Shown: positions 1-64,000 of the stretch, piece by piece
Position numbering within the stretch: position 1 is the first letter of the stretch
Layout: each line of letters opens with the position of its first letter
Source: Lepidodermella squamata
Lineage: Eukaryota; Animalia; Gastrotricha
Direction of reading: 5' to 3'
DNA: 64,000 nt
Assembly: GCA_047495785.1 (NCBI GenBank)
Contig: JBLDXI010000032.1
Span: forward strand, 1 to 64,000
Position numbers and translations under genes: made by a program
The notes under the pieces: model-generated
Told to the model about the DNA's origin: nothing
Database searches by the model: none
The model's input: only the letters and a program-made list of their open reading frames with translations

Positions 1-1
1 A

Positions 2-340
2 CACATCTCGTGAGAGTATGACGGCAAATGGCACTGGCCTGGCTCCTGCGAGTGGTCAACGGACGTCGAGAAAAAACAGCGCCAGTTAATCGACACCGCA
101 GGCCGGGCGAGCGACAGTGAATTGGCCAAGGATTTGATTTTTCAGGGCTACGACATCAATTGGCAAGACCCTGAACCTCCAGCTGCTGCTGCTTGCTCGC
201 CGCTGGCTCAGAATTTCGTCAATCAAACGGCGTTATTTCGAGCCTTAGCTTGCCGCCAGAGTGACGAGTTCATTCAATTTCTACTCGAAAACGGCGCAGA
301 TCCGAAAATTAAGGCGACAAATTTGAAGCAGAAGGGCATA
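2..340 (+). pseudogene. Truncated paralog of the sushi-ankyrin gene (end of CCP domain plus first ankyrin-like repeats)
   Basis: Frame 2 reads HIS*EYDGKWHWPGSCEWS..KQRQLID..QGYDINWQD..NQTALFRALAC..LLENGADP, colinear with the 16338-17819 protein. In-frame TGA at 11-13 sits at the CCP cysteine. Similarity stops near 330. Confidence 0.7.
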
Positions 341-591
341 TATATGATAAAATATCGTTACAATACTGTTGAACAGAGGATGAGAAGGAGTAAAAACTTG
401 TATTTTAGCCACCCCGGGAAATTATTATTTCTTTTTTTTTTTAATTTTTTAGAATTGCGATTTCGGGGTGGCTAAAATTGAGGTTAATTAAAATTGGGAG
501 AGGGTTAACATTTTTCACATTTATAATACTGATAATTCTTCGTAAAAAAATGACGAATTATTTTACAAAATATTTTTGATCCATTCCCTCA

Positions 592-2944
592 TTATGCGAT
601 GACCTGTCTTATCCATTTTACGACAGAACAAACGCGGCTGTAAATGCCTGGCTTGCCGTCAGTCCCGCAAATCGACGAAGTTCCAGACGATGTGACGCCG
701 ACCAGGTGATAGCGATCGCCGACCAGGCACATCAAAGGACCGCCACTGTCGCCCACGCAGGAGTCGCGGCCGTCCGTGCCACCTGCGCACATTTCATTGG
801 GCAGCAAGTCGCCGGCAATTGGGCTGCATTTTTCGTGGGACACGTAGTTCATAGCTACATGGCGCAGCTCGTTCGGATAATTCCAGTCCCAACCAATATC
901 TAAATACAAAAATTAAACATAGAATTAATCAAAGAACATCAGTTCGAAAAAAATTAGAATAATTAAAATAATTGGTACAATTGAAGCTCGACCGCAAATT
1001 TTCCAAAAATTCCAGAAACTGAAGGGAAAGTATTTCCAAGTAGATCGCATCCTGCTGATAACCTTTTCCTTTGAGAGCGGCTTCCTAGCTATCACCGATC
1101 TCGAGATAATCGCTCAGGTGTGAAATAAGGTCAGGTCACGTGACCCACTTCACATACGAATATCTCCCTAACGGTAGGGGATAAAAATATGGGGTTTTCA
1201 AATTTTTAATCCTCGATTTTTCCTCTATCGAAATATATTTTTAGAAAAAATGTATAGATTTTCCAATGATTTGAGGAAAATGACCCAGTTTCAGACAATT
1301 CATTCACCATAAATTTCTGCTCAATGCCCAACTTTTACAAACTCAATGGTAATTTCTAAATTCAACAAAAAATTACCTTGTGAATTTATGAATTTTTTTT
1401 TATTTTTTCGAGCAAACTTACTCGCTAGCCCCCATCCAGCCGAAATGACTTGGCTGCACGAGTCTATTGTAGTCGCCTCAACCGGGTAATTATCTACAGT
1501 GTTGTCGCAAATGTTAGGATCGTCAGGCAGACAAATCGGCCGTATCGAATCGTTAGGTTCTATCGTCGCATTCAGCTCGAGTAGGGCATAATTGAAGTAG
1601 TACGGCTTTGATTTGTCGTAATTAGGATGCGCAACTACCCGCGTATAGCTCAATATGCGCTCGCCCGCATTTCGGCCTATTTCAGCGCGACTGTAACTCG
1701 ACAGTAACACGCGACTTTTAACAATAGGCCTGAAACAACAAAAGTGATAAAATTAATTAAGTAAAAGTGGACAATCATAGGCTGACCTAATTAAAAGACA
1801 ACTCGCACTTGTGAGCAGCCACTTTTTCGAGATTAACGTAGCCCCGCAGTAGTGAGCTGTATTCGGGGGCAGCCAAAATTGAAGCCTGGCCTAAAAAAAT
1901 TAAATTTCAAATCTGAAAGCATCAATAAAAAATTCTGAAAAAATCGAATTTGAGTTTAAAAATAAAATAAATAAATAAAATGAAAAATAATTTTTAACAA
2001 TTTATATTTAAATTTATTCACCATCCACGGGTAAGCGTTTTGAGGCGCCGATTTGCCGCCGAAAACCTTGTAAGCCACCGTATTTCTTGCTCCAGTTATG
2101 CCACAGTAGTCGCTCGTGCTCGACGCCGATCTCGAGTTCATCGCAACTGGCCTCGGGTCGTTGTACTGAGTCGCATCTTTCTCACCCTCGGCATCAACAT
2201 CAGCATAGGGCGCCCGATCAGGCAGCGGCTCGTCGTTCTGAATCGCGTTTTTCTTCTTATTTCGGACTGATTTAAATTGAAGTTTAGCCCGGGTTGACGT
2301 CGGCTTCTTCAACCGCGCGGTTATTTTAGGCGGATCAGGCGTGTGGAACATAATGACTTGTTGCTGAGATGAGACATTCGATGATTTTTCGACGCTGTGT
2401 GACTGCGAACCTTCTAATAAGGCCTTTTGAGCTGGTCTATAACTACTAGCATTGATTGTAATTAGCCGAATAGATGACTTCCTCGGGATAGGTGTAGTAG
2501 GCGGTTTCGTTTTGAACATCATAAAAGGATTAAGTGGAGGCCACGGTTGATCGGCTAAAATTGAAATTATTTTCCAAATTTAAATAAATTGAAAAAACTA
2601 TCACCTTTCACGCATATGCCGAGATAATCAGACCAGTAGCCATTTTTGAGGCAAACCGAGCCGATTGTGCCATCTTGTACGATGAACCCTGGATCACAGT
2701 TGATGCGCACCTGGGTGCCTACAACGACTATACTTTGCGCGACTACTAGCCTGTCCATATCGATAACAGAGCCATTACGGCCGACGCCAGGTACGATGCA
2801 CCATGAGACGAGGCGGCTCTCTAACGAGGGCGTTGTGCCCTTAGGGTTCGACGACCCTGATTGGTACTGGAATTCAGCTTCGATGGATGATATAATTAGG
2901 GTGACTAAAGCGAAAACGGCGCGTTCTATTGCTACAACGCCCAT
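592..2944 (-). CDS. Secreted CCP(sushi)-trypsin-fold serine protease homolog, catalytically inactive, 5 exons
   Basis: Signal peptide, one CCP, basic linker, K|VFGG activation site, PWM, HYCGATLI. Triad His motif reads TSASC, Asp motif reads FNYALL, DSCVGDSGGP retained. GT-AG exons at about 2944-2605, 2554-2022, 1890-1787, 1729-1422 and 899-592. Confidence 0.88.
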
Positions 2945-3549
2945 TGCATTTGCGAGATTTGCGCTAATATACTAAATTTCTAAAAAAAAAATATCAAACG
3001 GTCAATAACAAACAATTTTGTAGAGGTAATAAACAGAGATCTAAATTCATTTATAATTTGAATTGCGAAATTATATTGCAATTAAAAGAAGTAGGCTTGT
3101 TTTCCACTATCATTTTTATGCGAGATGATTAGAAGCGCGTGATAAGCCGGTGTTATTCGAGGTAATTACCGATGTTATTTTTTTCTACTATTCCCTCTTG
3201 AAGCGAGAGCCAACGAGCGCCGCTAGATCAAGGCGATATGTTTTTTGCTTAACACTTATATATGTAAGTCGTGTCTCGAGGTATATAGAGGAATACACTG
3301 TTGTTATTGTTGTATACAGGCCCGCAAAACATCATCGCTGTAATAAGAAAATTTGTTTATTTTATTCTTTTTCCTTGGCCGAGCGCTACTTTTGCGCGCA
3401 CCGTTTGCGGCTAATGACTGTGTTTTAGCAAATAAATTATTTATTAATATTTTCGAGAAAATATTCCACAGCGCGCATGTCTAATAATATATCAAAGCTG
3501 CAATGGAAATATAAGGCTAATTTTTCAAAATTGGCAAATTCCGCTAAAA

Positions 3550-3795
3550 ACTAGTCCCGTTACGCGCGCGCGCATATGCGCAATGAGCGCGCTGCTTTTC
3601 TCACAACGCGCGCGCGCGCATATATAATAAAAGTGCGCAACGCACGCACATTGCAATTTGCGCGCGCACGCGGCACACTTCTTGTGACGCGCGCGCGTTA
3701 AAAAATTTGCGAGCGAAAAGATGCACATATTATACAGGAATGTAGCGCGACACTTAAAACGCGCCACTTTATAGCTTTATAATCTTACTACTGTA
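3550..3795 (-). mobile_element. Possible short non-autonomous Helitron-like repeat
   Basis: GCGC-rich block. On the minus strand it ends in a GC hairpin about 10 nt before CTAG|T. No TIR or TSD. Confidence 0.35.
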
Positions 3796-3986
3796 TTTGC
3801 TTTTCCTGAATTTATCTGGCAAACAATAAATTGTTACTCACAGGTAGTTAATGTAATACCTGTTGTGATGTGATAATTCGCGCTCTCATCGCGCAGTGTT
3901 TGTTTTATTGAGATTAATTTTAGCTTGCAAACAGCCGTTCAAGATGCGACTCTATTGTTGACAAATTAAATGTTCGATTGACACGC

Positions 3987-6900
3987 TCATTTTTCCGATA
4001 AATCAGCGCTCGGCATTTTGTGATCGAGGTACAGCGATATTTTCCTATTAGTAGCGGTGTCATTTTTGAAGCTCTGAGGCTTTGCGGTCAGTGCCATTGA
4101 GGAGGCTAGGCGGGCCAGTGCTTCGCGGCTTGGCCGTTCCAGTGGCAGATCGAAGCCGTGAATCCCATTGAGAACCGCCCTAATCCAGGGCATAACTCGG
4201 CAAACCCGGCTGTAAACTCCGGGTCGGTCGGTATCGCCGCATGAAGCCGATCCAAAAGAAGTCACGCTAAAGATTAATTGTTCAAAAAAATTGTAAAAAA
4301 AAACGAATAACTTACCCAACAACGTAAGCACGGCCATCTTGGTAGCAAATCAGTGGCCCGCCGCTAGAAAAGAAAAAAATCAAAATTTGTAATACTAGCA
4401 GAATATCTTTCAGCAGAACCAAAAATTACCTATCAAAACCTTGCACCAAATATTTTTTTCGAATAATTTTTTTAATAGCATGCCTCATTCTCATAATTAT
4501 GCATGATGAGGCCCGATGTAGAAAATCACGCAAAATGTTTGAATTTTTTGTGATTAATATGATTAATATGCTAATGCCATCAGGAATAAAATTGTCTAGC
4601 CGTTGATATCCTGAATTTCTGGAAAGGAACCAGGAAATATTAATTAGGGATCCAGCAACTACATACCAGACTCGAAATATTTGAATTTAAATTCACAGAA
4701 TGACAGTTGTTTACCTATCGCCTTCACATGTATCCGGGCTGTCATGCGTGACGGGTTGAGCGCAAATTTCCGCATCAGTGATTTTGATGCCCACGTCCTT
4801 GTAACGCGTTTGACAATCAGAGTACGGCAAATAACGAAGTTCAAACCGCTTCATAATATCCGATTCCGTGTTCCCGATATCTAAATTTTGGAAAAAAATT
4901 AAAAATTTTCGTAGAAAAATGCCTCCTTAATTAAATTATTTGATTGAAAATTTTGCCTCACTTTTTGTGATTCCCCAACCAGCCGACACAAAGTGACTGC
5001 AAGAATCGACTCCAGGTATAGCCAGCCTCAAATCATTCGCATCGAGTGTCCCATTCAGCCCACCATCACACTGAAACATTTTCCCATCAGGCAGACAAAT
5101 CGCCCGAATCTGCCTCCGAAAAAACACAGGCGTATTGAGCTCAATAAGAGCGAAATCGAATTCCATCTCATCGAATTTAAAATCAGGGTGAATAAAAACC
5201 CGTTGGGCATTAACCAGCTGCCGCTCTTGACCTAATTCACTCTGAAGGGACATGTTATGCCGGCCTAAATAGACCTGAATCGCGACGATAGGGCCTAGGG
5301 TGACACAATGAGCGGCGGTTAATATGAAGCGGCGATGTATCAAAGTGCCGCCACATCGCCGAAATTCTGGATCTCCCTCGAACATAATTTCCAGTTTAGC
5401 CATCCAAGGAAATTCATGCGGCTCGGCTGTTGTCACTTCCCGTAGATTCGCGACTTCACCTTCGCCATCCATATTTAAATTAAGGTGGATAACGTCGCTA
5501 ACGCCACATTCAGTCGAGCTGAACCGCGATTGGATGGTTTCGGAGTTTTCGTTCGATTTTTTTGTAGAGGCGGCTGATTGTTTAGGTTGGCACTTTCCTA
5601 ACTCGTTTGACCAGCCGTATTTGCCGCATATTGCGTAGGAAAACCCGTTTGGCTCGAAGCCAAAATTGCATTTCAGTGATATTCTTTCGTTGTGAGCTGC
5701 GAAGATAGCCGTCAGTGATGTTACGTTCGACTTGTCCAGGGTTCCAACAACTATCTGCCCGTTTTCGATCCCGTCTGGTACGAGGCACGATCCAATCGCT
5801 GAAAAAAATAAAATGTAACAAAAAGATGAAAACATTTTAACCCTGAATTATTTTTAAAATTTCTAAATTTAAAAAAGGGAAACCCCGAACTTTTTCCTTA
5901 TAAACTGGTTTTAATATTGCTAAAAATACTGGCAGCGGTGGGGTTCGAACCCACGCCTCCGAAGAGACTAGAGCCTAAATCTAGCGCCTTAGACCACTCG
6001 GCCACGCTACCTCGTTCTTTCTATTACATCCGATAGATTTATTACATAAAACGAAATCACGCAGGATTCATTATGGCTCGAAACTCAAGATTTCATCGTT
6101 CCCATTTTATGTTTTTGATCATTTTTGTTTGAATCATTAACCAAATTTACATGGAATAAAAAGTTTGATTTTAGAGAACTTTAGAGTCCCGAAATTTGTT
6201 TCGTAATTTTCGTAATTTTCGTAGTTTTCGTAATGAATTCGAAAGTCATTTGGATTTTGTCAAGAAAGCCTATCACTTGTCAAAATTAAACTTGACGAAA
6301 CGGTGGGACTCGGTCATTAAACTAATAGGTATTTGTTTGGTTGCTTTACGGGTGTGGCGCGAACGCCGATACCCAAGTGAAATATTTTGCACCCGACTCC
6401 ACCGATGAGGCAGAGCGCAGGGGTCAGCGGACCGAAGTGCAATGGCCCGCCTCGCCCTGGGGCGACCGACTTGTTGATCTCGGTTCATCCCAGTGCCAGG
6501 TAAGTTTAGTGGCAATAGATTTAGCCATTCGACCCCATTCAACAGCCAGACACAACAATTAATCCTCACTAATTTGCATAACCACATTTTTCTGTAGTGC
6601 GAGATGATAAAAAAAAACATTGACAATTAGCAGAGCGTAGTTTCGATCTACAGACCTCTGGGTTATGGGCCCAGCGCGCTTCCACTGCGCCACTCTGCTT
6701 GTCTAAGGATTCACATAAACAAATCGAATCAAATTTTTTAAAATTCTTCCTTAATAGTTTTTCAAAAATATTATAATTTTTTTTCTTGATTTCGAGTAAA
6801 ACAGAATTTTTGTATTTTACTTACGAGTGGATTTTGGCAGACAAATGCCGAGTTCATTTGACCAAGTTCCATTCCACAGGCAAACACTTTCACTGGCTCC

Positions 6901-7407
6901 AAACGTCAAAATCAAATCCGACCCAGCATCACACGTCATTTTGATGTGAGAACCAGGCGCAACTAGAATGTCATCACTGCTACGACGCCGCGACGAATTG
7001 ATGGTCAAAAATTCAGCCGACAACGTGTCTAAATGGCCGTTTCGACACGGCTGCGGCAGGACACAGGCGCCGTCCGGAAGTGGGTCATGATGCCGCATCG
7101 CACATTTACCTAATAAATTCGACCAGCGGCCATTGATAAGGCAAATCGTTGAGTTCGCCTCATTTCGGCCGATCGAGTAGCCTTTATCGCAGAGTAAAAC
7201 CAAAACTGTGCCGGGTTTGACTGAATTTCGGCTGGAGATTGAGTTGTTGAAATTCGACCCGTGTTGTAGTCGAATTGTACCCTGTTGGATGTTGGGCAAC
7301 GGGCACGTGGCCATGCGACGCCGCGGCCGCAGCCCGACATTTCGGCCGCAAAAACCGCTGTCGATGCAGCAAAAAATTATGAGCCATATCAAAAATTTGA
7401 AACGCAT
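3987..7407 (-). CDS. Secreted 3xCCP(sushi)-trypsin-like serine protease, 5 exons
   Basis: MRFKFLIWLIIFCC signal; two CCPs in exon 7407-6825 and a third in exon 5798-~4960 (phase-1 junction matches). Triad motifs TAAHC, FDFALI and DTCEGDS|GGP; S1 Asp indicates trypsin-like specificity. Confidence 0.9.
5930..6011 (-). tRNA. tRNA-Leu(TAG): tRNA-Leu (anticodon TAG), 82 nt
   Basis: Reverse complement GGTAGCGTGGCCGAGTGGTCTAAGGCG..CTAGA TTTAGGC TCTAG..long variable arm..GGTTCGAACCCCACCGCTGCCA. Confidence 0.97.
6349..6507 (-). ncRNA. U1: U1 snRNA (variant Sm site)
   Basis: Starts AAACTTACCTGG. Loop I GATCAACAAG, loop II ATTGCACT (U1A site), terminal GGCG-TTCG-CGCC hairpin, about 159 nt. Confidence 0.9.
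6628..6699 (-). tRNA. tRNA-iMet(CAT): Initiator tRNA-Met (CAT), 72 nt
   Basis: Reverse complement AGCAGAGTGGCGCAGTGGAAGCG..CTGGG CCCATAA CCCAG..GATCGAAA..CTCTGCTA. A1-U72 pair and GATCG T-loop; T9 Pol III terminator at about 6609-6617. Confidence 0.97.
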
Positions 7408-8237
7408 TTTGCATAAAATAATGATGAAATAATGTTGAGAAAATGAGTGATTTTGCTGATATGTGAGGAAATTGTGATGCGGAAACAATAGGGAACTTGA
7501 TTTTAACGCCTTGCTCGCGGGCTTTTGTTTGATATAGCGTCCGATTTCACGCGCTAATAATTAACACAAAAAGGGGGTAATTATAAGAAACAAAGCTAAA
7601 TACCCTCAACCAATAATGAAACAATTGATTTCCATGGTTACCCCGAGATTGGATCTTGAACAAAAATCATAACAATCGAACCACCTTCGCGTATAAATAT
7701 TTTGAGCCAAAATTTAGTCTGAAACTTCGATTCAGAAAATGAGGAACGCTCGACAAAAAAGAGCCGATTTGACCGCAGTAATAATTGCAAGAAATTTTTT
7801 TTCGCCGACTCAATCTGCACCCATCATCCTAAAAAACTGTTGATGCAGTTCGAAATATTTTTTAAATTCTCGTCACCTGCTGCAGCAAATGGACACGAGG
7901 CTAAACTGTCAGAAAAAAATTCAGAAAAATGTCTCAACTTCTCAAAATTTTTAGATATTGTAAAATTCGAGCTGCATAACTCACGATTGTCATCAAAATT
8001 TGGAAAATTTGAGGTTGGAAAAAAATCCTTTCTTTTGAGAAAGTTGAACTGAAGTGAAGGCTCATTCTTTTGAAGTTTGAAGGTTCAAGATTTCACATTA
8101 AAAATCGCAATAATTCAGGCAACCGCTTGAAAGCGTTCCGTCTTATCTTTTTTATTAAAAAAATGTATCAGTTTCACTGATTTGTTAGCTGAGGTACAAT
8201 TGACACTGTTTGTCTTGAATTACAACTGCAACGTGGC

Positions 8238-8807
8238 CTAATATTTAATGCAGCAAAATAGGCAGCATATTACTAAATCGCCAGATTTGCACTGTTCTTT
8301 CGTGCAAGAAATCGCGAAATAAATGATCGCCACTGCCGTTGCGATAGATAGACTCGCCAGGAGGATTGCCAACGTGTGAAACGCCCAATGCTCGCAGTTG
8401 TACGCGAAAATAATCGCTGGGATCGCGAACCAGAACGAGCCGAAAAACAGCGAGGCTACTGAGATGAATTTCGCGAAATTTCTCAGGCAACCCGGCGATT
8501 TTTCGGGCGTTTTGAACTCCTCCAACGCTGCGGTTTGCTGCTCGTCGACTGGTAGATAACCGCCAGCATTTATCACCATCGGAACTTCGGATGTAGCGTT
8601 TGGTTGAAAGAATAGCTGTGGCACGTTGTTAATGGCAACGCCCTGTTTATCATCATTATCTAAAGTTTTGATTTCTGAAGGTTGGTTAGTTTGATTTTGA
8701 GGCGAAGTTGTTGTAGCCGATGTGACGAATACTTGGGGCGCCTTGCCGGACCCGATGGGCTGGTCGACTTGGGTCGATGTCAGAAAACCGTAAGATGGAG
8801 TCGTCAT
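8238..8807 (-). CDS. Small membrane protein, dispanin/CD225-like topology
   Basis: 189-aa ATG ORF: S/T/P/Q-rich N-terminus, two C-terminal hydrophobic segments (FISVASLFFGSFWFAIPAIIFAY; TLAILLASLSIATAVAIIYFAIS), Cys-rich tail CCLFCC. Confidence 0.6.
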   Translation of the reverse strand: MTTPSYGFLTSTQVDQPIGSGKAPQVFVTSATTTSPQNQTNQPSEIKTLDNDDKQGVAINNVPQLFFQPNATSEVPMVINAGGYLPVDEQQTAALEEFKTPEKSPGCLRNFAKFISVASLFFGSFWFAIPAIIFAYNCEHWAFHTLAILLASLSIATAVAIIYFAISCTKEQCKSGDLVICCLFCCIKY

Positions 8808-11800
8808 TTTGTAAAATAACGAATAAAATTTAGCTCAATCCATTATTATTGATATAGTGACCTAAATAAAAAGGATAAAGCAGTTTTAAGCATGACCCAC
8901 TTTCATCGAATAGAGGTCACGCAGCCAATTCATAAAATAAGAAAAAGAGACCGATAAGCGGTGTTGAATTTTAGCTTTAAATGCGAGGAAAATCATTACA
9001 AAAAATTGAAAATATCAAAAAATATATAACGAAAGTGCCTCGGAATTTTCCGCAATTTTACAATTCATAAAAATCGGTAATAATATTGAACTGATTAAAT
9101 CACTTCATGCAGAATTATACATCAGCCTGGAAATTGCATAGAAAGTAGAAAAAATCCGGCAATTATTTAGAAATTCCGAATGGAACATATAGGATGGAAT
9201 ATTATTAAGGTGGATGATATAATTTTGTAGGCTAATTTTTGTTGACACAAAATGATAGCATTTACGCAGTTGCCTGGGAATAAAGGCCACTTTTATGGTT
9301 ATATTTTCTGCGTATGGATTCACATGCATAGCTGGTGTTTAACATTAAACAGGTACCATAAATACACATACGAGATGATGAGGCTATGAATGTAATGATG
9401 AGACATAGATAAGGCTCATCTCTTATTTTTCCACATTATACTTATGTGAGACATTATTTTAGCCGAGACCTGCTGGAACCTGAGCATACACGCTGATGGC
9501 ACGCGTGAAATGGCGAAAAATGAGATGTGAATGAATGACAGCGGTGACCATGAACTATTATTATTATCATGGCGTCGCCCACAAGTGGCTGCGTCAACAA
9601 TAATGGTGGGTTGTTCTCATAGAGGATGAAGCTGAGTTCCTTCGTCAGACCCTTCGCCTCAAGTCGCGATCTATCACGCTTGAATGGTAAAATACTATAA
9701 TAACAACGTTAAACAAGGAAGCCGTGCCTAGGACGCTAACACCCTAGCAACGGTTGCTAAGGATGAAAGAATGAGAACATAATTTCCCGAAATTATAGAA
9801 TATTTTTAAAATATTTTAAATAATTAGCAAAAAATATATTTTGCGCGTTTTGTGTTACGCGCGTTAAATGCAGTGTTTAGTTTAGCAATTTAGGCCCATC
9901 ACTAAACGAGCGCGCGTTTTGTTTTATTGTGTGTCGGTGTTTGTTATTATTACAACTGCTCATTAGCATAGAACAGCAATAATAATAGTAATAATGATAC
10001 TTTGGATGAGCCATCATAAAGGTGCCAGACGAGTAGCAGGCAATATAAAAGGTCAAATAACGATGTGACACTAATATGGCGGCGCGGGCCGAATGTTTAG
10101 CCATTTAGCGAGCTAAGTCTTATCTGACCAGTAAAATCTAAAAGGCATCTAAATGCGAATAATATTATGTATCCAAACGCGTTATGAAACTTTATAGGCA
10201 GGCTGAAAACAACACCTGAGTTGCCGAGTATACTTTGAACGTGTCTCATCACGTCGCCAGCCAGTCGATGATAATGTTCACTCGTGACTCGCGAAAGTGT
10301 CAAATTCTAACAAAGCGCGCACGCAATAAAATAAAAGGTCATCCTTAATAATAAAATGTTTCTCGCATATAAAACGTAACATAAAAAGGCGAAATATGTT
10401 TATGATTACTAAACACAAACTGCGGCTGCTGGTTCTCGTGTCTACAAAACGCTCATTTGTTGCTGCCATTTTTCAGCGCTGGTTGTAAACAAAATGGTAA
10501 TAAAAATATTTAGCTAAATGACACCAACACGAGTAAAAAAATTCGGAGAAATGCAAATGAAAATTCTAAAAAATTCTGCAAAACAAAGGTGTAGTGAAAA
10601 ATTACTCTTGACCAACATAATTTGTTGTTGTACGCGTGCCGCCTGTATAGAAATTGTTGTCCAATTTATAAAAATAACTCGAAATCTCGATTGACTCTAG
10701 GTAAAGGGCGTGGCGCGTCAAAAGGCGCCGAAAATGAGCCTGAAGTGTGAAGCGGGTCGTGTTTTTGACAAATTAAGAGGACCGCACCTTGACCTGAATA
10801 AAACTGGTATGAATGACGGCGGTTTTTACTGGAGCTCAAAAATATGAGTAACAAAATGCTGATCGATATAGCTTGAGGTGAAATCAACCCAGCTGCTATT
10901 GTTCGCCGTTTTGTTTGTAAATATATTCCGGCTTTTGTTTGACATGTATATCCGTAGTATTGACGCTCGTATATAATACCTAGCAGTTATATTATTACGA
11001 AAACCATGATTTTATCATGCAGGGCTAAATTTTACAAACATTTGAGGCGCGCGTGTGCGCGCATGAATCAATCACCGTGTAATAAAATATGCCCGCAAAA
11101 TGCGCGCGATCCATATTATTTGTAGCAAATAATAATAATAACGACACAACATTGTTTATTATTACTGACTGACTGAGGCAAGGTGACAGTCTTATATATT
11201 TGAGCCCATTGAATGACCACTGTCCGACGCGAAATAAATCGCGTAAATTCTTATTTTATTAAATATTTGAGCTATACATGCAGTTTTGCTGTTCTTTATC
11301 GATTTTTCGCGGTATTTAGTTGTACGGCAGGATATACTTTGGTGTTGCCTTAAACCTCAATTTACGGCTAAAGATAATAAATATATCAAATATTAATTAT
11401 TTTGAATAAAAACCACGATCTCATCGGATTAAACAAGAATATTAGCTATTTCGAATTGAATTTTATCCATTTGAAGTCCAAAGGTTCAAAAAAATCCTCT
11501 TGGGTGACTAAAACGTAGGGTGTCTAAAAGACACATATACGCGCTGGGAAATCGTATAAATTCTGTGAAAAAGGATAAATGACCAGTTTTTCGTCGGCTT
11601 GGTGATTAGCTAGGATCCGTTATGGGGACTGTCACCAAAGTATCATCGAAATCGATTTTGCCCAATCACCTGTGACCCAGGAAAATTGTATCGGAAAATT
11701 ACAAAACCATTTTATTCCAAATTTACTGTAATTTTTTGACAATCAATGAAAATTTCCTGAGCGCGTATAGCTGATAGGTGATGTTGTTTCTAATTTATTT

Positions 11801-12470
11801 TCCGATGTTATTTAGCACTCACCTTATCACGTGCGTCTCGTTTTTTTCTGCGCTCACCTGACCGACGTTTTTATTATTATTATATAAGCTAATCACTGCA
11901 TGCTTACAGCCGTGTTTACATGACGGACTGGGCCGAAGAATCACGTGATGATGTTTTAGTTGCCAGATCTCTACATATATAAACGCCGGCGAGGTGTCTA
12001 TAAAACCGCAAAAGCTGATGTTTGATTTTAAATGCCGAAATATTCAAACAATATTTTAACAATTTTTACAATGGATAAAATTCCGCTTTTACATCACACA
12101 AGGCAAGAAAGCAGTGTATTTCGCTATTTGAAGCTGATACCCTCTTCGAAAATCAATAGCGATGCAAAGAATTGTTATTCAAACGGAGATTCATCATCCG
12201 AATCTTGGCTACCTCCGACAATTAATGAAATGAACGCGGTTTCAAGCGCTGGAATGGATAAAAATCGAAATTCTGCCGGCTCGAATTACTACGTCAAAAT
12301 ATAACCATCATACTTGAACTTGAGAGATTTTACATTATAATCTTTAAAGAAGCGATTACCTCAAGTGAAAATCATTAAAATAACTCTGTTGATAATATTT
12401 TTATTATTTTAACAATTTCTCATCTGTTTTTATTATTTTTTTGAATTTCTGCCAAAATCCAAACGAGAAC

Positions 12471-12755
12471 ATGCCATGCGAATGTGAATCTTGCGCCAAC
12501 GGCATTTCTACGTGTTGCGTAAAACTTGCGCCTAAGGATCACCCGAAAGCAGCATATAGCCCTAGGCTGGAACGCCGGCTGAGTCGGAAAATGTCGAAAA
12601 GCAAATCGGACGATCAGCTGAACTGCCATTGCTGTTGCTCGGCCAATAACTGCAAGTGTGCGAACGATGCGTGCAATTGCTCAATTGACTGTTGCTGCAA
12701 GGTCAAGTACCGCAACGAACTGTCTCAACATCATCAGGCCACGCATAAAAAATGA
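12471..12755 (+). CDS. Metallothionein-like Cys-rich protein (94 aa)
   Basis: ATG at 12471. 16 Cys in two clusters (CxCxxC..CC; CHCCC..CKC..CNC..CCC) separated by a Cys-free basic spacer; His-rich C-terminus. Confidence 0.6.
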   Translation: MPCECESCANGISTCCVKLAPKDHPKAAYSPRLERRLSRKMSKSKSDDQLNCHCCCSANNCKCANDACNCSIDCCCKVKYRNELSQHHQATHKK

Positions 12756-13334
12756 CACATTATTAGCCGACAGCCAATTATTATCCTTTAGTTTCGTCAT
12801 AAAACTGTGAAATTGTAAAATTAATTCACCGTTAAAATTAAGGTATCAGCACTCAATTTTTTTATAATGCTCGGGATTTTGGACATTTTGAGTCCAGAAA
12901 ATTTAAAAAAATTCCGAAAATTTTCTAGATATCGCCGAAATCACAAATTATTTGAAATTCCGAATTTTTTACATTTTTTCTGAATTTCAACAAATTTTCC
13001 AAATTATGTTTTGTGGGCTCTCAACAGAGACTCTAATAGGGCTTTGAATTCAGTGCTGAAAACCGTAATTTAGCCGATAATTAACTCGATATATATGCCT
13101 GTCTGCACGATATTAAACAAATTAAGAATTAATTACTTAATTGCAACGAATAAAAGACTCAGTTTACTAAATTTGGCTAGTTTCCTTAATCTTTTCTGAT
13201 TTTTACGGTTTTTTATTTGAGCTCTTCAAACTTTTTCACATGCTCTTAAATTTTCCCAGCCAGTATGATTTCTCTGTTCCATTTTACTGATTTTTCGATA
13301 TTTTTTGTACATTAAAATTTGTAATTAGGCTATT

Positions 13335-14687
13335 TTAGTTTCTCGAAACGGGTGTGGATTGTGATGTAAGATCGTCGTCATCGCCAACATCGCGCACTTC
13401 ACGAGCGGCCCGGCGCCGTTCGATGCGCGTCGCCGCCATTATTTCGGTTTTTTGCCGCCTCAATCTCGCTTCAATCTCAACTAACACCCGTGCGTTATCG
13501 TCCTGCTCGTCGAACGGGCCGGGTAATTGAAGCTCGGTCGCAACTTTCTCCAAGTACCGAGAGTACGGAGTGCGAGGTCGAGGATAGCGCTAGAAAAATT
13601 ATTAAAAAAAATTCTAAAAAATTGATTAAATAATATGATAATTTTTACCGTATAAGAGACGTCTTCGAGATGTGGGAAAGGCTTTGGTTGTTTTTTCGGG
13701 AGGTAATTTCGCTTGACCCACTTTGGCTCGTGAAAAATCTGAGTGCTGAACCAAGTTTGGCCTTCGTTAAGAAAATCTCGAAACGCCACCGCATCAACCG
13801 GGAAATGAACTGCAAAAATAGAAAAAATCGAATAAAAATTTAAATAAATCTCCAATTTGAAATTAAAATTAATTTTTTTTTAATTTAAATACATTTAAAA
13901 TTTTAAATATTGATTTGAATTTTTGAATTTTTTCTTATGCTGCCAACTTACAATAATCGAGGCGATCAGTGCGAAATTTGATGTCATCAACCGGGTGCCG
14001 ATCGACAATCAAAGGATCGTAAGGGTTAGGCTTCGGCGTAGTCGGCCTAGGCACGTACGGCTTCAAACCAGTATAAGGACCTAGGGTGCCCGCATTCTCG
14101 CGAACACCCCGAACATGCTCGTCGTGAATGAAAACCTTCCGAAACCGAGTTTTAAATTCATTCATCTTCGCCCGTTCCTCCTCGGCTTCGTTAAAGTCGT
14201 GGACACTCTTCAAGTCCTGGATCGACGATAGCTTCTTAGCCACAGGGCCGTTAGCTGGAATAGGGAGTCGTAACAACGCAATTTCCTGAGCTTCAAATCT
14301 AGGACTCTCGAATTTTTCAATTTTCGGCCCCGACCTAGCCGCATTTGCTGGGCCAGGTGCTTCAGCGGCCACACTCGCTTGGTCACCCTGTTGGGCCGCT
14401 AGCAACATAGGCCGTCGTCTCAGGAAGTTGTACCGCCGAACTGTTTGTATAGGGTCGTAGGCGTGGATGTTGTAGTCGGGCTCGTTGTTGAGGCGATTCC
14501 GGCGCTGGTGGTCGCCGCTTAGCTTCGAACAGGCGGCTTTCAAGCACGGGACACTCGCCGCGAATGGGTTGGTCTTACTACGGCGTAGTTGATGCTCGCT
14601 AGCTGCTCGAAATTTGTCTTGTGCTTGAAAATCGACTACAACACCTGGACCCGCCTCGCCACTACTCGCCGCTGAGACCAGCGTCAT
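13335..14687 (-). CDS. Hypothetical protein, probably 3 exons
   Basis: Long GC-richer ORF from ATG 14687 to a GTAAGT donor near 13950, plus coding-like blocks at about 13810-13650 and 13589-13335 separated by AT-rich introns. No domain recognised. Confidence 0.65.
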
Positions 14688-15517
14688 TTTTCGGTCTAAA
14701 AAAAGCGACATAATTTTTCAGAAATAAAGACAAGCAATTTTGCGATAAAAAAATGTAATATGAGCTTCATAGGAAAAATCGAGTTGGAGAGCAGGATGGT
14801 TGAAGTAGTGTTCAAATCGAATTCGAAGTATTATAGGGTGGCTATAGTGTTTTTTCTCCTGATTAGGTATTTTTTTGTTCGCAGACTCTCGTCGCCGTAT
14901 CGCAGCAACGTCGCGCACTTTTCAATATCTATAAGCGAGCTGAATGCCCATGGGGGTTCATTCAACGACGGTTCATGAAGCTTTCATATGCACCCTTTTA
15001 TCTCACTGTTTTTTTTACTTCGAGTATTTTCTCATTCAACATTCGTGTTTTGGTCACCTTGCGTATTTATAGATTCATTCCGAAAGGAGATAAATTGATA
15101 AGGAGCTCTTATCCTGGATTGAACGGAACGATTTTTTATATAAAACTAGAACAAGACGCGTTAAGAAAAAGAATGGGACATTTAAAGACTTGCCAGAAAA
15201 TGAAACCTTCCTAATTTTCGAATTTTCGAATTTTCGAATCTATTCAGCTTACTATGCATCCAGCGTTACGATTCAGCCTTATTTTAGCATCCTGGATCCT
15301 GGAACCAGAGAATTGTCTCGCGTCATCTGTGACGTACATAATAATTTTCGCGCGTGTTCGCAGGCCATCTTAATAAAATGTTTACTAAGATTGCCGCGAA
15401 TTAAATTACAGCCGAGCAATATGGCACCTGTCACCACGTGCGTTGAGATGGGTGTTCCACTTTAAAGTAGTAAGGGACGAGTCATTAGCAGTTTTCGCTC
15501 ATCGTAAATAAGTCATC

Positions 15518-17819
15518 ATGTTTTCGAAAATTGCCTTCTCCTTGCTCAGCGTCGTTGTTATTTGCAGCCAGTCAAGCTTTCAAGTGAGTTTGAAATTTCT
15601 TAAAAATATTACCAGCCTTTAAAAATGTTGAATTCGCCAAGCATCAAGTAATAAGTTACAATGCGAAGTTACAATGAAATCACATGGCTTCATTTAAAAT
15701 TTTAGTCGAAATAAATTTTTTTCCCCAATAATTACCAACATTCGTCCTTGACGGCACCCCAAACATCATTTCAAATGTCCTGGATTCCCAATTGCAACAT
15801 ACTTCAAAGAAACAGGCTTAGAATCCATTGGTTTGGGAAAATTTGGGAGCAACTGTTGGTTTTTTTTATTTTTGCTTCGAATTCTTTTGATATCGAGTTG
15901 TTTGAATTCCAACAGTATTTTTGTTACTTATTTTGAAAAAATGCTATACTTCGAGGTTTCTAAGGTAATTGTAATGAAAAATCAAACCTTGTTATCAAAC
16001 CTATTTAAAAATCAGAATATCTTTTAGCGGAACCAAATTTGCCTATTACGGAACATAATTTTAGATGAGAAAATGGTCACTTTTCGAATATTTCTACGAA
16101 ATTGGGGCAATGTCTGAATTCTATAGCGATGAACGCGTCTTACACAGAATTTCAGGCTGAATTTAAAGATGATTTATTTGGAATTTGGCTGATCAATCAT
16201 GTCATCCTGAAAAGGTTCGAAAAGTGGTTTCAGGCACATTGAAAATTCCAAAATTTGGTTCCGCTAAAAGTAAGACCCTTTAAAAATCTTGATTTTCTCG
16301 ATCAACGTAATCATTGATTCCTACATTTTGACTTCAGACATGCGACTTGCCGTTAGTTACCGGAGGCGAAGTCTTTGTGGCGCCTCAAAAGCCTGGAATA
16401 TTAACATGGCCACCAGCCAACGGTCGGAAAACCTTTCTCACTCGTCAGAAAGTCAAAGTGATCTGTTCAGATTTTGAGCTCGAAAGCGTAGTGGCTGAAT
16501 GCTTGCAAAGCGGTTCGTGGTCAATTGATCTATCAAACGCCTGCTTGAAAACTGAATGCGACTCATCCACAACGTCTACAGCTACAACTGCATTGAATCG
16601 AATTGAATTCGAGAATCAGAACCCTGAGACTGACGTTTCAACTATCGAATTGCCGACAACTAGAGTAGACCCGGACAAACTCGCCAAGGACAGCTCCAAA
16701 ATCGCCGCTGAGTTCGGCAAGATCAACCCGAACTACATTACACGAGACCTTGAGTCATTTGGATCAGCATTCTTCAAATCACTTTGCGAATCGGTCGGTT
16801 ACAGGGTTTTGGGCGGCGAACTATGCCGAAAAGCAAAACCGTGCTCTGGATACCCGTCCAACATCGAAAACGGCTACATCGCTGGCGACCACATCGAGCC
16901 GCTTCTCAAGTGCAACAACGGGTTCTCTTTGGTCGGTTCGGAAAAGCTCGACTGCCCGTTCGGCTTCGGGAGGTGGGAACTAGCCGGATCCTGTGAACCC
17001 TCTGCAAATGTCGTAGTTAAACAGCGCGAACTTATCGAAGCGGCCGGGCTCGAAAACGGCGCTGAAAATCTTGAAAAATTGCTGGCTCAAGGCTACAACG
17101 TCAATTGGCAAGATGCCAAAGCTGCGGAAGCTTGCGATACCGGCTTGTTCAGCAACCAATCCGCGTTATTCCGAGCTTTGGCCTGTAAGCAATTGGATAA
17201 TTTCAAGCTTCTACTGAAGAAAGGCGCGAATCCGAATGTCAGCGTGGTTAAAATTGTCGAGTCTGGGCTCTTGCGAATGGATTGCCTCAACTTTGCGGTG
17301 ATGAGCGACGTTGACGTCGAGTTTGTCGAAGTGCTGCTCAAAAATGATGCTGATGTTAACGCCACCATCAGGCTCGATTTCGACGATGAAGTGCAGTTCA
17401 ATCCACTGATGCTAGCAGCTAGATTCGGGCGAAGTGAATTGGTTGAAAAGTTCATCAATTCCTACAACGTCTATGACGCTTGGTTCCAGACACTTAGCGG
17501 GTCGATTTCAGAGCGGCAACGAGTTGTTACCTTGATGATGTTTCAAAAATACTCAAATGAACCTGTCAAATGGTCGACGAGGAATAGCAAGTCCGCTCTG
17601 GTCATTGCAGCTGAAAAGAATCTCGCTTCAGTATTTAAATATCTCGCAAAGTGTGACGAAATCGAAGATCACGTCGAGCAGTTCAAGATGGCGCTTGATG
17701 TGGCTAAACGGAACAAGTTTAACGAGACACTCAGGGAGTTCAAGAAGCTGTGCAACGACTTCTCTTGCTTTGAAATGCGAGCTGCTAATGCTGTTGTTTG
17801 CTCAGAATTTTTGTTGTGA
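15518..17819 (+). CDS. Secreted protein: signal peptide, 2 CCP(sushi) domains, ankyrin repeats
   Basis: Exon 1 15518-15583 MFSKIAFSLLSVVVICSQSSFQ|GTGAGT; acceptor TTCAG at 16337 is in frame (TCDLPLV..). Two CCPs, then ankyrin motifs (SALFRA..LLKKGANPN; CLNFAV..LLKNDADVNA; NPLMLAARFG; SALVIAAEKN). No TM segment. Confidence 0.85.
16021..16270. repeat. Intronic inverted-repeat (MITE-like) segment
   Basis: 20-bp perfect inverted repeat CTTTTAGCGGAACCAAATTT at 16021-16040 and 16251-16270; part of the motif recurs near 59246. Confidence 0.55.
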
Positions 17820-18607
17820 TTTGTTCGCCGGTGTTATAGGTTTTGTTATTGTCGTTTAATCTCTCATGATTTTCTTAATTTTCTTTTGCTTATATATATA
17901 AAATTACACACCGCTAAACTTCAGAATCAACTGAAAACATTGAGGCAAAATGTGTAATAAAGATGGGTGTTTCTTAACAATGACTCTTTCTCGGTCTTCA
18001 AACTTATATAGAAGGATCCGAACAAGACTTTGAATTTTCGAGGCTGATCAAGGATGAAATCGGAAACAAATGCTTTCAGCAAATCAGGCGAGTTTCCTCT
18101 TTCGAAGGGATGAATTCAAGTGACAAAATTCCACGAAATGACTGAATGGCGTGCACTTGAATAACTTTAACCTACAATTCTTGGACACAAGGAAGCTGCG
18201 GCTCACACCACGCGATGTGTATTCTGCTGTTGTGCAGTATTTGGTCAACCATGACAACAATTTTCGAAACAAGCTGCGTTTTTCGCACTTTAATTTATTC
18301 AGGAAAATACAAGCCAGCGAGAAAAATTATTCAATTTGCACATTTGCATGCGAGGCATCACCACACCTTTGGTACGGCACCTTGCTGCAATACATGGGCA
18401 AAGGAAAAGTAGAACTGTTGCTCCGATCAAAAACTATTGACGGAAACAATCGATTCCAAAAAGCGTAAAATGAAGGAAAACACTGCAAGTCAGGAATTTT
18501 GCAAACGCTGCGCGTGACCGAAAAATCACGCAGTACAACCAGGGGCGATGCAAGCTGATAAATTAAACACGATCAACTGCACGCTAGAAATCTGATTAAC
18601 TCAAGCT

Positions 18608-21937
<3,330 letters not shown>

Positions 21938-22781
21938 ATTTTCTTTTGGTTCCACAGTGTGCGAGATTAGCATTACTTGCGTGTAACTTTATGATAAACG
22001 AGCTCATCTTTTTATTGATGGACCCCCGTCAGCAACACGAATCAATTCGCCTCGCAGTTCGTCTGGATCAATACCGCAACAACGGGCTGGCGTGATTTTC
22101 ATATTTACCAAGGTGTAAGCCATTGATCAGTCGCCAGCACCCTGACTGACTGAGGACTGAGAAATCATACACCTTTTCTTTCAGTTTATGAACTTGGAAG
22201 AAAACAAACTTGAAACAAAAATTAAGACTGTGCCATCAATATGACTCAAACTTTCGCTACCTGGCCACCTGCAAGTCGCGGGTGAACGGCCCGGTGAGCT
22301 GGCGGCGATGATCGCCTTCATCGACAAAGCCGCATGTGTGGCAAGAGTCACCCACTAGCGTCACCGGCCTTCGTCGCCATTGGACTCTTTCGGCCACGGT
22401 AGATGGTAGAACTACACAAATCAACGTCGCCTGAGACGAGCCGACCGCAGCTTCATCCCTGATTTTCGCCGTTGTTGCCATGAGCAAGAATGGCACCAGT
22501 AGTTCAATTGATAGCTGTGTTAAACCGAAATTTTACTAAATACACCATCAAATTCAACCTGGAAAACTCTTATACTCGTATAATCTCGGACGAAAGCAAT
22601 TCCAGGACCAACAAAATCTCTCCCTCATTGTTATCCCTCTTTATTTTGCAATAATTCCTGAAATAGATAAAAAAAAAGCAGCCTTGTTTTAATGAGAATG
22701 TTTTATTAGCATTTGTCAAAATTATGCATGACGGCGTGAATCACTATTCAATAATGTTAGCAATCAATTTTACAATATAAC

Positions 22782-23192
22782 CATAGAGAAAAAAATGACC
22801 AGAGTAAGCACTCAAGCTAAAATATTGATCTCCACTATTATAGAAGTGCGTTCTCAAAACGGCTATCTCCGTTTTCTACCAAATTTTGCATGCCTATATA
22901 GAACGCGAGCTGCTCTTTCACGTGGTATAAGATTTGAGGTGGGCAATTGCTGCTCAGTCTTGATATCATCAAAATAAGTAAAACCATAGTGAAAACGAGG
23001 TTTTTGTATCGTAACAACGGTTGGGTTGCCTACCTCAAATCTTATACCACGTGAAAGAGCAGCTCGCGTTCTATAGGCATGCACAATTTGATAGAAAACG
23101 GAGATATCCGTTTTGAGAAAGTCAACTTTGAATTAAAATGAGGATTTAGAAATTTTAGCTTGAGTGCTTTCTCTGGTCATTTTTTCTCTATG
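22782..23192. mobile_element. Long-palindrome MITE, P-element/hAT-like
   Basis: About 165-bp imperfect TIRs starting CATAGAG; 8-bp TSD AATATAAC at 22774-22781 and 23193-23200. Confidence 0.88.
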
Positions 23193-23284
23193 AATATAAC
23201 ACAATAACACGAATAAATTAAGCTTGAAGCTCGAACATAATTTCAGATAAAAAAAATTTTAGTATGCGTCTAAAATTTCGTTGT

Positions 23285-23427
23285 TTACACTGAAAAAGCA
23301 TGGGCAATAGCGTCGACGAATGAATCGATTTGCCCAGCAAGTTGTCCACGGATTGAATTCAAGAAAGCCAGAGCTTTTTGTTCGATGAGTTCCCATTCAT
23401 CGCGGCTCGATGCAAATGTTTTACGAA
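23285..23427 (-). pseudogene. VWA5A-like C-terminal fragment (copy 1, left of the Mutator insertion)
   Basis: ..SRDEWELIEQKALAFLNS.. closely matches 60412-60553; continues at 39577. Confidence 0.8.
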
Positions 23428-26383
23428 GCACATTTTCAGGCCCGCCTATGTTACGGCTCTACGCGCATTCTCATTGGCCCAGTGTTTCAACCAATGCGCT
23501 AGCGCGCTTATTACGCTGATTGCGCATTGTTATGATGACCGCGCGCGCACACACAACTTTCGCGCTTTTGTAATATTTACACACAACTTCAAGACAGCAC
23601 GAGAGGCGCCATTTTATTTCAGTCAAAATTCGCATTCGCATCAAGTTGAAAATCATTCATTAATAACTAAGCGCTTAGTAGTATCGAAGATGAGTGTAAA
23701 ATCAATTAAAACACATGCGAGAGCTAAAACACACAAAATCAAAAAACAGAAAATTTGAATTCAAGTAAACACACACAATTTTGATACAGCAATTTTATTA
23801 AGAGTTGAGAGCGCAATGGTTTTATTTTATTTCGCTGAATTAATTCCCAATTTTTCGCGGAAATTACGGGGTCGTATAGCATAATTCTTTGGTGCCCGGT
23901 ATCCGATGGGCTTTCTGCCGGCCCTCTGAGGGCGGGAGCCGCCGACATTGTAAAGGCGCCGGCCAACAGCCGTGCTTTGAGTGCGAATCAAGGCGCCGCG
24001 ATTGTGGCCCGTCGTCTTCGACAGGCACTTGGCCAGCCAGGATTCAGTTGAAAGCGGTCCATTTTCGGCAACAGTAACCCAACGCTGACTGAACCGGTCA
24101 ACTTGGCGTAAAAGGCCCTTATTACAGCCGTTGCGTTTCATCAGATCCTCAATTTTGCAGCACGCAGCCTTGAATCGGTCAAGCGAGGCCGCTAGGTCGA
24201 GTTCATCGTTACCAAGACAGCTGGCATCGCCTTCGTCCGGCGCCATGTCTTCGGCAATTTAATCGGAAGGGGAACTTTCGCTGCCAGTAATAATGCACGG
24301 CGGGGGTGAGCGACATGTGATGAAGCCACTAGCGGTTTGATCATCGTTATTGCTATTTATGAGTTCGGTTAAACCCAGAAAATATTGGTCTTCGTACTCG
24401 ACCCCAGTAGCAATGAAAGCCAACAGTTTCTTGACATCGACAGTGGCGATAACAAGCCGACTGGGCGGCAACGGAACGTTACTCACAGCCGCAACATCAA
24501 CCTAAAAAGTCGCAAAATTAAATTCCCAAAATGTTCGCCACAATAAAATTATAAATTTAGCCAATCTACCTTAATCTGATTAGATGAATTTGGGGACAAA
24601 TTTTACCTGATTCGTGAAAAATTAATAAATATTGTTATTCAATTTTCGAATTTTTTAATTCATTTAAATCAATTTTCCAAATATTAAAAAATCCTCCATG
24701 TTTGCAAAAAAATTATTTAAAATAAATGTTTACCAAGTGCTTGCAAAACCGGCCTTTGCTTCCGTAAGGGCAAGTGCATAGCCATGCAGATAGATTCACT
24801 GTGTAGATGGCGCCTTTTTCAGTCTTGATCTCGAAGACAGTGTTGTTGCTGCTTGTCTCCAATATTTCGGCGATGCCAGCATCCTTGTAACGGAGCCATT
24901 CCGTTTTTAAATCTTGCCGACCATTGGCGATTTCTAACAATTTTTTCGAATAAAAATCGTCGAATTTTTGGGCTAAGAAGTTCGCCAAGGCCGGTGGGTT
25001 GAATGCGCGGACGCGGCACAAAATCACATCCTTGAGTATTCCCACACACCTGAAAATGAAATTAAAAATTGAAAAAATAGGCGTCTTCTTTTTCTCAAGT
25101 AGCTTGATCTTAATTGGCAATTAATGCAACAATATAAGTATGCCAGTTGAGGCTGAAAATTAAGCAAATTTGACCTACCTTTCGACGACATTGTTAGTCA
25201 TGTGTCCATGGGAGTAGGCATTACGAAAAGCGGCGACAAACAGGCGAGACCTCTGAAGTAGGCAAAGTACGTGTAAGCGCCAGTTGATATATTTCGAAGT
25301 GAGCGGCGAATCCAGTAGAGCGCGGCGCGCTGTTTCGTATTCGTCTTGCGTTTGAGAAAAAACTAGATTCTGGAAAACTGAGAAAAAAGATATTTCCTGA
25401 CATTCTCATGAGTTCATACATACGCTGCAACAACTCGGGAGCATCTTCTGACGAAATCTTGTGCTTTTTTTCAACTAGCCAACGCCAGAGCGCTTGTAAA
25501 ATGTGAAAGGCACAAAATAGGATTGTAGCATTGACGAAAACTGATTTCAAAGCTTCTCGCTCGGCGTCGCTGTCGTCCGTTAGAAATAATTTCGGTTCGA
25601 TGCCATTCAATGCGCGCTTGAAGGTGCTGAAGGCCAATCTACAATTTCATTATTATTCATTAAGGTAGACCACATTTTTTTATGAAAATTTTATAATGGA
25701 GAGGCGCTAAATATATTTAGGTGGATTTTTCGGGGCAGCATGAGGCAAAAAAAATTCTGCTTCAAATTTTTCCTCCCGAATTTTTCTACTATTATTTACC
25801 AATTTTTTTTTTAATTTTATACATCCATTAAAATTTTAAAAAATTCTCTTATTGAATTCGTGTAACGACATTTCAGAAATTTTGCTCTTAAATGTCGCGA
25901 CAATTCAGAACACGACACTTCCGAAAATTAATTAATGATTTTTCTGAGCGTCATTTCAGAACACGAGGCGTCATTTCAGAATGAAAAACTCAGAAAACTC
26001 CTTGGAAATAATTATTCGGAAAACTCAGAAAACTCAGAAAAATATAATAATTAACTCAGAAAACTCAGAATAATTTTATTCGAGTTTCTGACTGCTGAGG
26101 TCTGACTCTGACCAGCTCTGACGCGGTGAATCGAGCGCCTAATTATGGACATTCGAAACTGTCCAAATCAGAGACCCAGCATGATTTCGGACGTCCGTAA
26201 CAGGGATGTCCGGATTCAAGTCGTGTCCAAACTCAGAGCCCACACGCCATTTTCTTTTCAGCAACATTATGTGACCACTTTAAAGGCGGGAAAAAAGCCT
26301 TTCTCCTATTGGTTCATTCAAATAAACGCGGGTGATTCAAACTGTATTTTTTATTCAAAATAAGAGCTGTTTTTTGCCTCGAG

Positions 26384-27094
26384 ATGCACGTGCGTAATAA
26401 TCAATAAAAAATCGTAAGGATTGGAAAAATCGATGGAAGCAACACATGAAAGACAAAGATATTATCTACTTGAGTGATACGCACCATGTGAAGCGCATTA
26501 TTAAGTAAGTTTAACAATAACGGAGGCACAACGCGAGAAAACCGATATCACAGGTTATATCCAGGCATTCTAGTATAAAAACAACAAAGAAACTCAACCA
26601 CACATAATTTTCAGAAGTAGCAGAAATTTTCACGGAACTGTTAGTTGAAATCCCTCAAATTTTATATAATTTTATATCATTTTATTGCCAAGTCATCAGG
26701 CTTACGGCCGATTATCATTCAAGTCGAGGTAAATGTCATAATCTGAATTTTTGATGAGCAAACTGACACTGTGTCACTACAAAAACTGAACATTGAAAGC
26801 TAGACGCCAGTCAGTAAGTCGGTGCACTACGAAATAATGGACCTGAGAGATAAATTAATCATCAAGTGAGATTTGATATAAAATGCAGATCTCTGCGCAT
26901 TTAGATAATCCTCTAATCATTTCAGACGCTCCGCCAGAAAACAGCCAGAGTATTCATTGTTTTTGATTTTTTACTTCTCTTCTAATAGATACTCTAATAC
27001 CGTAATTACTATATTCGGAAAAAATTCCTCAATTTTATATTTCAAAAATTCATATCGTTTCTAACTATCGTTTATATAGCTGTTTCTAAAATAA
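26384..27094 (+). CDS. Putative 9-micro-exon gene (~83 aa) inside the RAG1-like element
   Basis: Hand-built GT-AG model, introns 39-78 nt, phases consistent, AATAAA at 27102. Not in the ORF track; some donors are weak. Confidence 0.4.
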
Positions 27095-27191
27095 TGTCTC
27101 AAATAAAAATGAATATTTTGGCTGTTCTCCGGCAGAACGTCTCAAATTAGGTGGAAATAATTAAAATTAAATTGTCTTTTGACCGAATAAA

Positions 27192-27980
27192 TCAGCGCCT
27201 GCGGCGGGTGGCGTCAGGTACGCGACGTTCGCGGCGGTAGGCCGTCAGCTTCGTTAGTACCGCGGAATGCGAACGGGTTCCGAAGCACCGCCAAAAATCA
27301 AAATCGTCTTCAAGGGCGAAGTCGTCGATCGACTCGAACGAGATGGCATCATGCTCGCCGAGCCAGTCGAGGTAGCGATCGAACGCCGTGTATTCTGCGT
27401 CGCTGTAACGTGTTCCAGGTGCGGGAAGCCCGGATGCCCCTTTTTCGGGCCGCTTCGAACGGCGTGGCGTTGCGGCGTGCTGTTCGTCAGGGAAATGGCG
27501 ACTGGCCGGAGGGGCCGGCTGACGTTGGCTGCTGGCCAGGAGGGCGCTCAAGAAGGCCTGGTATTCCCGGGGCAATACAGGCTGGTTCGGGGGCGAAGTT
27601 GAAGTAGGCGCGGAGCCGGGTGTCGGGGCAGATCCAAGTGGCGGCGCAAACGACACACGCCCAGGTGACTTCAACACCGACTTGACTGGGGATTTGCAGG
27701 TCCTGGTCGAGTTGAAGTCGATCGTCATGTCGATTGCTGCCGGGACGGGCGGGCCAACAGATATCCGCAGCTCCGCCTGGCCGTTGATGGCGTCGACCAG
27801 CTCAGACTCCTCTGTGAGGAGAAAGTCGTCATCGCCGTCCCGGTACGACAGTGAAAAATCGCTGGTGAGGCGAAAACTGGCGCCGATTTTTCCGCGAAGA
27901 GAAACCAGCGAATCAAGTTCGGCCGCCGGAAATATAATAATTTTTGCGACGGAGCCGCAAAAAACTTTTAGCTTGACCAT
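27192..27980 (-). CDS. PB1-like domain, Pro-rich linker and C-terminal Myb/SANT-like HTH (262 aa), intronless
   Basis: VKLKV..FSLSYRDGDDDFLLTEESELVDAI (basic Lys plus acidic OPCA-like motif); RRSKR NLS-like; RYSDAEY..FW..FGTRSHSAVLTK. Confidence 0.75.
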   Translation of the reverse strand: MVKLKVFCGSVAKIIIFPAAELDSLVSLRGKIGASFRLTSDFSLSYRDGDDDFLLTEESELVDAINGQAELRISVGPPVPAAIDMTIDFNSTRTCKSPVKSVLKSPGRVSFAPPLGSAPTPGSAPTSTSPPNQPVLPREYQAFLSALLASSQRQPAPPASRHFPDEQHAATPRRSKRPEKGASGLPAPGTRYSDAEYTAFDRYLDWLGEHDAISFESIDDFALEDDFDFWRCFGTRSHSAVLTKLTAYRRERRVPDATRRRR

Positions 27981-28593
27981 ATTTTGATAAAATAAGGCGA
28001 AATTTCTAAAAAACGGCGAATATTTAAAGAATTGCAATGCAAACTAATTTAAAGATGGATTTAGAGATGATGAAGTAAGTTGAAGAGGTAAGTTAAATTT
28101 GGCGGTAGCGGAAGCGAATACGAACAGCTCCAATTGATTTAGATTCGTCCCTAATTTTTTGATCTATCAACTAACAAATGTTCAGGTACGTTGAAAGAAC
28201 TCACGTGCGATACCATCTGAGAAAAAAAGGATAATCGCTAACTAAAAACTGTCGGTTTAGGCCTGACAAGTCGCCGCAAACATCGCACATTTCTTCGTAG
28301 CTTATAACCATTCGACGGCGGATAGATCCAAATCTAATGCGAGATTTTGTGAAAAATTGATAGATGAGTAAGAAACTACCGAGAAAAATGTCTCATAAAA
28401 CTACGACGCGATGAGATAACTTCAATGCTAGCAGCGCGAGAGTTGTCCACGCGAAATCGTCGAAGCTTTCTACGGCTAGACAGAAACCTACAGAGGGCAA
28501 TTCGGATGTGGCTTATAATGTCGACGTCTTGTGTCATTATCAATAGCAATAAAATTACTAAAATCGATTTTGCGTTTAGGTATCAGGTAAAAT

Positions 28594-30769
28594 ATGGATG
28601 TACCGAATAATAATATTCCTATCGGACAAGATGTAAATGGACAACCAGCAATTTTGCGCTACACGCGGGTTATCAGGCCGAAGCTGAAGTTTGTGGGACG
28701 CAAGCCGTATTCCACGCTGTGCCGCTGGCAGAAGGTGACAAGAGCCAAGGAAGCAATTAAAGTGATACTGGACGGTGTTAAAAGCAGCGCGGCTTTTCGC
28801 CATTATTTGGGAGATCAGGAAGTGGAAAGCATGACAATGACGATGCGGCTCAAAGACGTTGGAGAAGTATCAGTTAGCGTCCCACCAGGTGAAAACGTGG
28901 AAATCACCAAAAATGATTTGTGCAACAGGTGAGTATGAGTTAGCATAAATAATATTTAAAAAAAGTATCGCAAACAGGGTCGCGGAAGAGATGGCAGATA
29001 AAATTGTTTCTTCGAGAGCGGCATTGCCAATTGCAAAAACGGTCGGAAATGAGAATATCTCGCGACGAACGCTGCGTAAAGCGCGGCGATCATTGGCAAC
29101 TATGCTAGATATACTGAAGGTCCCAAGCGGTAAATATTATGAATTATACACATTCCAGATAAAAATGTCCTTTGAGTAGATGCTGAAACTGAAAAAGGCG
29201 TTCGCATTAGCTTGCGCGAATATCTGCCGAAATGGGTGGAAATCGGTTATTTGAGCACAGAACAAATCAATGAAATACGCTTCCAAGTTGATGGCACACC
29301 CGGACGCACAGACGTCAGTGACGGTTGGGTACAAGCTACTATGTGCTTCGCTGATAAAAAAGATAAAATTGGCCTGGAAGAAGAATTCCAGATGCTCATT
29401 TATGAGGGCAAGGAAAGCTACGAGACTGCGCGCGAATATATTCGCCCAGTAGTCGACGAGGTTGTGGAATGGGTGTTGAACGGCGTGGAACATGACGGGA
29501 AAAAATACAACTTTAAATTGATACTTTGCTGCGATTATCCAATGATGGTTTGGCTATTAGCATGCGGGCATCATAGTGCTAATTTCGGCTGCTTGTTCTG
29601 CACGAAAAACTTTGTCACAGGTACAGAAGGCGAACTCAGGCGCTACGATTTGGTGGAAGATTTGTTAGCAAACTTGAATGAACGCGAACGATGCGAACTA
29701 GGCTGGCACGCCACATTTTTGCCCTTAATTCAGTTACCACCGCACCTATTTGAGATCGTGCCCTGTGACTTGCACCTCAAAATCAACATAACTGAGTGTG
29801 AACTTATAGCGGTATGATAAGACATTTGAAACAAAACAATATAATCATCATAACTTTAGATCCTGACGAAGTTACGCGAGGTGCATTTAACTACAGCCTA
29901 TGAAAACGTTGTCGCTGTTATTAAGCGCAGCAGTAAAAAGCTAACTGTCTCGACGCCAAAAGAAGCGAATCAGAAAATCGCGATAAAGCGAGCGAACCAC
30001 CACGCAACAACTGAGGTAATTTTCAAGTAATTATAAGTGAGCATGAGTGAGAACTTACAATTCGCAGGCTTTGAAGACCCTTGCAAAGAATGGATCCCTC
30101 ATGCAATACCTTGGTGAAGACTGGGAGGTCGAGATGGTTAAAGGCTTGTATGGCCGGGACATCGCAGTATTTGAAAGATGGCTGCAAAAGCATAATGTTG
30201 TTGTACGAAAAGATTGGACGCTGGATGAGGTTCGACGTAAGGCGCTGGAGAGAGGGTTTGAGGAAAAAGTATGCTAATTTGCTCTAACGATAATAGCTAG
30301 AGAATGGTCATATATCTTTGAAGAGACGGACTGACTTGCGAGCATTTTTGAACAATTGTGACGAGCTGTTGCTAAGTACGGGGCGAATTTTTGAGCGCAT
30401 CGAGAAGAACGATCTAGCTGGCGACCCAGAAGCAGATTTCGAGGTCTTTGAGCGAAAATTTGTGGCAGTTGTGGGGCACTTAACCACTTATGCACATGGT
30501 AACAGTTTAAAATGCGAAAGTCAATGATTCGTAACTATAAATTCATTCGTCTAGTCACATCAACACATGTTCTCCCCTTGTTGATGAAGGGTATCAACAT
30601 CCATGCGCTGTCGGCAGACTCAATGGAATTGCGACAAAAGCTTCTAAAGAGAATAGTGAGGATGACGTGCGCGGCACTTCCTGAATCACTACCACGTCAA
30701 GTGATGCAGGTTTATGTCATGCGCCTTCAAAAATATTGGGCGGCCAAAAAAAAAGAAACATTAAACTGA
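28594..30769 (+). CDS. RAG1-core/Transib-like DDE transposase, 7 exons, ~621 aa, open frame
   Basis: Exons 28594-28928, 28978-29129, 29180-29811, 29860-30015, 30068-30268, 30324-30498, 30555-30769 (introns 48-56 nt). Motifs in RAG1 order: GRKPY..QK.R, FQVDG, KESYET, CCDY, GCLFC, PCDLH, TTYAHVTSTHV, SADSME..K. Confidence 0.9.
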
Positions 30770-31916
30770 GAATAGTAACAATCTCAAACTGTTTATTGAA
30801 CGTTTGATTTCATGATTGTAGTTGTAAAAGTTGCAAAAGGTACCAAAGTCATGCAAGTAAAAATTGATGTGATCGACAACGATTGTCAGATTTCACAATG
30901 GCGGGTTTAACTTTCAATCCCTTACTGTTTGGCAAGTCCAGGTGGCGCCAGCTATTTCAAAATCACCAGTTGCCGCAAAATTTTCACAGTTACATATAAA
31001 GATTATGTTTTATTAGTTGAAATAAAAAAAAAATTCATTATTTCAAAAATTAAAAAATCATTGTTTGAATTTGCCGCGGTTTAGATCGCCCACCAATCAA
31101 AACCGTTTGTTGAAACCCTACTTGCGGGTGGTCACATAATGAAGAGTTAATTTTCAAAAGTTCACATTATCACTGTCCGATTTGAAAAACTTTCTGAAAT
31201 CGGAGCACCTAATTTCAGACGTCGAAAACTGGTGACTTTCATTGTTTAAATGTGTCCGGTGTATGAGGCAATGTCCGAAATTGGAGCCCACACGCCACCC
31301 TTAACGCGATTTTAGTCAGTGTTCAATTTTTCAATTTTTGAAAATTTTTTCCTCGCTAACAGTCGATTAATTAGCGCCCAGTTAGGCTTATGGAGCAGCA
31401 ATCTTTCCACCCCGCTCAGCAATCAAGGGACCGACATGGACGCTTGTTGAAGATATACGATGGCCACAAATATCGGTATTACATCGATTTTTGTTAACAC
31501 CCTAGATATTTCGCTTGCTATTAATATCTCATATTCCCGAGTCAGTGTTTGTAAAGTTCAACATAAAGAGGGGAGGCAAGGGTTTATCTAGCCTTTAAAA
31601 ATTAGGGTTGGGCAGTCGCGAAATGGGGTTAAAAATTGGCAGCTCAAAAAAGCCAAAAAAGCTCGAAATTTGGGGATACCAAATCTTGAGGGTGGTTGGG
31701 GGTAAGCTGAAGTCGGCTCGATAAACCCTTGTGGGAAGTGTAAAGAAGTTAAAAGGGCTAGCATTTTCTTCAATTTTTATCAAGACTCTTGGCTTTTTTG
31801 TCTTAGTGAATTTGTTCGAATTCAATCGAATTAAAGGGGCAGTTGATCGACGGTTTTTTATCATGACGCTCGTTATTTACTCTAACAGAAGTTTAAAATT
31901 AGAGAAGGTCTAAACA

Positions 31917-32099
31917 ATGGTTGACATTTAAGAATATGTTATCGATTTCCTAAGGTTTCTTCGCATTCGTCACGATGGATTAATGACTTGGCATTGTTGC
32001 AAGCCAAAAACTGACGGTACTAGCTGCACTGCTAAGATCACGACATCACCTGAGCCCCCGTTTGAAATCATGAAAAATGATGCTAGTTCACACGCTTAG
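31917..32099 (+). pseudogene. Degraded FLYWCH-like zinc-finger fragment
   Basis: FLRIRHDGLMTWHC..SCTAKITTSPEPPFEI parallels YIRHLRDGVVEWRC..CEARLFTRPNPPYQL at ~35750-35870; contains stops. Confidence 0.5.
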
Positions 32100-32247
32100 A
32101 TCTTGAACTAAATCCCGACAATAAAAGACACGCGTTTTCTTTCTTTGAGCTTCCAATTGATTGAGTTTCTTCGACTAAATATCAAAAAATAAACACGGTT
32201 TTTTCTTTGAATTATAATTGAATTTGGAAAATGCATAGTTTTTCATT

Positions 32248-33100
32248 ATGAAATTTTTTGCCCTTCTTGTGATTGTCGGGGCTTGCGTGATTTGGCATGA
32301 GGGCCTCATTTCCGGTTGCCACATCTGCCGAAGTACCACAGCAGTGAAGCCGGTTCGCCTTCAATGCGGACACGTATGCTGCAAGCCCTGCATTGTACAA
32401 TGGTTTAGAACAAAAGGGATTAAGCAATGTCCCTGTTGTAATAAAATCTCCAAAAAGAGAAAAATCAAGGTATAACATTATTATTTAAGATTTTGCCCAA
32501 AGTGAGTTTTGTCGATCAAGACTGTGTTTTTGTTCAACGAGCAAGACTACAACGGCGATGATACATTTGACAGCGATCCGCCTTCTCCAACTAGGCGATC
32601 AAGGTCATCGTCGTCGACTTCATCCTCATCACCTTCTCGTAGCACTGTGTCCTCCTCTGAGTCTGACAGGCCGCTGGCAGATTTCGTTGTTGAACCAGGA
32701 AGCCAGAATGTCGGTCGTGGTCGCGCGTCTGGGCGTGGCCGTGGTCGGCCAAGGGGCAGTCGGGCGACTAGGGTTGCAACGAGGGCTGCTACAGGAAGAG
32801 GCAGGGGATTGCTAGACTTCGTTCCGCCAGAGCCAGAGCGTTCAGTTACCGCCGCTCCATCATCTTTCGAACCAGGGAATTTCGAGCCTAGCCAAGAAGA
32901 AAATCGTCCTCAGACTCAGGCTTCGTTCGCAGCTGGGGCGTTTCGCGACGATCATTTACTCGGGATTGCCGCAGGGGGCTTCGACGATGATGATCTTCCG
33001 CCTCTTGATGAGGACAGAGATGATGTTTTCGCACCAAATCCTCACCCATCTAGTTTGCAACCCAGTAGGGATGACGCATTTGCTATACCGCCTATACCGC
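32248..33100 (+). CDS. C3HC4 RING-finger gene with S/R/G-rich region, truncated at 33100 (transposon-borne)
   Basis: CHIC..PVRLQCGHVCCKPCIVQW..CPCC; probable intron 32470-32520; RGRGRPR AT-hook-like motif. Broken by a foldback arm. Confidence 0.7.
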
Positions 33101-33390
33101 GTCAGAGCTGGTCAGAGTCAGACCTCAGCAGTCAGAAACTCGAATAAAATTATTCTGAGTTTTCTGAGTTAATTATTATATTTTTCTGAGTTTTCTCAGT
33201 TAATTATTATATTTTTCTGAGTTTTCTGAGTTTTCCGAATAATTATTTCCAAGGAGTTTTCTGAGTTTTTCATTCTGAAATGACGCCTCGTGTTCTGAAA
33301 TGACGCTCAGAAAAATCATTAATTAATTTTCGGAAGTGTCGTGTTCTGAATTGTCGCGACATTTAAGAGCAAAATTTCTGAAATGTCGTT

Positions 33391-34112
33391 ACACGGATAA
33401 AAAGCATGGATTTACGTGAATCACAACAGCGGAATTGTTTTTTATTACACTACTTGTTATATAGTATTGTGTTGTCCAAGATGATAGACGTGAAAAAAAC
33501 AACAACTTTGCCGTATAATATTCTGACAGAATGTACAGCGCTTTATATATATTATGCAAAACAATGTATGTATTGTTGCGATATCATTACCTTAGTTGAA
33601 AAATCCCTCACGGTCAAAACTATTTTCGTTCAGGCGCGTAAGAGTAAAACGTCTACGGCGCATGAAATCACCGCTCATAGCGCAGCACTAGCGGTGCTCA
33701 TTTTCACCGTCGATCGTAAAGAGAAGTACTAGCGGTGCTTCATTAACCGTCGAGGGAGTCAATTGAGGCTAGCAATTCAGCAATGCTAACCAAGTCGGTG
33801 CTCACTTTCACCGTCCATGACGTAGAGCATCACTAGCGGTGCAATATCACCGCACGGAGAGTCGTTCACGGGAAGCGAGCCGGCATAACTAACCTAGTCG
33901 GTGCTCATTTTCACCGTCGGATGCGTTTCCAACCAGAGTACTCAGCCGTGCGGAGAACACCGTCGCTAAAAGAAGCCGCAGTGACTGCTTCTGCTAATAC
34001 CAGTTCAGCGGTGCATGAAATTACGATTCGAGAAAAAAGTGCCGTTTTCTATATGGACTACTGGGTTCTAATGTAAGTACCTACGGTGTTTCGTTCGGGT
34101 TGTTTTTCCGCG
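33391..34112. mobile_element. Non-autonomous CACTA/CMC-like MITE with GCGGTG..CACCGT sub-repeats
   Basis: Ends CACGGATAAAAA and TGTTTTTCCGCG (imperfect IR); repeated GCGGTGCTCATTTTCACCGTC units at 33690-33965. Confidence 0.4.
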
Positions 34113-35494
34113 CGGTCGACGTTTTATTCTTTGTTCAACTCTGGTGAGTGGTCCCATGTAGCTGTATTTGTTGGTATTATTAAAAGAACCACTTGGTATG
34201 TATTCACTTTTTATTGGATAAGATGGTGGGTGCAGTTCTGGTAATATACTTGTTAGGTTATTTGTTGCAAAATCAATAATTCCTTTACCTGCTAATAGTT
34301 CTTTTTTGCCCATATAATTATATTATATGGTTAATAAAAATATTTTTATCGTTTTTATTCTTTTATTGATTTGGCATCCTTCATTCTGAAATAATAAACC
34401 AATATTAAATAGTAATCAATAGCAATAATCACTGAACAATCGAATAACTAATAATACTTAGTGACGTAATCAACAATGTTGTTTAACAACAAATAAATCA
34501 TCATATATTTGAATACAATGTGGTTTTCGTGTGTCTTTATCATGTCTTTATAAACTTTATCATCTTGAAAATTATAAAAGAAACAGCTGATGTGAATAAT
34601 CCACCAAGTTCCAACCCTAAATTCACGCAAAATCCTATCAGGAGTGCTATCAGGCAAAGTCCAAACAATATCACAGCCCAATTTTCCTTTATCCAATCCT
34701 GAATCGAGCGATTAACTCCAGTTATCGAGCAGCCGAGTCTTTGATAACTGCACCCTCAGAACTCACAGGAACAACATTAATCGGAGTGTCAGTCATCGGA
34801 CATTCGTTGTCAGACTTCAACCGCATTTCAGCGATAATTTGTTCGTACATATCTTCGGGCGTTACGTCTCTTACGGGCTTACCGGCGTTAAGTAATTCAT
34901 CCAATGTCCTCAAATGGATTTCTTGTAATGCCATGTCTATAATTTATATGTTGAATGTGAAATAAACTAAAGGAGTGTAAAAATAACAAATAGGATTACT
35001 CAAAAGGTTTCTTATCTTTTTTTTTTAAATGATATTAATATTTCTTATCATTTCCTTAAGTTCTCACGAAAGTTTCTTATCTTTTACGAAAGTTACAATA
35101 CAAAAGATAAAAACGACAAAACAAGTTTATTAACTTAGTGTGTTCCCACCACGCAAAGAACCAAAAGATAAGGATAATGCACCAACACAAGGAAATATTG
35201 AAATGGATTGATTTTGTGATTTTATTTTTATTATTTTTGTTAGTAGTAAAGATAAAGTGGAATATAAACGTCGTTTTTAAAAATATTTTTATATTTTATT
35301 TTTTCTTTTCGTTAAAATAAAATATAAAAATCAAAAATATTAAAAAATCAAATATTTTAAAATATAAAAAATTTAATAAAAAAATATATAAGAAATTTTG
35401 ATAGAAAAATATTTAAGAATTTTTTGGAAAAGAAAAATTAAAATATAAAAATATTTTTAAAAACGACTTTATATTCCACTTTATCTTTACTACT
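34113..35494 (-). mobile_element. Polinton/Maverick (adintovirus)-like terminal fragment with truncated parvovirus-type PLA2 gene
   Basis: 34313-34113 GKGIIDF..LPELH..YSYMGPLTRVEQRIKR matches the ELH..YxGPGT..R PLA2 motif. Intronless, AT-rich, frameshifted ORF at 34934-34448. ~70-bp IR with AGTAGT/ACTACT ends (35241-35310, 35427-35495). Confidence 0.7.
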
Positions 35495-35570
35495 ATAGTG
35501 TTGCAGATCTGGGCTGTCCCTACGATGACCGGGGCGAGAAAAGTTTGTTTCTTTGGGTCCCTGGACATCA

Positions 35571-36316
35571 CTAGTTCAGCATCGCGCAGGAAATTGACAT
35601 ATGTCCTTGGTGCGAGTGAAGCCTGACTGCCTTCATCTCGAAAGTCGCTCGGGATGATACATCTGACCGAGCTGCACGAGCAATCGCTTGCTCTGGAGTT
35701 GGCTGCACATGATTGTGCTGTCGAAGACTCGGAGGGTTTCGACCCTCAATAAGCTGATAAGGAGGATTTGGCCTGGTAAAAAGCCTTGCTTCGCACTCAT
35801 ACGGATGGCTCCGTTCTGTGCATCTCCACTCAACTACACCGTCTCGCAGATGTCTTATGTAGCGATATTTGCAGTTTTCGAATATGCGCAACGGCTGACC
35901 TCGCTGTGACAACTGAATATTTGGAACTGCTTGCCAGTCTCTTGGCTGCATTGGATTCCGCAGGTTCTGGGTGGATTCACTATTAAGACCGGGCCTTCGG
36001 ACTGACCGAGCCGCCTGCTGAGACAAATGTTCTTGAACACTGAGGCTTGAGCTGATCCGAGAGCGGGGCATACCGCGGCCTCTATCAACCCCCAGGACAC
36101 TATTTAACAAGCTGTAGAGCTCGGAGACTACGTGATAATTTGGATAATTTGGATCAATTCCGTCATGCATAAACCCCGATGACGGCGGATTCTGAGCGAA
36201 GCTCGGCTGGAAACCGGACGATGGCGGTATAGGCGGTATAGCAAATGCGTCATCCCTACTGGGTTGCAAACTAGATGGGTGAGGATTTGGTGCGAAAACA
36301 TCATCTCTGTCCTCAT
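35571..36316 (-). pseudogene. Inverted continuation of the RING gene carrying a FLYWCH zinc finger
   Basis: 36224-36316 is an exact 93-bp inverted copy of 33008-33100; the frame continues into SQRGQP..YRY..WRC..CEARL..HNH. Confidence 0.75.
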
Positions 36317-37234
36317 GTCTGTCATCTCTGTCTCGTGGTTTCACTTTCGGCTGAAAAACCGATTGTCGAAGGCTGATGTCGAGCAGATCAAGGCGCAGAT
36401 CACGCGCACAGATGGTCAGTGATGGTGGGACCTTTTCTCCGAAAAAGAAAATGAAAATTGAGTTGCAGTTCCAAATCCGAGATATCGAATCCAGAGCTGA
36501 GCTCGAAACGGCGCCAAGATCCGAGTCGCCAGTGGAATCACTGCCTGAATCGCCCAGATCGGAATCTAACTTTCGAATCTATCAAGTAATTATGGTTCTC
36601 CAGGACGAGAAATTGTGGAAGAAGCAAGTCAATGAAAGCTCGATGCCGGTGTGATAGTCAGTCGATTCTCACCATTTCCTTGGATCGTCGCGTTATTCCA
36701 TTACCTTTAGTCTTTATTGTTTATTGTGGTATTGGCCAGCACCAACATTTACTCTTGTGACATTTTTTGAATAGTTCTGGTAAAAAAGATATAATTATCT
36801 GCCCAACTCACGATAAAGTGCTGAAAATTCTGAAATAAATGCGCAAGTAATACAAATTAATTGCGCAAGTGGCAGATGCGCAAGCGAGAAATGCGCAAGT
36901 GGGGGCAACCCTATTTTTCTGAGTTTTCTCAGTTACTTATTATATTTTTCTGAGTTTTCTGAGTTTTCCGAATAATTATTTCCAAGGAGTTTTCTGAGTT
37001 TTTCATTCTGAAATGACGCCTCGTGTTCTGAAATGACGCTCAGAAAAATCATTAATTAATTTTCGGAAGTGTCGTGTTCTGAATTGTTCTGAAATTGTTC
37101 TGAAATTTAAGAGCAAAATTTCTGAAATGTCGTTACACGAATTATTTCAGAGTTTCGATAAATAATTTGAAAAATATTCGGAGTTTTCGGAGTTTTCGGA
37201 GTTAATTAAAATAATAATAATAAATAATTTTCTG

Positions 37235-37951
37235 GGTGTGGCGACAATTCCGGTCGCGACTTTAGCGTCCCTAAACTTTGCGTCCCGACTATTCCGCCCA
37301 AAAACATTTCAGCCAAAATTTGTCAACGACAATTACGCGCGCGACTATTGAGCCAATAAGCACGACATTTGAGCTAGCGACTCATACGCCCACGACATGT
37401 GAGCTCGCGAGAATAACGCCAACGACACAAGAGCCCCAGGTATAAATTAATTAATCTATTTATTAGGTGCAACTTGAGAAATGCGACATGCGACATAGGC
37501 GCTTAGGGCAAAGGAACAAATTTATGCCATAAGTTCTATTGGTAATTTAATAGCAAGAGGACTTTTGCTAACATAGAGATCGAAGTTCGATCTCATTGCT
37601 CGCTAATAACAAGAGTAGTACAACCGAATTGCGAATTGCGAATGGAATTGCTATAATCTCGAATTGATTAATTAAGCATAGTCGAGCAGAGAAGGAGATG
37701 TGGCAGTTAGCAAGGTTAGGCCGCGGGCTTTAGGGTCGTGAGCTGAAAAGTCGCATCTTATTCTCAGATTAAAATTATTTTCTTCGCGTCATCAACGCCC
37801 CTAGGTGTTTATCAAGAAATTCGACAAATTATTTTTAATTATTGGCTGAAACGTCGTGGGCGGAATAGTCGCTGGCTGTAATGTCTTGGGCGGAAAAGTC
37901 GGGACGCAAAGTTCACCAGCGGAATTGCCGGGACGGAAATGTCACACGACC
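37235..37951. mobile_element. MULE-type MITE with tandem-repeat TIRs
   Basis: 8-bp TSD ATTTTCTG (37227-34, 37952-59); GG..CC termini; inverted AACTTTGCGTCCCGACT..CCGCCCA units. Confidence 0.8.
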
Positions 37952-39576
37952 ATTTTCTGAGTTATACGATTCTGAAATGACGCGTTGAGTACTGAAATGT
38001 CGCTAAAATAAAAATTATTTTAATTTTCTGAAATGTCGCGTTCTGAAATTCTGAAATGTCGATTTCTGAAATGTCTCTACTGAAATGACGTAGATCCATT
38101 GAATTTATATTTAAAATAAATCACAAATTAATAAAATCAACGTACTTATAGCAGTCAGTGGTCTGAGAAGAGTGAATGATGGCAGCAACAGGCAAAGCAC
38201 CAGCCGATGAGGCCGTTACCATCAGAGTCAATGAGCTGTTGATTAAATCGCAACTTGCAGTCGAGTCGACAAACAAAACGTCTCGCGCGTCCGTAATCTT
38301 GTCGAAAACTCGCTGCATGAGGGCCGTCCTCACCATGAGGCACCAGTTCAGCTCGCCGTCTTTTCCGCGCGACTCGCGATATGTGAATATGCTCGGCTGA
38401 TTCTCAGAAAGTTCTTTCAACTTTGCTCGCATCAAATCGCCGTTTCGGTCGCCGTGCGTTTCGAGCTGGACTCGATTGGCAAAGTGGTACCAGTCTTGTT
38501 TTGTCGGACACACTGAGCGATCGGCCGATAGCAGCAGCCACGCTATATCCGGATTCAATGACTCCAATTCGTTGTTGTAGGCTTGCCGAGCCGCTGCTGC
38601 ACTGCCCTCAGCAACTAAATGACGCATCATCGCGTCTTCAACGCCGGGTGCCCAGCTCCGCCAGCGCAACGCGGCTAAAACAGCGATATTATGATTGTGA
38701 TGCCAATTTATCTTGATTGTTGTGGGGTGGCTTGTTAGCAGCGGATTTCGCTGGAGACGTTTCGCAGCTGCTTTTTGACTCGGTCCGGCGCCATCATCGA
38801 CAACGGGCGCCGCCTCAGTAAGAGTGATTGAGGCCTTGCAGTCGGTAATTCTGCTCTTCGGAGGAGCACCGCTAGCCGTTACCCTGCGTTTTTGCGCCAT
38901 TTCACCTGGAGCAGCGAGTTTCTTCCGCGATTCGTGTTCGCCACTTTCATCATCCGCATGACGACAAACAAGCTCCTCCTTAGCGACGAGCCGCTTTCCA
39001 AGTGGCTGCTTGGTACCATGCGGGGCCTGTTTTAAATCGAGGCGGTTGAGTCGCTTTAACGCGCCGATGAAATCACCCCATTCATTCGATCGGAAGGGTG
39101 CGCGCAAAACGAGAGACCATGAGTGATCATTTTTCGCGTCGAACTCGTCAACAATATACATTAACCGATGCCGATCCTCGGGCAACACGGCTTGAACAGC
39201 TGGCGGTAAATCGTGTATACGCTTGGACATGATTGCGATTTTATTAGTTGCAAAGTTTAGGGCAGTTTTCATTTCTTTCTTTCCGTCATTTCAAGTCAAA
39301 CTTGGCGCCAAAATTTGAATTTTAAATGGCGCGAATATATAGCCGAGACCATAGCCGTGGCGGTGCGGCCAGTACCTGCCGGCATAAGACGCGCGGCCAC
39401 TGAGCATGTAATTATACCCGCGCCTTTTTCACCTCGCGGGGCGTGCGCGCGCCTTGAGACTAAAAAGGCGCGCGCGCGATTACGCGGTGTGGCCGAGCGC
39501 GCTAGCGCATTGGTTGAAACACTGGGCCAATGAGAATGCGCGTAGAGCCGTAACATAGGCGGGCCTGAAAATGTGC

Positions 39577-39780
39577 TTTTACGAAGCAAAGCAAGACCAA
39601 TAAGCGTAGCCATTGCGTTTTCATCCGCAACTTTACCCACTGGTAGCCACTGTAGCTTCGCGGTGTAGCATTTCAATATGGCCCAGTGATTTGGCTGGCT
39701 TGACAATTAAAGCTAATTCGTTGCCAATAGCCCACGAGCTGCTAAATTTCTGCAAAAGGACCCACTTATCGGTGCATATT
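39577..39780 (-). pseudogene. VWA5A-like fragment (copy 1, right of the Mutator insertion)
   Basis: KWVLLQKFSSSWAIGNELALIV..ENAMATLIGLALLRK matches 60546-60740; similarity ends near 39780. Confidence 0.8.
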
Positions 39781-42468
39781 TCTTCATACATCTTTCATAC
39801 ATATTTTTGTCTTCAAATTCAAGCTGAAAACATTAGGGAGATGCCAGATGACATAATACGAAAATTGTAGCACAAATATAACACAACTACGGCAAGTGCT
39901 ATATCAGTTCGACATAGTACAAGGTGTTCTTTTTAAAACCGAACATCCTGCCGTAGTCGCGAAAAATAAATTTGCCGGCTATTTTACAAAAATAATTTTA
40001 CTAAAATAATTTTTTATCACTTTTAATATAAATTTTTAATTTTATTTTCAATTGCACGATGCCCTTGAATTTTAGCGCGCGTTGCCACGTCGACGCGTCG
40101 GTTTTTAAATTTTAGCGGTTAAAACGCCTGAAATCAGGGTTTTCGCGCCTGGTTCCTAAGGTAACCGGCAAGCGCGCGGCTCCTTGCCGCGCATCATTCA
40201 AGTCAGCCAAGCGAGCTAAATGTTTTGGCCGCGCCGTTTTTTCTTATTCGGTCTCAGTTTTCGCAATGTGGTATACCCAAAATCGGTGAAAAGAGCCTTA
40301 AATTGCGCTTCCTTGCCGTTGAAATCCACCGCTGGAATCAAGAAGACGGCGGTGCAACGTGGTTTTCTGCTGTCTTGAGGAGTCTAATGATATAACAAGC
40401 GGCCTTGAAAACTTGTCGCTCAAGTTTCAGTCCGCGGATCAGAGAAACGCACCCTTTTCTGGGCGAAATGTAATGCAACTAGCTGTTTCACGATGAAAAG
40501 GGCAGTGGTATCATGTAAATAAACGGAAAGCTGGGGAAAACATGTCGAATTTACTGGCATAGATGTTGCTGATGCGGAAGACACGTTGCCTTCCTTCTTT
40601 ATCCTTGATGTTCTCTCATCCTTGTGTGATACTTCGTCGTCCGCAGTGAGGCCGTAGCTAACTTCTATAGACTAATTAAAGCTGATCTCAAAGGCGTTAC
40701 CACCGTTATCATCAAAGCTGTCTCGTAGAACATGTTCATAATATCAAAAAGAAAAAATACAAGGTATTTTACTAGATTACGATGATTTAGCCGCTCAGTT
40801 CATTTCGTTTACTGCTGTTCGTAACATCAGTCATGTTCCTTACTAAGGATAGTGGTTTTCAAGTCAGCGTAGCTTGGTGCTTAGTAAGGACTGTCATCCT
40901 AATAGTCATAACTATGGACACTCACTCTTCACTCTACGCCGCGTCTTTTAAGGTGCACAGTGCACAGGTCCATCTGAGATCAGATCCTTAGATCGCTCAG
41001 TCTGAAGCGGCGAAGTCTGAGTAAGGATTGTTGAGTAAGCCTTTCCTACCAAGCATACCAGTGACACCGCGTCATCCTTAGTAAGGAATTCCTCATAGCA
41101 AGATTGCTTTCAAGTAAAGAGAGCGCTTAGCATCTCTTTTACTCATAAATGCATCCTTAACATCCATAGCATGGAAAATCAACATCGCTAGGCTATGAAC
41201 AGCCGTTTATTTGCACCATTCAGATCAAGTTGAGTGTTTAACAAAACGTCATGTAAACTTTAACATCATTGGCAGCATCCGGCGCGCGGCGTGAGTCGTT
41301 AAGAGTGAGAATTTAGCATCATTTTCGGCGAAAAATTCATTGGTATCACTGGGATCCAGCCGGAGATTTGAAAACAGCCGATGACTGAGACAACGCTTAG
41401 GACTGATAACCGAGATCTTATTCAGACATTGATCACTCGTTTGCGGCGGCGCAGGGCAGCGGCGGGAATATTCCGTGGTGATGCCCGTGTCCTGTCATCC
41501 ATTTCCCTGCGGTAACCGCAGTTGCGGGCGGGTGTAACTGTTTGTGAGACTGCGGTAACAAAGCAAGTTTAACACCACGCCAGTCTTTGTCTTTTATATG
41601 CATCCCTTTGATCTCTGATTCTACGCGTCCTGTAAGAACAGTCCAGCATTCTCGCATAGATTTTACGTTTCTTGTAATATTTTAGTGGTAAACTATTTGA
41701 TTGATGTAACTTCAAGCGCAATAAATCACAATAATATAACGCGCCCCACCCGCTGAATTTCCCGGAGAAATAGAAGAATAAGCGAAAACAAACGATTTCA
41801 AACCTTAGCCCTAATGCGGCCGCTGAAAACCAGTAGCAGCGGCTGAAATGTGTCAAGGGGTAAAGTCTTTTGCAGAATTTTAACACGATTAAAGCTATAT
41901 ATTCACACAATGCCTAAAATTCATGCATCGACGTCATATGGCCCCATAAATCGCGAAGGATTGCGGCTACAACGCGTTGAAACGTCCTCTAACAAGGATG
42001 GTATGGTATCAGAAAGCCGACCCAGCGCTCGAGTTAGGGCGGCAACACCAGCATTTTTCTGCTTTATTGTCAAACTGACATCTTCTCTTAGCAAGTTCAC
42101 TTATGTTGGCCAAAATTTAACCGCTAAATTATTTGCTACGACCAAAAATATCCCGAAAAACCCGAAAAAACCCGAAAAATGCATGCCAAGCCACTTAAAG
42201 CGGAAAACCGCGTTGTCCAACCTAAAAGTAATGGTAACTAAGAAATATACAGTTTATTCTACAAGAAAACCATGAGAAAGATTGTTCTTACTAGATTATT
42301 TCATGAAATGGGCTATCCTTAAGGTTGCTGATCTGACTCAATGATGACGTCTAACCAGAGTGTGTAGGGCAGACGAAAGTCGATCCTGCGCTCGAATTAC
42401 GGCGGCAACACTAGCTTTTTTCTGCTTTGTCGTCATATTGATATAGTCTCCTAGCAAAATCACCCAAT

Positions 42469-45400
42469 TGTAACGGGTTCGAATGGTCCAGGCAAGAGAC
42501 GGCGGACTCCAACAACTGACGGGATTTATTATACTATAAACAACTACTTGACTTGTGTGTATCAAGTGTCTGACAACATTATTAACAGGGTTTATATACT
42601 ATCAGAATGGGTTGTTTTTCGAGGCCGTGTTGGTTCCGGATGATGAAGATCGGTCATGCGAAACATCAGCTACCGTGTCGGTTACAGGAATCGCGCTAAC
42701 ACGTCGGTGAACCGTAGAGATGTAAGTCGAGTGGAACCGCGCTATGTTGCCGGTGATGCGTAGAACAACAGACGAACTGAGCGGCGGTTCGTCACGGTCG
42801 ACTTCATACCGGTTACAATTCCTCCCCGTTTAACCTGCGACTACGGGTGTCCATGAAAACAGTTATCCACAGAGTCATTGAATCTTGACCGCGTATCGTT
42901 CGCTGACTACCATATAAAATGACCATGTCGGAGGCAGATCCATAACTTCAAGCAATACAACTACGCCCAGTATGTCCAACGTCGATGAACTACGCTCGGG
43001 TGCCAACAGCCCAGCATCCAGTGACATCTCTGGCCGAACTTACGACCTAACGACCCGTGCTGGCGTCGAGGAGCTAGTGGCAGCAGCACTTCGCACCTAT
43101 GAATCATTTCTGTTCCGTCATAGCGGACATGCCCGCGATGTTGCGATTACCGCGACGTATGTACGGTGGTTGAGGAGTGATCCACCGGAATCACTGAATC
43201 CTCAAACTACCCGCATGCCGCAGTCGGTGTCCGAAACAGTTCCTGACGTAGGTGCCCGCGCAATGGCTGCGGAAACCGTCGAGGCTGCTACACTGGTCGA
43301 CGCCGAGGTTGAAGTCAATGTCCGCCCCGTAGTAAAAGATACTGCAACTGCCACTGTAACGGTGGTTGCCGATGAGTCGTCATCGTCGACTCTACGGCGT
43401 GGCCGGAAACGTTGTGCAGCTGTGGTCCACATGCGGCGTAGTACCCGTCGGAAGATTTGAGTTGCATCTTGGTCGTGAGTTGCTTCACTTCATCACATCT
43501 TAGAGCAGTCGTATCTGTTTAATTTACAGGTATCGTAACAGTATAGCTCTAAACAACACTACAACAACATTATTACTATGCAACTATACTACCAGCAACA
43601 AGGTTCATAATGTTAGTAATAGTCCATAATCCGTGTCGGCGCACATAAACTATACTACAGCTTGGCACAATTGTTATTAATCGACTTGTTAATTTGCTCC
43701 GGTGGTTGTTAATGGCTACTCCACTTTGTCCGACATGATTTTCCCATCTCTCTTTTCTCCAAGGTAATAAAAGATAGGTGTAGACACAAGCTTAGAAGGT
43801 TTATAACGCACAACACAAGACTGAATCAGAAGAGCAACTATCACTAATGACGAGAACGTGCACTCGGTACTCGGCCAGTTCGACACACCAGGGCTATTCC
43901 TCGAACACATGGCGTCAGAGCCGATCGTGTAGTTCTCCCCAGAAATATGTGTCATAGAGAAGGTTTACTAAGTCGACGGCTCTTAATTTTCCGCTTCCAT
44001 TATCATCATCACCTCGGCTTCTGGTTACAGGGTTCGTCACTTCCTTAATCGACGTTGCGACTTCAGTGATACTCAGATTCCATTCACGCTACGTCGCAGC
44101 ATCTTTCACGGCTACAATCGCCCAGCAAGGTTCAGCGGCGTCATGATCAACGCGGTTCAACCAGTCCAAGAAGACTGCAATTGGCGACTTCGAGGGGTGT
44201 TCAAACAACATTATAAGTGGCGCCATCCATCATCCAGCAGCCAACAAACTTTTCGGAGCGAGCCGCCTTTCGGGGGTTTTCTTACCATATCAACCAGTCA
44301 AAAATCTTTGCGAACTACCGCTCCCTTCCAGGTCGTCACCTGGGAAATCTCCAGACTATGCGTTTCCAGGATTGTACAATCATAGTATCACATCGCTCCC
44401 AATTGTCAGTCATGTCGCCCGCATTCTGTACGTCAGGCTCCAGGTGAAGAAGGTTCGGCCGAACTTTTGATTCCCGACGTAAATGCGGCGCGTGCCTACG
44501 GTACCGTCCGGTCGTTAGCTTCACTATATTGCGACAGTCTCTTCCTCCCTCCTTTCAAGAAGGGCATACTCCATAATAAACTTCGTTCCTCAACCATATA
44601 TACGACAACTGCTGCTGGACAACACGCCCTCGTCTCCGTTCAATATTATCGGTGACAACCAGAAGTTACATCCGTGCAAGGAAGCTCATCCTCTCCTCCG
44701 TACCGTCTTAAGGCTGGGGTTAGGGTTGAAGTCGGTTACCGGTCTGAAACCATCATGTCTTTCCTCCAAAGCAGCTGCATGCACCCGGTACCAGTGCTAG
44801 GGTTAGCCAGTATTTCCATAACTCGCAATACTACGCACTACGCGTACTAATCACTAAGTGTGGGCATTCAACGCTACAGTACCCAGTTGTACATTGTAGG
44901 CCCTGCACCATTCCATCCGTCTCCTTAGCAACGTTGTCCGCAAACGATCTGGCCTAGACTAACCGGTCGTCGATCCTATCCTTGCCAGGCTGTCTTGACT
45001 GTTTCGCCCAGCCCGATCTGTCAGATCCGTCCAAGTCCGATCAATAATTCGACACTTGCCAGTATCCGCTGATTCTCGTTGCCTTGCAGATTGTCAATGT
45101 CGTCGGCACCTTGTCGTTCGCTGTGGCTACATCTTTCGGATGTACTTGCCATTTGGCCCTTTGTCGTCGAGCTTTCGCTAAGGTTTTATCTGCAGTCCTA
45201 CACTCCTCCGGGTCGACAGGTTCCTGCTTGATCATGGGGTCCGCCGCTCTTGGCTAGAACCACTTCTGACACCAAATTGTAACGGGTTCGAATGGTCCAG
45301 GCAAGAGACGGCGGACTCCAACAACTGACGGGATTTATTATACTATAAACAACTACTTGACTTGTGTGTATCAAGTGTCTGACAACATTATTAACAGGGT

Positions 45401-45626
45401 TTATATACTATCAGAATGGGTTGTTTTTCGAGGCCGTGTTGGTTCCGGATGATGAAGATCGGTCATGCGAAACATCAGCTACCGTGTCGGTTACAGGAAT
45501 CGCGCTAACACGTCGGTGAACCGTAGAGATGTAAGTCGAGTGGAACCGCGCTATGTTGCCGGTGATGCGTAGAACAACAGACGAACTGAGCGGCGGTTCG
45601 TCACGGTCGACTTCATACCGGTTACA
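42469..45626 (-). mobile_element. Non-autonomous Ty3/Gypsy-type LTR retrotransposon
   Basis: Two 349-bp TG..CA LTRs (42469-42817, 45278-45626), identical by eye; 4-bp TSD CAAT; PBS TGGTGTCAGAAGTG (tRNA-Leu type, 45261-74); PPT GGGGAGGAAT (42818-27); degenerate internal region. Confidence 0.95.
42972..43460 (+). CDS. Antisense ORF of the LTR element (162 aa, C-terminal basic NLS-like motif)
   Basis: Open ATG ORF; CATATAAAA TATA-like motif at 42911; ends RRGRKR..RRSTRRKI. Confidence 0.55.
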   Translation: MSNVDELRSGANSPASSDISGRTYDLTTRAGVEELVAAALRTYESFLFRHSGHARDVAITATYVRWLRSDPPESLNPQTTRMPQSVSETVPDVGARAMAAETVEAATLVDAEVEVNVRPVVKDTATATVTVVADESSSSTLRRGRKRCAAVVHMRRSTRRKI

Positions 45627-47034
45627 CAATTTTACCCATATCTGACCGTTGATTATTTCCCAGCATCAATAAATGTTCCGATAAACCCGAATAACTCCAT
45701 TTTAACGTCTAAATGCATCCTAAGCCGTAAAACGAGAAAAACCACGGTGACCCCCCAAAAAGACATGGTAACTAAGAAATTTACACTCTATTCTACCAGA
45801 AAACAATGAGTAACAATGCTAATTAAGCAAAATTCATGACATGGACCATCTTGAAGATCGTTCATCTGGCCAGAGGATGAGATCTAACACAGCAGGTATG
45901 GCAGAAGGAAGTCCCTCCTGCTCACGAGTTAGTATGGCAACACCGACTTTTTCTTGTTTCATTGTCAAAGTATTTATGTCTCCTAGTGAATTCACTCATT
46001 TGAGCCCCCATTTGACCGCTGAATTGTTTGCTAACATTGTAAATGTTCCGAATATCCCGAAAAACTCCATTTATCGACAGAATGCATCCATAGCAGCAAC
46101 AAGTGAAAAACCGCGGTGACCCTCCAAAAAGTAACGGTAACTAAGTAGTATTTACTCTGCTTTACAAGAAAACAATGAGAGACAGTGTTTTTGACGGGTC
46201 ATTTGAAGGCATAGACCTCCTTGAAGATGGTGATAATGAGATCTATGCTCTGAAAGACCGGCTGGCTGTTAGGGCAGACGTGCTAAAAATAACCATCATC
46301 CTACAAAAACGGCTGTGGTAATCTTGTAGAGAATACATTACTGTACTTAGAAACACTGTTTCCGCAAGGTATAACCGCAATTAGGTGAAAGTTTCCGGGG
46401 TTAAACGCTTAAGATCTGCGAAAAACGGCATAAAAATGGCTTGTTTAGGCTTAGCGCATACGTCTAATTGAGCCATAATTAGAAAAAATGACGCCGGCTG
46501 CCTTATTAAATGCTTGAAATGCTATCAGAAAAACACTAACAAAGGTGTCGTCACCGGTGATAAAATGCGGAAATACGGGGATGAAGTTGCGCGCCGGGGA
46601 ACTTGCGGTGCGCGGAGCGGCTACAACGCGAAAACGCGCGGCATCGCGCAGCACGCTTTTCCGTAGCAACAAAATTTTTATTTAAAAAAAATTATTAATA
46701 TAATAATAAAATATAATAAAATAAAAATATTTTTAAAAGGATATTTAATTTTGTGCATAAAAATTTGCGGTAGTACGCGATTTTCCAACGCGCGCGGCGG
46801 ATGTTCGGTTTTAAAAAGAACACCCTGTACTCTTAGGTGCTACGGCGAGCTTGATATTTTTTGAAAACATCACAACTAACATTGGATTTTCACTAGTAAA
46901 TTCCGTGGACTATGTCTGTATGAGAGGGTAGCTACCTAAAACCAAGTGAAAAACTGAAAATCACAGTGAGGCCAGAAAAAATTCGAATATTCAGCATGTA
47001 TCCAGCTGAGTATCATAGGCTGAATGTAATATAT

Positions 47035-47213
47035 CGTTAGCGGCGCGCCAAAACAACCACTTTACTATTTATAGATTTTATATGGATAGTACGATCGAGA
47101 GTGCTCAAAAAAATCAGTGCTCAAATGGCCCATCGTACTTTATCGTTAGGTTCGGCGACTTCAAGTACGATCGAATGAATCATCTAAGTGGTTGTTTTGG
47201 CGCGCCGCTAACG
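47035..47213. mobile_element. MITE with CGTTAGC termini and ATAT flanks (Sola1-like)
   Basis: 32-bp perfect IR at 47031-62 and 47186-217, including the ATAT flanks. Confidence 0.7.
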
Positions 47214-47979
47214 ATATCCGATACTTCACAAGAAATAGGTGACAGGCGGGCGGGTTCCAGCGTAAACAACTAACAGCTGCGATCCCCAAGAACACGGTGA
47301 CAACGTGGGTCGGGGAAGGGAGCTTCCGGAACTTATTAAATTAGGCTCTGATTTGATTGCCTAAAATCAGCCAATAGCCGGTTTGACATCTCAGGCAACG
47401 ACTGCAAGGGTACATTGGTCAGTATGAACATAGTTAATTCATAATTCTCGGCTTCGCCATATTACTATAGATCTCCAGGTAGTATGTTAAATGCATTATT
47501 GTATGGTTTGACATACACTAACCCGTGTTCTACTAAGAGACTGCTATCTGAAGCAGTTACCTGATTTTTGTCGCCGGTCACGTGACCTTTCATACCCCGC
47601 TGATATTCAGGTGATTGGCTAATACAAGTCCCTGATTGGTGCTATGTTATTTTGTTGGATTTCATAAATTTCAAGTCAGGGCGAATTTAAAAAATGCAAT
47701 TTTTCGTTGCTAATGACTCCGGAATGAAACATTCTGTCGTGCGATCCAATAATAAATTATTTTGTATTTATGCAAAAACTGACCTTGCCACACCCTCTGC
47801 ACGGTTTCCATTGACCACGAGCGTAAACTGCATATTAATCGTGGTCAACTACTGCGACAAAAAATCTTATGGATCGCACGACTGAACTAACGACTGGTCA
47901 ATCGATCATTGCAACGATCGATTGACCAATCAGCGTGCACATTGGATTGGACTTTTAAGTGGTCACAAAACGAACGTTT

Positions 47980-48150
47980 GTGGCGCGCTCCTTCGCTGGA
48001 TAAAAGCTTTTCTTTCCGATCGTTTCTTTCGTGTGATCGTCAACTCCGAAGCCTCGGAATGGTCCCCCGTCCCCCGTAACTTCCGGGGTGCCCCAAGGCT
48101 CGGTTCTTGGTCCGATATTGTTTCTGATATACATATCGGATGTGAACTCG
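47980..48150 (+). pseudogene. CR1/L2/Jockey-group LINE reverse transcriptase fragment (domain 4)
   Basis: [22 protein letters not shown] then, after a frameshift, [20 protein letters not shown]. Confidence 0.85.
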
Positions 48151-48159
48151 TGTATTCTG

Positions 48160-50176
48160 AAGAGAGAGATAAACATTTAATTCAATAATAATTAGGTTGC
48201 CTTGCGACACAGTGAGTATACATTATATTTTAAAATTATTTGTGTTTTTTGTGGTTGAAATAGATATGGATTGAATCTTTGAGAATCGATTTTGAAATAT
48301 TATATAATATACGGAAGACAAGAAGGGTATATGGGTTTATAATCGCCTGAAGGCTTATATTTCGGCCTGAGGCGCAGCCGAAGGACGAAATATCAGCCTG
48401 AAGGCGATTTTAAACCCATATAACCTGATTGGCTTCCGTATATGTGTGTTATCCGGGTCGAATCGTAAAATTTTCAGGGTTACTAGTATTGTATGGTACA
48501 CTCTCGCAGAATTTCTATTGATTTGATTTGAAATTAAAAGATCCAACTTAAAAAAATCATGAAATTTGTTTCTTGCTCATTTTTTTCTCGCATTCTTCAT
48601 TTTGCGAGTTTTTGGTTCGTTTTCCACATCGAATTTTCCGCATTTCTGGCACGCCAAACAAATTGCTGGTGCTGAATCTTGCAATCGGGCTCTCGCACCA
48701 AGGTGGTTCTGCTCGATTGGCTTCGGATGGCTATCAATGCGACTTTCACGGCGCCTTCGGCAACTCGGTTTGCAGAACTGCTTCTAAATCGACGAAATCT
48801 TGAACGAATAGCCGCAATTTGTCAAGGTTTCAGCAAACGCTCAACAAGACTTGCTCGAATTCGTCTACTTCGCTCGATTCGCTGTATCTTCTAGCTTTCT
48901 TCCACTGTCACAAGCGATGCCGTGTTGCGATTTCTGGAATCCTATGCTGCCCGAGCTCTCGCGGATTTCACGGAATGCTGGCCGATTGTTTCTTGATTTC
49001 CGCGACATGCTGGACGAATTCTGCCCAAATTTCTCCAATTCCTGGACGAGTTCTGCCCGATTTTCCCGAGCTCGTAGCCAAGTGCTGTTCGATTGGGGTG
49101 AATGCTGCCCGATTCGATACCTGTGCGTGTGCATTTTTCGTGATTCTTAATAAAATAGTTTTGGAGTGTTGCTTGAACTTTTTTGGGTTTCTCTTGTGTG
49201 TTTGACAAGTGGGGTTTTTGGTGATATTTTCTGGACAAGCGGGGATTTTTTTGATATAAAAATATCAAAAAATCCCTGCCTGTTTAGAAAATATCAAAAA
49301 ATCAAAAATCAAAAAAATCAAAAAATGAGGAAGCTATTGTGCTTACAAGCGCCTAACACATGAGCGAGGGTTTCTTTCTCGGCATGACCGTAGCGACACC
49401 GGGAGGTGTTAAGGGGCTTGTTTCCACCATGAGCTGCTGCAACGTCGGCACAGTTCGTCGAGAATTTGATGGCCGTTGTCCATTCCGAAGTCGATAATCC
49501 AGTTTTATTTGAGATCCAGTCTTTTCCAGCCGAAAAGTCAGCGAACTGACTTACACCTTGCCCTTTTTCAGGCAATTCGCACCAACTCTCGAAAGCACGA
49601 TCCCGAAGAATAGATCGCGCTTCTTTTGCTGTCAAAGGCTTCTCGGAATCCGGATCGGCCTGAACGTCCAGTTTATCCAGGCAGTCCTGCATCTCCGACT
49701 CAATATCGCGGCACAAAGGGATCAGGGGTTCGTCGACGGAGAGCAATTTCATGCAGATATTGTAATGCAGAAGAAAAGCCTCCCATTCGGCTTTTATGAG
49801 TCCGAGACCATTATGAGTCCGAGACCACGCTTCCGTTTGCTTGCGTAGAAAAATCCGTCTGGCGTTGCTGCTGGTATTTCCGCTATCTGCTTCACTGCCC
49901 TACGAAACTCTATATCGACGCGATGAAGGAAAGATGCTGTCCGTTTTCGTAAGGGAGCGTTTTGAAGCGGATAAATGAGCTTAGGCCATATGAATTGGTT
50001 GATAATGTTTAGCTTCTGGTCGGGGTGTAGAACGGAGCAATCAACAAGTCGTTGCAAATCGCCCATGACTTGAATGGTAACTTCAGACTGATCAAACGTC
50101 AACTCGTCAGCAAATGTCACTCCAAGATATTTGATAGTCTCCGTAGGGTGCAGAACAGGAATTGTTTGATCTTCGA
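48160..50176 (-). mobile_element. 5'-truncated RLE-type (R2/R4/NeSL group) non-LTR retrotransposon; endonuclease region replaced by another insertion
   Basis: ETIKYLGVTF..PDQKLNIINQFIWPKLIYPLQ..RGLGL and CRYGHAEKETLAHVLGAC zinc knuckle (50176-49340); putative 3' UTR with (TC)n tail at 48220-48160. Confidence 0.75.
48326..48425. repeat. ~100-bp imperfect hairpin of the Crypton-like non-autonomous type
   Basis: TATATGGGTTTA..ATCGCCT..AGGC GCA GCC..AGGCGAT..TAAACCCATATA. Confidence 0.55.
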
Positions 50177-50565
50177 ATTATGAAGTTATTTGCAGATGAC
50201 ACGAAGCTATACAAGGTCATTCGTACCAAATCTCACCGACTGCTTTGAACTTCAGGAAGATTTAGATCGGTTAATCAAATGGTTTGACGATAACGGATTG
50301 TCTGTTAACTCTACAAAATGTGTCGTACTGAAAATAGGCAAAAATGAATTTCCGTTTCAATTTGGCATCAATGTTGTGGACCTGCAAGTTGTTAACTCAA
50401 GATCTCGGTGTTACTATCGATTCAAAGCTATCTTTTTCATATCATTGCCAGCATCTCGCAGCGAAATGTAATCGTGTCAATGGAATGATAGCCAAATCCT
50501 TTTCTTATAAGGCCCTCCTTAGACAACGATTTAGAGCGTATAAAACATACAACCTGAACTATTAT
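50177..50565 (+). pseudogene. Continuation of the CR1/L2-group RT (domains 5-7)
   Basis: KLFADDTKLY, LQEDLDRLIKWFDDNGLSVNSTKCVVLKIG, DLGVTIDSKLSFSYH, with frameshifts. Confidence 0.85.
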
Positions 50566-50999
50566 TAGAAATAACCCGAACTATAAATTTAGCTTTTCCA
50601 GGCGCGTGCGTGCTGCGTGGAACCGTCGGCCGTCTTGCGTGGTAGTTAACAACTCTAACAGTGCTTTCTGTCAACTTAATTCCTCTTCATTGGAAAACCA
50701 CGTGACTTCCGTGGTGAGGCGCCAAGAAACAACTTTCTGCTAAACTGAACTTGACTATTTGCAAACTGTTGAAAAACAATTTGCAATAAAAATGATGTAA
50801 GGAACTCGGGAACATTGTTATGTTTATTGTACTGTGATTATGCCTTGATTATTGCGTTGTTGTTGATACGTCATCGTTCGGTCCTTTTAAAGATCTTGAT
50901 TGTATCATTTCAATTATTCTGCTCATTTTCAAAGTAATAAAGCAAGTTGTTGCCGAAGCACAAGTCTTTTCATGACAAATGAGTATGGGAGTAGAGAAT

Positions 51000-51221
51000 A
51001 GAGAAGTGTGAAGAAATGTGCGAAGAAATGAGTGAAGAAATGTGTGGGGAAATGTGCAAAGAAATTGAAGATCACGTCGAGCGTTCAAGATGGCACTTGA
51101 TGTGTCTAAGCGGATCATCTTTGACGAGACACTCAGGGAGTTCAAGAAGCTGTGGAACGACTACTCTTGCTTCGAAATGCGAGCTGCTAATGCTGTTGTT
51201 TGCTCCGAATTTTTGTTGTGA
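51000..51221 (+). pseudogene. 3' remnant of the sushi-ankyrin gene, preceded by a 12-bp tandem repeat
   Basis: 51053-51221 aligns to 17650-17819 with a frameshift; GAAGAAATGTG(T/C)-type units at 51002-51066. Confidence 0.8.
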
Positions 51222-51426
51222 TTTGTTTGTCGCCGTTGTTATGATTTATGCTATTTTCTCACGTTTTAACACCAATCCTGGTTAATAAGCTGCTGAAATG
51301 TTCTGTTACCATCTCGTTTAATCTCGCGTCATTTTCTCAGTTCTCTATTGCTTGTACATATGAAATGCCACATCTCTGAATCAACTGAAAACAATAAGAC
51401 AAAAATGTGTAATAGTAATAAAGATG

Positions 51427-51508
51427 ATATACTCACTGTGTCGCAAGGCAACCTAATTATTACTGAATTAGGCAGTCCACATTTTTAATAAATGTTTATC
51501 TCTCTCTC
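51427..51508 (+). mobile_element. ~80-bp retroelement 3'-end insertion (AATAAA plus (TC)n tail)
   Basis: Inverted match to 48162-48219; absent from duplicate copy 1 (~17965). Confidence 0.65.
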
Positions 51509-51596
51509 TAGAATTGCTCGTTTTTGGTCTGGAAACATTGAAACGAATCCAAACAATACTTCAAATTTTCGAGGCTGACCGAAGATGGAATCAGAA

Positions 51597-52873
51597 ATTA
51601 AGGAATCCTTAACGGTGTTGAGGGCAGAAACGAGATTTCGGCCCGCTGAAAATGCCCGAGGGCGTAGCGAAGCGAAGCCCGAGGGTATTTTCAAGGGCTG
51701 AAATCGAGTTTATGCCCGAAACACAAGTTTAGGATTCCTGTTCCCACATTGTTGGTTATTTTCTGAATAAAAACCCAATTTTCCACTGGAAATCTGGATA
51801 AAATGACCAAACACTCATACCCACGGTGTCTGATTAAATTAATTTTGTTGAAATTAAAAAATCAACCTTAAAAAATCGTTTAACAAATTCTATTTGTTTC
51901 ATTCCTTTTTAAATCAATTTTTGCACTGAATTCTTTGTTGGTGGAAACCACGCACGGCATCGGCGATTTTATCCTCGGAAACGCAGTCGATTCTAACCAA
52001 ATGGATATCGTTAGCATCGTTGAATAAGTCGGATTTAGGCTTGTTTACATCCGTTTTAAGGTCACGGGTGACAAGTAAAAGCGGCTTTTTCAACGCAAAT
52101 GAAGGGGCAAAAACAGTAGACGTTTTACTTGTCACCTACCCTTTTCAAATGGAAGTAAACAAGCCTAAATCCGAGTTATTCAACGACGTTAACGATATGG
52201 CTGTTGCAGTCTGAGCGACACCAATCAGCTCGTGAAAACCGCAATGCTCAAGATATCGAGCTGCTGTAGCAAAAGCCCGAATTTCCCCTTGGCCGATCAG
52301 ATTCCAGCGTTTAATCCGGCGGCGATGACGGCGATGACTTTGAAGGCGTTGCTGAATAACTGCAACAATACATCGAAGAATTGGCGCTTGAGACAATTGG
52401 CACGGTGCAAAATTCCAGGAAACGATACGCCGACTATGCTGTTCAACGAGTTTCGGTGGAAAATCTCTATGCGAAGCGACGACATTGGCATTGTTGGGCT
52501 GTGATCTTGTCAAGCCTATGAAGAACCGGTTTGAATCACGCCATTTCACGGTCGACGCCAGTTGTCAAGTAATTTACTGCACGGTGCATGTCACATCCAG
52601 AACTGACTATTGTTTATAGGTTCTCCCACAGTATTATTGTTCAATAAAAATGGTTTTTGTTAAAATGCTTTCTTTGGTTCAAATTTTTGCTTTGCTAGTC
52701 CAATCCCTAAATGGAGTATGGTTCGCCCAGTAATTCAGTGATTTGGATTTTAACCGAAATTAACAATAAAAGATCCACCTTAAAACGCGTGAGCGGGCGG
52801 AATCACCGGGCGGAAACACCGGGCGGAATCGCTTTTTCCATTGAAGCAAAAAATAACCAACCATGTGGGAATT
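51597..52873. mobile_element. Crypton-like non-autonomous element
   Basis: Absent from copy 1 (~18066); hairpin CCCGAGGGCGTAGC..GCCCGAGGG at 51615-51724; TTCCCACAT..TTGGTTATTTT inverted at 51741 and 52852. Confidence 0.55.
52009..52194. mobile_element. Second CGTTA-terminal MITE with ATAT flanks
   Basis: ~70-bp imperfect IR; ATAT|CGTTAGC..GTTAACG|ATAT. Confidence 0.7.
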
Positions 52874-53474
52874 CGTGCTTTCAGCTAATTTCAGCTCTAC
52901 TTTAAGCGTGTAAACGGGCCATCTCAAAAATCTAAAAAAGGCGACTTTCCTCCTTTGAACGGATGTATCCTCGTGACAGAGTTCGACGAACTGATAGAAT
53001 GGAGTGTAAACAACTAAATACATAGCATCTTGGACAGGTAGCGCTCACCCCGCGATGTGTGTTCGGCTGCTGTGTAGTATTTGTTAACTCCTGACAACCT
53101 TTGTCGATAAAAATCTGCGTTTTTCGAACTTTGATTTATTCAGCGAAATACTAGCCAGCGACTTGGGACCAGCGAGACGTATGATAAAAATTATTAAATT
53201 TGCATATTTGCGAGCGAGGCGTCACCGCATCGTTGCTACGATGCTACAAAACCTGTACCTACGAAGAAAAGGTAGAACATATTTGCTTCAAATAAAACTA
53301 TACGCAGAAACAATCGATTTCACAAAACGTAAGAAGAAGGAAAACGTTGAAAGTCTGGTATTTTGCAAACTCTGCGCGTGATAAAGATTACACAGTACAA
53401 CCTGGGGCGACGCAAGCTAATAAATAAAACACGATTAACAGCAAGCGAGGAAAAAACCTGATTAACTCAAACTT

Positions 53475-56400
53475 ACACTGTGTTCCTGTGGCGGGGAGGA
53501 AATGTTAAATGACCTGATTAACACGCGGACTAACAAGGGACTTACTCGTAAAGCAGTCAGATCCTGTCCAACCAGCATTGCAGACGCATTGGTTAGGCGC
53601 AACACATGTACCTCGAAGGTAGCAACCCGCCGGACAGCTGGCTATTGTTACAATAGAAAGTTAGTTTTTATGGATAGGTGTATTAAAACCAATAAACATT
53701 GAAAGTTAATAAGAAAAAACCCACGATTAGTACAATCAGGAGCCATCCAGGAGGCTGTGCAGGAACAGCGGTTAGGTCTGATGCATGTTCCTCCATTTGG
53801 GCAACCAGATGGGCAGATAGCTGGAAAGTAGGATGTTTTAAGTGTGAGCTGGAGACGGACTGCAAATATGACATACATTGTAGTCCGGGTTTTGCAAAGT
53901 GACCCAGATGAATCATCAGCTGGTTATTATTGCTAAGTTTTATGTGTGCAGTATTTTCCTGTTTGGGTGGTGGGGCTGGTGGTGCGGTGGTGAAGTCGCG
54001 CGTATTTTTCTTAGCAATAATCGCGGTAGCAGTCGAAATCGAGCAATCAAAAAATATTGGCACATTGCGCGTGGCGGCTTAGATTTTTCAATTGCCCATC
54101 TTCACTTGTAAATATCTTCGTTCGTGTCGCGCTATCAAGTAATAAAGGAAGGGTCTACAGTGATGTAAGTACAGCCATTTGTTATAAATATTGCTTGACA
54201 GTTTCGCGACCACATGACCGCACCACCACACGACATATAAATGACGATGGCAGTAAAAACGTATTTTGACCCTGCAACACCGGACTACAATGTACGGGTA
54301 TCGCACAACAACCCAGCCCAGCCTGGGGCACAGGTGCAAGAATTCGGCGCCAAGCATCTGCCGCCAGCGCCGCATCGTGGATTGCAGACAGCTGTAAAGC
54401 AAGCTGCGATAAGGCGTTCAAGTTGTTAATTTGGAAATGCTTTACGGATAGTGCAATCCCAGCCACCCCAACCAGGCTGACACGTGCAGCGAAACCCTCC
54501 AACGTTGTTAATATCTCCTATGCAAGTACCGTTCTGGCAGTTTGCAGCACAAGTTAAATCATCTGGCGAGAAAGTAATGAGAAGGCGTACAGATAGGTCA
54601 GAAGTGATTACAGTTTATCAATTTGCACTGATCCTTGAGCTTTGAAAGCTGGCTAGACGACAGGGCGGCTTTGTGGATCGACAAACAAGCGTACTTGTTG
54701 TTGTACGCTATACTCAATGCAGGATCCGAGGGCAACCGCCTGGAGAAAACAGATGAAATTTTTAAACTTGAACTTCCCAGCCAGTGCCGAAATTTCCCTG
54801 TTGGAAATTTCTCGGGCCTCAAGCGATCTCCATCTTTGGGGGCCCTATCGTTGGTTGTTACAGTTGAGTAGCTCGAAGCTCGAATTACCCCCCAAAATTT
54901 TTATCCAAAAGCATTAGCCAAGGCCGAAAAATTGATCTTTACACAGATTTCTATTTTCACAAATCAACAGCTAATCAAAAGAGTCCATCTTGTGGCATTT
55001 TCCGAATCTAGTTCTGAACTTGCCTGGTACCGAGAAACAGCGTACGATAAGTGATCACTGCCGTTGGCGAAGCAGGAGGGCTGACTTGATCATCACGGAC
55101 GATACTCATCTGGGAGTTGCTCGCGTTCCAAATCATGGCATAGAACCGCCACCCAGTTAGGTTAGCCGAGATATGAGCAGACACACCAGAAGTAGCATCA
55201 GAGGACCCGTATAGGTCAGTTGGTTGCATGTCATTTGTATTAGATGCGCTGAAACGCCACAACGCCGCGAATCTATTCGTCCCATCGCCGAACTCAAAAA
55301 CAGGCCCTCGCACCGGGAGATTTGCGAACATCGCAATTGTGAAAGAAGATGGAGAAACGTTGAGAGCGTCCGCTGTTATGGTTATCCAGTTGTTAGCCGT
55401 GCCAGTCTCCACTGCAGAGTTCGGTAGCCCAAAAGGTCCGACTGCATAGGGGCAAGGAGTTGGTTGATAGGTTGCATCCAAAAAATTGCCAGATATGTCT
55501 CGAGTTTGGAATAGAGCATTCAGTGGCCAGTAACCAAGTAGATTCGGTAGGCTTGCTTGGTTAATGATGAATTGATACATGCTATCTCTTCCGGAAGGTT
55601 GCTCTGAAAGATAAATCGCTTAGATGGTACCATTGCATGAATAGCATAGCTATGAAGTTCGGATAATTTCCTTTTACGAGGGGTTTTAGACAAGACAAAG
55701 CCGGAAAAACCGAACACCTTCCTAAAGAGATATTCTTTTACTAAACAAATATTAAGAGAGAAAGAAATTGCGCTTATAAAAAAAGTGATGTAAAAACCTT
55801 AACTTTTGCCCATCTAATGCTGTAAGAGGTACGAAAACAATAACGGAAGAGCTAAAGGTTCGCATTGCATATTATTGGCTTTTTACCCAATCAATGGTGT
55901 GAACGATAATTAGGGACTATTGGACCTACGAATGCTGCAGTCCCAATTCGTCCAGCCAGTTTGGCAAGTGCATCGATAACCTCCCGTGGTCGTAATATCG
56001 CCAACGCACGTCCCGGGTTGACATTTCGGCGAACAGGTAATTTCTGCAATTTTTCAACAATTATAGTTTACAAGATAGGTGTCCAGCTGTTACGGTTAAT
56101 CAATTTGCACTGATCCTTAAGCGTTGAAATTTGGCTCGAAGACAAGGCGGCTTTGTGAATCGACAAACAAGCGTATGTGTTGTTATACGTCCCACTGTTA
56201 ACATCAGAGGGAACACGTCTGGGAACAAAATGTGCAATAGTAAATCAAGGTTAATATATCCCTTAATCTAGTTCTAAACTTGCCTGGCCCCGAGAAACAG
56301 CGTACGAGAAGTGACCACTGCTGTTGGCCAAGCAGGAACACTGTATTGATCATCACAAACGATATTGAACTGCGAACTACTAGCGTTCCAAATCATGGCA

Positions 56401-58438
56401 TAGAAATGCCATCCAGTCAGGTTAGTCGGAATATAAGCAAGCGGATAATAACCATAGTTCGGGTACCCGAGCAAGTCGTTTGTTAGTAGGTCAGTCATGC
56501 TAAAGCGCCACAAGGCCGCAAATGCAGTCGTCTCATCGCCGAACTCAAAAACAGGTCCTAGCTGCGGCAGAAACGCGTACAGCGAAATGGTGAACGATGA
56601 TGCTGAGACATTGAGAGCATCCGAGGTTATGCCTATATAGCTGCCTGTGGTGCCGGTCCGCACAGCAGTGTCCGGCTGTCCAAATGGACCGACTGCATTA
56701 GGGCAAGGAGTTGGTAGGAAGTCTGCATCCATACGATTGCTGCTTATGTCACGATCGCCGAACAGAGCATTTAACGGCCAATACCCAAGTAGACTGGGTA
56801 AGCTTGCTTGGTTACTGATGAACTGTTGCAAATCTGTGCCATTTGATTGCTCTAAATAAAATTTCAATCATGGTCAGAAAGCATGAAAAGACTAAATGAA
56901 AATGCAATATTGAATCTGTTGCGCCATGAATGTGTTTCAGTTTTTCTCGCAATTCATGGTGCAAGCGGTTTGTTACAAACTGCCCATGTGAAGGGGGAAG
57001 TTCAGTTTAATGAGAACAATGTCCCCATTGGTTTTGTAACAAACTCTGACAAACTCTAGCAGGTAAACAAATTACTTGAAGTCGAACTAAGCTATTGAAT
57101 CTGAACAATCATCATGGGAAATGTGATTTTATGTTGCGTGCAACTTGCCGCTGTTTCAAACCGGCTATAGCCACTAGACCAATTTCGCTGAATTCTCGAG
57201 AAAATAAAAGTTGAGCTCTCGAGTCTCGAGCTGCGGCTCCTATAATACGTCTTACGATTATCAAGTGATGCTCCAAGTGAGATGAAGCCTAAAATACTTG
57301 AACCTTTACCAACTGGTAAATTTGTATCTCACGTGTATTGCAAGAAGCCCCACTCCAGCCGGTAAAACAAGTGCAGGTGTTAGAAGCTGTGCATCGACCA
57401 CCAACTCCGCAATCGGGGCCACACGTAGCTGGTGGAGGATGGAAACCCTAAATATTACACGTCAGCAGTTGAAAGGGAACCTACGAATGCTGCAGTCCCA
57501 ACTTGTCCAGCCCGATTGGCAGGTGCACCGATAACCTCCTAATGTGGTCATATCGCCAACGCACGTCCCTGGTTGACATTTTGATGAACATGTAATCTCT
57601 GCGATTTTCCAATTTTTAGTGGTCCAATAATAACTAATGTTTCATACGATTTATCATTTGACACTGGCTGCGAAGGAGAGCCAGTTGCCCTGCATTGAAC
57701 GCTGTTTTATGTATCGATAAGCAAGCGTATTTGTTGTTGTACGGCCCGGACAACGCGTCGTTTGGGAGATTCCTGTCAAGCCAGAGTATTAATAGATATG
57801 AGCTGAAACTAATATACCGACCTCGCTCCGAGGTAAAGGGTCTTATAAGTTCTGACAGACGATGTGGTAAGCTGCGAACTGAATTGATCTTCGCATACTG
57901 CTGTCATTTTCGAGGTGCTACTGTCGAAAACCTGCGCAACGAAGCGCCAGCCAGACATGTCACAGTTATGAATTATTTCGGACCCAGGTCCGGGTGAGAC
58001 GTAAATGTTATTTGGCTGCATGACAGTAGTGTCGGATACAAGCCTCCAAAGGTGAGCGTAATTTATCGTGGCATCCTCGAACTCATATATCAGGCCTCTT
58101 TTTGAGGTAAAAACGTAAACAGCTATGGTTACCGATGACGAGCCAATATTTATAGCGTCGGATGTTATGTTCAGGTAGTTTCCGGTGTTGTTAGCGTGCG
58201 TTTCGACGGCTGTACCTGACTGTCCGAAGGGGCCTTGCGTCACCGGGAATGAAGCCGAAACGGCATCGATTCGGTTGCGTGAAATATCTCGCAGACCGAA
58301 CATCGAATTAAGCGGCCAGTATCCAACGAGGTTCGTCAAATTTGAAAATTGATTCATGGCGAACTGGGTACCATAGTCCTGACCATTCAACTCATGCACC
58401 CCAATCAAGGCAATGAGGTTTACATAGAGAAAATACAT
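53475..58438 (-). CDS. Secreted LamG plus EGF-repeat protein, copy 2 (three LamG modules); 3' end uncertain
   Basis: LamG exons at ~58438-57820, 56852-56280 and 55603-55020, each followed by a (Y/F)NNKYAC-type exon and EGF exons. Confidence 0.82.
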
Positions 58439-60411
58439 ATTTTCTTTTGGTTTCATAATATGCGCAACTGCGAGATTAGCATTACTTGCTTTATAATAAA
58501 CGAGCTCATCTATTTATTGATGGACCTCCGTCTGCAACAAGAATCATGTGATTACTTGATTAATAGGCGAATCAATTCGCCTTGCAGTTCGCCTGGATCA
58601 ATACCGCATACGCATCGCACCAATGGGCCAGCGTGATTTATGTCTGGTTTCATCGCCAACTTGCTAACGATAGAAAATAATGTTGATAATTTCGCACATA
58701 ATTTCTTCCACGCCCCAGGCCCGATGGCAACGACGGTAAACCTATTTAATTGATAGGTGAATACATTTTGTCTAGATCAATAATATACCAAGGTGTGAGC
58801 AATTTATCATTTAAAGGTAAAATGCCAAACATTCTACGCGCCATTTTGGGTCCATTTAACAATAAAAAATGATTACAAAACAACTACACATTGTTTTACA
58901 TCCTCGGATCAGTACAGTGCTCACTCGATAAAAGCACTGGGTCGGGAGCCACACCCGGTCTTTTAACAAGGGAAAGCTATAACGAGGGCTGTATTTGAAT
59001 GCAGGAGCTAAAAATAGACCGTTTCTACGTCTTTAGACAGTTGTCATGGCAACGCGCTGAAAGAGACAGACACGGATTATGTGTAATTGCAAATTTTGCT
59101 CGCTGAAGCTGTTAAGCGAATTAGGATGGCGTCACTGGAATTTCAGCGGCTCTATATTTTGTCGTACATAAGAGCTTCTGATATTGCGTAGTTTATGAAT
59201 TTTTTACAAATGGGTCCTCCTTTTACCGGAACCTAATTTACAGTCAGCGGAACCAAATTTGTATCTTCTTAGGCGTGGTTTGATTTTCAATCGACTGGCC
59301 TATTAAGATCACAGCAAGTTAAAATTCGGGCAGAAGCTCCCGCCGCCCCTCCTCGGGGTGTTGCGATTTTCAAAGTCAAAATCGAATTATTAAAAGTTGT
59401 GAAAAAACCCGGAAAATTGCCAGGGCGTTGAGCAATGAAATCGTAAAGTGGTGCCAGCCAGTTTCATGTTAGATCCGGCCTATCGGGTATCGAAAACCGG
59501 CTAATAATTCCAATAACTTGATTTTGGACAACTCGAACGGATGCAATCGGTTTGTTATGAGAATAAATCTAAGTATGTATCTAAATTTAATTAGATCTGA
59601 AAACAAGGACTTGATTCTTCGCGTGATTACGCAACACAGCTGGGAAATACATTTGAAGAAAACTGAACTTTTTTTCATCATTTAGTGTGGAAAATTCAAG
59701 AATTTTCGACCAGAATTTTCGAGTGGATTTTGCTAGTAATTTCCTATTAGGCTCACGGTTTATTCCAGCGGGGTTCTTTCAAATATGGAGAAATAATTTC
59801 CGAATAGTTATCAAATACCACATAGTTTCAGTTTTTCCTCATAAAAATCACGACCTTCATCCTGATTCGATCATGATAATAGTGCTGTAACATTTAAAGA
59901 GTTTCTGGCCGGGATAACTGCTAGATAATGAAAAATCAGGGCATTCAGATGGGTCTAATAGTTGATCAGGAAAAATCTGCTAATCAAGCAGATAAAAGAT
60001 AGACGGGCATTTTAAAAGTTGTTGAAAGGAATTGTCATTTTTTCATATGAACTGGCGTAATTTCTGATGGAATTTTAACTAAAAAGCAGGACGACTCGCA
60101 GCACGACTTGAATGGCTGCTAATCCACACACTCTGTTGCATAATCAAAGTCAGAAAAGCGGCGTAATGCACTGATGATCTTTCAACTTGTTTCAACTGAA
60201 CTTGAAATAACTGGATCTCTCAAAACTACGAAAACGCGCCGCTAGGTTTCTAGGAACGCTAATTTTAAACATTTTCACACTTAATTGTTGTAAATAGTGT
60301 AAAAAATACATTTTACGACGCCACCAAATGAAAAATGAATTAAGCTAGAATCTCGAATATAATTTTAGAAATAATCAATTTTTTTTGTGTCAACATATTC
60401 TGTCCACTTTT

Positions 60412-61406
60412 TCAAAGCGAGAAAGAAAGCGCAATCGCGTCGACGAATAAATCGATTTGCCCAGGAAGCTGTCCAAGGATTGAATTCAAGAAAGCCAGAG
60501 CTTTTTGTTCGATGAGTTCCCATTCATCACGGCTCGATGCAAATGTTTTACGAAGCAAAGCAAGGCCAATAAGCGTTGCCATTGCGTTTTCATCCGCAAC
60601 TTTACCCACTGGTAGTCGCTGTAGCTTCACGGTGTAGCATTTCAATATGGCCCAATGTTTTGGCAGGCTTGACAATTACAGCTAATTCGTTGCTAATGGC
60701 CCACGAGCCGTTATATTTCAGCAAAAGGACCAATCTATCCACAGGTGCGATTTCAGGAACTGACGGAGTAGCAGGAGCGCCAACCGGTGCACCTACCAAT
60801 TTTCTCTTCATTGGCAGATCTCCAAAAACACCGCCGACCCTTAAAGAAGCTGCCTGCGCCGTGAAGTAATGTAGCGTAAGCATGCTATTCGGATAACTGA
60901 ACGGCGCCGACGACGTCGGCCGTTTGACACTGACGAAACGCGCCAGGCCCATCGCGTTCTTAACCTCATCCTTGCTAACCGCAACAAACGCCGTATCATT
61001 ACACAGAACACTCGTCGCGACAGAAATCGCAACAATCTGCTTCTTCCAATCCTCGTAAATTTCTTCGTAATACTTGTAACCTCGTAATAAAAGTTATGAT
61101 TCTGCTGATCAGTCATTTCTTGAATCCTCGTCTTGGCGGCCAGACGGTGCAGGGGCATAGCGTCGTTTTGCGGCTACTTGGCTGATGACGCGATTTGGAG
61201 CACCAATTTATGCTCAACTTATTACCGTCGACTTTTTCCGTCAATTTCGCGAAACCATCGACGTTACACATTTCGCTCAATCAACGCATACTGCTTAATA
61301 GGACGGCCTGAATAAGTCGCTACCGGGAGGTGCTCAGGTAGTAGAGACACAACTTTCCCGCCATTCAGTTCCCAATTCACCTGAATATTTTCAGCATCTG
61401 GGTTAG
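60412..61406 (-). pseudogene. VWA5A-like (VIT-vWA family) C-terminal region, frameshifted
   Basis: LHRLAAKTRIQEM, SVLCNDTAFVAV, LLLKYNGSW, ATLIGLALL..EWELIEQKALAFL across different frames; interrupted at 61409. Confidence 0.8.
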
Positions 61407-61408
61407 TA

Positions 61409-63470
61409 CAGGGTGTTTCATAAAAAACCGTACGAGATGAGCCTTATATTAGCATGCATAGATAATATAGGAAAAGTACTGCCGTTATCGATTTTCCATG
61501 CGCCATGTTATTTTTTGCTGTGTCGCGGGGAGAAAAAAAGCGGCATTTCTACGGTGAAAACGTGGCATTTTACGGTGTGTTCACGGTGAATTCACGGTTA
61601 ACCTGCGGTCAATTTCTGTGAAATTTAACCTAAATTATCCTCGATGATAAAGACTAACATTGCCGTCAAAACTATTGCCGTGCATTTTTCCATTTAGTTT
61701 TGGAGTGGGTTTAAGTTTGCGATTTCCTATATTTTTAGCAGTTTTAAGGTAAACTGCGAGTAGATCAACGGTGAAACGACGGTGCAAAGTTTTGAAAATT
61801 TGAGCAAATGTTCCTATAGGAAATTGAACAAGTTTCACCGTAGAAAAATAACGTTATCTGCAGTTCCCTCGTGGCGTTTAACCTCGGAGTGTGTGGTTTC
61901 TTAGGTTTTCAGGACTTTTCAGGCAAACTGAAAGTGGATCAACGGCAAAACGACAGTGAAATATTCGACTAGGGAAGAAATAAGGGTAACTGCCGAATAT
62001 TGATTGTCTCTCATCAGCCGGTTGTGAGAAAATCTTCAGTGGTTTGATGTCATCCAGACCAACCTTATTGTTGACACTTGGTTGCACAGGAAGATGGGCA
62101 AGCAACTTTCGTACATGCTGGTCGTATGTTTTCAACGGCTCAACGACACTTAGACCGGTTAAAAATGGATTAACAACACGGAAAATGTAGTTGTTGTCAA
62201 TGAAAGCATAGCAACGGTCAAATGCGAACTCGACGTAGCCACATAGTGGCAGCCCATTCCTTTGCCCCATGATTGTCATTTCTGTCAGACCCAAGGCATC
62301 CAAGACAGGTGGGTGAAGCTTAATCATTTTCTTCGGCATTAGATGAGCCGCATGAACATAAGACTTCACATAGCTATGCTAGTTTCGAAATATAATATCT
62401 TAGATTCAGCGTCGTCGGATAACAATCGCGTCATAGCTTCCACTCCTAGCATGTTAGACATGAATGGCGGCTTGTCCGTCAAAAAGAATGGATTGGATTG
62501 GAACAACTTCAATTTTCTATGATGGAAAAGCTCTTAGCGCTGTTTGGTGATGGGTGATGGGGCCCTATCCCAAGTCCGATTTCGGCCAGTTCGCTTTTTA
62601 GCCGGCCTGTGTGCGGTTGGATAACGGCGCTTTGCCACTCCGCGCTCGGGTTTCCCTAGAACATGCCTGTATGCGACACTGTAAATTCAACGAATTTTAC
62701 CAAATCTCGGCTCGCACACGTGCCAGCCGAGGTGTCGGCTCGAGTGCGGCAGAAAACGTTGGGTTCTCGCTTCTCGCCGTACTTGGGCTGTCCTAGTGTG
62801 GAACCCCTGAATCTGGCCATAGTGTGGAACTGATCATCGCTCTTTTCGCTCGAGTATCATGCCGATGCCCGAGCTCGGCGGAGCTAGAAGTGCACATAAA
62901 TACACTTTTACCTACCTATTGTTCACTCCGCCGCACTCGGGTTGACATCTGCCCTTGCCTGTATCCCCTCTGTCCACTATTGCGGTATTTGTTTGAATTC
63001 ATTCCATTAAGCGCAATCCGAGATCCAGGCAGACCCGCTTCCCAGTCGGGCTCGATACCGGAGCGCGAACGGCCAGGACTTCGTCGCGCTGCGTTTGAAA
63101 GGGGCCATCCGTTCAATAAAAATGGCGGTTTATTTGCTGATTTTGATGCAAAAATAGAATTTTTGGTAATAGAGAAGCCGCAAACAACTTGTCACTAACG
63201 AATTTTCGTATAAACTTTAGTTGAAAATGTAGATCGTAATAAAATATGCGAATTTACCGGAGGAATTTTGTTTTCACCGTGTAAAACTCATACTGTAACT
63301 GAAAATGTGCCTGAAACAACGCGAATTTTGTTGCTGCTACCGCATGGCTTTCTCTCGGAGAAATGCGTATAATTTGCGGTGACCGTGCGGTTTTGGTACA
63401 TTTTTGTAGAAAAAAATGCGCTCGCAAAAAAAATCGATAACGCGCAGCAGCAGTACATTTTTATCAGACT
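61409..63470. mobile_element. Tc1/mariner-type left end with a nested ACGGTG-repeat element; right end not resolved
   Basis: TA|CAGGGTGTTTCATAAAAA; GTACTGC..GTTATCGATTTT is mirrored at ~63428-63457; ACGGTG sub-repeats at 61550-61600. Confidence 0.5.
61878..62369 (-). CDS. Unidentified ORF, probably a transposon-borne exon or fragment
   Basis: 163-codon open frame without a clear ATG, inside repeat-like DNA. Confidence 0.3.
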   Translation of the reverse strand: MKSYVHAAHLMPKKMIKLHPPVLDALGLTEMTIMGQRNGLPLCGYVEFAFDRCYAFIDNNYIFRVVNPFLTGLSVVEPLKTYDQHVRKLLAHLPVQPSVNNKVGLDDIKPLKIFSQPADERQSIFGSYPYFFPSRIFHCRFAVDPLSVCLKSPENLRNHTLRG

Positions 63471-64000
63471 TGGGGAAACTCCCGGGTGGGGCGATTCAAA
63501 ATTCTTCGATTCTGATTCCGTTTTTTAGAAGTAGATTCTTGACTCCTGAGTCTAAAACTCGATTCCGACTCTAGCCTATACGATTCTGACTCCCGATTCT
63601 GAAAAAATTCTCGGTTTTATCGTAACGCGCGCCTGAATATTGAAAACTAAACCCAACACATCTTTACATGCTATTTAGCAAAATTTTGAACTCATTTATA
63701 ATTGATTATGCAAATAATTAATTATAAAGTTCAAAATGTTGCTACGGAGATTGCTACGGGGATGCATCGATAAAGTATTCCTATTTTCAATTTGGCCTTC
63801 AATTAGGCAACGAAGTTATTGAGCCTTGAGCCTATATTTTCATCTTGAAAATAATTAACTCTTCAAAAAATGAAAAAACATAAAAGCACTGTCCAGCTGG
63901 TGTCTTGTGTCTTGTGTCCCACCCTGGATTGTAAGGAGGGAGAAACTGCCAATGTACACACAGCTGTAGTCAGTGGACTTTATTATCGACATTGAAAATT

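Follow-up and report, generated by a model that had tools for sequence, protein, structure and literature searches.

A candidate two-gene CMCT transposon of a rare lineage, with an orphan second gene, in the gastrotrich Lepidodermella squamata

Background

Must a transposon whose transposase carries the catalytic residues of RAG1 be specially related to the antibody-gene recombinase? The question is raised by positions 26265-31141 of the 64,000-nucleotide stretch of Lepidodermella squamata DNA analysed here (the window), which the initial annotation had read as a RAG1/Transib relative with a PB1-Myb partner gene instead of RAG2. Our verdict is that the locus holds a family of a known kind, new and rare, whose second gene is an orphan, and not special kin of that recombinase.

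Boundaries of the element

The 4877-bp unit is delimited by a perfect 14-bp terminal inverted repeat (TIR), whose ends proved to be exact (CATTATGTGACCAC / GTGGTCACATAATG), and both genes are bracketed by the TIR pair, which bears out the description of a two-gene, intact-looking DNA transposon.

26263-26264 and 31142-31143, strand not applicable: left and right copies of a candidate target-site duplication (TSD), AA, read from the sequence
26265-26278, + strand: left TIR, CATTATGTGACCAC, with a 5'-CA... end, a perfect inverted match over 14 bp to 31128-31141
31128-31141, + strand: right TIR, GTGGTCACATAATG, with a ...TG-3' end

These repeats form the sole perfect 14-mer pair of the region, and no further exact copies of the 14-bp TIR were found within the window. 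Taken alone, the perfect TIR is of little surprise, as Markov simulations of the region yield a perfect 14-bp pair at least 3 kb apart in 14 of 400 cases (3.5%), making it only modestly unlikely. The 100 nt internal to the two TIRs are also similar to each other (alignment score 13 versus 3.8 +/- 2.1, reached in 3 of 1000 shuffles), and the termini CATTATG...CATAATG fit the 5'-CA...TG-3' rule of the CMCT clade (CACTA/EnSpm-Mirage-Chapaev-Transib, as delimited in PMC12730594), whose TSDs are of 2-5 bp. The 5-bp flanks of 26265-31141 are unequal (AGCAA / AAGAG): a 5-bp TSD is absent and the repeated part is only the 2-bp AA. A CAC heptamer is likewise absent from the element ends, the terminus being CATTATG. 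The AA/AA flanks are possibly a 2-bp TSD, seen in one insertion into AT-rich DNA, and a search of the window for an empty site found none. The element is known from one copy and its mobility is putative; recent activity is possible.

Gene structure and catalytic core of the transposase

The larger of the two genes was resolved into the following in-frame model:

28594-30769, + strand: transposase gene, 7 exons and six GT-AG introns, 621 aa
28594-28928, 28978-29129, 29180-29811, 29860-30015, 30068-30268, 30324-30498 and 30555-30769, + strand: the transposase exons

The spliced coding sequence comprises 1866 nt in frame, encoding 621 aa followed by a stop. All six introns are of the GT-AG type, 48-56 bp long and of 29% GC, and the GC content of the three codon positions is 0.54/0.36/0.49 as against 0.29 in the introns. 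Alignments to relatives cross four of the six splice junctions unbroken (aa 163, 373/374, 492/493 and 551), and the spliced frame of ~621 aa with six intact junctions that had been proposed is confirmed as a 7-exon model. The first 164 aa contain only two Cys; exons 1-2 gave no zinc-finger or RING match in Pfam, and the N-terminus, tested for PB1 and DNA-binding domains, matched only a coiled-coil, at chance level.

The predicted catalytic residues map as follows:

29182-29811, + strand: exon 3 core, aa 164-373, with the pre-RNase-H region, RNase-H-fold strands and CxxC region
29290-29292, + strand: D200, at the end of strand 1 in the RNase-H sheet
29533-29535, + strand: D281, after strand 4 of the RNase-H sheet
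29590-29601, + strand: C300/C303 (CxxC), exon 3
29773-29775, + strand: H361, exon 3
30495-30628, + strand: C-terminal catalytic motifs, TYAH-VTSTH ... LSADSME, interrupted by intron 6
30495-30497, + strand: H550, C-terminal motif
30566-30568, + strand: H555, C-terminal motif
30626-30628, + strand: E575, C-terminal motif

All the RAG1-core motifs listed in the initial annotation are found in the 621-aa protein in the order stated there, and the pattern D200, D281, C300-x2-C303, H361, H550-x4-H555, E575 is the CMCT order. To treat this set as a mark of RAG1/Transib was an overstatement, as the D, D, CxxC, H, H..H, E pattern is common to, and defining for, the entire CMCT clade (PMC12730594). The GRKPY motif, which had been called nonamer-binding-like, sits in an N-terminus common to no relative. 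The CMCT motifs are retained in the clade relatives of the transposase, three of which (L006, L012 and L015) display a C-terminal motif of the form TTY(A/S)HLL..H ... LSAE(N/S)IE. One of them, L015, has H(3)H spacing, so the H-H spacing is not constant inside the transposase's own clade. Profile alignment of the C-terminal motifs with the CMC-like group using hhalign was not significant (E 0.15-0.45); going by motif order, H550/H555/E575 may be the counterparts of the HxxxH...E of CMC-like proteins.

The structural evidence covers exon 3 (aa 164-373), for which an AlphaFold model was obtained with a pLDDT of 81.7. Its top structural matches are RAG1 residues 535-806, BbRAGL and HzTransib (Foldseek E 1e-4), with which a comparison against 48,161 representative chains agrees. 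The fold comparison with RAG1 and HzTransib that had been suggested thus recovered a RAG1/Transib-type fold, which we predict for the exon 3 portion of the catalytic core.

The partner ORF

A second ORF had been reported head-to-head with the transposase, and it is present as a 262-aa frame running from 27980 to 27192:

27192-27980, - strand: partner ORF, 262 aa plus stop, with an ATG start, coding from 27980 down to 27195 and stop at 27192-27194
27711-27980, - strand: PB1-like N-terminus of the partner, aa ~1-90, by sub-threshold matches
27216-27413, - strand: acidic/basic C-terminus of the partner, aa 190-255, predicted to be helical
27981-28593, strand not applicable: AT-rich spacer of 613 bp separating the two divergent start codons

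From its position, the 613-bp spacer is presumed to be a bidirectional promoter region. The partner scores against the Pfam PB1 model with E 0.0026 and 18.1 bits, under the cut-off of 23.6, and its top sequence match in PDB is the PB1 domain of NBR1 (E 0.026), over an OPCA-like YRDGDDDF. An AlphaFold model computed without an alignment (pLDDT 42) shows the strand-helix order beta-beta-alpha-beta-beta-alpha-beta-beta. A PB1-type N-terminus is probable, and this half of the earlier PB1-Myb label stands as plausible, though below threshold; the Myb half is without support other than a helical prediction, Pfam giving the C-terminus no match at E<=10 besides an irrelevant one at 0.15. The middle part is rich in Pro, Ser and Ala, and no kelch repeat was found in the protein.

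It is conceivable that this ORF is a captured or chance GC-rich sequence, that is, cargo or a non-functional frame and not a transposition factor, and we regard this as a substantial, though minority, possibility. Its GC content of 56-64% departs from the ~42% around it and elsewhere in the element and is alike over the three codon positions (0.62/0.53/0.66); Ser, Ala, Pro and Arg are frequent in the protein, several ORFs overlap this one in other frames, and its AlphaFold model is poor. Neither the whole protein nor its C-terminal 83 aa retrieved a homologue among 5.8 billion proteins. The partner, PB1 and the TIR were also sought in 16 related loci (ten distinct metagenome contigs) and none was found, but as these contigs are mostly 0.7-3.7 kb long and their transposases 27-37% identical (tblastn), absence of the partner from them is weak evidence. 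Against a chance origin, 262 open codons are improbable at 62% GC (~4e-4 per frame by our own estimate), and the two PB1 matches, weak but independent, coincide in position, where the OPCA-like acidic motif and a fitting strand-helix order are also found. The frame also begins with ATG and lies within the TIRs, head-to-head with the transposase.

At the other extreme, the partner might be an obligate second subunit, a functional analogue of RAG2 or TnpA that would assemble or target the transpososome via PB1 oligomerisation, with several independent CMCT lineages in the animal each having recruited such a partner. We consider this unlikely, and a RAG2-like accessory role is conjecture because the partner was found in no relative.

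Relationships of the transposase

A phmmer search with exon 3 over 1.84 billion representative proteins recovered 34 matches, and the single-sequence search gets to CMC-like proteins at 5e-7. Two matches were set aside as spurious: the top one (P0001) is a tandem-repeat protein with a common stretch of only 22 residues, and P0029 contains Calx-beta repeats. About ten relatives emerge from the close kin in this set and four proteins added by a profile search; all lie on anonymous metagenome contigs, and the close kin are unannotated proteins. Members of this close clade match the Pfam CMC models only marginally (DUF1280 at E 0.037, Transposase_21 at E 0.17). More distant kin show sub-threshold matches to Transposase_21, DUF1258, DUF1280 and DUF4218, and to RAG1 in none; Transposase_21 corresponds to CACTA, DUF1258 to Mirage and DUF1280 to Chapaev (PMC3985635). 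Alignment of the transposase family profile with the CMC-like group by hhalign covered 176 columns at 98.7% and E 3.4e-16, and paired both D residues, the CxxC and the D..H. In contrast, searches of Pfam (RAG1 PF12940) and of PDB sequences with every exon and with the family profiles reached none of RAG1, Transib and BbRAGL at E<=10, the profiles matching no PDB sequence at all, and no relative of the transposase has a Pfam RAG1 match. The special relationship with RAG1 and Transib claimed at the outset therefore failed at the sequence level, where the detectable kin are CMC-like. We suggest that the transposase belongs to a rare, unnamed lineage, the nearest kin that can be detected being CMC-like proteins and neither Transib nor RAG1, and that it is probably nearer to CMC than to Transib, judging by relative detectability and the sub-threshold Pfam matches of intermediates.

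An alternative is that the element genuinely belongs to the Transib/RAG group, as a member or as its sister, with a PB1 protein standing in place of the RAG2L of ProtoRAG. Strong structural matches, the best ones included, are indeed confined to RAG1, BbRAGL and HzTransib; however, the PDB fold searches gave no CMC transposase structure. As far as we know, no such structure has been solved, and a RAG1/Transib top match is therefore what any CMCT protein should give. The H(4)H spacing agrees with the RAG1 mapping of the initial annotation and differs from the H(3)H of the CMC-like group, but it is the very feature that varies within the transposase's own clade, as L015 shows. The CATTATG terminus differs by one base from a CAC-type heptamer, and Transib relatives with 2-3 bp TSDs have been described (bioRxiv 10.64898/2026.08.26.747230). 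Because of these relatives TSD length cannot decide between Transib and CMC, and a 5-bp TSD and a CAC heptamer are supportive traits only, which vary within Transib (bioRxiv 10.64898/2026.08.26.747230); the absence of the 5-bp TSD is to be counted against membership in that sense. With RAG1, Transib and BbRAGL missing from every sequence and profile search at E<=10, and phmmer finding CMC-like proteins in a far larger database, we judge membership in the Transib/RAG group improbable.

Nesting in another repeat family

The sequence around the element contains a larger inverted repeat:

25859-26127, + strand: left outer arm, belonging to a different repeat family, starting CGTGTAACGAC and matching 33096-33395 at 98-99%
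33096-33395, - strand: right outer arm, pairing with the left one
36912-37143: third arm copy, with the same starting base as the outer left arm
32248-32475: RING-finger ORF, between the element and the right outer arm
32509-33147: Ser/Arg-rich ORF, between the element and the right outer arm

The outer repeat has 270-bp ends, and the RAG1-fold element lies 137 bp inward of its left arm. The third arm copy diverges ahead of the insertion point, and a weaker partial match to the arm family occurs at 37953-38057 (81%). We read the 26265-31141 element as a nested insertion within another repeat family, whose end is defined and of which the window contains three copies. That the mobile unit is instead the full 7.5 kb of 25859-33395 between the 270-bp inverted repeats, with the 14-bp repeat internal to it, is very unlikely: the near-identical arms do enclose the element and both flanking ORFs, and perfect 14-bp pairs turn up in 3.5% of the simulations, but transposase lies near neither the further arm copy nor the partial one, and the arm family is therefore an independent repeat; the outer ends (CGTGTAACG...), for which no flanking duplication was found, are unlike CA...TG CMCT ends, whereas the inner ones begin and end CA...TG, are flanked by AA and match each other in their subterminal DNA, and a nested insertion accounts for all the observations.

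Proposed model and implications

We favor, with a probability of about 0.72, the interpretation that 26265-31141 is a single copy of an autonomous-type cut-and-paste CMCT transposon, put into another repeat and encoding a CMC-like transposase and a lineage-specific partner. The transposase would have a DDE core on an RNase-H fold (D200, D281 and E575) and a zinc-binding module formed by C300, C303, H550 and H555, plus the conserved H361, laid out as in RAG1/Transib. By analogy with the solved RAG1/Transib complexes, a transposase dimer may bind the termini (CATTATG...) together with the similar subterminal stretches, nick the DNA and free the element through a hairpin on the flanking DNA, whereupon the element would reinsert with a 2-bp stagger. 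The divergent 262-aa gene would be a lineage-specific addition. Its product is predicted to start with a probable PB1-type protein-protein interaction domain and to continue through a disordered linker into a small helical tail, and it would most likely serve as an adaptor or DNA-binding helper, following a logic like that of TnpA of En/Spm.

With this element the transposon clade from which RAG1 arose gains a further lineage, rare and unannotated. The element's RAG1-like features belong to the whole CMCT clade, and for this reason it leaves the picture of RAG origins unaltered. If the partner is necessary, the element would be a tractable case in which to compare how accessory subunits are gained by RAG1-type enzymes, and if the PB1-like protein is truly an obligate subunit, it would bear on the origin of the RAG1-RAG2 pair.

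Comparison with known systems

With the CMC group (CACTA/En-Spm, Mirage and Chapaev) the element shares CA...TG ends, a candidate TSD in the short 2-4 bp range and nearest detectable kin with weak Transposase_21, DUF1258 and DUF1280 matches; it departs from the group in that no close-clade member attains a Pfam CMC model and in its terminus, which is CAT rather than CAC. A second protein encoded by the element is also familiar from En/Spm (TnpA plus TnpD); the second gene found here is a separate, divergent PB1-like ORF with no TnpA similarity. Unlike the Chapaev type, which is characterized by a Chapa zinc-finger / RING N-terminus (PMC4411706), its transposase has neither at the N-terminus.

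With Transib, RAG1 and ProtoRAG the element has the catalytic and zinc residues in the same order and, with ProtoRAG (BbRAG1L), a two-gene layout. It differs from Transib and RAG1 in the lack of a sequence-level match, a 5-bp TSD and a CAC heptamer, from RAG1 in that the N-terminal GRKPY motif is not conserved among the transposase's relatives, and from ProtoRAG in having a partner that is not kelch/RAG2-like and is divergent rather than convergent. A further parallel is provided by the plant PB1-MULEs, elements of the Mutator superfamily in which PB1 domains are associated with MULE sequences (PMC4948706): both are DNA transposons carrying a PB1 domain, here a probable one that scores below threshold, but the present element is of the CMCT superfamily, resides in an animal host and bears its PB1-like domain in a separate ORF.

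Structure of the element and its genes

The initial annotation proposed a transposon bounded by a 14-bp terminal inverted repeat (TIR), carrying a spliced frame of about 621 aa with six junctions and a head-to-head 262-aa ORF, and each of these features was recovered:

26265-26278, complement at 31128-31141: left TIR CATTATGTGACCAC, a perfect 14-bp inverted repeat
28594-28928, 28978-29129, 29180-29811, 29860-30015, 30068-30268, 30324-30498 and 30555-30769, plus strand: transposase exons, spliced in frame
27980 down to 27195, minus strand: partner ORF, 262 aa

The seven transposase exons amount to 1866 nt in frame and encode 621 aa; they are separated by six GT-AG introns of 48-56 bp each, with a GC content of 29% as against 36-54%, depending on codon position, in the exons. 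Four of the six junctions (aa 163, 373/374, 492/493 and 551) are crossed by unbroken tblastn alignments to related contigs, and those at aa 112 and 425/426 are placed by reading frame and splice signals only. Between the start of the partner and the ATG of the transposase lie 613 bp.

The CATTATGTGACCAC repeat is the sole perfect 14-mer pair of the region and has no other exact copies within the window, but 14 of 400 simulated versions of the region (Markov model) also contained a comparable pair, and taken alone it is only suggestive of an element boundary. Support for this boundary comes from three further features: the repeat encloses both genes exactly, it sets CA...TG termini, and the inner 100 nt of the two ends are alike (score 13 versus 3.8 +/- 2.1, reached by 3 of 1000 shuffles), with a CGCGG...ATTCAAAC block lying equidistant from both ends. 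The flanking DNA reads ...CAGCAA before the element and AAGAG... after it, with no 3-bp or 5-bp duplication and AA alone common to both sides. These flanks fit a 2-bp target site duplication (TSD), and the shared AA could also be due to chance.

Affinities of the transposase

Searched exon by exon, the transposase shows no meaningful Pfam match and no PDB sequence match. A full HMMER pass with exon 3 against 1.84 billion representative proteins recovered only 34 matches, of which two, P0001 and P0029, were discarded as spurious. The close relatives (P0002-P0005, P0008 and P0009, 31-35% identical in the alignment, and P0040-P0043, added by a later search) are all fragments without annotation on metagenome or Logan contigs. 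The distant relatives are proteins of 580-750 aa, one of them, from firefly, annotated as a DUF4218-domain protein; they show sub-threshold Pfam matches to Transposase_21, DUF1258, DUF1280 and DUF4218, and never matched Pfam RAG1. The first three of these models correspond to CACTA, Mirage and Chapaev, respectively (Majorek et al. 2014, PMC3985635). The element itself has no direct match to the Pfam CMC models; the profile of its close clade aligns with that of the distant group at 98.7% probability (E 3.4e-16, 176 columns), with the pair of aspartates, CxxC and D..H all in register. Searched against PDB sequences, neither profile reached RAG1, HzTransib or BbRAGL (E<=10).

Two of the proteins and contigs encountered in these searches have features of their own. 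The discarded P0001 (954 aa, from the representative protein library) consists of about 14 tandem units of 66 aa, each with NERERCEIKW, 56% identical to exon 3 residues 159-180 (NERERCELGW...); it may have arisen as a satellite from a piece of a related transposase. The 7.1-kb metagenome contig ERZ27332993 k141_1182868 (L006) bears the best full-length transposase relative and, on the opposite strand (1233-3167, minus), an intact ORF of 644 aa that belongs to the CMC-like group and has DG, CxxC and H...H motifs; thus two lineages of the CACTA/Mirage/Chapaev/Transib (CMCT) clade adjoin in one eukaryote.

The 621-aa product retains D200, D281, C300/C303, H361, H550/H555 and E575, and the C-terminal block TTY(A/S)H..H...LSA(D/E)..E is kept in relatives on L006 and two further contigs, L012 and L015. 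The motifs initially listed as those of the RAG1 core are correctly placed, but they identify the CMCT clade rather than RAG1, since EnSpm, Mirage, Chapaev, Transib, RAG1 and other members all share D, D and E together with two C and three H, along with CA..TG termini and 2-5 bp TSDs (Kojima 2025, PMC12730594).

As the spliced protein lacks a contiguous reference, structure modelling was limited to exon 3 (aa 164-373), from a 34-row alignment. The model (pLDDT 81.7, pTM 0.78) has the order strand-strand-strand-helix-strand-helix, as in the RNase-H fold, with D200 ending strand 1 and D281 directly past strand 4. Foldseek ranked RAG1 first (E 1e-4), then BbRAGL and HzTransib, and a separate structural pass over 48,161 representative chains gave the identical six top rows and the identical gap. 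The predicted structure thereby shows a RAG1-type fold for the N-terminal half of the transposase core. This ranking cannot separate Transib from CMC, because neither set of results includes a CMC-family structure, and to our knowledge none has been solved so far.

The element displays the residue pattern, the modelled fold and the CA...TG termini of CMCT, with flanks that may represent a TSD in the CMCT range; of the Transib/RAG1 features it shows neither detectable sequence homology nor the 5-bp TSD, the CAC heptamer or the kelch partner. As TSD and terminal bases vary within Transib (bioRxiv 10.64898/2026.08.26.747230), we place the weight of classification on the sequence evidence. We class the element as probably a new, rare CMCT family.

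The partner ORF

The partner had been described as a PB1-Myb protein. Its N-terminus scores 18.1 bits against Pfam PB1 (cut-off 23.6), and among PDB sequences the ORF is matched best by the plant NBR1 PB1 domain (E 0.026) across SLSYRDGDDDFLLTEESELVDA, which looks like an acidic OPCA motif. A PB1-like domain is probable. The Myb portion found no support in Pfam or the homologue search. A single-sequence model is poor (pLDDT 42) but predicts the order beta-beta-alpha-beta-beta-alpha-beta-beta, followed by a long coil and three to four helices. No homologues were found in 5.8 billion proteins or in any of the 16 related loci. Its GC content, 56-64% versus about 42% for the element, is alike at all three codon positions. 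The partner is likely to be a real gene; a role in transposition is conjectural.

Probable nesting within an outer repeat

The element lies within a larger structure formed by a different repeat family, which the initial annotation did not mention; this structure and other features of the window are as follows:

25859-26127 and 33096-33395, inverted: outer-repeat arms of ~270 bp, 98-99% complementary save one extra 31-bp unit
36912-37143: third arm copy, with a weaker match at 37953-38057
32248-32475, plus strand: RING-finger ORF, 75 aa, Pfam zf-C3HC4 28.2 bits (above cut-off), hydrophobic N-terminus
32509-33147, plus strand: Ser/Arg/Gly-rich ORF, 212 aa, GC-rich, extending into the right outer arm
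5930-6011 and 6628-6699, minus strand: tRNA-Leu(TAG) and tRNA-Met(CAT), adjoining trypsin-like and sushi-domain ORFs

The three arm copies start at the same base (CGTGTAACGAC...) with unrelated DNA beyond, and are therefore the ends of a separate family, whose end is sharp (CGTGTAACGACATTTCAG...) and which contains tandem units of 9, 22 and 31 bp of the AACTCAGAA type. The two inverted arms frame a 7.5-kb unit holding the CMCT element, with no flanking duplication visible around them. The RING-finger and Ser/Arg-rich ORFs both lie between the element and the right arm, inside the outer element, and may be one spliced gene of it. The flanks 26128-26264 and 31142-31300 are diverged copies of a ~120-bp unit (...AATCGAGCGCCTAATT...GTCCAAACTCAGAGCCCACACGCCA), the insertion site being the spacer between two such tandem units. 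The simplest reading is that the CMCT element is a nested insertion, 137 bp inside the left outer arm, and this position is indirect evidence of its past movement.

Trypsin, sushi, ankyrin and FLYWCH genes also occur in the window and indicate that the host is an animal. The end of the Ser/Arg-rich ORF (33008-33100, 93 bp) is 100% identical, inverted, to 36224-36316, where a minus-strand ORF of 257 aa (35571-36344) with a sub-threshold FLYWCH zinc-finger match begins; this identity suggests either that DNA was recently duplicated locally or that the outer element is present twice.

Proposed mechanism and comparison with known systems

The element has intact catalytic and zinc-ligand residues, a modelled RAG1-type N-terminal core fold and matching ends. 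By analogy with RAG1 and Transib structures, a transposase dimer would bind the ends and subterminal DNA, nick the DNA and then form hairpins on the flanking DNA; integration would proceed with a short stagger, which would be 2 bp should AA represent the TSD. Speculatively, the partner might use its PB1-like domain to serve as an adaptor, or its helical tail to bind DNA. PB1 domains in transposons have been described in plant MULEs (PMC4948706). A separate PB1-like gene carried by an animal element of the CMCT clade would, if confirmed, be new.
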